Shown here piece after piece: positions 1 through 64,000 of a stretch of DNA of 64,000 nt; within the stretch, counting starts at the first letter, position 1, and the number at the start of each line of letters is the position of its first letter. Source of the DNA: Carcharhinus longimanus (lineage: Eukaryota); assembly GCA_030264375.1 (NCBI GenBank), contig JASCQW010000190.1, positions 88,464,907-88,528,906 of the forward strand, written 5' to 3'. The position numbers and the translations under genes are program-made. The notes under the pieces were generated by a model. It was given only the letters and a program-made list of their open reading frames with translations, had not been told where the DNA came from and did not search any database.

Positions 1-29
1 GCAACCTCCAGGATTTTGGGAATGGGAAA

Positions 30-600
30 TTTATTTGATTTCATTTATTATTCTCACATGTATTAGTATATAGTGAAAAGTATTGTTTCTTGTGCAGTAC
101 ACAGACAAAGCATACTGTTCATTGAGAAGCAAAGGAGAGAGTGCAGAATGTAATGTTACGATCATAGCTGGGATGTAGAGAAAGATCAACTTAATGCAAG
201 GTAGGTCCATTCAAAAGTCTGATGGCAGCAGGAAAGGAGCCATTCATGAGTTGGTTGGTACATGGCCATGAGACTTTTGTATCTTTTTCTCAATGGAAGA
301 AGGTGAAAGATAGTATGTCTGGGGTGTTTGTGGTCCTTGATTATGCTCGCTGCTTTTCCGAGGCAGCGTGAAGTAGTGACAGTATCAATGGATGAGAGGC
401 TGATTTGAGTGATGGGCTGGGCTTTATTCATGACCCTTTGTAGTTTCTTGCAGTCTTGGGCAGAATAGAAGCCATACCAAGGTGTAATTCAGCCAGAAAG
501 AATGCATTCAATGGCGCGTCTGTAAAAGTTGGTGAGAGTCATAACGGACATGCCAAATTTCTTTAGCTTTCTGAGAAAGCAGAGGCATTGTTGGCTTTCA
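30..600 (-). mobile_element. Rex1/Babar-type LINE 3' fragment
   Basis: Minus-strand peptides FLRKLKKFGMS..TLTNFYR..IE.IL and HP.H..FHLLP...RY.S are typical of this clade's C-terminus. An (AAATC)-type tail is at the left end. Confidence 0.75.
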
Positions 601-879
601 AATTTAGTGATGGCAATGCCACTGAATTTCGAGGACAGATGATTTGCTTTTCTCTTGTTGGAATTGGCCACAGCTGGTGCAAATGTAACTTGCCATTTCT
701 CGGTGCAAGTTGAGTAATCAATCAGCAAGAATAGGAGAGATTGCAGAGCTAGACTGAAGGCACACATTGTTTTTGAATATTTTGGCTTTTTTTTTAATGT
801 TCATTTCTCCAGATCCAGGTTTAACACTATTGGCCTGGGGCCACAGCCTAATGGAACTCGAGCTTCAGTTCCTTATGGC

Positions 880-1561
880 TGCGATGACAGCAGTTCTCTC
901 CATTTCTTGCATTTTTCTGGGCGACAGGAAGGGTTTGCGTTTACAAAATTTTTCACGCTGTTTTTTTTAACATCTTTTCCGGGCATTGTTTCCTTGCCGT
1001 TTGTATCTCAGTTCCTGCATTGTAATTGTTTTTTTTCAAAAAAGGGGCTGTAAAACAATCATTATCTGATTTGGAACTGAGTGTGATGAAAGGGTGAAAT
1101 GAACTCAATTTAAAATGGAGCGAGGGAAACTCTTTTGTTGTATTCACAATGATTGGCTATAACAAGCTTGCAAAAAAAAAATGATTGTTCTGTAAGTTTT
1201 CCGTTTACTGTCCAAATCAAAAGTCCAGACTCGCATAGTCTGATTGTTCCTGCAGTATTTTGCTGTTTTAATATTTCTGTTCGTGGTCAGCGGCTGATCA
1301 GCTCTCCTCTATTTCGTGCTGTTGAGTCATATGTCGCTTGTTGGAAATCTCACCAGTCGAATATAGTAGCCATGAGGGCACCCATTTCATGAAACTGCTG
1401 TGCAAGAAATAACGACACACAGGGTTTGACAGAATGTGCGAGTGAGTTACAGGACAGCATTGAAAAGCAGCCTCAGCATCGAGGAGCAGGCTGGACTCTG
1501 GTGGAAATCTGCTGCAGGACCACTGAAAGCAGGGCAAGGGCAGAGAATTCTCGCGGTGAGT
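880..1561 (+). promoter_or_regulatory. Candidate internal promoter / non-coding first exon
   Basis: CpG is locally enriched in non-repeat sequence, ending at a consensus donor CG|GTGAGT (1556-1561). Confidence 0.3.
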
Positions 1562-2579
1562 GTTAAATGCAAGCGTAGACAGTGACATAAAACACCATTT
1601 GAGTTAGTTGCAAAGATTTATTTTTGAAACGAGTGTTTTAAATATGTTTGTTTAAAAATTTTAGCCCATTACTTTTCATACAAATGAGAAGCTGTTGAAG
1701 CAGCATTTATGACATTATTTATCTGAAGTAATTTGAATTGAACCAGATCTTATCATGAAGATGTCAGTAAAATAGTGGACTTTTTTTTGAACTATTCCCT
1801 GAATTGTGAAAAACATCTAGTAATACAGTTAGTTAATCTGTATTATTAAGTTTGTGCTGTATCTGGGGAGGTACATTTTTTTGACCACACAGTAATAGAG
1901 TGAAATGCCTGTGGTTACAAGCATATCACTGGCGGCGTTAATGTCAGGATCAATTTTAAACAATAAGTTAAGTGTATCACACAAGAAAGCTGCACAACAT
2001 TAAATTCTATTGTCTTGAGTGTGGTTACTGTTTTACTATTTTAGTATATTGGCTTTTGCATTTATGTGGTATCCTATTGCATCTTTCAGAAATGTATCAA
2101 GCACATCTTGTACAGTGAATTACTTTTAAGTGCATTGACTGATGCCGACAAATGTGGCAGGCAAATCAGCAAAGCTGATTAGAGCAGTCAAAAATCACAG
2201 GGAAACGTGAGGAATAGTAATAATAATAAGGGTATAAAAGATTATAAGCACCAGACTTAAAGGCAGTCAGGACAGGTCCCTGCGAGCACAATGTTCAGCT
2301 CATTCATTCTGCAAAACATGTTTTCGTGCATTTTAATTTTTTCATTAATGATTGCAGTTTGCAGTAATTATACTTTCAGTTCAAAGCACAGTAATTTTTG
2401 GCCAGTTCTGCTGTTTGGATCTTTTCACAAGAGCCAAAAGAACAGTATAGCCAGAAATTATTGTTGGCGATGCTAGGTGATGCATTCAATTTAAAATAAC
2501 ATTTTCTCTCATTATAATGGAATACGGTAACTCATTTAGTTCAACTAAGTTAGCCTTTGTATTTAAAAAAAAAAGCAAA

Positions 2580-2850
2580 AACCATGAATTTGCTGGATAA
2601 TCATAAAACCCCAAAATATTCACTGATGTCCTTTTAGAGTAGAAATCTTGCTATTCTTATCTGGTTTGGATGATACATGACTCCAGACTCTCAACAATGT
2701 GGCTGATGCTTAACTGAACTCCAAAGTAATCTAGAAAGCCAGTAAATTATATTCAGCTGCTCAGGCATCCACCACCACTTTCTCAGGGCAATTTAGCCTG
2801 GCAGTAAATACTTGTCTAGTCACTGATGCGAACATCCCAAGAATGAAGAA
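2580..2850 (+). mobile_element. Degenerate SINE (same family as 22475-22825)
   Basis: Shared ttcactgatgtcctttt...gaaatc...catgactccaga core and catccca.gaatgaa tail. Confidence 0.55.
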
Positions 2851-2984
2851 AAGTAAACCAGCAAGTGTCTTATAACCATGTTAAACTTTTATCCATGTTT
2901 TACTTTCAGAAGCAGCTTTTCACATTATTAGGAAATATTTAAAGTAAACAGTATTTTTTTTTCTTTTTAATAATTCATGGAGAG

Positions 2985-3740
2985 AAAGATGTGTGGGTTA
3001 GACTGGTTGGGCATGCTAAATTACCCTTAGTGTCAGAGGAATGCAGGATAGGTACATGGGGTTACAGAGATAGGGCCTGGGTGGGATTGTTGTTGGTGCA
3101 GACTAGATGGGCTTAAAGGCCTCCTTCTGCAATATAGGGATTCTATGATTAAGCATCACTTGCAAGGCCAGCATTTGTGGCTTATCCCTAATTTCCTTTG
3201 CGAAACTGGTGATGAACTGCCTTCTTGAATCACTGCAGTCTATATGGTGTAGGTACACAGTGCTGTTAGGAAAGGAGTTCCAGGATTTTAAACAATGGAG
3301 GAACAGTGATATAGTTCGAAGGCAGGATTGTGTGTAGCTTGGAGGGGAACTTTTAGATGATGGTGTTCCCAAGTCTCTGTGCACCTGTCTGTCTAAGCAA
3401 GAGAGGTTATGGGCTTGAAATGTGCAGTTGTAGCTTGACAAGTTGCTGAAATGCGCCTTGCAAATGGTACACATTGCTGCCGCTATTCATTAGTGAAGGT
3501 TTGAGGTGCTGATCAAATAGCCTGCTTTGTCTGATATGGTGTAGAGCTTCTCGAATGTTGTTGGTACTGCACACGTCCAGGCAAGTGGAGAGTATTCCAT
3601 TGGGATGCTGGCTTATGCCAGATAAGGTGGACAGGCCTTTGGAATCACTCTCTGCAGAATTCCCAGCCTCTGAACTGCTCTTTTAGCCACAGTATTTATG
3701 GCTAGTGTGAATAAGTTACTGATCAATAACAACCCGCCAG
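2985..3740. mobile_element. HE1-like SINE 3' part (+, 2985-3148) followed by a CR1/L2-group LINE 3' fragment (-)
   Basis: ggcatgctaaatt...gggcctgggtgggatt...gatgggc SINE body. The minus-strand segment is similar to 47085-48090. Confidence 0.6.
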
Positions 3741-4611
3741 GAGTAATCCTACAGAAGAATTAGGAAAAAGAATAGTTTGATGTTTGACTCTCCCTTTCCA
3801 TCAGAAATCTGTTCTCATTTTGATTCCATGATATTAACTTGCAGTCATTGCTTCAGAAGTTTCATAAAAATAAATGCAGTTTAGTTAAAATAGTTAACAA
3901 AGAATGACCTCAATTCTTGCGATCCCCATATTATTTATATTTTATCTGTCATTGGAAAGAAATGGGGAGCAATATGAGAATGATCCTTGTCTGTCGTGTT
4001 AATGTAGATTGCACTGCAGGTTGAGATATAACTGGTGTACTGAAATATTTAAGTTTGCAGGGTAATGTATCTGTGGCTAGATTTACTAAAATTGTGTTGA
4101 AATCCTTCCAAGTAAATTTACATTAAGTATCTTAGTGTCATAATCCTTCCAGGCAAAAGTTTGAAAGGTAGAATTTCATTAGGCTCCAAGGTCCAGGGAT
4201 CTGAACCAAAGTGTCAAAAGTGAAATTTTTGGAGCTGCTATTTGCAGCCTTCCCAACCAATTCCACCTCATAAACTTCATGTTTTCAATACTTGCCTCTC
4301 CCTGTAGTAAGTTCTAAATCCACCAATGCCACAAGCTGCTCTTTTGTATCTTTTAGATTCATGTTGCTACTAAATTTCAACCTCAGCTTCTGGATGCGGA
4401 ACTGGAATCTTATGCTAGCATTCTGGGTTTAACAAAGGTATTCACAAAGGCACGAAGACAGATTTAGCCCTAGTGGACTGGGCAGGTAGACTGAAAGGTA
4501 GGACATTTGATGAACAGTGACAGATATTCAAGTCCTCACAATTAAAATATATCGCAAATTAGATTGGGAAATGACTTCCATGGCTAAGCAAAGAAGTTAA
4601 GGATAACAGTG

Positions 4612-5034
4612 TGATTTGATAAATTTATTATTGTCAAATGTATTATTGTACAGTGAAGAGTAATGTTTCTTGCGCACTGTACAGACAAAGCATGCCACAC
4701 ATAATGAAGTAAAGGAGAGGGTGCAGAACATAGTGTTACAGTCGTAGCTAGGGTGTAGAGAAAGATCAACTAAATCCAAGGTGGGTCCATTCAAAAATCT
4801 GATGGCAGCAGGGAAGAAGTTGTTCAGGAGTCGATTGGTACATGACCTCAGACTTTTGTATTTTTTTCCTGAAGGAAAAAGGTGGAAAAGAGTATGTCCA
4901 GTATGCATGGGGTCCTTGATTATGCTGGTTGCTTTTCTGAGGTAGCAGGAAGTGTAATAGAGTCAATGAATGGGAGGTTGGTTTGAGTGATGGACTGGTC
5001 TTCGTTCACAACCCTTTGCAATTTCTTGCAGTCT
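4612..5034 (-). mobile_element. Rex1/Babar-type LINE 3' fragment
   Basis: ORF HTGHTLFHLFPSGKKYKSLRSCTNRLLNNFFPAAIRFLN. Near-copy of 30-460. Confidence 0.8.
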
Positions 5035-5079
5035 GGACGAATCTAAGGCATGTCGTATTGCAAAGGCCAGTGGCACACT

Positions 5080-7335
5080 ATGAATTTGGGAAGCTTCTAA
5101 AGATCAATAGAGGATCTCTTTAAAAAAAAGGCAAAGGTAAATTATGAAAGAAAATTAGCACAAAATATATAAATGGATAACAAAATGTCCCATAAGTATA
5201 TAAAGAGGAAGGGAATAGCTGAAGTGAATGTTGGTCCTTTGGAAGATGAGGCTGGGGAGTTAGTAGTGAGGAACTCGGACCTGGTTGAGACACTAAATCA
5301 ATATTTTGCCTCAGTTTTCCCATCCCAATACTGAAGGAAAATGCAAAGGTGACAGAAAAGGAGAACTTAAAACTATCATCATCACTAAGGGAAGAAGTAC
5401 TGAGAAATACTATTGGGTTTCAAGGCAGGCAAGTCCCAGGGCTGGTGGCCTATATCCTTGGGTCCTAACAGAAGTAGGTTGGAGACAGTGGATCCATTGG
5501 TTACAATATTCCAAAATTCCCTGGATGCGGGATTGGTTCCAGTTGATTGAAAAAAAGCTAATAATAATGCCCTTATTCAAAAAGAGTGGGAGGCAGATGG
5601 AGGAAACATAGACCAATTAGTTTAACAATTAGCATTGGGAAATTGTTAGAATCTGTCATTCAGGAAGTAATAACAAGATTTAGAAAGTCAAAATACAATC
5701 CATCAGACTCAGCATGGTTTTATGAAGGGTAAATGACACTTGACTAATTTTCTTTTATTATTTGAAAATGCAACAAACAAGGTGGATGATAAGGATCCTG
5801 TAGATGTTGTATATTTGGACTTCCAGAAGGCATTTGATAAACTGCCATACAAAAGGTTAAGTTCACATGAGATTAGGGATAATTAGCTTGGATTGAGGAT
5901 TAGCTAACCAACACAAAGCAGAGAGTTGGGATAAATGGGTCTTTTGCTGGTTGGCAAGATTTAACAAGTGGGGTGCAACAGGGTTTGGTCCTTGGGCCCC
6001 AACTAATTACAATCTATATAAATGAGTTGGATGCAGGAGTAGTAGGTACTATAGCCAAATTTGCAGATGACTGTAAAATAGATGGGATAGTAAGTTGTGA
6101 TAACAAAATAAATTTACAAATGGATTTGGATAAATTAAGTGAATGGAGCAAAATTTGGCAAATGGAGTTTATCGTGGATAAGTGTGAGGTTATTCATCTT
6201 AGGAGAAAAAATTCAAAGGCAAATTATTTAAATGGAGAGAAATTTCAGGTAGCAGAGTGGACTTCAGGTCACAGCGCCAGAGACCTGGGTCCAATTCCTG
6301 GCTTGGGTCAAAGTGTGGAGTCTGCACATTCTCCCAGTGTCTGCATGGGTTTCCTCTGGGCGCTCCAGTTTCCTTCTACAGTCTGAAAGACATGCTGGTT
6401 AGGTGCATTGGCCATGCTAAATTCTCCTGTGTGCCTGAACAGGCACTGGAGCATGGCAACTGGGGGATTTTCACAGTAACTTAATCGCAATGCAAGTAAG
6501 CATACTTGTGACTAATAAATAAATAGATCTATGTGCCTGGTGCATGAATCTCAAAAAGCTGATATGCAGGTACAGCAGCTAATAAGGAAGGCAAATAGAA
6601 TATTGGCATTTATTGCTAAAGGAATAGAATATAGAAGTAGTGAAGTGTTGCTGATTCTGTACAAAGTATTAGTGAGACCTCACTTAAAATATTGTGTACA
6701 GTTTTGGTTCCCTTACTTGAGGAAGACTGTAATTGCACTGGAGGTGGTACAGAAGAGGTTCTTTAAATTGATTCCAGAAATGAGTGCTTTGTTTTACAAA
6801 GAGAGATTGGGCAGTTTAGCCCATACTGCCTTGAGTTTCGGAGAATGAGAGGAGAGCTATTTGAGGAATACAAGATGATGAGGGGGGAATTGATAAAGTA
6901 AACATGGAGTGGAAATTTCCTTTTGTAGAGAAATCTAGAACAAAAGGTCATAGTTTTAGGATAAGGGGTGACAAATATAAAACACAGATGAGGAGAAATT
7001 ACTCTTAAAGTATTGAGTCTGTGGAATTCACTAGCCCAGTCTGGTGGATGCCGGGACATTGATTAAATTTAAGGAAGAGGTGGACGGGATATTAATGAGT
7101 AAGGATTTGAAGGGCTGTCGTGAACAGACAGGAAAGTGGAGCTGAGGCCAAGGTGAGATCAGCCATGATTGTATTAAATGGTGGGTCTTAACAGAAGTAG
7201 AGTTGGAGATAGTGGATCCGTAGGTTACAATATTCCAAAATTCCCTGGATGCGGGATTGGTACCGGTTGATTGGAGAAAAGGTTCAGTGAAGGGCTGAAT
7301 TGCCTACTCCTGCTCCTGGTCCTTGTGTTCTTCTT
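5080..7335 (+). mobile_element. Degenerate CR1 LINE (RT and 3' end) with nested SINE
   Basis: Motifs VDVVYLDFQKAFDK, QGLVLGPQLITIYINELD, KFADD and LYKVLVRPHLKYCVQFW. CR1 tail gggctgaattgcctactcctgctcct. Stops and frameshifts present. Confidence 0.9.
6256..6528 (+). mobile_element. HE1-like V-SINE nested in CR1
   Basis: tRNA-like head cacagcgccagagacctgggtccaattcc, V-domain gtggagtctgcacattctccc...gggtttcctc, and a (TAAA) tail. Confidence 0.75.
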
Positions 7336-8329
7336 GTGTTGGGAGTAATGAAATCTTTGGATTATCCGCTATTTATGATAAGATCATGGGACTCTTACCA
7401 GGAGACCCAGAGGTCAGCAGGAATTCTGAGCAGGCAAGAGGCTACAGCAGCTGGTCAAAGTGATGACTGTACTCGTGACATNNNNNNNNNNTGTCAGGTA
7501 CAGTTCCACATGTGCTCTCAGCAATAATGTTGTCCCCACTGTCTGTTGGCCTTGCTCCATTCACGAGTCCAGCATTAAAGGATAAAGGCTGAGTAACATA
7601 GAACATGCATATTGATCTTGTTTTGTATCAGGGTATAGGGAGATGACTAATTATATTCCATAAGACACAGTCCTGCTGCTCTTTGATCATTTTTGTGGTA
7701 TCATGTTTTTCGCACAATGCAGGCTTGAATGTCAAAGAGATTGTCAACTTAACCTCAATACAATACAATGTTACTGGTTTCTAGCCAATGTTCTGATACC
7801 CCTAAGTCTTTTTCATCAGACCCATTCCCTCTGTTCTGCTGCCCCTCCTCCTGTGAAACATACAGTAATGGCTGACCTCCACCTCCCTGCTTCAACACCA
7901 CCAGTTTTCACCCTCTGGGCCCATGATTCCTGCTCATCACTCGCGTAATCGCCAAGGTTACATTCAATTCCATTCACCAGCGTGTAAATCAATTGTAACT
8001 GCCTTAACTATTGCATTAGACTTCTCACCATTTTGCCATGGGCTTGCCACCTTATTGCTGTAAGCTAGCAGTAATTGCCTGCATTCGACCCATATCTCTC
8101 TATAGGCATCTTACCAGATTTCAATAATCTGCCACAAACAGGTCTCAGCAAAGCTGAGGATAGGAGCACCCTCTACAGTCTAGACTATCAAACCTGCTTA
8201 CAATAATATCCATAATCCTATATTAACCATTAAATAAAACATAGACTATTTCAGAATCACTTTCCTTTTCAAAAATGGTGCACAAGATGAAAAGGGACCA
8301 GTCAGAAAATTATTCTCCTGAATTGTGTC

Positions 8330-8850
8330 CATTTTAACTTTCTATCTAAATGCTTTTTAAAAGACAAAATTGTACCTGCTTCCACTGCTACCTCTGGCAG
8401 CTCATTCCAGACCATAACACTCTGAGTATAACAATTGCACCTCTGGACTCTTAAAACTCTCCCCTCTCATTTTAAACTTAAACCTCTAGTTTTATACTCC
8501 CCTACCCTTTGGGAAAAGATGTTGACTATCTAGCTGATCTGTGCCCCTTATTATTGTATAGACCTCTGTAAGATCACCCTAAGCTTCCTATGCTCCAGGG
8601 GAAAAAGTCCCAGTCTATCCAGCCTCTCTTTACAATTCAAGCCACCAAGTCCCAGTGGCATCCTAGTAAATCTTTTCTGCACTCTTTATAGTTTAATAAT
8701 ATCCTTTCTATAATAGGGTGACCAGAATTGTACATGGTATTCCAAGTGTAGCCTTACTAATGTCTCAAACAACTTAACAAGACATCCCAACTCTTGTATT
8801 CAATGTTCTGACCAATGAAACCAAGCATGCCAAATGCCATCTTTACACCC
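8330..8850 (-). mobile_element. CR1 LINE 3' fragment
   Basis: Reverse complement of the CR1 ORF2 C-terminus (ccagaattgtacatggtattccaagtg corresponds to HLEY.VQFW). Confidence 0.75.
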
Positions 8851-8852
8851 CA

Positions 8853-10090
8853 CTGTGGTGATTGCCCCATTAAAGATCACTCTGCAGAGTGAGGGTCATT
8901 GACCAAGGGAACCGATCAGGAAGCAGGATGGGGGACTAGTGAGCTTGGGTTTCTGTCCCAGACCCTTCTCAGGAGCTGGCTCCTTTGTACAGCCTTTACC
9001 TGTAAATACACATGTTGTTGTTTTTCCCATAACTGGTGAGTAAGGGTTTTTATTATTGGTGACAAGGCAACAAGCCTTGAACTGTGATTATTCAGTTTCT
9101 GTTGAAGTTGAGACAAAAAAGAGTAATTACAAAAATGTCCCTATTTGGATGGATAGATCAGTTTTTGTTTCTGTGGAGGACTGGGCTCAATACGTAGAAC
9201 ATTCTGTCTATGACATTCAGGCAAGTAGAATGGAGGAAATAGGCAATTCACCTGAGTGCGTATAGGACCCAGGTTTATAATTTGATTTACAGCCTCACAA
9301 CCCCAAGTATGCCCAACTCCAAGCCATTCAGTGAGATTATTACATTTGAAAGTTACATTTCCACCCAAAGTCATGAGTCATGTTGCAGAGATTTGAGTTT
9401 AGTTGAAGGAGGAAAGCCCCAAGGGAAACTATTGCAACTTGTATCACCAGGTTGAAGCAAATCTCGGAGCACCGTGACTTTGGAATCACTTTGGATGATG
9501 TGCTATAGGATAGGTTCGATGGAGGAGTGAATAATGAGGCTATTCAATGCCAGTTACTAGCAGAGGCAGATGTAAATAGTAAGCAAGAATTGGAGATAGA
9601 GCTGGCAATGTAGAGTGCTGAAAAGAGTTACAAAATGTGCAAAATGGTACCATTCACCTGTTCGGGTGAGAACCTTCAGTCAGCAGTGGGGCTGAATCAA
9701 AGATGTTGTGGTGAAACAAATTCAGCCACAAATAAAAACAAGNNNNNNNNNNNNNNNNNNNNNNNNNNNNNNNNNNNNNNNNNNNNNNNNNNNNNNNNNN
9801 NNNNNNNNNNNNNNNNNNNNNNNNNNNNNNNNNNNNNNNNNNCAAATTCAGCCACAAATAAAAACAAGAGGAAATCGATTGGCAAAGATTGAAACAGGAT
9901 GTTATAGATGTGGGGGTAACCATTCCCCTAAATCCTGCAGGTATAAAGGGGCTGAATTGTTGGTTCACTTCAAGGAACAGTATTCAATGGCCACATGAAT
10001 GAATTACCTTAGGGCAACAGATGCCATGAAACCATATCAGGAAGGAGCCAACACGTTACAGAAGGAGAGGAGAAAATTGCCAAGAAGAAA
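8853..10090 (+). mobile_element. Degenerate Gypsy-type LTR retrotransposon (LTR remnant plus gag)
   Basis: gag-like EDWAQYVE, RLKQISEHRDFG, IQCQLLAE and zinc knuckle CYRCGGNHSPKSC. PBS-like tggtgacaagg near 9057. Confidence 0.7.
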
Positions 10091-12514
10091 AGTTTGGCTA
10101 ATGTAGGAACTGGGAAGAAATCTCCTATCAGATTTGTTTCTTCGCACAACTTGAACGATTGGCAAGCAACGCTGATTAAATCAACTGAATCTGCCCTTCT
10201 CTGTTCAAATTGTAAATTGTGTGGTAAACATTTTGGTGCTCACTCCTCGAGGGAGTTTAAGAATTCTTGTTATGCTGCTATTTCAATGTTGATCACAAAA
10301 ATAACAATGTGTTTCTTCTTTTTATGGACAGAAGAATTACAGGAAATAGTTTGAGTTGGGCAGTTGAAATATCCTGTGTTTAAAATTTGAGAGGCCAGCA
10401 AGCTGCTGTGTTTTCTTAAGCCTTGCAGTCAGATAGGACTTCCAAACTCGTGCAATTCTCCCCCTCCCCCTTAAAAGAAAGGACTTTGCTTTCAGGATTC
10501 CTTTTTGAAAATCAAGCCATTATAATGAGTTCTGACTAATTTAGTTATTGACCTGTTTTATTAATTTTGTTTTACATGAGACCTGGTAATTTAAAGTCTG
10601 AGAGAGTTCCTTTGTGGGATGTGGTGATAAGAGTTCAGTTAACCTGAGCATGTGATAGCAACTCCAGTATAACCAATTCTATTGATAATATAGCCCTTCC
10701 ACTTTGGGCACTTCTACATTTGGTACTGCTGTTCTTCAGGTTGTAGGAGAATCATATTGTACATTCGCTCCCTATCTTTAAACACTTCCTTGTGTGGCAA
10801 TTCCATAGTTAGCCTATGAAAATGTGAGTTAGTTAATTTTAGCATTGTCAGTGCACTGAGGTCAATCCTACAATCTGATCTAGAGAAGTGTCAAATATTA
10901 AAAATATACTTTCCTCAGTTCTATTCAGCCAGCAGCCCTGTTGCTGAAATAAAGACAGAACATGCTAGAAATATTCAAGAAGATCAATCAGCATCTCTGG
11001 AGAGAAGACAGTCAGTGTTTCGGCATGGACAATGTTAGAGATGTGTCGCTGACTAATGTTACTTCAGGTCTTTCACGCTATCGATCCCAGTAATCATGTT
11101 CACCCAGCACCCTACTGTCTGGAGATGCATATAGACGTAGGATTAGCCAAATGCAAACATCCAACTGGATTATGAACCAACAGGACTATAGACCCATAAG
11201 AATGTAGTTTGTGAATCTTGAGCAGACTGAAGAGTAGCTTCCATGAAGTAAAAGCAGGGACCCGTTTATTATTTGCAGAGTTCAACAATGTTTGGGCATG
11301 TCTTTCAGCCTAAAAGTGAGTGACAAGCTCTCCTGAACTTACATAGTTAGAAACTCTTCATGTACAATCCAGTCCCTTGCACTAGCAAGCTCAGTAACTC
11401 TTTCTAGCCAGCACATTATCCCTGTGCTGCTGTAAGTTAGGTTTCCTCATTATGAACTCGAAGTTTGAAAAAATGTTAGAAGTGAAATTTATTATTGAAA
11501 ATGTGAGACTGATGGCAGACTTCTTAAATGTATCAGAATCTTTAGTTTTCAAAATAAGACGCATCAAAATGTACCATTTTTAGAAATAATAGTGCACAAA
11601 CCACAAAGGTGCTATCTAGCTCAGTGATTCAGCCAGTACCTCTTATTATCTAAGTCACAATCCATTGTCTTCAGTTTGTTGTGGGTTTCCTGAAATTATA
11701 AGGCAAAGCTCACTTTTTTTAATTGTGGATGTGATGGTGATAAAACCCCTTTAAACAGGATTAAAAATGGTAGGATGTGCAACCGGCAACTCGTAATCCT
11801 ATTCTGTGATTTTGTAACAACCCAAGTTCAATTGTATGGGAAAGTTTGAGCGCTGAGTGACACAAACACATGGCGCTAGTTTCTTTATTTTGCACTGCAG
11901 AGTTTGTGCATATTTTCTGGAAACATGCTGAATTATATTTTTGTCTTTTGAAATGACAACTGGCACTGGACCTGCTTTTATGGTAATTGCAGATCTCTTG
12001 TTAGGAGGCAGGTGTTGATTTTGCTTTCACCTGGATCTGTCTGAATCATGTCTGGCAAGAGTAGCAAGCTGCTTTGAGGGACCTAATGCACTAATTCTTG
12101 CCAACTCAGCAGAGTTGAGAATTGACTAAGATGTTGATTGGTGTTTCTTTCAACAAACAGAGCTTGAATGCTTGCTGAAGAAACAAGTCAGTCAGATCTT
12201 GTTGAAAGGATATCACTGGCATGAATAAAATATGAAGTAAGCACTTTTTTACGTTTGGGGCATGAGAGAAATTGTGCACACTATTTTATGCCATACGTAA
12301 CTTGACGATTATGCATTTCTATTGGTTTCTAATTCATTTTGTGCATCCAAATACAAAAATGCTTTTCCTTTTCATTTAAAAATGAAATTTTTAGCTGGTG
12401 CAGGCATGCTTAATGCAGAAAGGGATTTTTTTGCTTCAAGAGAAGGAGAAATTGGACTGAAGATAGGAAATATTAACAGGAGCCCCATGATTGACTCAGT
12501 GGTTTAAGATGATA

Positions 12515-12615
12515 GTAAAAAGTCTGACAACACCAGGTTTTAGTCCAACCGATTTATTTGATAGTAAACTCACAAGCTTTTGAGGGGACTCCCTCTTTGT
12601 CAGGTGAATGGAGAG
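12515..12615 (-). mobile_element. Penelope-like terminal fragment
   Basis: Reverse complement reads cacctgacaaagagggagtcccctcaaaagcttgtg (decayed hammerhead core), then aataaatcggttggact...cctggtgttgt. Confidence 0.55.
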
Positions 12616-13253
12616 TTCTGGCCTCGGACAGAGCGTATAAAGCACAGACAGTGGGTAAATGCAGTGCTGAGTGTGGTAAATGCAGGCACAAATTCTTTGG
12701 GCTGGGGAGAATCAGCTGGGTTCCTCCACCTGACCACTGTTGTTGACCTTTGTTAGAAAATATATGTTAGTGGAGGGAATTGTTTTCCATGCTAGAGAAG
12801 CCCACTGGTATTTATCCAGGTACTTGTACATGAGATGAGGTACTGGACTGCCGCAGTGCCTGTGGAACTGTACCGTAATGAGAATCACCAGTTTCAAGGA
12901 AGAAGGGTGACCTTGGGGTTGTTGAAACTGTAATGCACCAAATAGCACCCAAAAAAGAAAGCTATTGAAATGCAACTTTAACATGTATTAATCCTATCAA
13001 AATACCTGTCTGTCGTACGTTTCCCAGCATCTGTTGAATGCAACACTTGATCAACTTCCCCTTTTGAACTTACTTATATATGTAACACCTTTTATGTCTT
13101 AAGGGCATCCCAAAGTGTTTCAGAGTTAATTTAAGTACTTCTGAAATGTTTACTATATGGATAAGGTCTACAGGCAGAAATAAGATAACTGACCAATTGC
13201 TACACATAATTAACTACATCCACAGCTCACGTTTGTGTGTTTTCTTGTTTCAG

Positions 13254-13385
13254 GAGGAATGGTCCAGGGATAAGACCTTACACATGGCACTTAGCCAAGT
13301 TATCAGAGGCACAGCCTGAGGCCACTATGATGCACCATTCATCAGGATGTCTCAGTCTGTCGTGGCACTCTGGATATGACACCAG
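13254..13385 (+). CDS. SHROOM4: Shroom4-like coding exon immediately after the PDZ domain (RNGPGIRPYTWHLAKLSEAQPEATMMHHSSGCLSLSWHSGYDTS)
   Basis: Acceptor tttcttgtttcag, donor AG|gtaagt, phase 2/2. Matches the Shroom RPHSWH...SLSWHSG motif. Not in the ORF track. Confidence 0.88.
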
Positions 13386-14284
13386 GTAAGTCTTATGGAC
13401 TGTTAATGTGGCATTGTTACAGAGACAAGAGTGAAGTTTGTGAAAGGAAGCCATCCAGCTTGCCCAAAAGACCCATTTAATAAATACACAGGAAAGTATA
13501 GCACCAAGCAATACAGAAAATGTCACCAACTTAAATCCTGGCCTGAGTCAATTAACCCAAGCTTGCATTCTAATTGCAGGACTAGAGATATCTTCAGTGC
13601 TGCTTGGCAAGGGAAGGGAAAGCCATTCTGCTCCTGATTGATCCCTGTTAACCTTTGCTGGGGTGTGTGTGTTGGATTTAGGACCTCAGTCAGTTTGACT
13701 GTCACTTCCCCCATTAACATGAAGAATATTAACTTAGCGAAATATCAGCAGTGTTCCTCGAACCGAAACTCAGAATAAGTCATTCCCTACAGAAAAGCAA
13801 AAGAAAAAAAAGAGTGGTAGACATTTATAAACCAGTCTAGAAATATAGGAATGCTGACTATTCAGTATGGCATTCCTGCCTTCTTTTGTGTGAATGTTTA
13901 TGGATTGCTGCTGTTTGTCACTGCTGCTGATCTGACAGGAATCATTGTATTTGTCTTAATTACAGTTGGACCCTGTCACATGCTACATCAGACTGGTAAA
14001 ATATTTTGTTGAAATGCATGTTGATGACCTGCTGAACATACACGTGGCAGTTGTCTTTTCAACTTGGTTAAACTCTGCTTCCATTAAGCATTTGATTTTT
14101 ACAACCATTTTCATGCTGTTTAATAAGTTACACATTGATTTTCATGATTCACTTTCAAGATGCAGAACTGTTGTTTCCCTGTGGACAGAAAATACCAAGA
14201 CAAAAGGCAGTTCTTTGAAGAAATGTCTTTTGTTATGAGATGTATAAAGAGACCTTAAACTGAAGGATCAGGGCTAGTGTTCTC

Positions 14285-14310
14285 TCCTCCTCCTCCTCCT
14301 CCTCCTCCTC

Positions 14311-14345
<35 letters not shown>

Positions 14346-14347
14346 CC
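14285..14347. repeat. (CCT)n microsatellite running into poly-C
   Basis: Read directly from the sequence. Confidence 0.95.
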
Positions 14348-16370
14348 AAGCTGGTAGCAACTCGTTCTGTTGTTTTCCACAATGGTGGATTGGCAGACAG
14401 GAAAAGACCGGAAGGTCTGTCAGGCCGGTTTCCAATGGCTGTGACGGAACCGAGGAAGTATCAGGACTACCTGTGTACCCTCCCAGATGTAATCTCTTGA
14501 AAGAAACACAGTAGAACAGATATTGAAACTCCTAGGCCAAATTGCATTGAATTTAAAGGACAGAAACGAGTCATTCAGCCCAACTAGTTGTGCCAGCATT
14601 TATGCTTCATGCATACCTTCTCACACCTTCTATCCCTAGCAGCATAACATTGATTCCTTTTTTCTTCACATATTTATCTGGCTTCTCCTTAAATACATCT
14701 ATTCTCTTTGCCTGAACTACTCCATATGCTTATGATTTCTGTACTTTGATTACTGTCAGGGTGCAGAGGTACCTCTTGAGTTTCTGATTTGGAGTTATTA
14801 ATGACTGCCTTGTATACAAGAGAAAATTCTCTTGTTGCTTTTCCCATTCTTTGAATCTCCCACTCTCTTTTACTGGATTTCCTTTGCTGATTTATTTTCC
14901 TCTAATCCAGTTTTGCCCTCCCAGTAACAATAATTAACATCTAATTCAGGTTGACATGTAGGGACATGAGTATGCCATTCAGCCCTTCTAGCCTGTTCCT
15001 TTATTCAGTGCGATCAAAGGGTTGAGTCCCCCTTTTTCAAATGGATTTGTAATCATTGATCCCCCCCTCCATCCAAATTAAAATGATACTTTCTATATGC
15101 TTCAGTTGCAAAGTGTAAATATTTTAGTAACTTTTAAGAAAATGAATAGTTACATAAAGTAATCAGTAAAACAGACATGTTTACTGTCAGAGCACATTCT
15201 TATTGTGATGTTTGACTATATCATAAAAATACTTCTTCACTTCCAGACAGGAGGACATGTTTGGCTTCATTGCTGCCAGAGCAGAAACTGAAGTTTGTTG
15301 TTGGGAAAGATAACAATTGTGCTGCTCTTTTACCATTTCTGGGTAGTAGATGGCCAAAACTGGGAATGTGTTCCTGTTATTTAAACTTTAGGAAAGAGCC
15401 ACAGGCCAGTTCTACCAGCTCCTCATCTGTTTTTCCATGTAAATTCTAAATTTAAATATACCGATAAGAGTACTTCCAAAATATTTAGTGGAAGAACATT
15501 CCAAACTTTAAGCAAAAGAGGCTAATATGCCACTGACGATATTAAATGTACAACAGCAAATCTCAGCTGTTAAAGATTCCAGCACCATCTGATCAACAAG
15601 ATGTGAAAGCTGAGTCGCAGGGTGTGACTGCGCATGGCACCAGGATATCAGCTCTAACTGCCCATCCTCAGTGATAGGTGGCAGTGACAGTAAGGGCTGA
15701 CATGTGGACGAGCGGCTTGTCCCTCTGATGGGAGGAGGAATTGTTGCTGATTTTTGTTGCCTTGATACAAACTGAAGTTACAAACAGGAGTGCCAAAACT
15801 TTTTCAGCCTGAATAATGCGGCCGTTACCACAGCATGTACTGGTTGCAATTGCTAGCTCCTTACAGCCTAAAGTTTAGCCTCACCATCTGAGACCCAGAT
15901 GTGTTCTGATCCATCTCACCCAACTCCAGCCATCTTGTATCCGCCTGACTCCCGTTACTTGGCTCCATTCTGAGTTATTGAGCATTCCCACATTATCTCA
16001 GGACCTTTGAAATCTGTATAGATGTTGAGGGGTCTGCAGGCCTCAATTTGAGGACTGTTCAATTAGATCATTGCTACTCTGTATCTTAACGTTGGTTGCA
16101 TTGGTTCTATTGCCTTTGATACTTTTGCTTACAGTTAGCCTCTAAATGATTTAAAGGTGATCACCTTGGCAAATACAAGATCGTCCAAAGTCCCAGTGAC
16201 TTTCCATGTGCAATGTTATTAGCCTCAATTAGGAAGTTGTTTACAGTACATAAAATTCCCAAGAATGGTAAACTTGTGGCCTTATAGCTAGAAATTGTAG
16301 TATAGATACCCAAAATGGGACAGTTACAAATCGCATGCTCATTTTATCTGCATTCTGTTGTATCTTTCAG

Positions 16371-18825
16371 CGACTTTCCAACGCAGTGGGATCAACTAGC
16401 TCTGCATCGTAGCTCGGATCAGAGGAGTTCATTTGGAAGCATGGACAGTCTTGACCAACCCAGTCAAAGCTGTGACCAAAGCACATGTCCTAACAAAAGA
16501 GACTCTGCCTACAGCTCATTTTCTGCCAGTTCTAACGCATCTGACTATACTCTGTCCTCATCGGTGAAAACTGATGAGTCGGCCTCCATGGACAGCATCC
16601 TACATGGCTTGGGGCCATGGCTGCCAACCAGGTACGGAGAAGCCCAGTACCTTCCAAATGGGAGTGAAGGCAGGGAGAGGGCAGCTGAAGAGCAGCTTTG
16701 TTCTCACTGTGGGAAAGCATCACCTGTCGGTGACAACATGCTTCCATGCCAAGTACATGAAGAAAATGCTGCAAGTTCTACCAAAACAGCACCTCCCCCA
16801 CCACCTGTTCGTAGAGAGAGTTTTGTGGCTGCTAAAGCTCGCTCTGCCTCTATATGTGTGACTAATTCAGAGGCATTTGCAGCAACAAACATGTTGCTTC
16901 AACCTGGAAGATGGGCTTCTGAAACCTTCCTGTCTAAGAAAGATAAAGATTCCGAGGGACAATATTATACCTGTATTCCCAAGTGCTTTACGCGCACTGT
17001 CTCACACTCAAGTAACCGAGCATCCAGCCATTGTTCAGTTGAGTGCTGCTGCTTGTTAAGACAACAACCAAGGCTTTATTGCCATTCTCACAGGCATGGT
17101 GAAAAAATTATTTCACACGAAAATACAACAATCCCTAGAAAATCCAGTCGATATTTGATGGGGCAGTTGGATTTGTACAACTTGATTGAACCATCCTTTG
17201 TTGCCAGTCAGTACCGGAGCCGGAATAAAGTGGAGCAGAATGAAAGATTGCCTTTGAATTTGCATAGGCACAGTGCACCTGAGAAGTTGTTATCGGCACA
17301 GATGCATTCACTACCTATTTCAGACTGTGGTAAAAATGGTTTGGGATCACGGTATAATCAGGAAAGTCACGAATGGGCCAACTGTATACCAATATCTCAG
17401 CAAGAACATCAATCCAACATAGAGCATCCTCATAAAACTTTAAATGAAATGGATTCTTCATTGGAAAAGCAGATGAAGGAGAACCCTTTGAGCCCTGAAT
17501 CTACAGCAAAGGGGAAGCAGCAAGAAATTGAAGAAACCACTTGCAATCACTGTTTGGATGGTCAGCTCAGTTCTCCCTCTTGCGGAGCTGAGCTGAGTAG
17601 TGTGAGTTGTAAACGGTCATCATTTCAAACTACAGACCAACAGCAAAACATACAATTGCCTTCAAGACCACCCGATCAAATGAGCGAGATTGGAAACACA
17701 TCTCCAATTAGCAATACCTTGGAAGATGAGGCAGATTTAGAAGAAACCAAAAATGAAACTGGCAGACATGCTCGGGTCTTGGGTTCTAGAGTAGCCAGAT
17801 TGCGGCGCAAAAGTGACCGTTTTGCCACAAATCTGCGGAATGAAATACAAATGAAAAAAGCTCAGTTGCAGAAGAACAGAAGTGCAACTGCATTGTTACA
17901 AATGGAAGAAACTTCAGAGGAACTGGTTGATTCAAGAGAGAAGCCATCCAGTTCCTATACTTGTAATACTGGTGAGTCTGATGTCAGTGGCACAGCAGAA
18001 GAAACCACAAATGTAATGACACAGACCACAGATTCCAATAAAACTCCGGATGATGTGGAAGAGGATTGTAAATCAGGAAGTATGTGTTTTTATCCATTGG
18101 CCTGCAGCCCCTATGTTTCACCAAACAAATGCAAAATAGGAGCTGATTCATTATCCCAAAATTTTGATGAACCAAAGACTGCTCAGGGGGTCAGTGGATA
18201 TAAGCAAAAAACTTGGGCATCTGAAGATAAAGAGGAGGTGCAAAGTAAGGTGACAAAGGAAGTTGGATCCAACGAGGTGAAATCTTGTGCAGTGGCAGTG
18301 TTAGAGGAACCAGATACCTCCCCACTGGTGTCCTTTGCAGAGAGGAGAAAATTCTTTGAAGAGACCAGTAAAGGTTTATCTGTATCTGATTCTTGCAATT
18401 TTCTGAGACTTCAGAGTAAATCGGGTACCATAGGAAAATCTAAAGGGCAGAGTCTTTCCAGTAAGCTGCATGCCTTCCCAAGTGATCGTCCGAGGCAATC
18501 CACGGAAGAAATCTTCCAACACTCCACAAGTAGAGTCAGTCAAGATTCTGAGCAATCTCCTGCTTGTTCAGCCAGAAATTTGGAGCAAGCAGTCCACCAC
18601 GGGCAAGGAGAGAAGTTACAGGAGCAGGAATGTGAAAATTTAGAGCGCCTCAAACTAAATAAATCAAGCATTTTGAAAGAACGTTGTATCTCTCATGTTC
18701 AGCAGGTGCAACACTCTGATCCAGCTCCAACACTGCGTTATCAGTATTTCCATCCAGCTAGCAATCACCTTGAAGAACCTCATCCCATTGTAAGGTCCGA
18801 CCAGCTACAGTCCTGTTTGCCTGAG
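16371..18825 (+). CDS. SHROOM4: Shroom4-like large central exon
   Basis: Inside ORF 16315..18837. Acceptor tatctttcag, donor GAG|gtagga. Motifs SSFGSMDSLD, KRDSAYSSFSASSNASD, PPPPPPVRRES, HRHSAPE, SDRFATNLRNEIQMKKAQLQK, FAERRKFFEE. Confidence 0.93.
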
Positions 18826-19659
18826 GTAGGACATTAAATTACTGGCTCATTTTAATATGTTCAATTTTTGTTGCAAGTTCATTTTCTCTGAGTCATTCAA
18901 CCTGCCTGCTCTGGCCAGATCAACACTGACCTGAGGATGCCATAAACCATCCAAGAGAAACAAATTGGCCGTTATTCTTCCCTTTCCACTGATACAAAGC
19001 ATCCTCTGGTGAAGGCTCGCCCTTTCTACAGTTTGATTGAGATCATGTTTGGCAGGGAGGGTTCAGTCAAGGGGAAGCTGTGCGAATCAACAAAGACTAA
19101 GGTGTCCATGTACATAAAAACTATCATGTCTGTCTCGTTTACATGGCAATTATTTTTAATTGCTGTACCTGTTTTATAACTGGAATATAAAGACAGCACC
19201 TTGACTGCCAACTGAAGTAATTTTAGTTAGTAGTAATGCAATTTGGAACATGACAAAGCTAACGCATAAACATTGGTTGTGTCTTGTTGAGGCAGTTTCA
19301 GGCCTTGGATGTGATGCTGAGTTTTTGGTGAAATCGGTGGAGCCTTTAGGCCCACGTTTTCATTTGAGTTGGATAGTTGGAGTTGGGAATTCTCCTGGCT
19401 CGCTATGCTCAACTCAGAAGAAACTCTTTGAATGGCAGGGTCTTCACTTCCGGAGGGTGCAAGTACCAAATGAAAGTCAGGACTCGTCGTTCTTGGCTGT
19501 AAATTGGAGGTGGCCCCAGGCTGCAAAGTGCTGAACAAGTGATTTCAAAAGCCCGCCTTAGTTCTTTGGGACTTTGTCATAATTGTTTTGTTAAATATTA
19601 AGACGCTAGATGTCACTCCTCATACCACCTTGCACCCACGCCCCCACCACCTCCCCCCC

Positions 19660-19790
19660 ACCCGCTTTGACGAAGGGTCATCCTGACTCGAAACTCTGGC
19701 TCTATTCTCTCTCCACAGATGCTGTCAGACCTGTTGAGATTTTCCAGCATTTTCTGTTTTTGTTTCAGATTCCAGCATCCGTAGTATTTT
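19660..19790 (+). mobile_element. Penelope-like terminal fragment with hammerhead-like core
   Basis: ttgacga-a-gggtc-atcct-gactc-gaaa followed by ctctccacagatgctgtcagacctgttgag...tccagca. Related copies lie near 10945-11030 (-) and 48980-49110 (+). Confidence 0.65.
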
Positions 19791-21059
19791 TCCTACTGGG
19801 CCAGACTTTTCAACTCTCATTGATACTGGAATTTTTTTTCGGAAAGGGCTGGGCATTTAAATAACTCCTTCAAGAGCACTATGATTACTCTAAAAGGTCA
19901 CAACTCCAACACTGCAGGTTAAGGCCCTTACAGAGGAAATGGGGTCTGTTTGAACTCGTCATTGGTTCAAATGCCCCTGTTGAATTTGGGTTTCCTGTGT
20001 GAGTCATGCCCCTTTCCTCTGCTGGCAGAAATGGAATCTGTCATCAATGTGTGAAGACTTCTGGATTCGTGTCCAATTTTTTTTAAGGATTAGGGAGTTT
20101 CCGGATCTCTGCAAAAGTCCAGACTATTGTGAGCAACCCTATCAGGAAAAATTCATGTGGAGATGTGCATGCCTGCACATTTTCATGCTTTCACCAGGCT
20201 TAAGTGCCATCGATTAATTATTGATCTTTTGATTTTTCCAACCTGATTGCAGGTTGTGATCACAGCCCTATATTCTAATAACTTTGTTTTCTTATCCCTA
20301 AGATTCAGAAATATTGAATAGATTGCTGGTGAGAAATACTGAATATTGCCACTCATCAATATTATTTGGACACCACATCGTCAGAAATTGGTTTTCTTTG
20401 TAGAAGAGAAAAACATTTTATGTCAAAAGAGCAACTTGCATTCCTTTCACCTTGCAAAAAAGAAAAAGCCTGTATTGGCTTTTTTTCAGGAGCTTGCAGC
20501 TTTTTCCCTTCCTCCTCCAAGGCATTCACTATGCATGAAAAATGGTTCCATGTCCTCTGGTGCATTTCCAATAATCGTGCTGTTTAAACTGCAAACAAAA
20601 CGTGACTCTTCGCACATGATGTGGCACTACAACCAAGCCCTGAATCTGTCCTTGCCCCAACATATACACATGTACTTTTCATCCAAGAATGATTAGTGCA
20701 GTCAAGGAAATGGGTTTTTGTCCTCCTTCCAATGTCCTGGATCCTGCTTGTCCTTTTAGCATACAAAACTGGATAAACAGAAACATTTACCCAAGTAAAT
20801 GTTGGGAAAACCAAAATCATTGTCTGCAGTCCTTTCTATAAACCTTGTTCCCTAGCTGCTCACTGTATCTCTGTCTCCCTCACAACTGTATGAAGCTGTT
20901 CCAAATCATTCATATGCTTTGATATTGTACTTGTCCCCAAGATGGGCCTTCAACCACACATCTAGACAGTCACTAACTACACCTCCTGTAACGTCACCTG
21001 TCCCTGCCCCTGCCTCAGTTAATCTGCTGCTGAAACCCTCATTCAATGTCTATGTAATC

Positions 21060-21890
21060 CTGAGACTGGACTATTGTAGTAATGTATTGTAATACAATAC
21101 TGTGTGAAGTTTAGATCACACAGGTTTATGAAGGGTGGAATATGGGAGGCCATAAAGGTGTCAAGGAAGAGGAATGCACGACAAATGGGAAGATAGTGAT
21201 TCGCGTGGAGGAACAGAAGAAGTTGCATTGCATGTCCAGAGATCCTTAGGGGTAGCAGGACAGGTCTAGAAGATGATTAAGAAAGCATTTGCCATGTTTA
21301 CCATTATTAGCCAAGGCATGGAATGTAAGAGCGGGGTGGTTATGCTGCAACTGTATACAACACTAATTAGACCACAGCTCGTGTACTGCAGATAATTTTG
21401 GTTACCGCGTCACAGGAATGATGTGAGTGCACTGGAGAAGGTACAGAGGAGATTAATATTGGCTGGGAAATTTTGGTGATGAGGAAAGCTTGGATAAGCT
21501 GGGTGGTTATTTTCCTTGAAAACAGAGGAGTCTGAGGGGTGACACAGTGAGGGATATACAATTATTGGAGCCTAGATAGAGGAAATAGGGACAATCATTT
21601 TACCTTATCAGAGCATCCAAAAATAGGAAGTTTAGACCTAATTAATTGTATTAAAAGTATTAGAGATGCAATGAGAAAATTTTGTTTCACCCAGTCTGTG
21701 TAGTAAAGACCCACACAGATTGTCAAGGCAGAACCCCTTCTGAAATCATGTACCAACCAACTCAAGAACAGCTTCTTCCCTGCTGCCATCAGACTTTTGA
21801 ATGGACCTATCTTATATTAATGCTGATCTTTCTCTTCACCCTACCTGTAACTGCACCCTATCCTTTCCTTCTCCCCATGTACTCTAGGAN
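21060..21890 (+). mobile_element. Old CR1 3' fragment followed by a Rex1/Babar 3' fragment (21745-21890)
   Basis: LYTTLIRPQL.YC..FW-like coding remnant, then caactcaagaacagcttcttccctgctgccatcagacttttgaatgga. Confidence 0.7.
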
Positions 21891-21989
21891 NNNNNNNNNN
21901 NNNNNNNNNNNNNNNNNNNNNNNNNNNNNNNNNNNNNNNNNNNNNNNNNNNNNNNNNNNNNNNNNNNNNNNNNNNNNNNNNNNNNNNNN

Positions 21990-22850
21990 CACTTTCCTCC
22001 TACAGTCCAAAGATGTGCGGGTTAGGTGGATTAGTCATACTAAACTGGGGTTACGTGGATAGAGGTGCAGATGCTTGGTGCAGACCCGATGGGCCAAATG
22101 GCCTCCTTCTGCACTGTAAGGATTCAATGATAGCAGCCTCTCCTCTGAATCAAGAGGTTGTCAGTTTAAGTCCCACTTCACCGTATGTGTTATTTAGGCC
22201 AACATTCCAGTGCAGTCCTGAGGGGGTGCTCTCTGGTGGAGGAGATGCCTTTCATGTTAAACATCAACTGAGGGCTCACCTGCCCTCTCTCGGTGGGGTG
22301 CTATAAAAGCTCCCACAGTGCTATTTTGAAAGAAATGAGAAGGGTGGTTCTTCCTGCTGTTGTGACCAGCTCCTATCCCTGAAGCAGCATCACTCAGATA
22401 GAGCTGTCACATTTGGTGTTTGTGGAATCTGGCTGTGTGCAAATTGGCTGCTTTGTTTCTTACATCTGAAAGGGGAGGCGTTGGCCTGGTGGTATTATCG
22501 CTAGACTATTACTCCAGAAACTCAGCTAATGTTCTTGGGGCCTGGATTCGAATCCCTTCATGGCAAATGGTGGAATTCGAATTCAATAAAAATATCTGGA
22601 ATTAAGAATCTACTGATGTCCATGAAACCATTGTTGATTGTCGGAAAAACTCATCTGGTTCACTAATGTTCCTTAGGGAAGGAAATCTGCCATCTTTACC
22701 TGGTCTGGCCTTCATGTGACTCCATAGCCACAGTGGTTGACTCTTACCGGCTCTTAGGCAACTAGGGATGAGCAATAAATGCTGGCCAACCAGTGACGCC
22801 CGTGTCCCACGAATGAACAAAAAAAGCCTTCAATGGCTTTGGATTATCAA
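21990..22850 (+). mobile_element. SINE cluster: HE1-like tail, DeuSINE/SacSINE1-like (22130-22470) and a nested tRNA-SINE (22475-22825)
   Basis: Deu-domain-like tgtttgtggaatctggctgtgtgcaaattggctgc. Box B-like ggattcgaatccc. Tail aataaatgctggcc...catcccacgaatgaac-type with an A-run. Confidence 0.7.
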
Positions 22851-22853
22851 GAT

Positions 22854-23006
22854 ATTCACCAAGCGTTGGATTGTTCACCCACTAATAGGGACCGTGAGCT
22901 GGGCTTAGAACGTTGTGAGACAGATTAGTTTTACCCTACTGCTGATAAAAGTGTTGTTGTGATGGTAAACCTGCTCAGCAACCGCAGGTCCAGACATTTG
23001 GAGTAT
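22854..23006 (+). pseudogene. 28S rRNA fragment (3' domain V/VI region)
   Basis: attcaccaagcgttggattgttcacccactaataggga.cgtgagctggg.ttaga.cgt.gtgagacag.ttagttttaccctactg...aaccgcaggt.cagacatttgg matches eukaryotic 28S as recalled, with substitutions and an internal deletion. Confidence 0.9.
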
Positions 23007-23260
23007 TTGATTTGATTTGATTTATTATTGTCACATGTATTAACATACAGTGAAAAGTATTGTTTCTTGCTCGCTACACAGACAAAGCATACCGTTCATA
23101 GACAAGGAAAGAAGAGAGTGCAGAATGTAGTGTTACAGTCATAGCTAGGGTACAGAGAAATATCAACTTAATGCAAGGTAGGTCCATTCAAAAGTCTGAC
23201 AGCAGCAGGGAAGAAGCTATTCTTGAATAGGTTGGTACGTGACCTCAGACTTTTATATCT
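23007..23260 (-). mobile_element. Rex1/Babar-type LINE 3' end
   Basis: (TTTGA)n tail. Near-identical to 30-290 and 4612-4870. Confidence 0.8.
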
Positions 23261-23799
23261 ACTTGAGGAGCCGTGATATGCATTGTTAAGAATAAAGTGC
23301 AAAAGGGTGGGTTTTGGCTGAGTAGTTCTTTGCTGCCTGACACAGACACGATGGGCCTAATGGCCTCCATCTGTGTGATCGATTTTCTGTAATTTTTATG
23401 AAAGCTCACCATTCCTTTATAACAAGCTTGGCTGGCCCTAGAGAATCATTGATGCTGAAACAAAATGGCTGAGTGGAATCTGCCTTCCTATACAAATATA
23501 TAAATAGCCTTTTGGAGCATTGTGAGACCCTTATGTGTACAGTCTGTTCTTTCAATAGGCTGTCTGAATTTGAAAAATTCCTTCTCAGTAGTAGCTGTCA
23601 AGCAGTGGAATTTCATGCGAGTCACCATGTATTTTCAGGCTGAAAGGAAATAGAATACACAAAGGAAGCCATGGCTGAGTCATGCGGGAGGGTCTCGTGA
23701 ATGCCTGACAATGAATTGCATGGATGGTAACAGAATCAGTAATACAGTTTGCATGCGGAGACTGATGTATCATCATTGAATTAAATTATTGACTTTGTA

Positions 23800-24395
23800 A
23801 ACGGTTGTTAGCACATGCGCCTTGAGTCATGAGTTTTGCGGTTCAAGTCCCACTCCAGGGCTTGAACAGAAAACTCGCAATTGATGCTCCAATGTATTGG
23901 GGAATGCTGTAATGTCGGGGTGCCATCTGTCAGATGAGACATTAAACTGAGCTGCCCGCTTGTGTCGAAGTAAAAGATCCCATGACATAATTTTGAAAAA
24001 CAGGGGCATTATCTCTGGTACTCTGGCCAATATTTCGTTGGGGAGGTGGTGGCATAGTGATATTGTCACTGGACTGAGAACCCAGAGACCTATAATAAAG
24101 ACCTGGGTACCCAGCTTCAAATCCTACCGTGAAACCATTGTCAATTGTCATAAAAACCCATCTGCTTCACCAGTATCCTTTAGGGTCATCCTTACTCATC
24201 TGTCTGGCATTATCTCCTAATAATGTGATTGACTCTGAATTGGCCACTCAGTTCAGCAGCAATTAGGGATAGGGAACGAATGCTGGCCTAGCAGTGACGC
24301 CCACATCCCATAAAATAATTCTTAAAAATTGACTGTAAAGTGCTTTGAGGCATCTGGTGATCGTGAGAAACTCTCTATAAATACAAGTCCTTTTT
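23800..24395 (+). mobile_element. DeuSINE/SacSINE1-like element interrupted by a tRNA-SINE (24045-24325)
   Basis: Head ggttcaagtcccactccag, body agatgagacattaaactgag...aaaagatcccatg. The tail gtaaagtgctttgag...tataaatacaagtc resumes after the insert. Confidence 0.7.
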
Positions 24396-25479
24396 TAAGT
24401 TGCTGCAATACGTATTTTAAGTTGAGCACCAGTCTCCCTTCCAGTGCTGCATCCGTTACATCATGGTCAAATGAACTTTTTTCTTCCCTCCCTGAACGTC
24501 ATCTCATTTAATAGCACAGACCTTTGCTGAGGTATAGATCCTTTGGTATCTGCCTCTCCCAGTCTGGATATTCTTCACCCATGAACCTGAACAGTCCATT
24601 TGACCATAGACTGAGTCAAAATGTTGTTCTCCCTGAAAGCAAGGGCCGTGAGTTAATGAGTAGTAAGAAGTTTTTTAATTTTTCTAATCTCTGTAATGCA
24701 GGGGGCATTAAGACAATTTGTTAATGGTGCTGCTGCCTATCTGGGAGCAGCCAATTAAAACTGGGTAAAGGAACTTGTCTTGCTCAGCATGATTCATTTA
24801 TGAAATGTGCCAGGAACAATAGGAATACAGTGATCTGTTTCCAATTAACTATAGACACAATATTGAAGACATTAATTCGGCATTGTTTATTTTGGGGAAG
24901 GTTATTAGTGAAAGTGTTTTTCTGCCTACCTTCATCTTACTGTCAGCAGGAATGTGTTACCAGCATCTCCAGTGCTGGGGTCTAATAGAATTAAATGCAT
25001 GGAAGTCACAACACAAACAAATTCTTTAGCCCAACCCTTCAATTTTTTTTTCTTTCATCCTGCCATCAAATCTAGTCTTAAGAATGTTGACACAATTTCT
25101 TCTGAAATCACTAGCTCTGGAAGTGAATTCCACATCCTCCATAACTTTGTACAGAAAGTAGCTTCTCCTGCATTCTGTTCCAAATTGTTTGCATTTAAGC
25201 TTTTATCAATGTTGCCCCTTGATCTTGACCATTCAACTGCTGGGAATGTTCTGCTTCTGTTTCCATATCCAGTATATCCTATAACCTGTTTTGTTCCAAT
25301 AGATAAAACTATAATTTTTCAAGAATTCTTTATATTTCTATTTCCTCAAATTGAATAGCATCCCAGTAAATCTGTGCTAACCCATATCTAAGGCCTTCAT
25401 ATCCTCAATGATGTAAGAGCTTTCAGCTTTTCAGCTTTCTGCTGATTAATTTTTATTTTTGTTTTCATTTATTTATGAG

Positions 25480-26115
25480 ATGTGAAAATCATTGGCGAGG
25501 CAAACATTTGTTGCCATCTCTAATTGCACTTAAGGTGCTGATGAGTCATCCTCTGGAATCAATACACTAAGTACATTTGGTATAATTAGGAAAGAAATTT
25601 TCAAACTTTTGGCCCAGCCACAGTGGCAGTAGGTGGTGCTTTGCTCAAAGGGCAGCTTGCAAGTGGTGGTGTTTCCCATGGATTTACTGCCTTTGCCCTT
25701 CTAGTTGGAGGTCCCTGAAGAACTGTTACAGCGAGATCCTGGGACTGAGCTGTTTGGCTTTCACCAGCTACAACCATCTTCCTTTGTGCTTGGTATGACT
25801 CCAACTGTGAAGAGTTTTTCCTTGATTTCCATTGACTTCAGTTTTGCAAGGGCTGTTTAATGCTAGGTCAAATGCTGCCTTGATGTCAAAGGCAATCACT
25901 CTCACCTAAGCTTTTGAATCAACTCTTCTGTCTTTGTTTGGAGCAAGGTTGTAATGTGGTGTGAAACCAGTGACCCCGGTGGAACCCAAACTGTGTGCTG
26001 GTGATGAGGATATTACTGTGTAAAACTAGTTAACACTGTCAATGACACCTTCTATCACTTTTCTGATGATTGGGTGTAGACCAATAGGGCAATCAGATTG
26101 GATTTGTTCTGCTGT
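25480..26115 (-). mobile_element. CR1/L2-group LINE fragments
   Basis: gtcaaatgctgccttgatgtcaaaggc is the reverse of ALDIKAAFD. Same family as 47085-48090. Confidence 0.65.
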
Positions 26116-26534
26116 TTGTGGTAGACCATACCGAAGGAATATTCCACATACTTCATTGGCACTTCATTACAACCTGTGTCCACAACAGTATGGGGAATGA
26201 TTCCTGTTAAAGTTCTGTAAATTAATACTCCAATAATGCGTGCAGAGTCTTGAGGTCCACATTTAAACATTGGGGCTTCTTCCTGGATAAGTGCAGTCAA
26301 TATGGTGCTAAGTCACATGAACTTTGGAGATACCAGTGCTGATTCCTGTTTTCCCCATCCTCGGAGAGATGGAAAACAGGGTTTCCCACTTCTAATTTCA
26401 GTGTAGTAATGTCTGTATAATTATGCAGCTGTTTGCATGTTGTGTGAAAGTGGACAAGACTGATAAGTTCCCCCATTACCATAATTGAATAACCTGCTAA
26501 TATTTGCGTCTCATGTAACCACACCCAATCTTGC

Positions 26535-26900
26535 TGAAGAGAGAGATCTGTTGCTGAAGTTTTTTATTGTGCACTCATCAGGGCAAATGCAAGAATGCCA
26601 AATTTCAAAAGGTCACAATTTATATTGGAGGAAAAGAGCATGTTGATTGGTTGGTGAGTTGAATCTCATTAACCAAGGTGTTGCAACGGGGAAATAATGG
26701 CTCCCTAAGCTCCAGGATAATTCATGAAAGTTGCAAGACTAGAACATATTCCTTTTGTTTGCTGACAGCTGTATGAATCTGCATTGTTTCCAGCAAGCAT
26801 AAATGAATCATATTATGAACTCAACTGATTATCTTAAATTGATTGTTAGTGTAATTATTAGCACAATAAGGATTGTTCAGCAAGTGCTGCCACATTGCGG
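26535..26900 (-). mobile_element. Penelope-like GIY-YIG 3' fragment
   Basis: Inverted homologue of 29510-29935, with CTGATGA on the minus strand at 26575-26581. Confidence 0.6.
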
Positions 26901-26908
26901 AAAATGAT

Positions 26909-27041
26909 GGCCTGAATTCTCCAGTTGGTCACACCCCACTGCCGCTGCCAGAAAGAAGAGTGATCTGGCACTCAGGCAAATCCGATTCACTGTAGCGGGA
27001 TCAGAGAATCCTGGCTGCAGGCAAGGTCGGAGAGTCTGGCC
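26909..27041. mobile_element. Small MITE-like element
   Basis: Imperfect terminal inverted repeats ggcctgaattctcc / ggagagtctggcc around a GC-richer interior. Confidence 0.4.
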
Positions 27042-27423
27042 CGACATCGAACTGTAAGCATTTTGTTTTGTGTTTTGAAAGCATGAGCTGGTTGACTATC
27101 ATCTGTACTCTGTTTATTATTTGCAAAATGCCCAGTCTACCTCAGATTAACCTGGAATGGTAAAGTGTCTCAAAACTTTGAACAATAGTTTAAGCAAGAT
27201 CCTTCATGCTGCTATTACAGTGGCTATGCAAGTGGCATTTTCCACGAACAGAATGCTACCATAAAACCCAAGAAGACACCCTGCCTACCACTGTTTAAAC
27301 ACCCAGCTAATGTTAAATCCCAGGTAGGAAACTTGGAATGCTGTTCCTTACTATATTTTTTGTAATTTGGTGTAACATGAAGAGTGAAGACCAGGCAGCA
27401 ATGTTGCATAAGAACATAAGAAA

Positions 27424-28765
27424 TTGGATTTATTGGATTTCTATAAGGATGTGACTAGTGCGGTAGACAGAGGGGAACCGGTGGATGTGGTGTTTCTCGA
27501 TTTTCAAAAGGCATTTGATAAGGTGCCGCACAAAAGGTTGCTTCAGAAGGTTAGGGGGCATGGAGTTGGGGGTAAGGTGTTAGCNNNNNNNNNNNNNNNN
27601 NNNNNNNNNNNNNNNNNNNNNNNNNNNNNNNNNNNNNNNNNNNNNNNNNNNNNNNNNNNNNNNNNNNNNNNNNNNNNNNNNNNNNNNNNNNNNNNNNNNN
27701 NNNNNNNNNNNNNNNNNNNNNNNNNNNNNNNNNNNNNNNNNNNNNNNNNNNNNNNNNNNNNNNNNNNNNNNNNNNNNNNNNNNNNNNNNNNNNNNNNNNN
27801 NNNNNNNNNNNNNNNNNNNNNNNNNNNNNNNNNNNNNNNNNNNNNNNNNNNNNNNNNNNNNNNNNNNNNNNNNNNNNNNNNNNNNNNNNNNNNNNNNNNN
27901 NNNNNNNNNNNNNNNNNNNNNNNNNNNNNNNNNNNNNNNNNNNNNNNNNNNNNNNNNNNNNNNNNNNNNNNNNNNNNNNNNNNNNNNNNNNNNNNNNNNN
28001 NNNNNNNNNNNNNNNNNNNNNNNNNNNNNNNNNNNNNNNNNNNNNNNNNNNNNNNNNNNNNNNNNNNNNNNNNNNNNNNNNNNNNNNNNNNNNNNNNNNN
28101 NNNNNNNNNNNNNNNNNNNNNNNNNNNNNNNNNNNNNNNNNNNNNNNNNNNNNNNNNNNNNNNNNNNNNNNNNNNNNNNNNNNNNNNNNNNNNNNNNNNN
28201 NNNNNNNNNNNNNNNNNNNNNNNNNNNNNNNNNNNNNNNNNNNNNNNNNNNNNNNNNNNNNNNNNNNNNNNNNNNNNNNNNNNNNNNNNNNNNNNNNNNN
28301 NNNNNNNNNNNNNNNNNNNNNNNNNNNNNNNNNNNNNNNNNNNNNNNNNNNNNNNNNNNNNNNNNNNNNNNNNNNNNNNNNNNNNNNNNNNNNNNNNNNN
28401 NNNNNNNNNNNNNNNNNNNNNNNNNNNNNNNNNNNNNNNNNNNNNNNNNNNNNNNNNNNNNNNNNNNNNNNNNNNNNNNNNNNNNNNNNNNNNNNNNNNN
28501 NNNNNNNNNNNNNNNNNNNNNNTGGGGAGCAGGTACAGAGGAGATGTTAGGGGTAAGTTTTTCACTCAGAGGGTGGTGAGTGAGTGGAATCGGCTGCCGA
28601 CGGTGGTGGTAAAGGCGAACTCGCTGGGGTCTTTTAAGAGACTTCTGGATGAGTACATGGGATTTAATGGGATTGAAAGTTATAGATAGGCCTGGTAGAT
28701 ATGGATATGATTTGGTGCAACTTGTGGGTCGAAGGGCCTGTTTGTGCTCTAGTGTTCTATGGTCT
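27424..28765 (+). mobile_element. Young CR1 LINE (RT to 3' tail) spanning an assembly gap
   Basis: VDRGEPVDVVFLDFQKAFDKVPHKRLL before the gap. FFTQRVVSEWNRLP and tail gggtcgaagggcctgtttgtgctct after it. Confidence 0.9.
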
Positions 28766-29324
28766 ATTAACAAAATCCAGCAATGGTTACCACACTTGGT
28801 ACCTATATCTCTTTTGGGATTGCTTCTGGTTCAGAATAGCAACAAACGGCAGTTCAGATAGGATGCCCCTATCAGTGACTTGTCTGGAATGAACACAGCT
28901 TCTGGCTGACTGTGATCTTGGACCAGCTCTGCTCAGCGCAGGTCAGCTCTCGGTGTAGGATGAATGTTGCCACTAATATATTGCTTTTTCTTTAATCTTT
29001 TCCTACCTGAGCTACTTGTCGTAGAGGTCCCACTTAATTATATGTCTTACATGAGCTCATCTTCATTGAATGTAAGCGTGCAGTTCACCCTCATCATCTT
29101 TTAAACTTTTACTATCTTTGCTGTAACTCCTGAAATTCTATGCCTTATGTCACTGGTAAATAACTGTTTACAGTGTTGCTAGGCTAATTCACATATCAAA
29201 GACCTCAGTCAATCTGACTTCCTAAACAATTCTCATTTTAAAAATAATTTGTTCTCTTTCAATGATACGTTAACCAGAATACATCGCCATTATTCGATTC
29301 GTTCATTTTTATTTTATCACAACT

Positions 29325-29935
29325 TCTTGACACCACACAATTGAGCAACACTGTAGATGAATTTTCAGTACGAGTGCAACGCAAGGTACATGGGCTGATG
29401 ATCAGCTGGTAGAAACAACCAGCGTGTCCCTTCAGCTGTTTATAATAGACTGAGTACAGACCATACTCAACCAGCCAAGCTTCCAAATCCCAAAGCAAAG
29501 TATCTGCTGTTAGATGCAATCCCACAATTGGGCAGTAATTGTTGAACAATCCTGAATGCGCTAATAATTACAATAAGAATAAATTTAAGATGACCAGTTG
29601 AGACATGATTCACTTAGACTTGCTAGAGGTGTCATATATTCATAAGCAAGAATCCATTCTCTGCAAAGAGCACGAATATGTTCAAACCTTACACCTTTTC
29701 TTTGGAATTACCTGGGAGTTTAGAGAGTCTGTAGTGCTCAGTTGCTTTCTCCATGGTAATGCCTCGGACAATCAAAGTTGACTTGCCAACTGATCAGCAC
29801 TCTTTTCTTATGTAGTATAAATTGTTTTGATCATTTGAAATTTGATATTCTTGCCTTTGTCCTGATGAGTGCAAGATAAAAAGCTGTGGCAGCAAGTCTC
29901 TCTCTTCAGTAATATTCAAGCTCTGTATTGCTAAA
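29325..29935 (+). mobile_element. Penelope-like element: GIY-YIG remnant plus terminal repeat
   Basis: Decayed V.EF.C.C...Y.G and IG..LLNNPECA coding traces. ctgatgagtgcaaga at 29862. Confidence 0.6.
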
Positions 29936-30435
29936 TTCCACTTGATTTAAGGCAGAAGAGTCTCCCAATGCTTATGGAATTGTGCCCCCAGCTGCTTTAG
30001 CATCTTATTATTAACTTAATTTTTACCTCAGCCTTTATGAAAAAAATGTCACTGTGCATCTGATGCAGCACAAAGCAGTGTGAAATGAATGAAAAAGTAA
30101 TGAAGAATTTCAATGAGATGAAGAGAACTGATGAACATTTGGAGTGTGTTTCTGGTATTGAGGTATTTTTCCAGACCACATTAGCTATCAAAGGAATAAG
30201 TATATACTTCTTGTAAAGTTGGCCCTCCAAGGTCTTTATTGAAGAGGTGTTTTTTTTTCAAATTCTATATACTGTATCCAGTCATTGTGATATATTTTCT
30301 TTGATTGCTACTTAAAGGAACTGTCTCACTCCAGCTCGCGAGAGTAAAGCCAAGACAATGCTGATGTGTTTCCCAACTGTGCTGTAAATAGGGTTGCGGA
30401 TGTTTCTCTGTACTAACTGGCAATCTTCTTTGCAG

Positions 30436-30500
30436 GGATATCCGGTGGAAAAATTGGATCAGACTGAGATAATAAACAGGAAGTTTACTCCAACAGAAAG
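30436..30500 (+). CDS. SHROOM4: Shroom4-like 65-nt exon (GYPVEKLDQTEIINRKFTPTER)
   Basis: Acceptor tcttctttgcag, donor AG|gtagga. Phase 0 to 2 bridges the flanking exons exactly, and it resembles the short exon at this position in Shroom genes. Confidence 0.8.
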
Positions 30501-33500
30501 GTAGGAACTTAGTGATTAATCTGTGGAACTCCTTCCCTGCCCACTGTTCAGTTTAAGATAACAATTATATATTTAAACCGTACATGTTGATGTTGGATTT
30601 TCAAGGCATGTCCTCCAGATTAGTACAAATTAATCTTAGTAATGGATTGAATCCTTGAGCTCATGTTTCCATGCCAACTTACAGGTACCCATTATCACAA
30701 TCCCTGCTGACCCGGTGATTTAGGGAGCACTAGAACTTCAAATGTGAAATGTCCTGATAGGAAGCAATTAGCCAACTGATAACATAGACCCTGAACTATC
30801 TGCCTAACTCGGGGGAGCTCATCAAATAAGCGGTTTATTGCTTACCTCTTTTTCATCTGTGACCTTTGGCAGAAGCCATAGGAGCTGACTTCCATTCAGA
30901 CCTTGGCATCTGGTCAAAGCTCAGATTCCGTGAAGTTCACACATGTTATTCAATGACAGAAAGAAAAGCTGTAACTCTCCCAGTGTCTATTTGCACAAGT
31001 TAAAAATACCTTTCTTGAAACTCATTGTAAAGAGTTACTATTCTCCCTCCCTTTCTGCTCTTTTCTGGGTTGAGAAAGTCCTGTACTTTGCACCTGGCCA
31101 AAATCAGTAGCTGTTTCTATGGCGAATTTTGGGTATATCCATCACATTGTTTTAACATGTATGTGCCCTGCCCAAGACACACTCTGTTCATTATCATGGG
31201 CTAGTTTCATGGGTATGATTTTAGTAAACAGACTGAATCCTTTTCTGTGATGCCATAATATCAGTCCTTCTTGAACTCCACATAATATGAACAACAGCTT
31301 ATTCCTAATACCAATTTATTCCTAATGCCATGTTGATTGATCTAGAATGTACATACCTTTCCCCAGCTTCTCACTCGTACTTGAACATTGTATAATATTT
31401 CTCCATTTACCTTAATTATTAACAAAAAACTACATTGACTGGTTTTGTAGCCCCTTCACCCATTAAACTTTAAAGTATTTCTTGGTTAATGCTTCCAAGT
31501 TTGCGTCAACAGTACAATAGTTTTTGCGTTTATTTTTCTTTTATTCAGATGATGTGGGCATCATTGGCATGGCCTTATCCATTCCTCCTTGACCTTCAGA
31601 AGGTGGTGGTCAATCTGCCTTCTTACCCACTCTGGCCTGTGTATTACCCAGACCCTTGGCAATGTGGCAACCGCCTTTTGAAATTGAAATGCTGAGCAAG
31701 CCATTTATTTGTCAAGAAGGTGGCTCACACCATCATCTCACAGGCAGTTATGGGATGGGCAACAAATGCTGGTCTTGACAGCGATCCTGTGAATTTAACT
31801 CCAATTTCATTCTAGTTAGTCATACACTAACTCACTGGTCCATGTGTAACTAGCAATAATGGGTGTACTAAATGAGAGAGAATAACAACATTAAATCTTC
31901 AGGAGAGGTTTTTTGTTTGAATGAGCTTACTCCAGGGAGGTTTGGGGCATGCCTTCAGCTCCTCAATGTAGGCTTACCTTTCCAGTTTAAAGGCATCTAT
32001 AGATGTTAGCATCTATAACTAGAAGTAATACTGTAAACCACTGATATTCATCGTGAAACTTTTGCTTGATTTATTCTGCAGTGAACAAGGGTTTCAATTG
32101 CTACCGCTTTTAAAAGGCCTGATCAGTTTCTCCACCTCCTTGCACTCTGGTTTGGACTCAGGTTGTGTGTGACGGTGACAGCTCTGAACTGGAATTGGTA
32201 CTAGCATTTCACACCTCAAAGCTGGGTCGCACAGACCAACCCAAACCAAACCAAGAGATGACCTGCAGGGGAGCAGACTTAGTGTTTGGGACATACTGCT
32301 TTTAATTCAGTTGCTACTATGTCCTGTAACCTCATTCATCCCTCTGACCTCACTTATATTTCTCCTTTTCAAATGTATATCTGATTGCCTTTAAAATTAA
32401 AGTTCTAATCTGTCCCTCAATAATGATGGGTGGTGAAATATTCCACAGTGTAATAGCCTTCATGTTAGTACCTTTCCTCATCCTGCAGTGAAAATCTTCC
32501 ATTCTGGGTTCACTCAATAATTTTTCATTATTTATCCACAGTAAAGGCTTTTGCTTCCACCTGCCTCTTTTATGGGCTGCTGTCCTCTCACTGTTACTTC
32601 CAGCTACCAAATTGCTCTTGCTGTTCCCAGCTCTCTGGTAATTGTCTGCTGACTGTGCGCCACACAATCATGGCATTCTTTCGTGTTGGTTGAGATGTCA
32701 CCAGGTTTCAAGCTGTGGGGAAGTAGTGGTGGTGGTAGGGGGCATGGGGGCGCGGAGGGGTGGTTAGTAGTGGGCACATTACGTGGGAGATTTGAGTAGC
32801 TGATCTCCCAAAGCTGCTGGACGCACAGCTCGGAAGAAGCTCCTGAGATGATTAGGAATCCCATCACAAACTGCAGTGGCAGAAGTCCAGCTTTTGACAG
32901 CTTGCATTACCTTCAGTATCCTTACCATCTCTCTTGATTCCTGCTTAGTGATTTTGTGAAAAAGCACCCTTCTCTGTGATACTGCTCCTGACTTGAGGCA
33001 TTCCACCCTTTCCACTTCCAGGGTGAAGGCGCAAACATTATTTCCATTTCTTAATGCAAACATTCATTATCTTGAAGAACACAAGTTAATTTCATTTGAT
33101 AAGATTTTTTAAATTGACCAGTTCCTGACGAGCTTTCAAATTTTTAAAAATGCATTTCTGAAGTGATTCATCACATAATTAAAATTTGTCATTACCTCTC
33201 ACACAGGATTACTTTTGAGCCACAGTTTTTCTCACTTTAATTTTTCTGTTCATCAAAGGAACTCCAGCCATCTTTGTTAACTTTGTACTTTCTTAAAATT
33301 TCATTGAATTTCAATGATCAACTTGGATCATGCACTCAAGTCTTCAGTAGATTTTAAACCCACAATCTTGTGACTGAGGGCCAAGCATTTATTTAATTTG
33401 CTTCTCAGGCGACTATCCTTCTAACCATAGACCCTCCACCAATCTTTCCCCTTTTGATCATGCCCTGATGTCCAATAATTCTGTAAGGTTGTCTTGGATT

Positions 33501-34067
33501 GCTCAAAGGCAAAATCTAGTGCTCTAACTATCTCCTGTAGACTTGGATGGTGTTTGGTGAAAATGTTAAAGCAGTGGGTTGCTGGAGAGCACAGATTAGC
33601 ACACCTGTAAATGCACACCGTGGACAAATTCATTTGCTCACTGTGCTACAGAGCAAACCTAGCCACAACCCTTCTAACAACCAAGTGAATGAAACCTCTT
33701 CTGGAATTGAGGAACTGGCAAGTAAGCTGGGGCTTCCCTCGCCCCCATTACCTAATTCATTATCTCAGAGCCAACTAAAGAATCTACTTCTAAAACCAGA
33801 CAGAGAGCAGCTTCAACAATAGAATCATTTGTGAAAGTAGATAGGACTTAATCATCCTCCTCTGCATAATACACGTATGACCATACTTTGGGGACTAACA
33901 TGGTAGAGCCAATTACTCACATGATAGAACCATACACACAGATTGCTGTAGAATCATGCAAGTTCAATTCAATCAAAGCATCACAAAATATAGCTTCACA
34001 AAATATGTATTTGTATGAAATATTTGTGAAATTAATTAAATTAAAATTAATGTTTGTCGTCTTTCAG

Positions 34068-35432
34068 AGAGATGAAGACATTGGATGTTGGTGATGTGCA
34101 AGAGTCAATTTCCGAAATAAATTCAAAAGGAAGCCTTAAGAATGAAGGGGACAAACTGGCAAGGAAACCAAGACAGGAAATATCTGCTTGGGAGAGGCCC
34201 AGTACGGCTGCTGCACCATCAGAGAATTTCTCTGAATACACCCTGCAGTACCCACAGAGGGAAGGGCCTTGCACGTGCCTCACATGCCATTTCAATCATG
34301 GATCACTGGGTATAAATAACAAGTTTGAAGAAGGGAAGATTGTTACACGTGATTCAGAGATGAATAGGCCTGAAGACTTATCTACCAATAAGAAGAAGAA
34401 AGGGCCCCCACCTCTAAGACCACCACCACCAGATTGGGAGAAGTATTGGTCACAGAAGCTGAGTGGACATGAATTACCAGATTTGGAAAGATACCAGTCC
34501 CGGAAACTATCCCAACATGAATTGCCAGATGTGGAAAAATACCAGTCCCGGAATCTATCCCAACATGAATTGCCAGATTTGGAAAGATACCAGTCCCGGA
34601 AACTATCCCAACATGACTTGCCAGATTTGGAAAGATACCAGTCCCGGAAACTATCCCAACATGAATTGCCAGATTTGGAAAATTACCAATCCCGGAAATT
34701 ATCCCAACATGAACCAGCGGATTTGGAAAAATATCAGATGTGGAATATGTCCCAACACGAACTGGTTGATTTGGAAAAATACCACATGCGGAAACTGTCT
34801 CAACATAAACTGGCTGATTTAGAAAAGTACCAGATCCAGAAGCTGTCTCTACACGAAATGCAGGATTTACACAAATACCAACTTCGGAAGCTGTCGTTAC
34901 ACGAATTACCAGATGTGGAAAGATACCAGACCCGGAAGCTGTCATTACACGAATTACCAGATGTGGAAAGATACCAGACCCGGAAGCTGTCGTTACACGA
35001 ATTACCAGATTTGGAAAAGTACCAGACTCGGAAATTGTCATTGCTTGAATTTCCAGATTTGGATGAACATTGGTCACGGAAAGGTACTCCGTATGAAATA
35101 GATTCTGTATTGATTTCTCAGCCCACATCAATGAATTGGAAAAGGTCAGAACAGATTTCTGATAGAGAGACGTTGGTTTATTCAGATCTGCCTCCGAACA
35201 CTGGATCTGCTATGAACACTGCAGCACGATATTCTCATCCATCACACTTGTGTGCAGACTACAAAATGGGCCTCGAATACAGGTATCCAGAATCCAATTT
35301 CATTGATCCAAGATGCTTAATGTCCTCCTCTGTAGTTCCTGTTTCAGGAGAACATATGATCTCTTCATTGTATAAGTCACAGAGACCAAAGATGAAATTG
35401 GTAGCATCCCTGGGGAGTGATGTCAATTCAAG
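34068..35432 (+). CDS. SHROOM4: Shroom4-like exon with proline-rich motif and 16-aa tandem repeat array
   Basis: Inside ORF 34054..35436. Acceptor gtctttcag, donor AG|gtaatt. Starts (R)EM and contains KKKKGPPPLRPPPPDWEKY. Confidence 0.88.
34432..35103 (+). repeat. Coding minisatellite, 14 x 48 bp (16 aa, consensus DLEKYQSRKLSQHELP)
   Basis: A GAT (Asp) codon starts each 48-nt unit from 34432 to 35056. There are 13 clear units and one degenerate unit, with no indels. Confidence 0.95.
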
Positions 35433-36949
35433 GTAATTATATAAAAACTAATGTTGAACATTACTGTGGGTCTGTTTGAAACTGCAGGGGAAACTTCCAC
35501 CACCTCTAACCAACCAACCAAATTAGAAGGTGATATATTTGAATGCTGAAACATTTACTGGTATAAAGCTGAACCAAGTACTTGTAAGCACAGTACTTAC
35601 CATCAAGCCTCTGCTAATTCTACTCCTAAATGTATCTTTTTGAGCCAAGAGTAATTTATGCTTTAATGCACACAGTAACAAGTGAAGAGGGTACTCAGTT
35701 GAATACATATCTCTGTCACGGTGTTAACTCAGTATTATTACAATTATGCAGCTCTTCCTTGAGGCTTTTTCCTGCCTGGTCTGCAATTGCAAAGCAGGGA
35801 AAATGCAACTTTTATTAAGAGCTTCCATGTCACTGAGAAAGCTTGAGGCCAATCCATATCCAACAACCTGCTGTGAAAACTCTGCTTGCATTTTGACAGC
35901 AATGAGACAAACCACAACATTCTTAAAACAAAAAGCAGCAACATTCCAAATAAAAAATATATTTTTAAAAATTCAGTTTGCCCCAACTCCCAACGTTAGC
36001 AAATCCTTCAAATAAATCCCAGGATGCAGATCAGGACCTTCAAAAATTAATTAGTTCTTCCTTGAGCCGTACGCTACCTGTGTAAAACGTTTCCACGAAT
36101 TCTATCCATTAGGCTTTGAGATGCATTGTTTACAAGTGTTGACTATCTGGAAAAATATTTACTTCCGAGATAATTACCCCCTTTCCTAAGACAAATTTTA
36201 CCATCCACTGACCATTTCTGTTGAATGGCATGGCTACAGTTGGGAACTTGCTGCAAGTGGGTCAGGACAGTTTCTAACTCTTATTACTATTATATTGCCC
36301 TACACAAGAAAAAATATTTTTCCTTTGTTTTAAGAATCCGGAAGCTTATTATTTTATAGCTCCATTCATTTCTTTAGCAACTCTTTTGCATGAGTCTCCA
36401 TACTGAAACTGAGTATATATTTATGTTAATGGACCCAAGGTACTTTCCTTTCAGTACCGAAATACATATCCAAATTTTGACATTTATTTCCAGTGAAATT
36501 CAGACAGTGTCACCTTTCCCAATTCTGGTTTTCTCAATTGGTTTCGGTCTCAGTTTTTTTTTGATACAGCTGTACTGCCAGGATTGAACTCAGTGTCCCA
36601 AGCTAGAAAGGGAAAAATCAATCAGATACCCATTCTAGACTTTGATACCTGCTGGAATGTGTTCCTATTTAGACGTTTAGTTTAAAAAAAAGTACGATGT
36701 TGGGCTGTGACTCCACATTTGGATAAACTGTCCATATGTATTGATAATGTGCTAGTACTTACTTTATTCAGTTAGCTGAATAGCTGGTTAGTGATGCAGA
36801 GCGATGCCAAGAGCGTGGGTTCAGTTCCCATACCAGCTAATTTTTGAAGGCCTGCCTTAACCATGCCCCTTGCCTGAGGTGTGGTGATCCCCAGGTTAAA
36901 TCACCACCAGTCACAGCCTGTGATCATCTGGGACTATGGCGATTTTAAT

Positions 36950-37194
36950 TCATAGAATTCCTAGAGTGTAGAAGGTGGCCATTTGGCCATCAAGTCTGCG
37001 CCGACCACAATCACACCTTACCTCCATAATCACATGTATTTACCCTAGCTTGTCCCCCTGACTCTAAAGGGCAATTTAGCATGGTCAATCCACCTAATTA
37101 ATCCGCACACCTTTGGACTGTGGGAGGAAACTGGAGTACGCAGAGGAAACCTGCGTGGACACGGAGAGAATGTGTAAACTCCATACAGACAGTA
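36950..37194 (-). mobile_element. HE1-like V-SINE, 5'-truncated
   Basis: ggcaatttagcatgg.caatccacct...ctttggactgtgggaggaaactggag...aaactcca.acagac. Confidence 0.8.
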
Positions 37195-39399
37195 GCTCTT
37201 GTTGGTTAAATAGGTATGGTTACGTAATTAACCATACCAATTTAACCAATAAGAGCCAGCTTTAGGTGGGACAAAAATGGTTAGAAAGAAAGAGGCACAG
37301 GCATTTTACTTTAAAATGTTCCCTAGTTGAGTAGAGAATGCAGTTTACCAAGACATGCTACTTGTGGCATATGTGCTTGGACCTAAATGGTCGATGCAAT
37401 GTAGGAAGGATTCAGTATTCCAAAGACAGCAGCTTTTAATGTGTAATTTCATAACCTCTGACCTCCATTTGTAAGGAGGAAAAGTCCCATTGTGTGTGTT
37501 TGCAATGTGCAGTTCTATTCTCAGTCACTGCTTGTAAACTTTTAGCATTGTTTCAAAGAACACTCAATGTGAGGCACATTTAGGGGTTATTCCATACTGA
37601 TTTAAGGTATTTTGTAACAAGTTCGGAGCCTCCTTATTAATATACTTAGTCTTTCCCTTTTCTAGGTGCTTCCTCTCTTGAAGGCACTATCTGCAGTTGG
37701 GGGTGCGGTTTCACAGGTGGCAGCTGCACTGTGGCACCTCACACAAATGGTCATTATTCATCTGTGAGCCTTATGCAGAGTGCTGGCAGGCTAGTCAAGC
37801 ATGGGTGGTGTAATTTCTGTCCACACATGCACTTTCTAGCTGGAGTCAATAATTAGGAGAGAACTCAGTCTGATTATTTGCCCCTTGTTTTTTTTCCCTG
37901 CTCCCATGGCTTTTGTGGCCAACTGTCACATTCCAATAGCTTCCCTGGCAGATATTAGCTAACATGGACTTTTATGAACCATTTGGCTCAATGCCCCACC
38001 AGATGTGTGGCTGAGTTCATTTCCAGCTATCAAGGGACCTGAGTTATATTGTTTCTAAATGATGCTGTGAAATAGGGCAACATTTTAGATAGCTAGTTTG
38101 TTACCTTGTAAAATGGCTGCCCAACATGTGAAATCTAGAGTTAAAGTGGGCACTAGCCCGTTTGATGTGATGATAGCACATGGTTTAAAAAGTAGTGTTC
38201 TCGAATGTGGGAGTTTCAGACAGATGGAGTGCCTTGTCTAAGCTTCCATTTAATTACTCACTTTTTGATTGTATTGTGCACTCTCCTTCCTCTGGCTAAT
38301 GAACAAGGAGGAGCATTTAGACACATTTCCACAACCAAAGCAGTGAACAGACTTCTATCTGTTTGATACAGTGACAAATTCAAGTTGTTAATGAGTCAAA
38401 CTTTATGCAGCATTGAAAGGTTTCAATAATTTCGGTGCCAATGATCCACCACACAATGGAAAAGATCACAAAGTAGGAACATGGCCCACAGACTCCGAAT
38501 TCTCAGCTGAATTGACCCATTTAGTTCTTTGCTGCTTTGTCCATATTGCTATCGCTCCTTTTCTTGTGTCAGCACATGATCGTATGCTGCACATGCTGTA
38601 TCACACATCAGCCATGTTTGATACTGGCAGTTGCTTCAGTAAGTGAGACTGTCTGCATTTCACTTTGTGGAAAATGGAACCAGGGTTACTACCTATAGCA
38701 GGGAAAATTTGACGGGGAGTTATCCTGGGAGACCCATGGGCAAATTTGAACACAGCTGTAGAGTGGCATTGGCAGAATCTAAGAAGAGATCTGCAGCCTC
38801 TCTCTGGAGAAAGCAAGCAGCATGGAATAAAATTCAGAATAAATTTCTGAAACAAGCAAGCTGAATGAATCATTGCTGTGGCAACTCTTTTCCTTTGCAA
38901 TGGGATATTAAGAAGCACACAACCACATTACCAATGAGCTTGGTTTGCATTTTAGGCACTACAATTAACTGAGAAGTTGATTGCAATACAGGTTAAAATC
39001 AGATAGATGTCTTTCCCTTGATTGTTATGTACTGACTCCTGCTGATGGGGACAGGTTTGTATATGTGCGCTGGTATAGGGTGAGAACAGAATTGAATTCA
39101 GTTATGATAGCCTCCACTATCAAACCACCTGGTTTCACGCAAACAGAATGAACACTTGAGCAGATTAAATGTTGCCAATTACATAAAACTGCTGCCCAGG
39201 GGTCAAAATCTTTGGTTTGTGTTGGGAGCAGGAAAGAATTTAAAGGTAAGACAAAAAGTTAGATTTGTGATTAGTGGTAAAGAAATGGTTTTGCTATAGC
39301 CAGACAGGAGTCAAATTCACTGAAGCTCTTTGAGAACCTGTGTACTGTAGCCCAGTGCAATTCATCATTCATTCTGCTGGAATGTAGGAGCAAACGCAG

Positions 39400-41926
39400 C
39401 ATCCCAATAACAGGAGCCTTATCACAGGGGGTGTTTATGCTGCCATCAGTCACACAGTGGACCAACACTCACAGAAGAAATGTGAAGATGATGGAATATT
39501 TTCACTGGATGCCCTTATCACCCTCCAGGAATAATGGCAATGAGCACATACCGAGCTCTGATCTGCCTCTTCTGGACATTGCCATTGCCTCATGGCCGAT
39601 ACCCTCTCCCTCAAGGACCTCCTCAGCCTGATCATCTTCAACATCCTCCTTATCAGAGGAAATGTGTCACACCTTCTTCTCAGGCAATTCCTCCCCCTGC
39701 ATGCAGTCCCAGGTTGTGTAGGACAGAGCAGATGACCACAGTGCACAATATTCTCCGAGGACTAAACTTCAGGGCTCCGCCAGACTGCTCCAGACACTGG
39801 GACCAGCATCCCTACTGTCTGCTCCACCAAAATGGGAGTAGTAGCCCAAGCTTCACCGTATCTTGCCTCAGTTCTGTTCTTGAGGCCTCCAGATACACAT
39901 CGTCAGCCACCCCCTCAGTGATGGTCCTTCTTCCCGAAGAGCCAATCATGTAACTTCTGTGAATGTATGTCAGGAATCTGAGAGTGGCTCAGAATGTAGG
40001 AATCATGCACACTGTCTGGGAATCGAGCACATACCTGAAGATGTGTTTTGTGTGATCGCAGACCAACTGAACATTCAGCGAGTGGAAACCCTTGTGGTTC
40101 ATGGAGTTCATTGCCTGATGACCCAGAGATCAGAGTGCCACGTGAATGCAGTCGATGAAAACCTGACGTTTGCAATATGTCCATCACTCTTGCATGTGGG
40201 CTTGCCTGATCCCGGTCAAAATGGTTGCAGTTGTGTGCCCATGCGATTATTGTATCGGTCACCTGTAGGATGCACTTGTGTGCAGAGGTTTGTGAAATCC
40301 TGCAGACGTCAACTGTGAAGCCCTGAAAGCAAATACTGGGTAAAAAATTGAGTGCTGCCAGTGACACTAACAGTGGATGTCCTTCACTTCTTCATGGCAC
40401 CAAATCCTGCAGAATGTGCCAGATGTGGCCAACCAGCTCCCTGGACATGCAAAGTATTCAGCAACACTAGTTTTCGTATATCTGCAGGTGTGTTGATGCT
40501 GTCTGTCGACCCTGGGTCAAGTGAGATGCCTTTGAGCAATGGCTCACTGGGGTTCATCCTTTCCTTGCCCCTGAGTAAACCCTGCTATCCCTTCCTCTTC
40601 TGCTTCGGCCTTTGGTGAGCTAGGCAGCTCAGTTCACGCCATTCTCTTCCCTGTTGCCAATAGAATGAGAGGATTGGCAGCGAGATCATCAGTCTCCATG
40701 TGTTGTACATTCTGCTCGCTGCAGTTTCAAAGACAGACTTGAAGGTTAGTATTTGTTTCTGAAGGATCACTCTTTGCTCATTTATTGTCTGAAGCTGCCT
40801 CCCAAAGCACACTGACTCATGTCCAGACTACAACACTGATGTCTAGTCCTTACTTTCCATTCTGCTTTGACAAGATGCCCACACCATCCTTGCCATACAC
40901 AAATGGCCAAGTCCCCACAGTTTTGGCCACTCTATTGCATCCTGAGCTCTCATCTGAGGTGCAGACATTGTCCAGAGCTTCATTCCAAGGCCTTGCGCCC
41001 AACCTGGTCTGTAGGGGACACTTGTCAATACGTAGCTTGACACACAGCCAAGGGTTAGGAGCACTGTCCTCTGGCAGTGTGCCATTGCCATCGTCTAAGG
41101 GGATAGAGTTGCATTGATACAGGCGCACAATGGCATTTATTGCTTTTGGAAGACAGTGTGCCAATGCTGAGCGAATCAGTGGCACCCACACAAATAAGTG
41201 GTGCTTGAGTGGACCTAATTGTGTGACTAGTTTGACTCCAGGCATGTCAGTTGAATTGCAGCTGAATGATCTGGGCTGCAATGGGGTACTGATGACTGAC
41301 AAGTTTTTAAACCAGCATTGCCCTTGGCAACATGCGTCTCCAAATCCAAACCCCTCACCCCTCCCAGATTGAGTGGAAACATCCGAGTCCATGATGACTT
41401 CCCTCACCACGCTGCACCAGGTTTCCCCTTCTTCAGTGAGGGGTCTTTAAAGAAACCCTGGCAGCAAAAGACAGCCTCAAAAACAGTGCTTTTCACACTT
41501 GACAGTCAACCCAAGGTAATCTGTCCCCTGAGTCATGCTGCCACTCAATATTCCTGCCTGAATATGTGGAGCTGCGCTATGAGTGCTGTGCTGAACTCCT
41601 GTACTGCCATCTGAGGTGTGCTCACCAGATGCATTTGGCTTTTGAAGCTAGTCATACTTCACGCTTTCTGATATCGTGATGCTGCTATGGGTGGATTTTT
41701 TTTGACCATGGTTGGGTGGTTTGATTCTGGTATAAGATGCTGAATGCAATCAAATGAGGTGCCCAACATTTACATCAGGAATTGTGACCCACCACTGATG
41801 GGGGAAGGGACCCATCATGGCAAGCTTTCATGCCAATTATAAAATGCAACTTTGCATTTCTTGTGTCATTTTCCACTCCCATCGTCAAACTAGCCCAAAG
41901 TGAACAGGAGCAGAAAATCCTGGTCA
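39400..41926 (-). mobile_element. Degenerate PIF/Harbinger DNA transposon (HARBI1-like DDE transposase remnant at about 39620-40720)
   Basis: Minus-strand motifs AALNF...FQ, ISQTSAHKCI.QVTD, IDCIHVA, KGFHSLNVQLVCD, ARFPDSVHDSYIL and C.VLHN, with frameshifts. The boundaries are approximate. Confidence 0.8.
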
Positions 41927-43442
41927 CTGAACCCATTCAGTTTTAATTTTTGTAGTGGGAGAGATGTGGGGTAAAATCCCCCTTTTCCTGCCTTACCATT
42001 AACTGCAGCGTGGTGATACATTTTTGAGAGAGCATGTTTTAGCCCCTTGAGTGCTGTGACTTTAAAAAACGACCATGAAAGGGCTTTTTTGTAAGTTTAA
42101 ATCAAAATGAAGGATAATTGTTTATTTCTTGCAACATCTGAAATATAATCACAACAGCAATCAACTCCTCACACATACTAGACATAAAACAGATGATTTC
42201 TAAAGATAAAATGCACCCAACCAGTAAATTCCTTGAAAAGATTTTAAAAAGTTCCTCAGCTCAGCATTTATGTCCTGAATTTCCGAAGCAGGTCTTATCC
42301 AATACGGAGCCTACCTGTTCCAGGCATCCTTCCTCAATGTTGGAATGATGAGGGGAAGCCAAACCAGGGCACCCGCTGATTTATTCTGCTAAGTTTTCAT
42401 TCACTAACACATTGAAAGGCTTCAGGTCATTTTAAATAACTTTTCTGTGTGTCGGTGAATGAGGTGTGAGTGAGGTTGGTGTGTAGGTGTTAGCTGCAGA
42501 GGGCGGTGGGGCTAGGTAGCAAGCTGGCAGCAGAGTAGGGTGGTGAGGTTGAGTTGGGAGTGGTTTTCGATACCTAGAGGTTGGCCATGTTTTTTCCAGT
42601 CTAAAATTCTCTAGTAACTCTCCCTGGGGAAGAGTGTTGGACATCTCTGAAGTCTCCAACTCTGAGAGTTGGAGACCTTTTTTTCGGAGGGTCACAGGGA
42701 GATGGGGAATTGTCCATCGCTGTTGAAACTTCCCGGGCAATTCCTGCAAAGTCCTTGCATTGGGACCTCCAAGGGATCCATGAGCACACCTTCCAAGAAA
42801 CTTCTTTGACCACCCAGAGCCAGAAAAATTGGGTTCAATACTTGAAGGAGAAGAATCTGCAGTCTATGGGGAAAGAGAAGGAGTGGAACTAATAAATTCT
42901 TTCCAAGATCTGGCACTGTGACCGTCAGCCAAATGACCACCTCCTGTGCTGTATTATGATATTGGTATTGCTGAATTCAATAATGGTTCACTCAGTTCCA
43001 CAGACGTACATCTTCCGACAATAGTTACTGGAACGTGATTAGGAGAAGGAATCCTAACTATTTTTCCTTCTGGCCAAACCCCTTTCTTGGGGTTCATGGA
43101 CATTGGAACCAACTGTAGTATTTTGACACTAATCCAACTGAAATTAATGAATTCAATGCACATAATGGACTGAACCTGAAATCTTCAAGTTTGTATAACT
43201 TGTCACATTTGAGGAGCCCAAAATCCTAATTTTGAATATGTATTAAATGAAAAGTGTCCGATCCAGCAGCCAGTGAATCTCTTTGAGGCTATGATTTCTG
43301 TAATCTCCTCTGCACAGGGTTTTGTTTCATTATACATGTCTGATGCTGCTAATCTTTCAGCCTGCATGTTAGCAGCTTAGTTGAAGCACAAGTTCAGCAA
43401 TCACTAGTCTGCAGCATCATCTGTTAACTTCTGTTTCCTTAG

Positions 43443-43961
43443 AACTCAAAAATTAATAGATCCGGTGGGAGAGATGATATCCCGAGGAGGAAGAAACTGG
43501 CCCTTTGAAGGAGACCGGCCCTATCTCCCACACAACGTGTCGCCTACAAAAAATGAGGTGGATCTAGGCTGCCAGAGATGTGGGGAGTCGTACTTCAATG
43601 TTGTCAGCAGAGAGGATGAGAGGTGGGAAAATTCTGAGGTTTTCATAAAACCAGGCGTCAAGCCACCAAGAAACACCATCAAAAGCCCCCCTCGTGATCC
43701 TGGTGAAGGAATTGAGACTGTAAGGTGCTGCTCAAATGTGAAGAGCAGACCACCTACCAAGCTGAGTTCAGAGGAACTGGTGAGAGACATTGCAGAGAAA
43801 GACCGTTCTCTGGCAGGCATACTAGATCCTAACTCGAAAATGAAGAGTGCTGTAGGCCTGATGGGTGGGATCTTTCCAGAAAGCAAAGAGGAACTGTCAC
43901 GCGCACGTGAGCACAAGAAAAGGAATCCACTACAACTGAGCCTGAATATTAACCAGGAGAA
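43443..43961 (+). CDS. SHROOM4: Shroom4-like exon leading into ASD2 (SEELVRDIAEKDRSLAGILDPNSKMKSAVGLMGGIF)
   Basis: Acceptor ctgtttccttag, donor AA|gtaagt, phase 2/2. Conserved Shroom EL..I..KD.SL..ILDP motif. Confidence 0.9.
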
Positions 43962-44009
43962 GTAAGTTTCTTCTTGATCTTCTAGGTTCTATGTAATGTT
44001 ATTTGAACT

Positions 44010-44315
44010 TAAGATCCAGGTCCCGTCTCCCAGTCTGTGCTGTGTTAAGTGATCCCACTGTAAGCAGCAATTGCAGCACAATAATTGGCCTCTGTAATCT
44101 TGGGTTACGGAAGGGGAGATAAAAAGAAGAAGGGTTGGGACTCATGATTAGTATCTAATGAGTCAGCAAGGCAAGTGTATATTTTAAATGTCAGGTAAGA
44201 AAAGGCTTAGATTCAGTTGTGATGGTAGAATGGGCATCGGCAGAAAAAATAACTCGCCTGGCAAGGTGCCAGAGTGGTGCCGCACCTTAGAAACACACCT
44301 CGGCAAAAGGCTGGT
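44010..44315 (+). mobile_element. LF-SINE-like ancient repeat
   Basis: ccaggtccc...gtctgtgctg.gtta...aattggcctc...aagggg pattern. Related copies lie near 37660-38040 (-), 58700-59000 and 59530-59860. Confidence 0.5.
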
Positions 44316-44773
44316 AAAATTGGTATCCTTATTAGCGACAAAATAATGCTTCCATTTCCCTCCTTAGTCATACTTAAGGTCTAATTTGAAGCTTAATTAT
44401 GACCAGCTTTGCATTGCAAATTTTATTTAACCACAGATATATTCCGCATGGTGTCTCTTTAATCCAGTCCCAGATGTGCATTATAGCCACTACAAAATGC
44501 TTCCATACATATGAATTTATGATATGGTTACTCAGGGACAGATGTGGATGTTTTGCAATGTTGTAAGTTGAGGTGTATTTGGGCACTGGACCAAATGTAG
44601 TCAGTTAACAGTCAAACTCTTAGTTTCTGAGAAGCAAACAAGTATTCATTAACTGCCCCCCAAGACTGCTCAGAGAGTATCACTCAAGTGTTATCTGTCG
44701 TCTCCTCCATCTTCATTATCAGTCCCCCACACCAGCACTCCTGCCAGATAATAACTAACTTATGGAAATCATA

Positions 44774-44778
<5 letters not shown>

Positions 44779-44804
<26 letters not shown>
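44779..44804. repeat. (TA)n microsatellite
   Basis: Read directly from the sequence. Confidence 0.95.
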
Positions 44805-44805
<1 letters not shown>

Positions 44806-45634
44806 GTTATATCACATTATATTGCTGTTCCTTCATTGTCCCTGCACCAAATTCATGGAATTCCCTTCCTAAAGTGACCTAGACCGGCTGCAGCAGTTCA
44901 ACATGGCCCACCTTTTTATGGTCAATTAGGGATACATAACAAATGTTGGCTTAGAAACCGACATCCCATGAAAAAATAAAAGAAACTTCAACACCTTTAG
45001 TGTTACTAAATGACCACAGTTCACTTTTACCTGGCAAATAGATTCAAGTCTGACCGATCTGCATTCTATCTCCACAATTTGCAGTTTTTCTTTGTTTCCT
45101 TGTTCAACAGTTCCTGCCAGCGATGAGGTCTGAGGTGCATTTACACTACCGAGGTTGACAATATTGCAGCCTTTGGAGTGCGTTTTAAAATGGAGCAAAA
45201 AATAAACAATCAGATTAATGTTAAAAAAATTTTTGTCCTGTTTATTGGACCTAATATGATGGAAATGCTTCAAATAAGAGTGCTGATCCTCACTTGGTGA
45301 CTGACTCCAGTGAAACAGCATCTTTGACAGGATGAAATAGGCTTCAGTCAATGCTATTCAGAACCAATTAGCGAGAGATGCACAAGAACTAGGTAGACAA
45401 GATACTGGCTTAATTTTCCATGTTCTACTTTTGTAGTAGCAGAGCATTTACCTTGCCAAAATGAAATATAATTGCTCTTGTAGCAAAGCTTAAGGGTGAA
45501 GGTTTTTTTGCTTCTAATTTTGAGGTACTCCTTCATAACTTGTCTGTATACAAGTCGCAAGTTTGGGGAAAAAATAATAAATTTGGCAAACTTTTAATGA
45601 TGTAGTTCCTTGATCCATGTTGAGACTTTGTGTG

Positions 45635-46088
45635 TCAGTTGTGACTTAATTGGTGGCACACTTGCCTCAGAGTCAGAAGATTATGGGTTTAAATCACTCC
45701 AGGATTTGAGCATGAATTGCCTAACATAAAAATCCATTACTGAGGGGAGTACAGTCCAATATTGTCAGAGGTGCTGGCTTCATATAAGACATGAAACATC
45801 AGGCTCTGTCTGCCCCTTAGGTAGATGTAAATAATCCCATGGCACTATTCTGAGGAAGAGCAGGGGAGGTGTCCGTTCTGGTCAACATTTCTCCCTCATT
45901 CAATATCACAGACAAATTATCTGATCATTGTGTTGTAGTTTGTGGGACTTACTGTGTGCAAATTGGCTAGCCTGTTTCCTACATTACAATAGTCACTAAA
46001 CTTCTAATGTATTTTCTTGGCTATGAAGGGCTTTTGAAGCATCTGGTGGTCATGACTAGCCCCAAATATAAATGCAAGTCTTTCTTTA
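45635..46088 (+). mobile_element. Near full-length DeuSINE/SacSINE1-like element
   Basis: tRNA-like head, Deu-like core tttgtgggacttactgtgtgcaaattggct, tail tataaatgcaagtctttcttt. Confidence 0.75.
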
Positions 46089-47084
46089 TTTCTGTGTTTA
46101 ATTTATCAATTGATGACTGTGAAATTCTACAATGTCGATTATGGATATGTAAAAAGCATAGAACTGTAAATCATTACTCATTAACATTTCAAAATGAAGT
46201 CAATAGAATTTGTTTTATTTTTGGCTGTGTGTGTGAAGGCAATTCTAAACGAGGTCTGCATCTGTGTGGCTTGGCCTCGAGGCTTGATTTCAAATCCTTT
46301 CTGAATAACATCTTTCATTTATGTGTTGCTGTAATTATGTATCAATCTTGCCAACCAGAGGACTTCTCGAGGGAGTTGGTGGTGCAGTGGCTTGGCACAA
46401 TGCCTATTTTTAGAATCCAAAATACCAGTGCATAACTCCATTCAAGATTTCTGATAATCATACAAAATATTTGCATCTGTAAGGAACTTACTAAGCTTGT
46501 CATGCGTTCACGAAACGCACTCATAGCGACAATGTTTTCCATATTATTCAGAAAATGACAAACCTGAAAATGAAATTTAAGAGATCCAGTTACGTTCAAT
46601 TGGATATTGCTAAGTACCCATGTTTTGCACTGTAAATACCAGCCTGGTGCCGGAAATAAAGCAGCATTGGAAATAGTATCAATCTGTCCCCAAGAACATT
46701 TTTTACACTCCACATTGCCAAAAATTAATTCCTACTTAAAAACTTGACATCCCCTGAGGAAACAGCACAACAATCATCGGTTATATTCCATCTGAATCCA
46801 GGGCAGATTACTTGTAAGGAGATAATTATCAGTCTCTTGGTTAGCTGCTGCTCAACTTGGAATTCCTAACACTGTTAAAAAGGCCAGTGCTAATGTGTTT
46901 CTATTGTTTGTTGGCACCAGCTAATCTTATTATCCCTTTGTGTTCATTAAACCAATTTGCAAGTATTTCCTTCTGCAATCATTGGAGCTCATCAAAGCCA
47001 TAAATCATAAAGGATTTCTAAAAATAATCATGGATCTATATGAAGGTAACTTCCATATAAAGATTTTTTTTAAAACTAGGCAGT

Positions 47085-48095
47085 TAAAGCGTTGAAATCA
47101 AGGGAATAGGAGGAAAACTCTGTACTGGTTGTCTACCTAAGGCAAAGCAAGATGGTTGGGAGGCCTCAAACATCTTGGCCTCAGAGCGACACTGCAGAAA
47201 TTCCTTGGACCCAACCATTTTCAGCTACTTAACTAGTGCTCTTCCCTCCATTATAAGTTTAAAAATAGGGATGTTTACTGATAATTGTACAGTGTTCAGT
47301 GCCATTCGTGAAACCTCAGATACTGAAGCAGTCTGTCTGGCAAGTCCTGAACAACAATGAGGCTTGAGCTGACAAGTAATATTTGCACCACACAATTGCC
47401 AGGTAATAACCATCACCAACAGAAAAGCCTAACCATCTGCCCTTGACACTAAATCCCCTACCAGTAACTTCCTAGGGATTACCATTGACCAGAAACTTAA
47501 CTGGACCAGCCATATAAATATTGTAGCTACAAGAGCACGTCAGAGGCTGGAAATTGTGCAGCAACTAACTTAACTCTTGACTTCCCAGATCCCATCCACT
47601 ATTTACAAGACAAGACTCAGGGTATAATGAAATACTCTATTTGGATGAGTGCAGCTCTCAAGTGTTTGAAGAGGTTCAACTCCATCCGGACTTTATCAAC
47701 ACCCCATCTGCTACATTAAACATTCACTCCCTGAACCACCGGTGCACAGTGGCAGCAGTGTGTACTATATGCAAGATGCACTGTAGCAATTTGCGAAGGC
47801 TCCTTTTATAGAATCTGCCAAACCTGGGATCTGTACCAACTCAAAGGACAAGAGCAATAAACACATGGGAACAGCGGAGCCTGAAACTTCCTCTGCAAAT
47901 CATACACAATCCTGACTTAATTTCTTCACTGTTACTCAGTCAAAATCCTCCAATGCCTTCCTAACAGCACTGAGTATACCTGTAGCAGCTCAAAATGGCA
48001 TCTCGGCTCCACCTTTACAAGAGAAATTGGGTTGGGGAACAAAGTTTGGCCTTGCTAGCAATGCTTACATCCCATGAAAGAATAAAACAAAAATG
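47085..48095 (+). mobile_element. CR1/L2-group LINE 3' region
   Basis: LDPTIFSY...LPSIIS.KIGMFTDNCTVF RT motif and LGITIDQKLNWTSHIN. Tail catcccatgaaagaataaaa. Confidence 0.75.
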
Positions 48096-48354
48096 CCCCA
48101 AGCTCTGGAACTCCCCACTTATACCTCACCTTGTCTCCACCCTACTTTTTTTCTCTAAGACAGTCTTTAAGACCAAGCTTTTGATCATCTGCCTTTATAG
48201 CTCCTTATGTGACTCAGTGTTATTCTTTGTTTTATAATGCTCTGGTGAAGTGCCTTGGGACATTTAATTATTTTAAAGGCACTATATAAATATAAATTGT
48301 TGTTGTTCTCTAATTCAACTTCAAGGTAAGGTTATCAACATAGGATGTTCCAAA

Positions 48355-48650
48355 GCTGGTACAGTGGTTAGTACTGCAGCCTCACAGCGCTGGGGCCTGG
48401 ATTTAGTTCTGGCCTTGGGTAACTGTGTGGAGTTTGCAAATTCTCCCCGTGTCTGTGTAGGTTTCTGGCAGATGCTGCAGATTCCCCTCTCAATCCAGAG
48501 ATGTGCAGGATAGGTGGATTGGCCATAGTAAATGCATGAGGTTATGTGTATGGGGCAGATGGGCTTGTGTGGGATGCTGTTTTGGAAAGTCAGTGCAGAC
48601 TTGATGGACTGAATATCTCTTCCTGCATTTTAAAGGTTCTGTGTTTCTAT
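48355..48650 (+). mobile_element. HE1-like V-SINE
   Basis: ggtacagtggttagtactgcagcctcacagcgc head and gtggagtttgca..ttctccccgtgtc V-domain. Confidence 0.8.
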
Positions 48651-49199
48651 TCAAACCTCTTCTTGGCATCCAGATTTCCACAAAGTGCCTTTTAACATTC
48701 AGGATACAGCATCTCTGAGTCTGATGCTTGAGATTTGCTGGCACAGCTTCACAGTCCATGGGAATCAAACTTTTAGAGTTTAGTTCCGTGCAACTTAGAA
48801 GAAGGTTTTCTCTTTCCAAGAAGGGCTGTAGATCTTTAACTGTTACCTACTACTTCTAGAAGTTTTTTTTGCAACTCTGAGAAACAGCACGTTTGGAAAA
48901 GTAAAACCAGAAGATACTGGAATTACTCCAGCCTAGCAGCATCAATGGAGAGAAAAACATCATGAGCCTATAATGAAATTTCAGTTCTGGTGACAATCTG
49001 AAACTTTCACTCGTCTTCTCTCCATAGGTGCTGCCAGACCTGCGGAATATGTCCAGCAATTTCTATTTTCATTACAGATTTCCAGCATTCGCGGTAGAGT
49101 GTTTTGCTTTTGCTTTGAAGAAATGACTGATTGGATAAACAAAATAAATGTGCATAGTCATCCAGAAGGCAGATGATGAGCTGTGTCAAAAGATTGTTG

Positions 49200-50235
49200 C
49201 AAAACTTTAGGTGTATATAAGAATAACAAATGGACAGAACATTAGCCAAAAATCAGAATAAGTTTCAGTACATTGAGGGAGCAGTACTGGGTCCACATTT
49301 GTCCTTTATGTACAGATGACTTGGATGGAGGTCTGGAACCACAATCTTGAAATCTGGTGATGCTGCAAAAATAGAGAGTTTGGCAAACGATGGAAGACTT
49401 TATGAAGATATGAAAAGCTAGCAAATTGGACCAATAGCTGGAAGGGGAAATATAATACGGAAAAGTGTAAGGTAATATATTCNNNNNNNNNNNNNNNNNN
49501 NNNNNNNNNNNNNNNNNNNNNNNNNNNNNNNNNNNNNNNNNNNNNNNNNNNNNNNNNNNNNNNNNNNNNNNNNNNNNNNNNNTAATACGGAAAAGTGTAA
49601 GGTAATATATTCTGATAGGAAAAATGAAGAATGAGTATACGTTCAATGAAAACTTGGCCATTGTTGTGAATGAAGACCAATTGCTTTACAAGCTGTGGCA
49701 AATATGTTGAAGTTATGAAGTAATAAATTGATATAAAATGTTTGCTATGCTGCAATTGGAGTACTGTGCTCAGTATAGGGAATCCCAGTATAGAAAATAT
49801 ATTGAAGCCATTTATAAATTCACAGCATGTACCAGAAGTTGGAAGCTACAATTAGGGTGAGACTTGAAGTATTAGGACAATTTACACAGGAGCGGAGAAG
49901 GCATTTAAATTAAAATGATGCAAGATTTTGATAGTGAGTAGGGAGAGACAGTTCCCTCTGGTTGAGGAGTTGGTCGTAGACAGTCATCAATTTAGAACAA
50001 TCACAAAGAAAATTAGGGGAAATGTTAGAAGAAGTTTCTTTAGACAGAGGATTGTTGGAGCACGGCATGTTTTGCCACAGGAAATGGGTCAAACATAGGT
50101 CATCGTATCTTTGAGGAGAAAAGTATAAATATTTGAAATACAAGACAATGAAGAGAGTGCAGGAAATAGCATTCATTTTGGATTGCTCTAGTAAAGAATT
50201 GAAACAGATGATAGGTGGAATAGTCTCCTATGGGT
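49200..50235 (+). mobile_element. Highly decayed CR1 RT/3' fragment
   Basis: gcagtactgggtcca (SVLGP), gaaaagtgtaaggtaat (KCKV), ttggagtactgtgctcagt (LEYC.Q). Confidence 0.55.
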
Positions 50236-51519
50236 ACAACCTATTGTTCAGTAGTATCTGACCATGTCAGCTGAACTTTATTCAGTCATCTCCCCAAATA
50301 ACCTCTCCTTTTTCCCACCAGTAAAGAATGTTTGGGCCTCAGTTACTTTTAAGTACATACAGTGGTCATGAAAGACCTATTTCAGTGCAATTTCCTATTT
50401 AAATGGAAGTTAAGATAGACAACATATTGCCAAAAAGTCCCCATTATTTTGCTTTTGTCATCCTAGGTGGAAAATCCACTCACATTTCAGGATATTTCAT
50501 ATTTTAGAGCTGGAGAAATTGTACAATAGACCTGTAAGTCTCTCCAGCAAATACTTGCTGCCTTGGTTCTGCTTGTGGATAGGGATAAATGGAGGTTTCC
50601 TCCATTTCTTCTGCTACCTCTAGTAGTTTGAAAAATATGAATGAGAGGGATGGAGAAATTGGGTTGTGCTTAATTGTAGCTGATATGATCACAGAGCAGG
50701 TAGAAGAAGGTTTGATCACAGGACAGATAGAAATAGGCTGTTTTATCAGTCCATCCGGCCACAGATGCTGGAAAAAAATTACGTTCCTTCTGCAGACTGG
50801 GATCTCTTGTTGGCAAAAGGTGAACCATGTTCGTCATCTGGTGTTTTTGGTAGGATTCTGGTGGATTTGTTGGTGAATACTAAGACAAGTCTTCCAATAG
50901 GACAAGATACCACAGCAATTGAATTTTGGATGAGTTGGCTGACGATTTTTTTCTCTTTGCGTTTTCTCTGCCTGGGAATGAAGAGGAGTCGGTCTGCCTA
51001 CCAAACTGAAAGCCTATAGGCTGATCTGTGCTTGCTTTCAGAGGAGCTGCATTATCTTTAATTTGGCTGTGCAGGTGCAGCAATCCTGGGCACACTTCAC
51101 TCAGGTATTTAAGTCAAAATCAAAACTCGTATGTTATGCCACGAGTGTCCTTGTAGTGTTTCCTTTGACTGCCATACAAATGCACCCCAGGCTTGAACTC
51201 TGCATAAAAGATTTGCTTTTGGTAATTGAATATCAGCCATTATGGCCAAGTGACCAGTTCAACTCAGTTGTAACTGTTTCGATATGGTGTACATACTTGG
51301 TACACCAGCTTAGATCCTCAGTATCTGATATTTTATCCTGCAATCTGATCTTAAGACTTTTCTAAAGGTGACTTAAGTGAAAGTTAAGTTTCTTGGCGTT
51401 ACTCTGGCACACAGTTCAAGTCTTCCAAATAGAATAGAGTGGGCACTACTTATAGACTTTCAGCTTGATAGGCAGACCGACTCCTCTTCATCCCCGGGTT
51501 GACGTTGGAAGTGTGCCAA

Positions 51520-52060
51520 AGAATATGCTTGCTTTGGCAATTATTGCACGTCTCATTTTCAAATGTAGACAACTTGAGAGAGTTTGCTGCTGAAATAAGC
51601 GAACCTATCCTGCGTGAACTAGAACCTGGGGTTTGGGGAAAAAGTTTTCCTGTAGCTGGCTAGTACATAATTTCAGTTTTCTTTGTGCTGATTGTAAGAC
51701 TGAAGTTAGAACATAGAACATAGAACATTACAGCGCAGAACAGGCCCTTCGGCCCACGATGTTGCGCCGACCAGTTACAANNNNNNNNNNNNNNNNNNNN
51801 NNNNNNNNNNNNNNNNNNNNNNNNNNNNNNNNNNNNNNNNNNNNNNNNNNNNNNNNNNNNNNNNNNNNNNNNNNNNNNNNCCTGGACCCCAGCCCCTGGT
51901 AGGCAACACACCAGCCCTGAGTCCCTACCCTTACCTCCAACTCTCCTATCCGTCCCCGTAACTGTGGAGTTGTCACATTCATGAAGTTGTCACATTCATT
52001 GGGGAACAAGTCCATGCTATGTTGCATGTCCAACTCTGCACTTGCTACTGGTTCAGTCAA
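51520..52060 (-). mobile_element. RTE-clade LINE fragment with a CR1 (51708-51965) inserted and collapsed over a gap
   Basis: RTE peptide DMQHSMDLF...CDNF|SLTISTKKTEIMY is split by the insert. The insert has an ORF1 end CCLPGAGVQ and an (AGAACAT)n tail. tgaagtt is repeated at 51701 and 51982. Confidence 0.75.
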
Positions 52061-52579
52061 TGGGACACAGTTGCATAGACAGTGTGGACTGTCAAATATT
52101 GGACCCAGTGGCCATTATTTATGTTTGACAGGCCAGTTAACTGCTGAAGGAAGTTGAGCCACATCCTTTCCATTTGTATGTCACACCAATCATATGCAGA
52201 ATACTGGCTGAGTAATTTTTTCTCATCTAAGGATTTTGGTGGGACAAGAAAAGACCGATGCAGTTACTGGGATTTGAATTCAGGATCATTTTTATTTATT
52301 CAAGGATGTGGGTATGGCTGGCTAGGCCTGCATTTATTGCACATCTCTAATCACCCTCGAGAAGGTGGTGATGAGCTGTCTTCTTGAACTGCTGCTGTCC
52401 ATTTGCTGTAGGTGCTCCCACTGTGCTATTAAGGAGGTAGGAGTTCCATGATTTTGACTCAGCAACATTGAAGAAACAGCGATTATATTTTCAAGTCAGG
52501 ATGGTGAGTGGCTGGGAGGAGAACTTCCAAGTTGTGGTGTTCCCATGTATCTTCTGCCCTCATCCTTTTCGGTGGTACT

Positions 52580-54305
52580 TTGGTAGGAAAAACAAAAACA
52601 TCATTTGCATCTTAGAAAACAGGGTTCAAGAGCAAAGCGATATGGGTGAACTAATCATTAAGCAGCATCGCAGATCAGCAAATCAATTAAAAAATAACTG
52701 ATGTATTTCAAAGGGTATAGAATTCAGAAGCAGTGAAGGTTTGCTAAATATTGTGCACCGTTCTAGTTTGCATCCTCAAAACAATGAATAAGCACTGGTG
52801 AAAGTATTAACAAGATTTGCAAGAATGATAACAGAACTGAAAGATTATAGGTATTGGGAAGGATTGAACAGATTGGGTTNNNNNNNNNNTGATGGGTTTT
52901 TTTTCTCCTTGGCAAACAGAATTAACCTGATAGAGGCCTTTAAAATTATGAATGGATCAGACAGGTAGATGTAGAGAGAATTATTCCACCTGTGGGAGAA
53001 TCCTTAACAACAACTCTTAAATACAAGGTAATGTCACGGACCACACTGATGTTTGTCCCAACTCGAAACACCGGTTCGTGGTGGGTGTATAGCTTTTTCA
53101 GAATATTGTGAGGAGTCAGGTAAAACCCAGTGAAGAGCTAGTCCCGTCATCGTATAAACAAAGGACTATAATGCTCGAAGACACTTAAGTACACGAATAA
53201 CTAAACACACGGTTTATGTTGAAATTATCACTTGTTCCAAAATATATCTACGATTCTTGAGTTCACCAAGACTTTGCTTTCCCAAACAACATTCAACTTA
53301 AATAAATCTATAAGTCAAATCCAGCTTACAGTTACCAAACAATTACAGGGCTGATGATCAAAACTGGGAAATGTGTTTTCCTGGTCCAGCAAGAATATTT
53401 AAACTGCCTTTACGAAAGTTTCTGCAATGTCTTGGCTCTAAAATTTGGATGCAACATTATAGCATCCCTGAGGAGTGACAGATGTTACAGAATCCCTTGA
53501 GGGAGGTGTGGACTGGGTTCTGGATGTGAGGTGTGGAAGGGACTGTCCGCTTCTGAGGGAGGTAACTGTTACACTTTTTCATTTGTTATTTCAAACTTGA
53601 GAAATTATTCCCTTTTTGAAGCTCAGCATTTCCATAGCACTGAATCACCCAGTCATTGAGGTAAACTGTTCTTGCAAGTGGAAATTAACATTTTATAGCA
53701 GTCATCTAAGTATTTTATTTCTACTACTGAACAATTCACACCTGATTACCTCCAGATGCTGTCATGCCTTTGGAATGCCCTGATTACTTTTAGAGGCATG
53801 CCTATCTCTGGAAATGCTGGTTGTTACTGTTGCTGGGTCGATTTCTACCTTTCAGGCTTTTTTACATTCTTGTTACTGTTTTTTTAAATTTGATTTTATT
53901 TATTATTGTCACATGTATCGGGATACAGTTAAAGTGCTGTTTCTTGCGCGCAAAACAGGGAACATACTGTCCATAGAGTACATGGGGGAGAAGGAAAGGA
54001 GTGTGTGCAGAATATAGTGTTGCAGTTATAGGTTGCTGCTAGGCAAATCCTTGACCGTAATTAATAAATCCAGTAAAGAAGTGAGAAATGTGTGTACTGA
54101 GTGGTTGGAATATAGAACCCAGAACCACAGAAGTGGTTTAGCAAACAACTTAGACGGTTTCAGAAAAAAACTACACAAGTAGATGAGGAAATTTAATAGA
54201 CAGACTCTGAAATGTTGGGATGAGTTTGATGGAGTGTAAGGAAACTTGTGCGGAATATAAACTCTAACAGAGATTATTTGGACCAAATAGTCTTTCTATG
54301 TTTAC
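52580..54305. mobile_element. Old CR1 3' fragment (+) interrupted by an LTR-like insert (53032-53877) and a Rex1/Babar tail (53885-54045, -)
   Basis: CR1-like sequence stops at about 53030 and resumes at about 54057. The insert begins TGTCAC and ends GTTAC. The Rex tail tttgattttatttattattgtcacatgt is shared with other copies. Confidence 0.5.
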
Positions 54306-54433
54306 GTTTGATGTAAGCCATGTAATAACAAATTCATGAGGGAAGACTACTTGATTTATTTTATTGGGATGTTTTTACAACTTGTCTGAGTTTGTCATAC
54401 AGAGGAATGTGATAACTGTCTGTTTATTTGCAG

Positions 54434-54617
54434 GTGTACTGCACAGGCCACCTCCCCAACGCCAATGGTCAGCTCAACTTGCTCCACTTACTATAGTACA
54501 TCTGCTGCCAAGGCTGAACTGTTGAACAAAATGAAGGATTTCCCAAAGATGGCTGAAGAATATTTAGAGGAGCAAGAGGATGAGGAAGAAGAGGACAACA
54601 AGTTGATAGAAAAGAAG
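54434..54617 (+). CDS. SHROOM4: Shroom4-like ASD2 exon (CSTYYSTSAAKAELLNKMKD...EEEEDNKLIEKK)
   Basis: Acceptor tttatttgcag, donor AAG|gtatca. YYSTSA.KAELL.KMKD is the ASD2 signature. Not in the ORF track. Confidence 0.92.
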
Positions 54618-54868
54618 GTATCACATTTTCCCTAGATGTAGAATAGTCCTGGATGATGGGAAGAAGCAGGTGCCAAGCAAGGTCAGCAGGAAGAAGGGCA
54701 GAAAAAAAATCTTAGATGCCCGGCAGCCATTATTTTGGTCCAGGCCTGTGCTTAGACTGCTTCTGCTAAAAAAAAAATCACTTGTCATATGGAGATGTAC
54801 ATTTTCAAATTATTTTTGGTTTAGCAAGCCCTTTTCTAATCATGTTTTTTCCTTATAAATTTCCACAG

Positions 54869-55141
54869 AAACAATTAATTAGCAGTCTTAGTAAGAAACT
54901 CTTAGTGTTGCATGAGGCCCAGAAGAGCCTCTTGGAAGACATCAGTGCAAACTGTGTGCTGGGAGAAGAGGCTGAACGAATGGTGAAGAATGTCTGCAAA
55001 CCAAATGAGTTTGATAAGTACCGAATGTTCATCGGGGATCTGGATAAAGTTGTGAATCTGTTGCTGTCTCTCTCAGGCCGACTTGCTAGAGTGGAGAACG
55101 CCTTAAATAACTTGGATCCTGATGCATCTGAGGAAGAAAAG
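54869..55141 (+). CDS. SHROOM4: Shroom4-like ASD2 exon ([11 protein letters not shown]...[30 protein letters not shown])
   Basis: Acceptor tttccacag, donor AAG|gtagga, phase 0/0. Core of ASD2, the ROCK-binding coiled coil. Confidence 0.95.
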
Positions 55142-56527
55142 GTAGGAATTATCAGAAAATTCCAGTCAATAAATGTATTCTGATGCTCTCTGGAAGTTCA
55201 ATAAATTGTTTCCAGTGAGCTGGGCCTCGCAGTGCATCCAACAGCCATTTGCATCCTCTCTTCATCTATATCTACAGTGACTTCATACTTCCAGCCCAGT
55301 GATGGGATATCAGCAAGGTTCTACTTGCTCTCCACAACCTGTCCCTTATCCACTTCTCTTGTCCTGAAGTAATAGAGAAAGGGAATAATAATTGGAAGCT
55401 GAAAGAGGAGTCCATTAAAAGATTAGAATGGATTGTGCAGCGCTATGCTTTTTAAATCCCTTTGCCTTTTGAAGAAGTATCTAGCTTCCACTTTCTAACT
55501 GACACAGGTTGAATTTGTGTCATACTGTGTGAGGATATTCTGAGAAGATCCCAACTCTAATCACTCCCTGGTGAAATATCACTCCATGATTGGTGGTCTT
55601 CATAAAAAACGCTGGGACTCGACATGCCACGTTGTTGACCCAAATTGTATAATGTAAAACCAGTTTTACCCAGCAGCCACAACTACTCATATCTAACCAA
55701 AAATACAAGTGCTTCAAAACAACCATGGTAACTGTTGCTCTCTCTTTATGGAAAACCAACAAATTTATCCACATAGAAAATTAATAAACAGATACCACCC
55801 CCCCACCCCGCTTCCTTATGCTGCCCCAGTCTCCATCAATTTCATTGTTCTCATCTAAAAGTACATCAAAATCTTGTCCCTATAAAAGAATATGAAAAAT
55901 CCTTTTCCTTTGTACCATCTTGAAGATAATGATATGTTGTGGTAGTGCCCACACGTTGCTTTATAATTACATGGAACTTGACAGATGAGAGTGAAACCAC
56001 AATAGAAGTAGATAATGTCTTTCATTTACAACCAACATGCCAAATTCTACTTATTGTAAAATTTAGATTTAAATGTTTAGGATAATTTTGACATTCTTCC
56101 TACAAAAAAATTGGGTTAGTAGGGATTCCTCATATGATGCATCTAACAATACCAGAAATCTCTCATAATTCAGTGTAGTATATTTGATTTTCTTGATGTT
56201 GAAGTGAGTGTGCACTGTCCAGCAGAGTGCTGAGGTCATAAATATTCTAGGATTGATTCTGTACTGAATTGGCTGACATTTCCACACCAGATAGCAAGCC
56301 CAAGGAAAAAACAAAAAATACTCGAGATACTTTGTAGCATCTTATTTTTAACAGTCGTTTCGGAAGCTCAAAGGCTGTTTAATTTACTTTATTCTATATC
56401 ATAATAAAAACAAGCAGTATCCATGCTGTTAACTTGCTATCAGACAATTTCATTGAAACATGTGGATACAATGGCCGAGTATATTATTGCTAGACTATTA
56501 ATACAAAAATTCAGAAATAATGTTCCA

Positions 56528-57615
56528 AACGAAACAAACAAAGAACAACCCAGCACGGGAAACAGGCCCTTTGGCCCAACGAGCCCACGCCGCCATTTCA
56601 ACAAAGCATTTTCNNNNNNNNNNNNNNNNNNNNNNNNNNNNNNNNNNNNNNNNNNNNNNNNNNNNNNNNNNNNNNNNNNNNNNNNNNNNNNNNNNNNNNN
56701 NNNNNNNNNNNNNCTATAGTATACCCCTAGCATCGTAATCTCTCCCTTTTTATTCCTCAACTCCACCCACAGCGACTCAATCCCTAACTCCTCCATATTA
56801 TCCTCCCTCTGCACTGCTGTGATGTGCTCCTTTACTAACAGCGCCACCCCACCACCTCTCTTCAACCCTCCTCTGTCACACCTAAAACACTTATACCCAG
56901 GAACATTCAGCTGCCAGTCCTGCCCTTCCTTTAACCACGTCTCCGTTACTGCCACCACATCTAACTTCCTCACAAACATCAAGGCCCTAAGCTCATCCGT
57001 TTTACCCGTCACACTCCTCGCATTGAAACAGACGCAGTCCAACCCACCAGGGCCACTCAGAACCTCCTTCTCCCTGATAATTTTCCTTTCACCCAAACCT
57101 ACCCTATCACCCAACTCACTCCCGACCCCAGTGTCTAATGAGCTATCAGTCACATCCCCACCCCCCCTCCCTATTAGTTTAAACCCTGCCTAAACACTCC
57201 AGCTAACCTCCCTGCTAAGACATTTGTCCCTCTCCCATTCAAATTTTCCCCATCCCTCCTGTACAGTTGCCCTTCTCTCACAAATACTTCCCAGTGGTCT
57301 ACAAAAGTAAAGCCCTCTACCTTGCACCAATCCCTCAGCCATGCATTCAGCTGCATGATCTCGTTATTCCTAGCCCTGCTGGTACTAGGCAGCAGCCCAG
57401 AGAATGCCACCCTGGAGGTCCTGCTCTTCAGTTTGGACCCCAACTCCCTAAATTGCCTGCGTACATCTGCCCTACTCTGCCTTCCTACGTCCCTCTCTCC
57501 TACGTGTATTATTACTTCTGCCTGGGTCCCCTCCCCTTTCAAAATTCCCTCTATCCTCTCCAATATGTCCTGTACCCCTGCTCCAGGGAGGCAGACTACC
57601 ATCCTGGAGTTCCGA
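56528..57615 (-). mobile_element. Young CR1 LINE (ORF1 SGNH esterase, ORF2 APE endonuclease, 3' tail) collapsed over a 100-N gap and inserted in a SINE
   Basis: ORF1 VVCLPGAGVQD...HVG...N.WL..WC..EGF.F.DHW...GLN*. ORF2 CFNARSV..K.DEL...DVVAVTETWL...DR....GGGVALLVK. The host SINE is at 56470-56525 and 57618-57885. Confidence 0.92.
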
Positions 57616-58112
57616 CAGGTTTGAATCCTGTCTCGGCAGATGGTGGAATTAGAACTCAGCAATAAACATCTCTAATTAAGGGTCTACTGAAACTATTGTC
57701 GGAAAAACCCACCTGGTTCACTAATGTCCTTTAGAGAAGGAAATCTGCTGTCCTCACCTGGTCAGGCCTATGTGTGTCTCCAGAGCCACAGCAATGTGGT
57801 TGACTGTCAACTGCCCTCAGGAAACTAGAGATGGGCAATAAATGCTGGCCATGCAGTGATGCCCATGTCCCATGAATGAAACAAAACAGGGAACTGAAAG
57901 GGTTTCAACAGCTGATGCCTATCACAACCATGTAGCATGCTAACATTCACTGCATTCACGTATGAATAATAATTATTTGGGAAAGGTGCCACAAAATTGC
58001 AGCTTCCTGTGGCTGCCTTAGCGTGATACAATAGCTGGGGGATAATGGAGGGAAGTACAAAAAAAAGGCAATGCAAATCAAATTGACTAGCACTGTTTAT
58101 TTTAATTTTCAG

Positions 58113-58376
58113 CATACATTGACTGAAAAGAAAAAACAACTCACAGCACAGCTTGAAGAGGCCAAAGAGCTGAAGGAACATGTGGACCGCAGGGAGCATG
58201 CTGTCCATAATATCCTGGTCAAGCACCTGTCAGAGGACGAGCTTCAGGACTATACTCACTTTGTAAAGATGAAATCTGCTCTCATCATTGAACAGAGAGA
58301 GCTGGAGGACAAAATCAAACTTGGGGAGGAGCAGCTCAAGTGTCTGAGGGAGAGTTTATCCTTCAGATTATGCTAA
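58113..58376 (+). CDS. SHROOM4: Shroom4-like terminal coding exon ([10 protein letters not shown]...[34 protein letters not shown])
   Basis: Acceptor ttttaattttcag. ASD2 C-terminus. Stop TAA at 58374-58376. Confidence 0.95.
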
Positions 58377-61300
58377 AACAGCAACAGCGAAATGTTTGGT
58401 CTAAATCATTAAAGTTAATCTCTTCAAATTTTAGCAAACAAAGAATTCCGTGACCAAATGTTTTAATATCTAATGGTTTTAAAATCTGGAATAGATGTCC
58501 CCTCTCTATTTCTGATTTGAATGTTACAGTAATGAGACCTAGTCATGCTTACTATCTTAACTGTCATTCTTCAGTGAAAGTACGGATACGCTTACTTCTC
58601 ACGATTGGTAAAGGCATCCCATCGGGATCAGGAAGATTCTAAATTCTAGCACCCAGCAGTATTAATTTGTCTGATCTAGTTGGAATATTTTGAGGATTAA
58701 AAATGGCCCCAGGGTCCAGAGCTAGGAAGAATAAATTTAGCTCTGATTTCTGGTCTTGATTTTATATAGTGACCTTTTGGAAACTGTGAATGTTGGCTGA
58801 GAACAACACTGGGCTTGACTGTGATCAGCTAAGCAGTTAAATAGCCTACTGACTGATATTCAAAGTCTGGAATCATGATCAGGAATGTCTCATTGAGCAA
58901 GGTATTGGAGGACTGCCAGTCCTGATTGAAACCTTACCTTGATAAGAATTGGTCCCTTCAGCAGAGGGTAACAGTGATGAAAAGAAAGGACTGTCATATT
59001 TTTGTGATAAATAAATGGCATGAATTCAGGACTTGCGGAAATAACCCCCATCTACTGATTTTTGTTTTAGCCAGCACAGAGCTGTACTCTGCAAAAAGAA
59101 ATCACCCATAATCTGTCCATCCAGATGACATTCTCTCTCAGTTGATGCTGTCATGGTGAAAGAATGTTGTAATTAATTGATTTCTTTCAAAAGTTCCAAC
59201 TTTGTAGTTGTCTTTCACTTGCATGCCTCAGTGGTGCATGCACTATTGCACGAGTCAGTGAACGTATCCTTGATCAGCATCACAGGAATGATTGCCATAA
59301 GAGGTTATTGCAATTCAGATTTTTACTTTAATCACTGGTTAGATCATTTGGCCCATTTATAATCCAGAAGAATCAAAAGTCATCTTGCATCAAACTCAAA
59401 TGATTTTCACTTGAGAAAGATTAATATAAATATTGCCCAAATATTTTCAGTGTTACTGTACAAAGGCCTTCAATGTAATTTTCAAATAGGAAAGAATTTA
59501 GTCTTCCTCTAATGGCTCATAAGTAAATGCACTGCCCAGTGTTTAAATGAGCAACATAGACCAAAGAGTCCAAGTTTTGATCCTTGGTCCATGCTGAGGT
59601 AACTGGCCTTAGCTAAGGTAGTATAGAAGGGGAAAATCAGCCACAGTCCTGGCATCTGACCACCATCGAGTAAGCTTTATTAAAAGTGTGAATGCAGATG
59701 TCAGGCAAGGACAGGATTGGATTCCATTTTGATTATCTTCCATAAGATAGTTTCCCTTCACGGAATATGTGCCAGCACACATGGCCACTTGGTCAAGATA
59801 CTGGAAGTTAATTGGCACCCAGTGCACTTTCAGGGGTAAGAAAAGGGAGGAGGAGGAAGCTTCTCATTAAAAGATGGCACTTTTATTCTTTGTTTAAATT
59901 GCAATCAAAAGACGAATCAATCTCAAACACTGAAACTGCTATGATGTATCTAGAAAATCAGAGCAAATTTCAGGGTTCAGCATTGGATTCAAAATGACCA
60001 AGTGTAGAAAATAATTGGTAGACAATAGTCTAATCCTATGTGATGTGCTTGTGACATCTAGTGACAAGTATCAGTATTACACTAATCTTTGTTTTCATTC
60101 CACACCAGCTAATTTGTTAGATGTTCCCAGTCCTCTCTGTAAAAGATTAAAGTAGGAAAAACTGGTTTCATAGAATGAGCTGTGGATTGACAGCTGGACA
60201 TTAGTCTCCAGCATTGTTGATGCCATCAAACTGGCAACTGCTTTTATCATTAGAAATAATTGTGCGCTAGCATGGAGATGAGATGAAAGTGGCCGAATAA
60301 TGAAGGAATAGTAAGACCTCTGTTTGAGAAAGAAAGGTTTGAATGATTGTTGTGCCATTCTGTTACATTTTGCACACAGTTTCTCATTTATCAGACTGTA
60401 ATTATTTTTGTATCATGTAGACTTGTATGGGCTGGGGTGGGGTGGAAGAATGAGATTTGTTTTAACATTGTTTCTTGTGTTATGTTAGTCTAAAACTTTT
60501 ATTCTAAAACTGGAATTATCAAATTTGTCAAAAATTACAAGGCTGCTTTTATTACATTGTACTGCAAATTACTGTAATCCAAAAAAGACTTCCAGTTGCA
60601 GTGCCTCATTCAGCATTCCGTGCATGGGAAAGTTATTTTGCTGTATATGTGCAGAATTGCTGTGTTAAGAATTACCTTTGAAGTTGGGGTTGATAACTGA
60701 AGGTGTGAGTGGACAGGTTTAGTATCTGGAAGACTTGGAAGTACTTCCAAGTACTTGGCATAACCTGATTTTTTTTTATTTTAATTTCTATTGCATGGTT
60801 GTTTGAGGGCCAGTCCGCAGCCAAAGATCAATGAGCTGGGCCCTCCCAATCACTGGGGAGATTTGGACAAATGCTCAGGTCTGGGATGTGGGGCGGGGGG
60901 AGGTTGGAACAACTGACTGAGTAATGGAGAAGAACAGAATGGAGAGGGCTGAATGCTGAACAGACTGCAGGAAATGTAAGACAAGTTGTGGAGGAGGTTT
61001 GTTTGTTGGGTTGCCCCTCATGCCCACATTCCATTCATTCTGATCATTCCAATTCTTCACGTTGTCCTTCAGGACTGAGACACATGACTCGCAGGCATTA
61101 AAATAAAGGAAATGGAGGCATTAAAATATTTTTTAAAATATTAAACTTTCCACTTGCAACCTTATCTACTTCCTGGGAGCAGGTTGGCCACCTGGTCCCT
61201 AACCCGCTGACCCACCTCTGTTAAAACTAGAAATTTGTGGTCAAGTTGCCCAAATTAATTTTTTACTTCCCCCACCCTCAAAAGCTACCACCAGTGGTTA

Positions 61301-62859
61301 AGATATCCTCAGTATATCTGACTGATCTAGGTCTTCGAAGTGTATGTATGGAGCTTACAATTTATTGTGTGTTATAACAGACAAATTGTATGGTGTACCT
61401 CCATCATTTTTCATTTCTTCTTCACCTTTTACTTCTGTCATTTTATATTCTAACGTAGTTTTGCAGGTTTATTTTTATATCTCTGTGGATTACAGAAATT
61501 CCTGAGTAGGAAAATAAATGTAAATCTAATCTAATGACACTATGATTTCTGTGTTAAACCTATTGCCACTGTTCACAGTATTAGGTGAATGCCTTAAACC
61601 TTTAGTATTATGTTCAGCTATCTACAGTTCCAATTCAGGATTTAATCCCCGTGCTAAAATAGCAGACAAAAGAATGCCATACAAAAATGTTAACTCAATC
61701 GTTGTTTGAAAAATGAAATGGTATTCCACTGTTTCAGTGGGATTCTTCATCAGAATGCTGTTCTGATTGCAGGTTGACTTATCAAATCTTAATGAAGGCT
61801 CCCCCTAATTTACAATCAAACCACTCTCTCTCTCTTAACCACCCCCACCCTGCTATCTGTTTTTGCAAACTTCTGATGCCTTTCTCCTATATCTGTGTTA
61901 TCTTGGCATTGAGGAGAGAACATATGGAAATAATTTTTGCCGTGGTTATAAGATTGACTAATGTTTGTCATTTATTGTACACATTAGAAGCCAATAGTTG
62001 TGTGCTGTTTGGCGACACACATCACTTTTCTTAAACTAGAAAATGAATAATGCTGCAGTATTACAGTACGTTACTGCTCATTTTATGGGTAAGACATCCA
62101 ACTCTCCCAGTTTCTAGTGACACTATTGGCACACCAGATGGCATCACTGCTTCATTGTAGTAGCACACCATAAATACACATTGGCCACAGATGGAAGAAA
62201 TACAATGCATTGCATGTGCATCTCAGCATTGAGTATATGGGGCGAATGTGGGAGGAAAATCATGTATTGTGCTGTAATTCAATCCAGATTGAAACATTGA
62301 AAATTCTAATAATTCTGTGGGATCATGGAGGAAGGGTTTTATCCTTCAATTTCCATATTCAACTAGTGGCAATCCAGACTTATGGTCCCTTTTGCTGATT
62401 TAATAATGATCTGAATTTTCCAGCAAATGTTTGACACAACATGCCACTGATTTTTTTTTCCTCATTCCTTACTTTATTTTTGCTTTATTATTTATGTCCC
62501 CATTTATTTTGTTTTTAACCAGAATAACCTTCTATTCATTCTAACGCTCATCAAGAAATGCTTAAAAACACTTTAGTTACCTGTTTTTTTTCTGAGTTGC
62601 TTTGTTCCCTTTGTTCATTTTGAATTTGGGAGTCACGTTCAAAAAGTTAATATGCATGATTATGAATTGAACTTAAAGATTCTCGAACATCAGAAGTGTA
62701 AAGATTGATTAGTTGTGTCACACATGCAACTTGAATTTGACAAACTGATGCACTGACAAATTGGGTTTGACCCCCAACAAGGTTAGTTATTGGCTGTGCA
62801 GGTCTAACAGAAATAAGATTTATAAGCCAGGGTTTTCCAATCATGCACTTACTATCTAA

Positions 62860-63215
62860 TGTTGTAGAATCCCCACAGGGCAGGAGGAAGGCCTAAGGCC
62901 GATTAAGTTTCGGATCGACTCCCAGGAAGGGCACTGTACCTAGGCCCACCCCTCTGCTCTATATTCATAACCCCATGCATTTTACCATGGCTGATCCACC
63001 TAACCTACACAACTTTAGACACTAAAGGACAATTTAACATGGCCAATTCACCAAACTTGCACATCTTTGGACTGTGGGAGGAAACCGTAGGACCTGGAAG
63101 AAACCCACGTAGACATTAAGAGAATGTGTGCCCTCCACACACAGTCACCCAAGGTGGGAATCAAACATGGGTCCCTGGCATTGAGGCAGCAGTGCTAACC
63201 GTTGTGTCACCTTGT
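62860..63215 (-). mobile_element. HE1-like V-SINE, near full length
   Basis: Reverse-complement head gaggcagcagtgctaacc, V-domain, and a CR1-like tail near 62865. Confidence 0.8.
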
Positions 63216-64000
63216 AAGCAAGCAAGCATGGAAATGGAAAATCCAGACACATTGTTTTCCTAATCAAGTTTGATTTAAAGGTGCTCTTTCTCATATGACA
63301 CATTGTTAAATTTCCAAACCTACTGCTTTCTCACTAGAACTTTAATGTTTAGAGCAGCTTGTCTGAATGGTGTATCTGTGCAGTGCAACGTTCTCAATGC
63401 ACTAATTTCCGAGTGTGGAATTCCAACCCACAATCTTTGCCTTGGGTAAGGAAGCTGTTAACTGAGCCAATGATTAGTGCTCTTGGCTAGTGCTCTATCA
63501 TTCATGGTGATTTGCAATTGTCCTCTTGTCCAATCCTTCCCAGCAAATTTGGCTTTGAGGTTTGATGAGGACCGTTTGGGGGGGGGGGCGGGTGCTAAGA
63601 AATATCGTTGAAAGAAATCTTTAGAATGCACAAACTGCACAATTTAAAATTAAGATTTTTCACATTTTTGAGAACTTGAAGCAAGTTGAAGGAAAGACTG
63701 GCTTAAAAGGTTGACTCCTAATGCCATCTTGTTTCAAAAATCAATTGGGGTGCACAACTTCAATGAGCTTAACTTTGTATGTATGTAAAAATCTCCTCAC
63801 CTCACCTTAAGTAGAAAAAACAATTCTTGGGTTGCCTCCAAACCTTCAGTGCTGAAACAAGACTGAGCTTTTTTCGCTGAGCTCTGCTTCCAACACCACC
63901 TTGTTACTCTTTAGGTATGTGCTTCAGTGTCACTCTGAATATTTTGTGATACCTTTAGTTAATGGAGCCAGATATTGAGAGCATGGCCGACTATTTGATT

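What the first reader, a model, noticed from the sequence alone, without database searches (positions are those of the whole stretch)
34432..35103. 14 x 16-aa in-frame repeat array grown out of the conserved Shroom4 PPPPxWEKY motif
Seen: unit 1 (DWEKYWSQKLSGHELP) is the conserved motif itself and is followed by 13 more 48-bp units with no indel or stop, adding about 220 aa. Two homogeneous sub-arrays (SRKLSQHELP in units 2-6, T/LRKLSLHELP in units 10-13) flank more diverged middle units, which points to separate rounds of unequal crossover. Recalled: human SHROOM4 has a poly-Q/poly-E tract right after PPPPNWEKY. Inference: this position is a hotspot for lineage-specific inserts, and this lineage built an ordered repeat module that is not a known Shroom domain.
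Basis: partly seen in the sequence, partly recalled or inferred. Interest (0 to 1): 0.8.

Follow-up and report, generated by a model that had tools for sequence, protein, structure and literature searches.

The report
Amplified phospho-motif array in shark Shroom4
Sharks and rays have copied a short, old signalling motif of the cell-shape protein Shroom4, single in most other jawed vertebrates and lost in placental mammals, into a string of about 10 to 30 repeats that probably works as a multi-site phosphorylation switch.

Summary
The array is real: 14 in-frame 48-bp units in a 1365-nt exon (34068-35432) of a shark Shroom4 gene. It is not private to this lineage. 22 of 23 shark and ray Shroom4 models carry it (about 10-33 units), against 0 of 96 bony-vertebrate proteins. 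The repeated unit is the whole 16-residue conserved motif, not just WEKY. In non-mammalian bony vertebrates it runs on as W-E-K-Y-x-x-R-R-A-S-H-x-x-L, with an R[RK]x[ST] kinase site in 52 of 59 proteins; the shark units read RKLS at the same place. Placentals lost that serine (0 of 31) and carry poly-Q/E there. Units are under purifying selection (dN/dS about 0.2). Two terminal RKLSL units are 80% identical between sharks and rays, against 47-56% for the flanks, while middle units turn over by unequal exchange. AlphaFold finds no fold. Best reading: a disordered, multivalent array of basophilic (PKA/ROCK-type) phosphosites, evolving like KNL1 MELT repeats. Phosphorylation and the partner are inferred, not shown. 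A beta-thymosin look-alike is weak (E=1) and fails the LKKT test. Chimaera was not found.

The parts
13252..13383 (+). Shroom4 coding exon just after the PDZ domain (approximate ends; the PDZ exons were not found in the window)
   Evidence: tblastn with P0002 and P0003
16339..18825 (+). Large central Shroom4 exon (approximate ends)
   Evidence: 92% identity to Mustelus Shroom4 residues 10-838
30421..30500 (+). Small exon before the array exon, ending in phase 2 (start approximate)
34068..35432 (+). Array exon, 1365 nt, phase 2 at both ends, so it can be skipped in frame
   Evidence: AG before 34068, GT at 35433, junction residues match Mustelus
34390..34431 (+). Basic and polyproline leader (KKKKG-PPP-x-RPPPP), not duplicated
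   Evidence: PPRPPPP in 91 of 96 bony Shroom4 proteins
34432..34479 (+). Unit 1, the ancestral motif copy (keeps Trp; QKLS in place of RRAS)
   Evidence: the only helix with some AlphaFold confidence
34480..34671 (+). Units 2-5, recently homogenised block
   Evidence: 0-4 nt differences
34672..34863 (+). Units 6-9, older position-fixed units
   Evidence: units 7, 8, 9 match Mustelus units 13, 14, 15 with 2, 0, 1 aa differences
34864..34911 (+). Unit 10, conserved terminal unit shared by sharks and rays (RKLSL)
   Evidence: identical to Mustelus unit 16; site kept in 18 of 19 proteins
34912..35007 (+). Units 11-12, recent mosaic duplicates
   Evidence: 5' half 2 differences from units 2-5 and 9 from unit 10; 3' half 0-1 from unit 10 and 7-8 from units 2-5
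35008..35055 (+). Unit 13, second conserved terminal unit (RKLSL)
   Evidence: 1 aa from Mustelus unit 17
35056..35103 (+). Unit 14, degenerate capping unit with an RKGT site
   Evidence: 1 aa from Mustelus unit 19
43443..43962 (+). Exon reaching the start of ASD2
54432..54617 (+). Exon within the ASD2 region (approximate ends)
54866..55159 (+). ASD2 exon (approximate ends)
   Evidence: Pfam PF08687, E 8e-40
58110..58373 (+). Last coding exon, end of ASD2
   Evidence: Pfam PF08687, E 4e-39

Best explanation
Shown: before sharks and rays split, a single conserved 16-residue motif of Shroom4 (aromatic-x-x-aromatic, then a basic-basic-x-Ser site, then Leu) was tandemly duplicated without its polyproline leader. 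The array is kept under purifying selection; its end units stay fixed and its middle turns over by unequal exchange within each lineage. Inferred: the array is a disordered linker between the central region and the ROCK-binding ASD2 domain that carries many basophilic kinase sites (10 of 14 units in this window). One high-affinity RRxS site has been traded for many somewhat weaker RKxS sites. PKA, or ROCK held nearby by ASD2, would phosphorylate them and so grade or switch the multivalent binding of the short helical motif to a partner not yet known, tuning Shroom4 localisation or contractile output.
For: Array in 22 of 23 elasmobranch models and 0 of 96 bony proteins. In 59 non-mammalian bony proteins: W2 98%, R8 98%, R9 93%, S11 95%, L15 63%, R[RK]x[ST] in 52 of 59. 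A profile of 257 distinct non-first shark and ray units ranks the post-polyproline window first among about 1500 windows in 50 of 59 of them; with columns 7-16 alone it is in the top 1% in 38 of 59. Between window units pN/pS is 0.32 (bootstrap 0.20-0.51), dN/dS about 0.2; Ser11 is kept in 13 of 13 units over five different codons, with Thr in unit 14. The two terminal units keep R[RK]x[ST] in 36 of 38 cases against 177 of 333 middle units and are 80% identical between sharks and rays, against 47% and 56% for the flanks and 91% for the ASD2 tail. No fold predicted. PKA prefers RRXS, then RKXS (PMC11064662, passages). ASD2 binds ROCK (PMC7875558, PMC10626209, passages).
Against: No phosphorylation data were seen for this site in any species. 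Over all 411 units Ser11 (80%) is no better kept than Asp1 (92%), Glu14 (88%), Lys9 or Leu15 (85% each), and only 226 of 411 units have a complete [RK][RK]x[ST] site. Arg8 has decayed to Gln or Trp in 125 of 411 units; in the window these are the CpG products of CGG, so selection on a single middle unit is weak. Unit 1, the original copy, has Gln at position 8 in 20 of 20 proteins. Placentals lost the site (0 of 31), yet human RNA rescued survival of zebrafish shroom4 morphants (PMC10262053, figure-legend passage). The counts are not phylogenetically independent. The exon can be skipped in frame, and the Pristis model leaves the array out.
Confidence: 0.55

Rival explanations
1. The array is mainly a tolerated spacer. 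Only two or three end units carry function; the middle expands and contracts nearly neutrally, and selection keeps only frame, solubility and composition.
For: Unit number varies about threefold. Middle units keep the kinase site in only 177 of 333 cases. Lineage-specific variants sweep through arrays: Cys5 in 14 of 22 Stegostoma units, Gln8 in 14 of 28 Pristiophorus units, Pro-Pro at 6-7 in 5-13 units per ray. Ray arrays have eroded N-terminal units.
Against: dN/dS about 0.2 between window units. None of the 22 models that include this segment has shrunk below about 8-10 units, over a span reaching at least to the Early Jurassic (PMC7617448, passage). The 16-residue period is exact or within one residue at nearly every shark junction.
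Confidence: 0.2
2. The units are docking helices for a partner, independent of phosphorylation; the aromatic and Leu positions matter and the Ser is incidental.
For: Positions 1-5, 14 and 15 are kept as well as Ser11. Placentals keep NWEKYR in 31 of 31 proteins although they lost the Ser. AlphaFold gives the first unit a short helix.
Against: Trp, 98-100% conserved in the single-copy motif, is replaced by Leu, Val or Met in nearly all repeats, and the polyproline leader is not repeated. Ray middle units put prolines in the helix (104 of 411 units have Pro at 6 or 7).
Confidence: 0.13
3. The units have converged on beta-thymosin/WH2-type actin-binding motifs, making a tandem actin-binding array, with the Ser lying where LKKT has its first Lys.
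For: A hand-picked 52-residue stretch of the Scyliorhinus canicula array returned a thymosin beta-4/Cobl chimera as one of 2 hits at E up to 10 among 177,635 PDB sequences (E = 1.0), with the hydrophobic residues in register. Shroom proteins bind F-actin (PMC7875558, passage). No ASD1 was found by Pfam in 9 of 9 elasmobranch proteins.
Against: E = 1.0 is not significant and the query was chosen for its likeness. The window's own array gave no thymosin or WH2 hit. In that register 0 of 411 units have L[KR]x[TV]; a shifted register gives [LF][KR][KR][TVL] in only 31 of 411. The ancestral motif has Ala at the Leu position in 71% of 59 proteins.
Confidence: 0.07
4. The array folds into an ordered repeat domain.
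For: Exact 16-residue period and conserved hydrophobic positions 2, 5, 10, 15 in sharks.
Against: Two AlphaFold runs (single sequence and 20-row alignment) gave mean pLDDT 46.6 and 47.0, pTM 0.15; shallow input limits this test. Pro at position 16 in 206 of 411 units. No Pfam, PDB or Atlas match.
Confidence: 0.03
5. The array is an assembly artefact or is not coding.
For: The window has 8 runs of N, 1458 bases in all. Two Chiloscyllium punctatum models have 19 and 8 units, so counts depend on assembly or allele.
Against: Present in 19 other species; position-specific orthologous units; purifying selection; canonical in-frame splice sites. An assembly error would more likely collapse units 2-5 than inflate them.
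Confidence: 0.02

Closest known systems
Vertebrate Shroom4 (PDZ, central region, ASD2/SD2 that binds ROCK and SCRIB)
   Same: Same gene: ASD2 exons, the single-copy polyproline-WEKY-RRAS motif at the same place, and the same exon order as annotated shark Shroom4.
   Different: Bony vertebrates have one copy (0 of 96 with an array). The distance from motif to ASD2 core is doubled (median 727 aa in 18 elasmobranch proteins, 341 in 41 non-mammalian, 298 in 30 placental). The downstream RSQSLP-type site of non-mammals (53 of 59) was not found within 250 aa of the array end in 20 of 20 elasmobranch proteins.
KNL1/Spc105 MELT repeat arrays (works like; not homologous)
   Same: An array of phosphorylatable short motifs in a scaffold, with variable number, lineage-specific multiplication and concerted evolution (PMC4558858, abstract).
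   Different: Unrelated sequence; a basophilic site rather than an Mps1 site; partner unknown; head-to-tail 16-mers without spacers; a single-copy ancestor survives in the sister clade; the end units are long conserved.
Poly-Q/poly-E tract of placental SHROOM4
   Same: Begins at the same position, right after NWEKYR (31 of 31; Q+E fraction 0.50-0.76 of the next 50 aa).
   Different: A low-complexity tract that replaces the kinase site; the shark array multiplies it. Absent from platypus (0.14) and non-mammals (at most 0.28).
beta-thymosin / WH2 actin-binding repeats
   Same: Helix-like spacing of hydrophobic residues followed by a Leu (E = 1.0).
   Different: No LKK(T/V) motif in register (0 of 411 units); no Pfam match; derived from a Shroom4 motif.

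Membership tests
Shroom4 | C-terminal ASD2/SD2 domain | tested here: met
   PF08687 in three exons, best E 8e-40
Shroom4 | Closest relatives are Shroom4, not Shroom2 or Shroom3 | tested here: met
   No Shroom2 or Shroom3 name among 22 hits or the best 120 of 384 hits; 92-100% identity to Mustelus Shroom4 in six exons outside the array exon. No tree was built.
Shroom4 | N-terminal PDZ domain | tested here: inconclusive
   Not found in the window, where matches start at residue 93 of P0003; present in 7 of 9 scanned elasmobranch relatives
PKA-type phosphosite | R-R/K-x-S/T consensus | tested here: met
   9 of 13 window units plus unit 14; 52 of 59 non-mammalian single motifs; consensus from PMC11064662
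PKA-type phosphosite | Actually phosphorylated by PKA or ROCK | not testable with these tools
   No data seen in searches
KNL1-like phospho-motif array (works like) | Variable number and concerted evolution of motif-bearing repeats | tested here: met
   About 10-33 units; lineage-diagnostic variants; mosaic units
KNL1-like phospho-motif array (works like) | Phospho-dependent recruitment of a partner by each repeat | not testable with these tools
   Partner unknown
beta-thymosin/WH2 | LKK(T/V)-like motif after the helix (PMC7407642, passage) | tested here: not met
   0 of 411 units in the thymosin register; 31 of 411 in a shifted register
beta-thymosin/WH2 | Significant sequence or profile match | tested here: not met
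   No Pfam thymosin or WH2 hit; best PDB hit E = 1.0 with a picked query
beta-thymosin/WH2 | Binds the actin barbed-end cleft | not testable with these tools
14-3-3 mode I/II ligand (consensus recalled) | Pro two residues after the phospho-Ser | tested here: not met
   5 of 411 units
Folded repeat (solenoid) domain | Confident repeating fold | tested here: not met
   pLDDT about 47, pTM 0.15 in two runs; the alignment had only 20 rows

The most novel reading that the evidence does not exclude
Elasmobranchs turned a single kinase-site motif into a new tandem actin-binding array, convergent on beta-thymosin/WH2, whose binding is switched off unit by unit by phosphorylation of the serine at the LKKT position. 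That would make it a phospho-tunable actin module built de novo inside a ROCK scaffold.
Probability: 0.07. Interest if true: 0.85.

Novelty: new variant of a known kind. Interest (0 to 1): 0.55.

Why it matters
It exposes a conserved, apparently undescribed kinase-site motif in Shroom4, a ROCK scaffold whose human variants are linked to developmental disorders (PMC10262053, passages). The motif had three fates: one copy in most bony vertebrates, 10-33 copies in sharks and rays, and loss of the serine with a poly-Q/E tract in placentals. Work on mouse or human Shroom4 would miss this input. The natural series of unit numbers, with the single-copy ancestor still alive in fish and frogs, lets one test whether motif multiplication makes a graded switch for contractility, and the array is a ready high-avidity bait for finding the motif's partner. 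It is not a peculiarity of this genome, and the sequence already sits unremarked in public shark gene models.

Tried and rejected
Known domain: no Pfam hit above cut-off for the array; no significant PDB hit; Atlas hits all below 0.9 or none. Repeat outside Shroom4: phmmer over 1.84 billion representatives gave 62 hits; 1 is a skate Shroom4, and the other 61 match no Shroom4 flank, 60 of them have no 16-residue window at 10 bits and the remaining one has four such windows but no R[RK]x[ST] site. They were treated as periodicity matches and stayed unnamed because the cluster look-up could not be made. Chimaera: none among the best 120 of 384 hits nor among shorter proteins (only 8000 candidates scored), so the origin is not dated against the holocephalan split. 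Transcript evidence: none obtained; isoform lists could not be looked up. Fold search was not run because both models were low confidence. The charge-hydropathy proxy puts the array on the disordered side but also the folded ASD2 tail, so it was given no weight. Calmodulin 1-14 spacing and LATS-type sites were considered from recall only and not tested; the units are near neutral in charge (36 K+R, 42 D+E). Rows dropped before counts: one unnamed hit; second models of Hemitrygon, Mobula birostris and C. punctatum, and Pristis, in the 411-unit set; M. hypostoma in the terminal-unit count (units not found). Heptranchias was mis-registered there and counts as one of the two misses. Marsupials were not among the hits.

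Full report
Observation. The array is in the sequence as described: 14 head-to-tail units of 48 bp from 34432 to 35103, in one open frame without indel or stop. Tandem Repeats Finder scores it 548 with no indels. Identity at lag 48 is 0.79, against at most 0.34 elsewhere in the window. The gain over unit 1 is 208 residues. Unit 14 is degenerate. The tight blocks at DNA level are units 2-5 and 11-12, not 2-6 and 10-13.

The gene. The window holds most of a shark Shroom4 gene on the plus strand. Three downstream exons match Pfam ASD2, and tblastn with the Mustelus asterias protein maps seven coding exons, 92-100% identical outside the array exon. The array lies in an exon of 1365 nt, 34068-35432, with canonical splice sites and phase 2 at both ends, so it can be skipped in frame. 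Four bony-vertebrate models (a turtle, a gecko, two of a frog) lack the motif-bearing segment relative to a longer model of the same species, and the Pristis model jumps over the array. I saw no RNA data.

Distribution. A search of longer proteins returned 22 hits, all shark or ray proteins with ASD2, and all 22 carry the array. A second search added Pristis and 97 further proteins, the best 120 of 384; one unnamed hit was dropped. In all, 22 of 23 elasmobranch models have the array (19 species: 12 sharks, 7 batoids) and 0 of 96 bony proteins do; 92 have no unit at 10 bits and 4 have one. By span, sharks have 10-29 units and batoids 26-33, in the 19 of 21 proteins that could be measured; two C. 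punctatum models have 19 and 8. The shark-ray split is Early Jurassic at the latest by fossils and perhaps Devonian by molecular dates (PMC7617448, passage). No chimaera sequence turned up. Outside Shroom4 the repeat was not found.

What was duplicated. In non-mammalian bony vertebrates the motif does not end at WEKY. In 59 proteins the 16 residues after the polyproline show W2 98%, Y or F at 5 in 93%, R8 98%, R9 93%, S11 95% and L15 63%, and 52 of 59 have R[RK]x[ST] at 8-11. The shark unit has L/V2, Y5, R8, K9, S11 and L15 in the same register. A profile made from 257 distinct shark and ray units, first units excluded, ranks this window first of about 1500 in 50 of 59 proteins; using only columns 7-16 it is first in 17 and in the top 1% in 38. 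So the unit is the whole motif with its kinase site, RRAS becoming RKLS. The polyproline leader was not copied, and Trp became Leu by one base. Placentals, grouped by the names, keep NWEKYR but have no such site (0 of 31) and carry poly-Q/E; platypus has neither the site nor the tract. A downstream RSQSLP-type site is present in 53 of 59 non-mammals, 0 of 31 placentals, and was not found after the array in any of 20 elasmobranch proteins. Two insert events at one position do not make a hotspot.

How it evolves. Window units 7-10, 13 and 14 are positional orthologues of Mustelus units 13-17 and 19 (0-2 aa differences), so the diverged middle is old. Units 11-12 are new mosaics: their 5' half is 2 nt from units 2-5 and 9 nt from unit 10, their 3' half 0-1 nt from unit 10 and 7-8 nt from units 2-5. 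Variants sweep within lineages, for example Phe5 in 11 of 24 S. canicula units and Cys5 in 14 of 22 Stegostoma units. The window lacks the penultimate SWNx unit seen in whole or part in the 12 other shark species; with gaps in this assembly I cannot tell loss from collapse.

Selection. Between window units pN/pS is 0.32 (bootstrap over codon positions 0.20-0.51) and dN/dS about 0.2; Ser11 is kept in 13 of 13 units over five codons. The two terminal RKLSL units keep the site in 36 of 38 cases, against 177 of 333 middle units, and are 80% identical between 8 sharks and 5 batoids, against 47% and 56% for the flanks and 91% for the ASD2 tail. Against a special role of the site: over 411 units Ser11 (80%) is no better kept than four other positions, only 226 units have the full site, Arg8 has decayed to Gln or Trp in 125 units, unit 1 has Gln8 in 20 of 20 proteins, and human RNA, from a lineage without the site, rescued survival of zebrafish morphants (PMC10262053, figure-legend passage).

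Structure. AlphaFold gave no fold from the single sequence (pLDDT 46.6, pTM 0.15) or from a 20-row alignment (47.0, 0.15); only the leader and a short helix in unit 1 reach moderate confidence. Pfam, PDB and Atlas searches found no family.

Mechanism. Shroom proteins bind ROCK through ASD2 and place myosin II activity (PMC7875558 and PMC4163662, passages); SCRIB binds the ASD2 of Shroom2 and Shroom4 (PMC10626209, passages). PKA prefers RRXS, then RKXS, and weaker sites need more kinase activity (PMC11064662, passages on yeast PKA). I therefore infer a disordered multi-site array: one strong site traded for many weaker ones, read by PKA or by ROCK (ROCK consensus recalled), grading the avidity of a short helical motif for an unknown partner. 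The origin and the constraint are shown; phosphorylation, kinase and partner are inferred (0.55). The closest analogy is the KNL1 MELT array (PMC4558858, abstract and outline). The main rival is a near-neutral spacer with functional end units (0.2). A likeness to beta-thymosin, first recalled, was tested: a picked S. canicula stretch hits a thymosin/Cobl chimera at E = 1.0, but the LKK(T/V) feature (PMC7407642, passage) is met by 0 of 411 units in register.

Novelty. Searches for Shroom4 with repeat (25 of 131 listed), Shroom4 domains, Shroom with 14-3-3 and phosphorylation, Shroom4 with PKA and Shroom with shark (18 of 18 listed) showed no paper on this array or on the RRAS motif, judged from listings and the passages read. 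The library lacks most subscription journals. Yoder and Hildebrand 2007 on Shroom4 was seen only as a reference title, PMC12852734 only in passages, and no supplements were read; phosphoproteome tables could hold the site. Verdict: a real, clade-wide, apparently undescribed amplification of a conserved kinase-site motif; a new variant of a known kind; interest 0.55.

Noticed in passing
window 34432-34479 (unit 1, codon 11): Unit 1 uses AGT for Ser where the other units use TCN, and the same position is Thr in Mustelus, both Scyliorhinus species and both lamniform sharks. This suggests a Ser-Thr-Ser path that never lost the hydroxyl.
   Followed up: partly
window 16306-18834 (about codon 161-175 of the open frame): A second polyproline followed by an RRES site lies in the large exon; a regex found it in 15 of 23 elasmobranch but 3 of 96 bony proteins.
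   Followed up: partly
bony Shroom4 proteins: An RSQSLP-type site (14-3-3-like, consensus recalled) follows the motif in 53 of 59 non-mammals and is missing in both lineages that have an insert here.
   Followed up: partly
window 35055-35056: The SWNx unit found before the last unit in other sharks is absent here; loss or assembly collapse.
   Followed up: partly
P0024 (Pristis pectinata model): The model leaves the array exon after about 35 residues and resumes at the next exon; internal donor or annotation gap.
   Followed up: partly
window 27412-28689, 5904-6845, 57177-57671: Open frames that read like fragments of LINE-type retroelements in introns (label recalled); one spans a 938-base run of N.
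   Followed up: no
window 14284-14335 and 44779-44805: Intronic (CTC)17 tract followed by a C run, and a (TA)13 tract.
   Followed up: no
L022:637-1797, L003:1252-2394, L016:1225-2394, L027:1267-2394: Intron-free, eukaryote-like actin genes, 81-87% identical to the L027 protein, on bacterial contigs of 9-243 kb (Polyangiaceae, Cyanobacteria, Microcoleus, Rickettsiales records). In L022 the neighbour is a 373-aa ORF with no Pfam hit. Gene transfer or binning error was not resolved.
   Followed up: no
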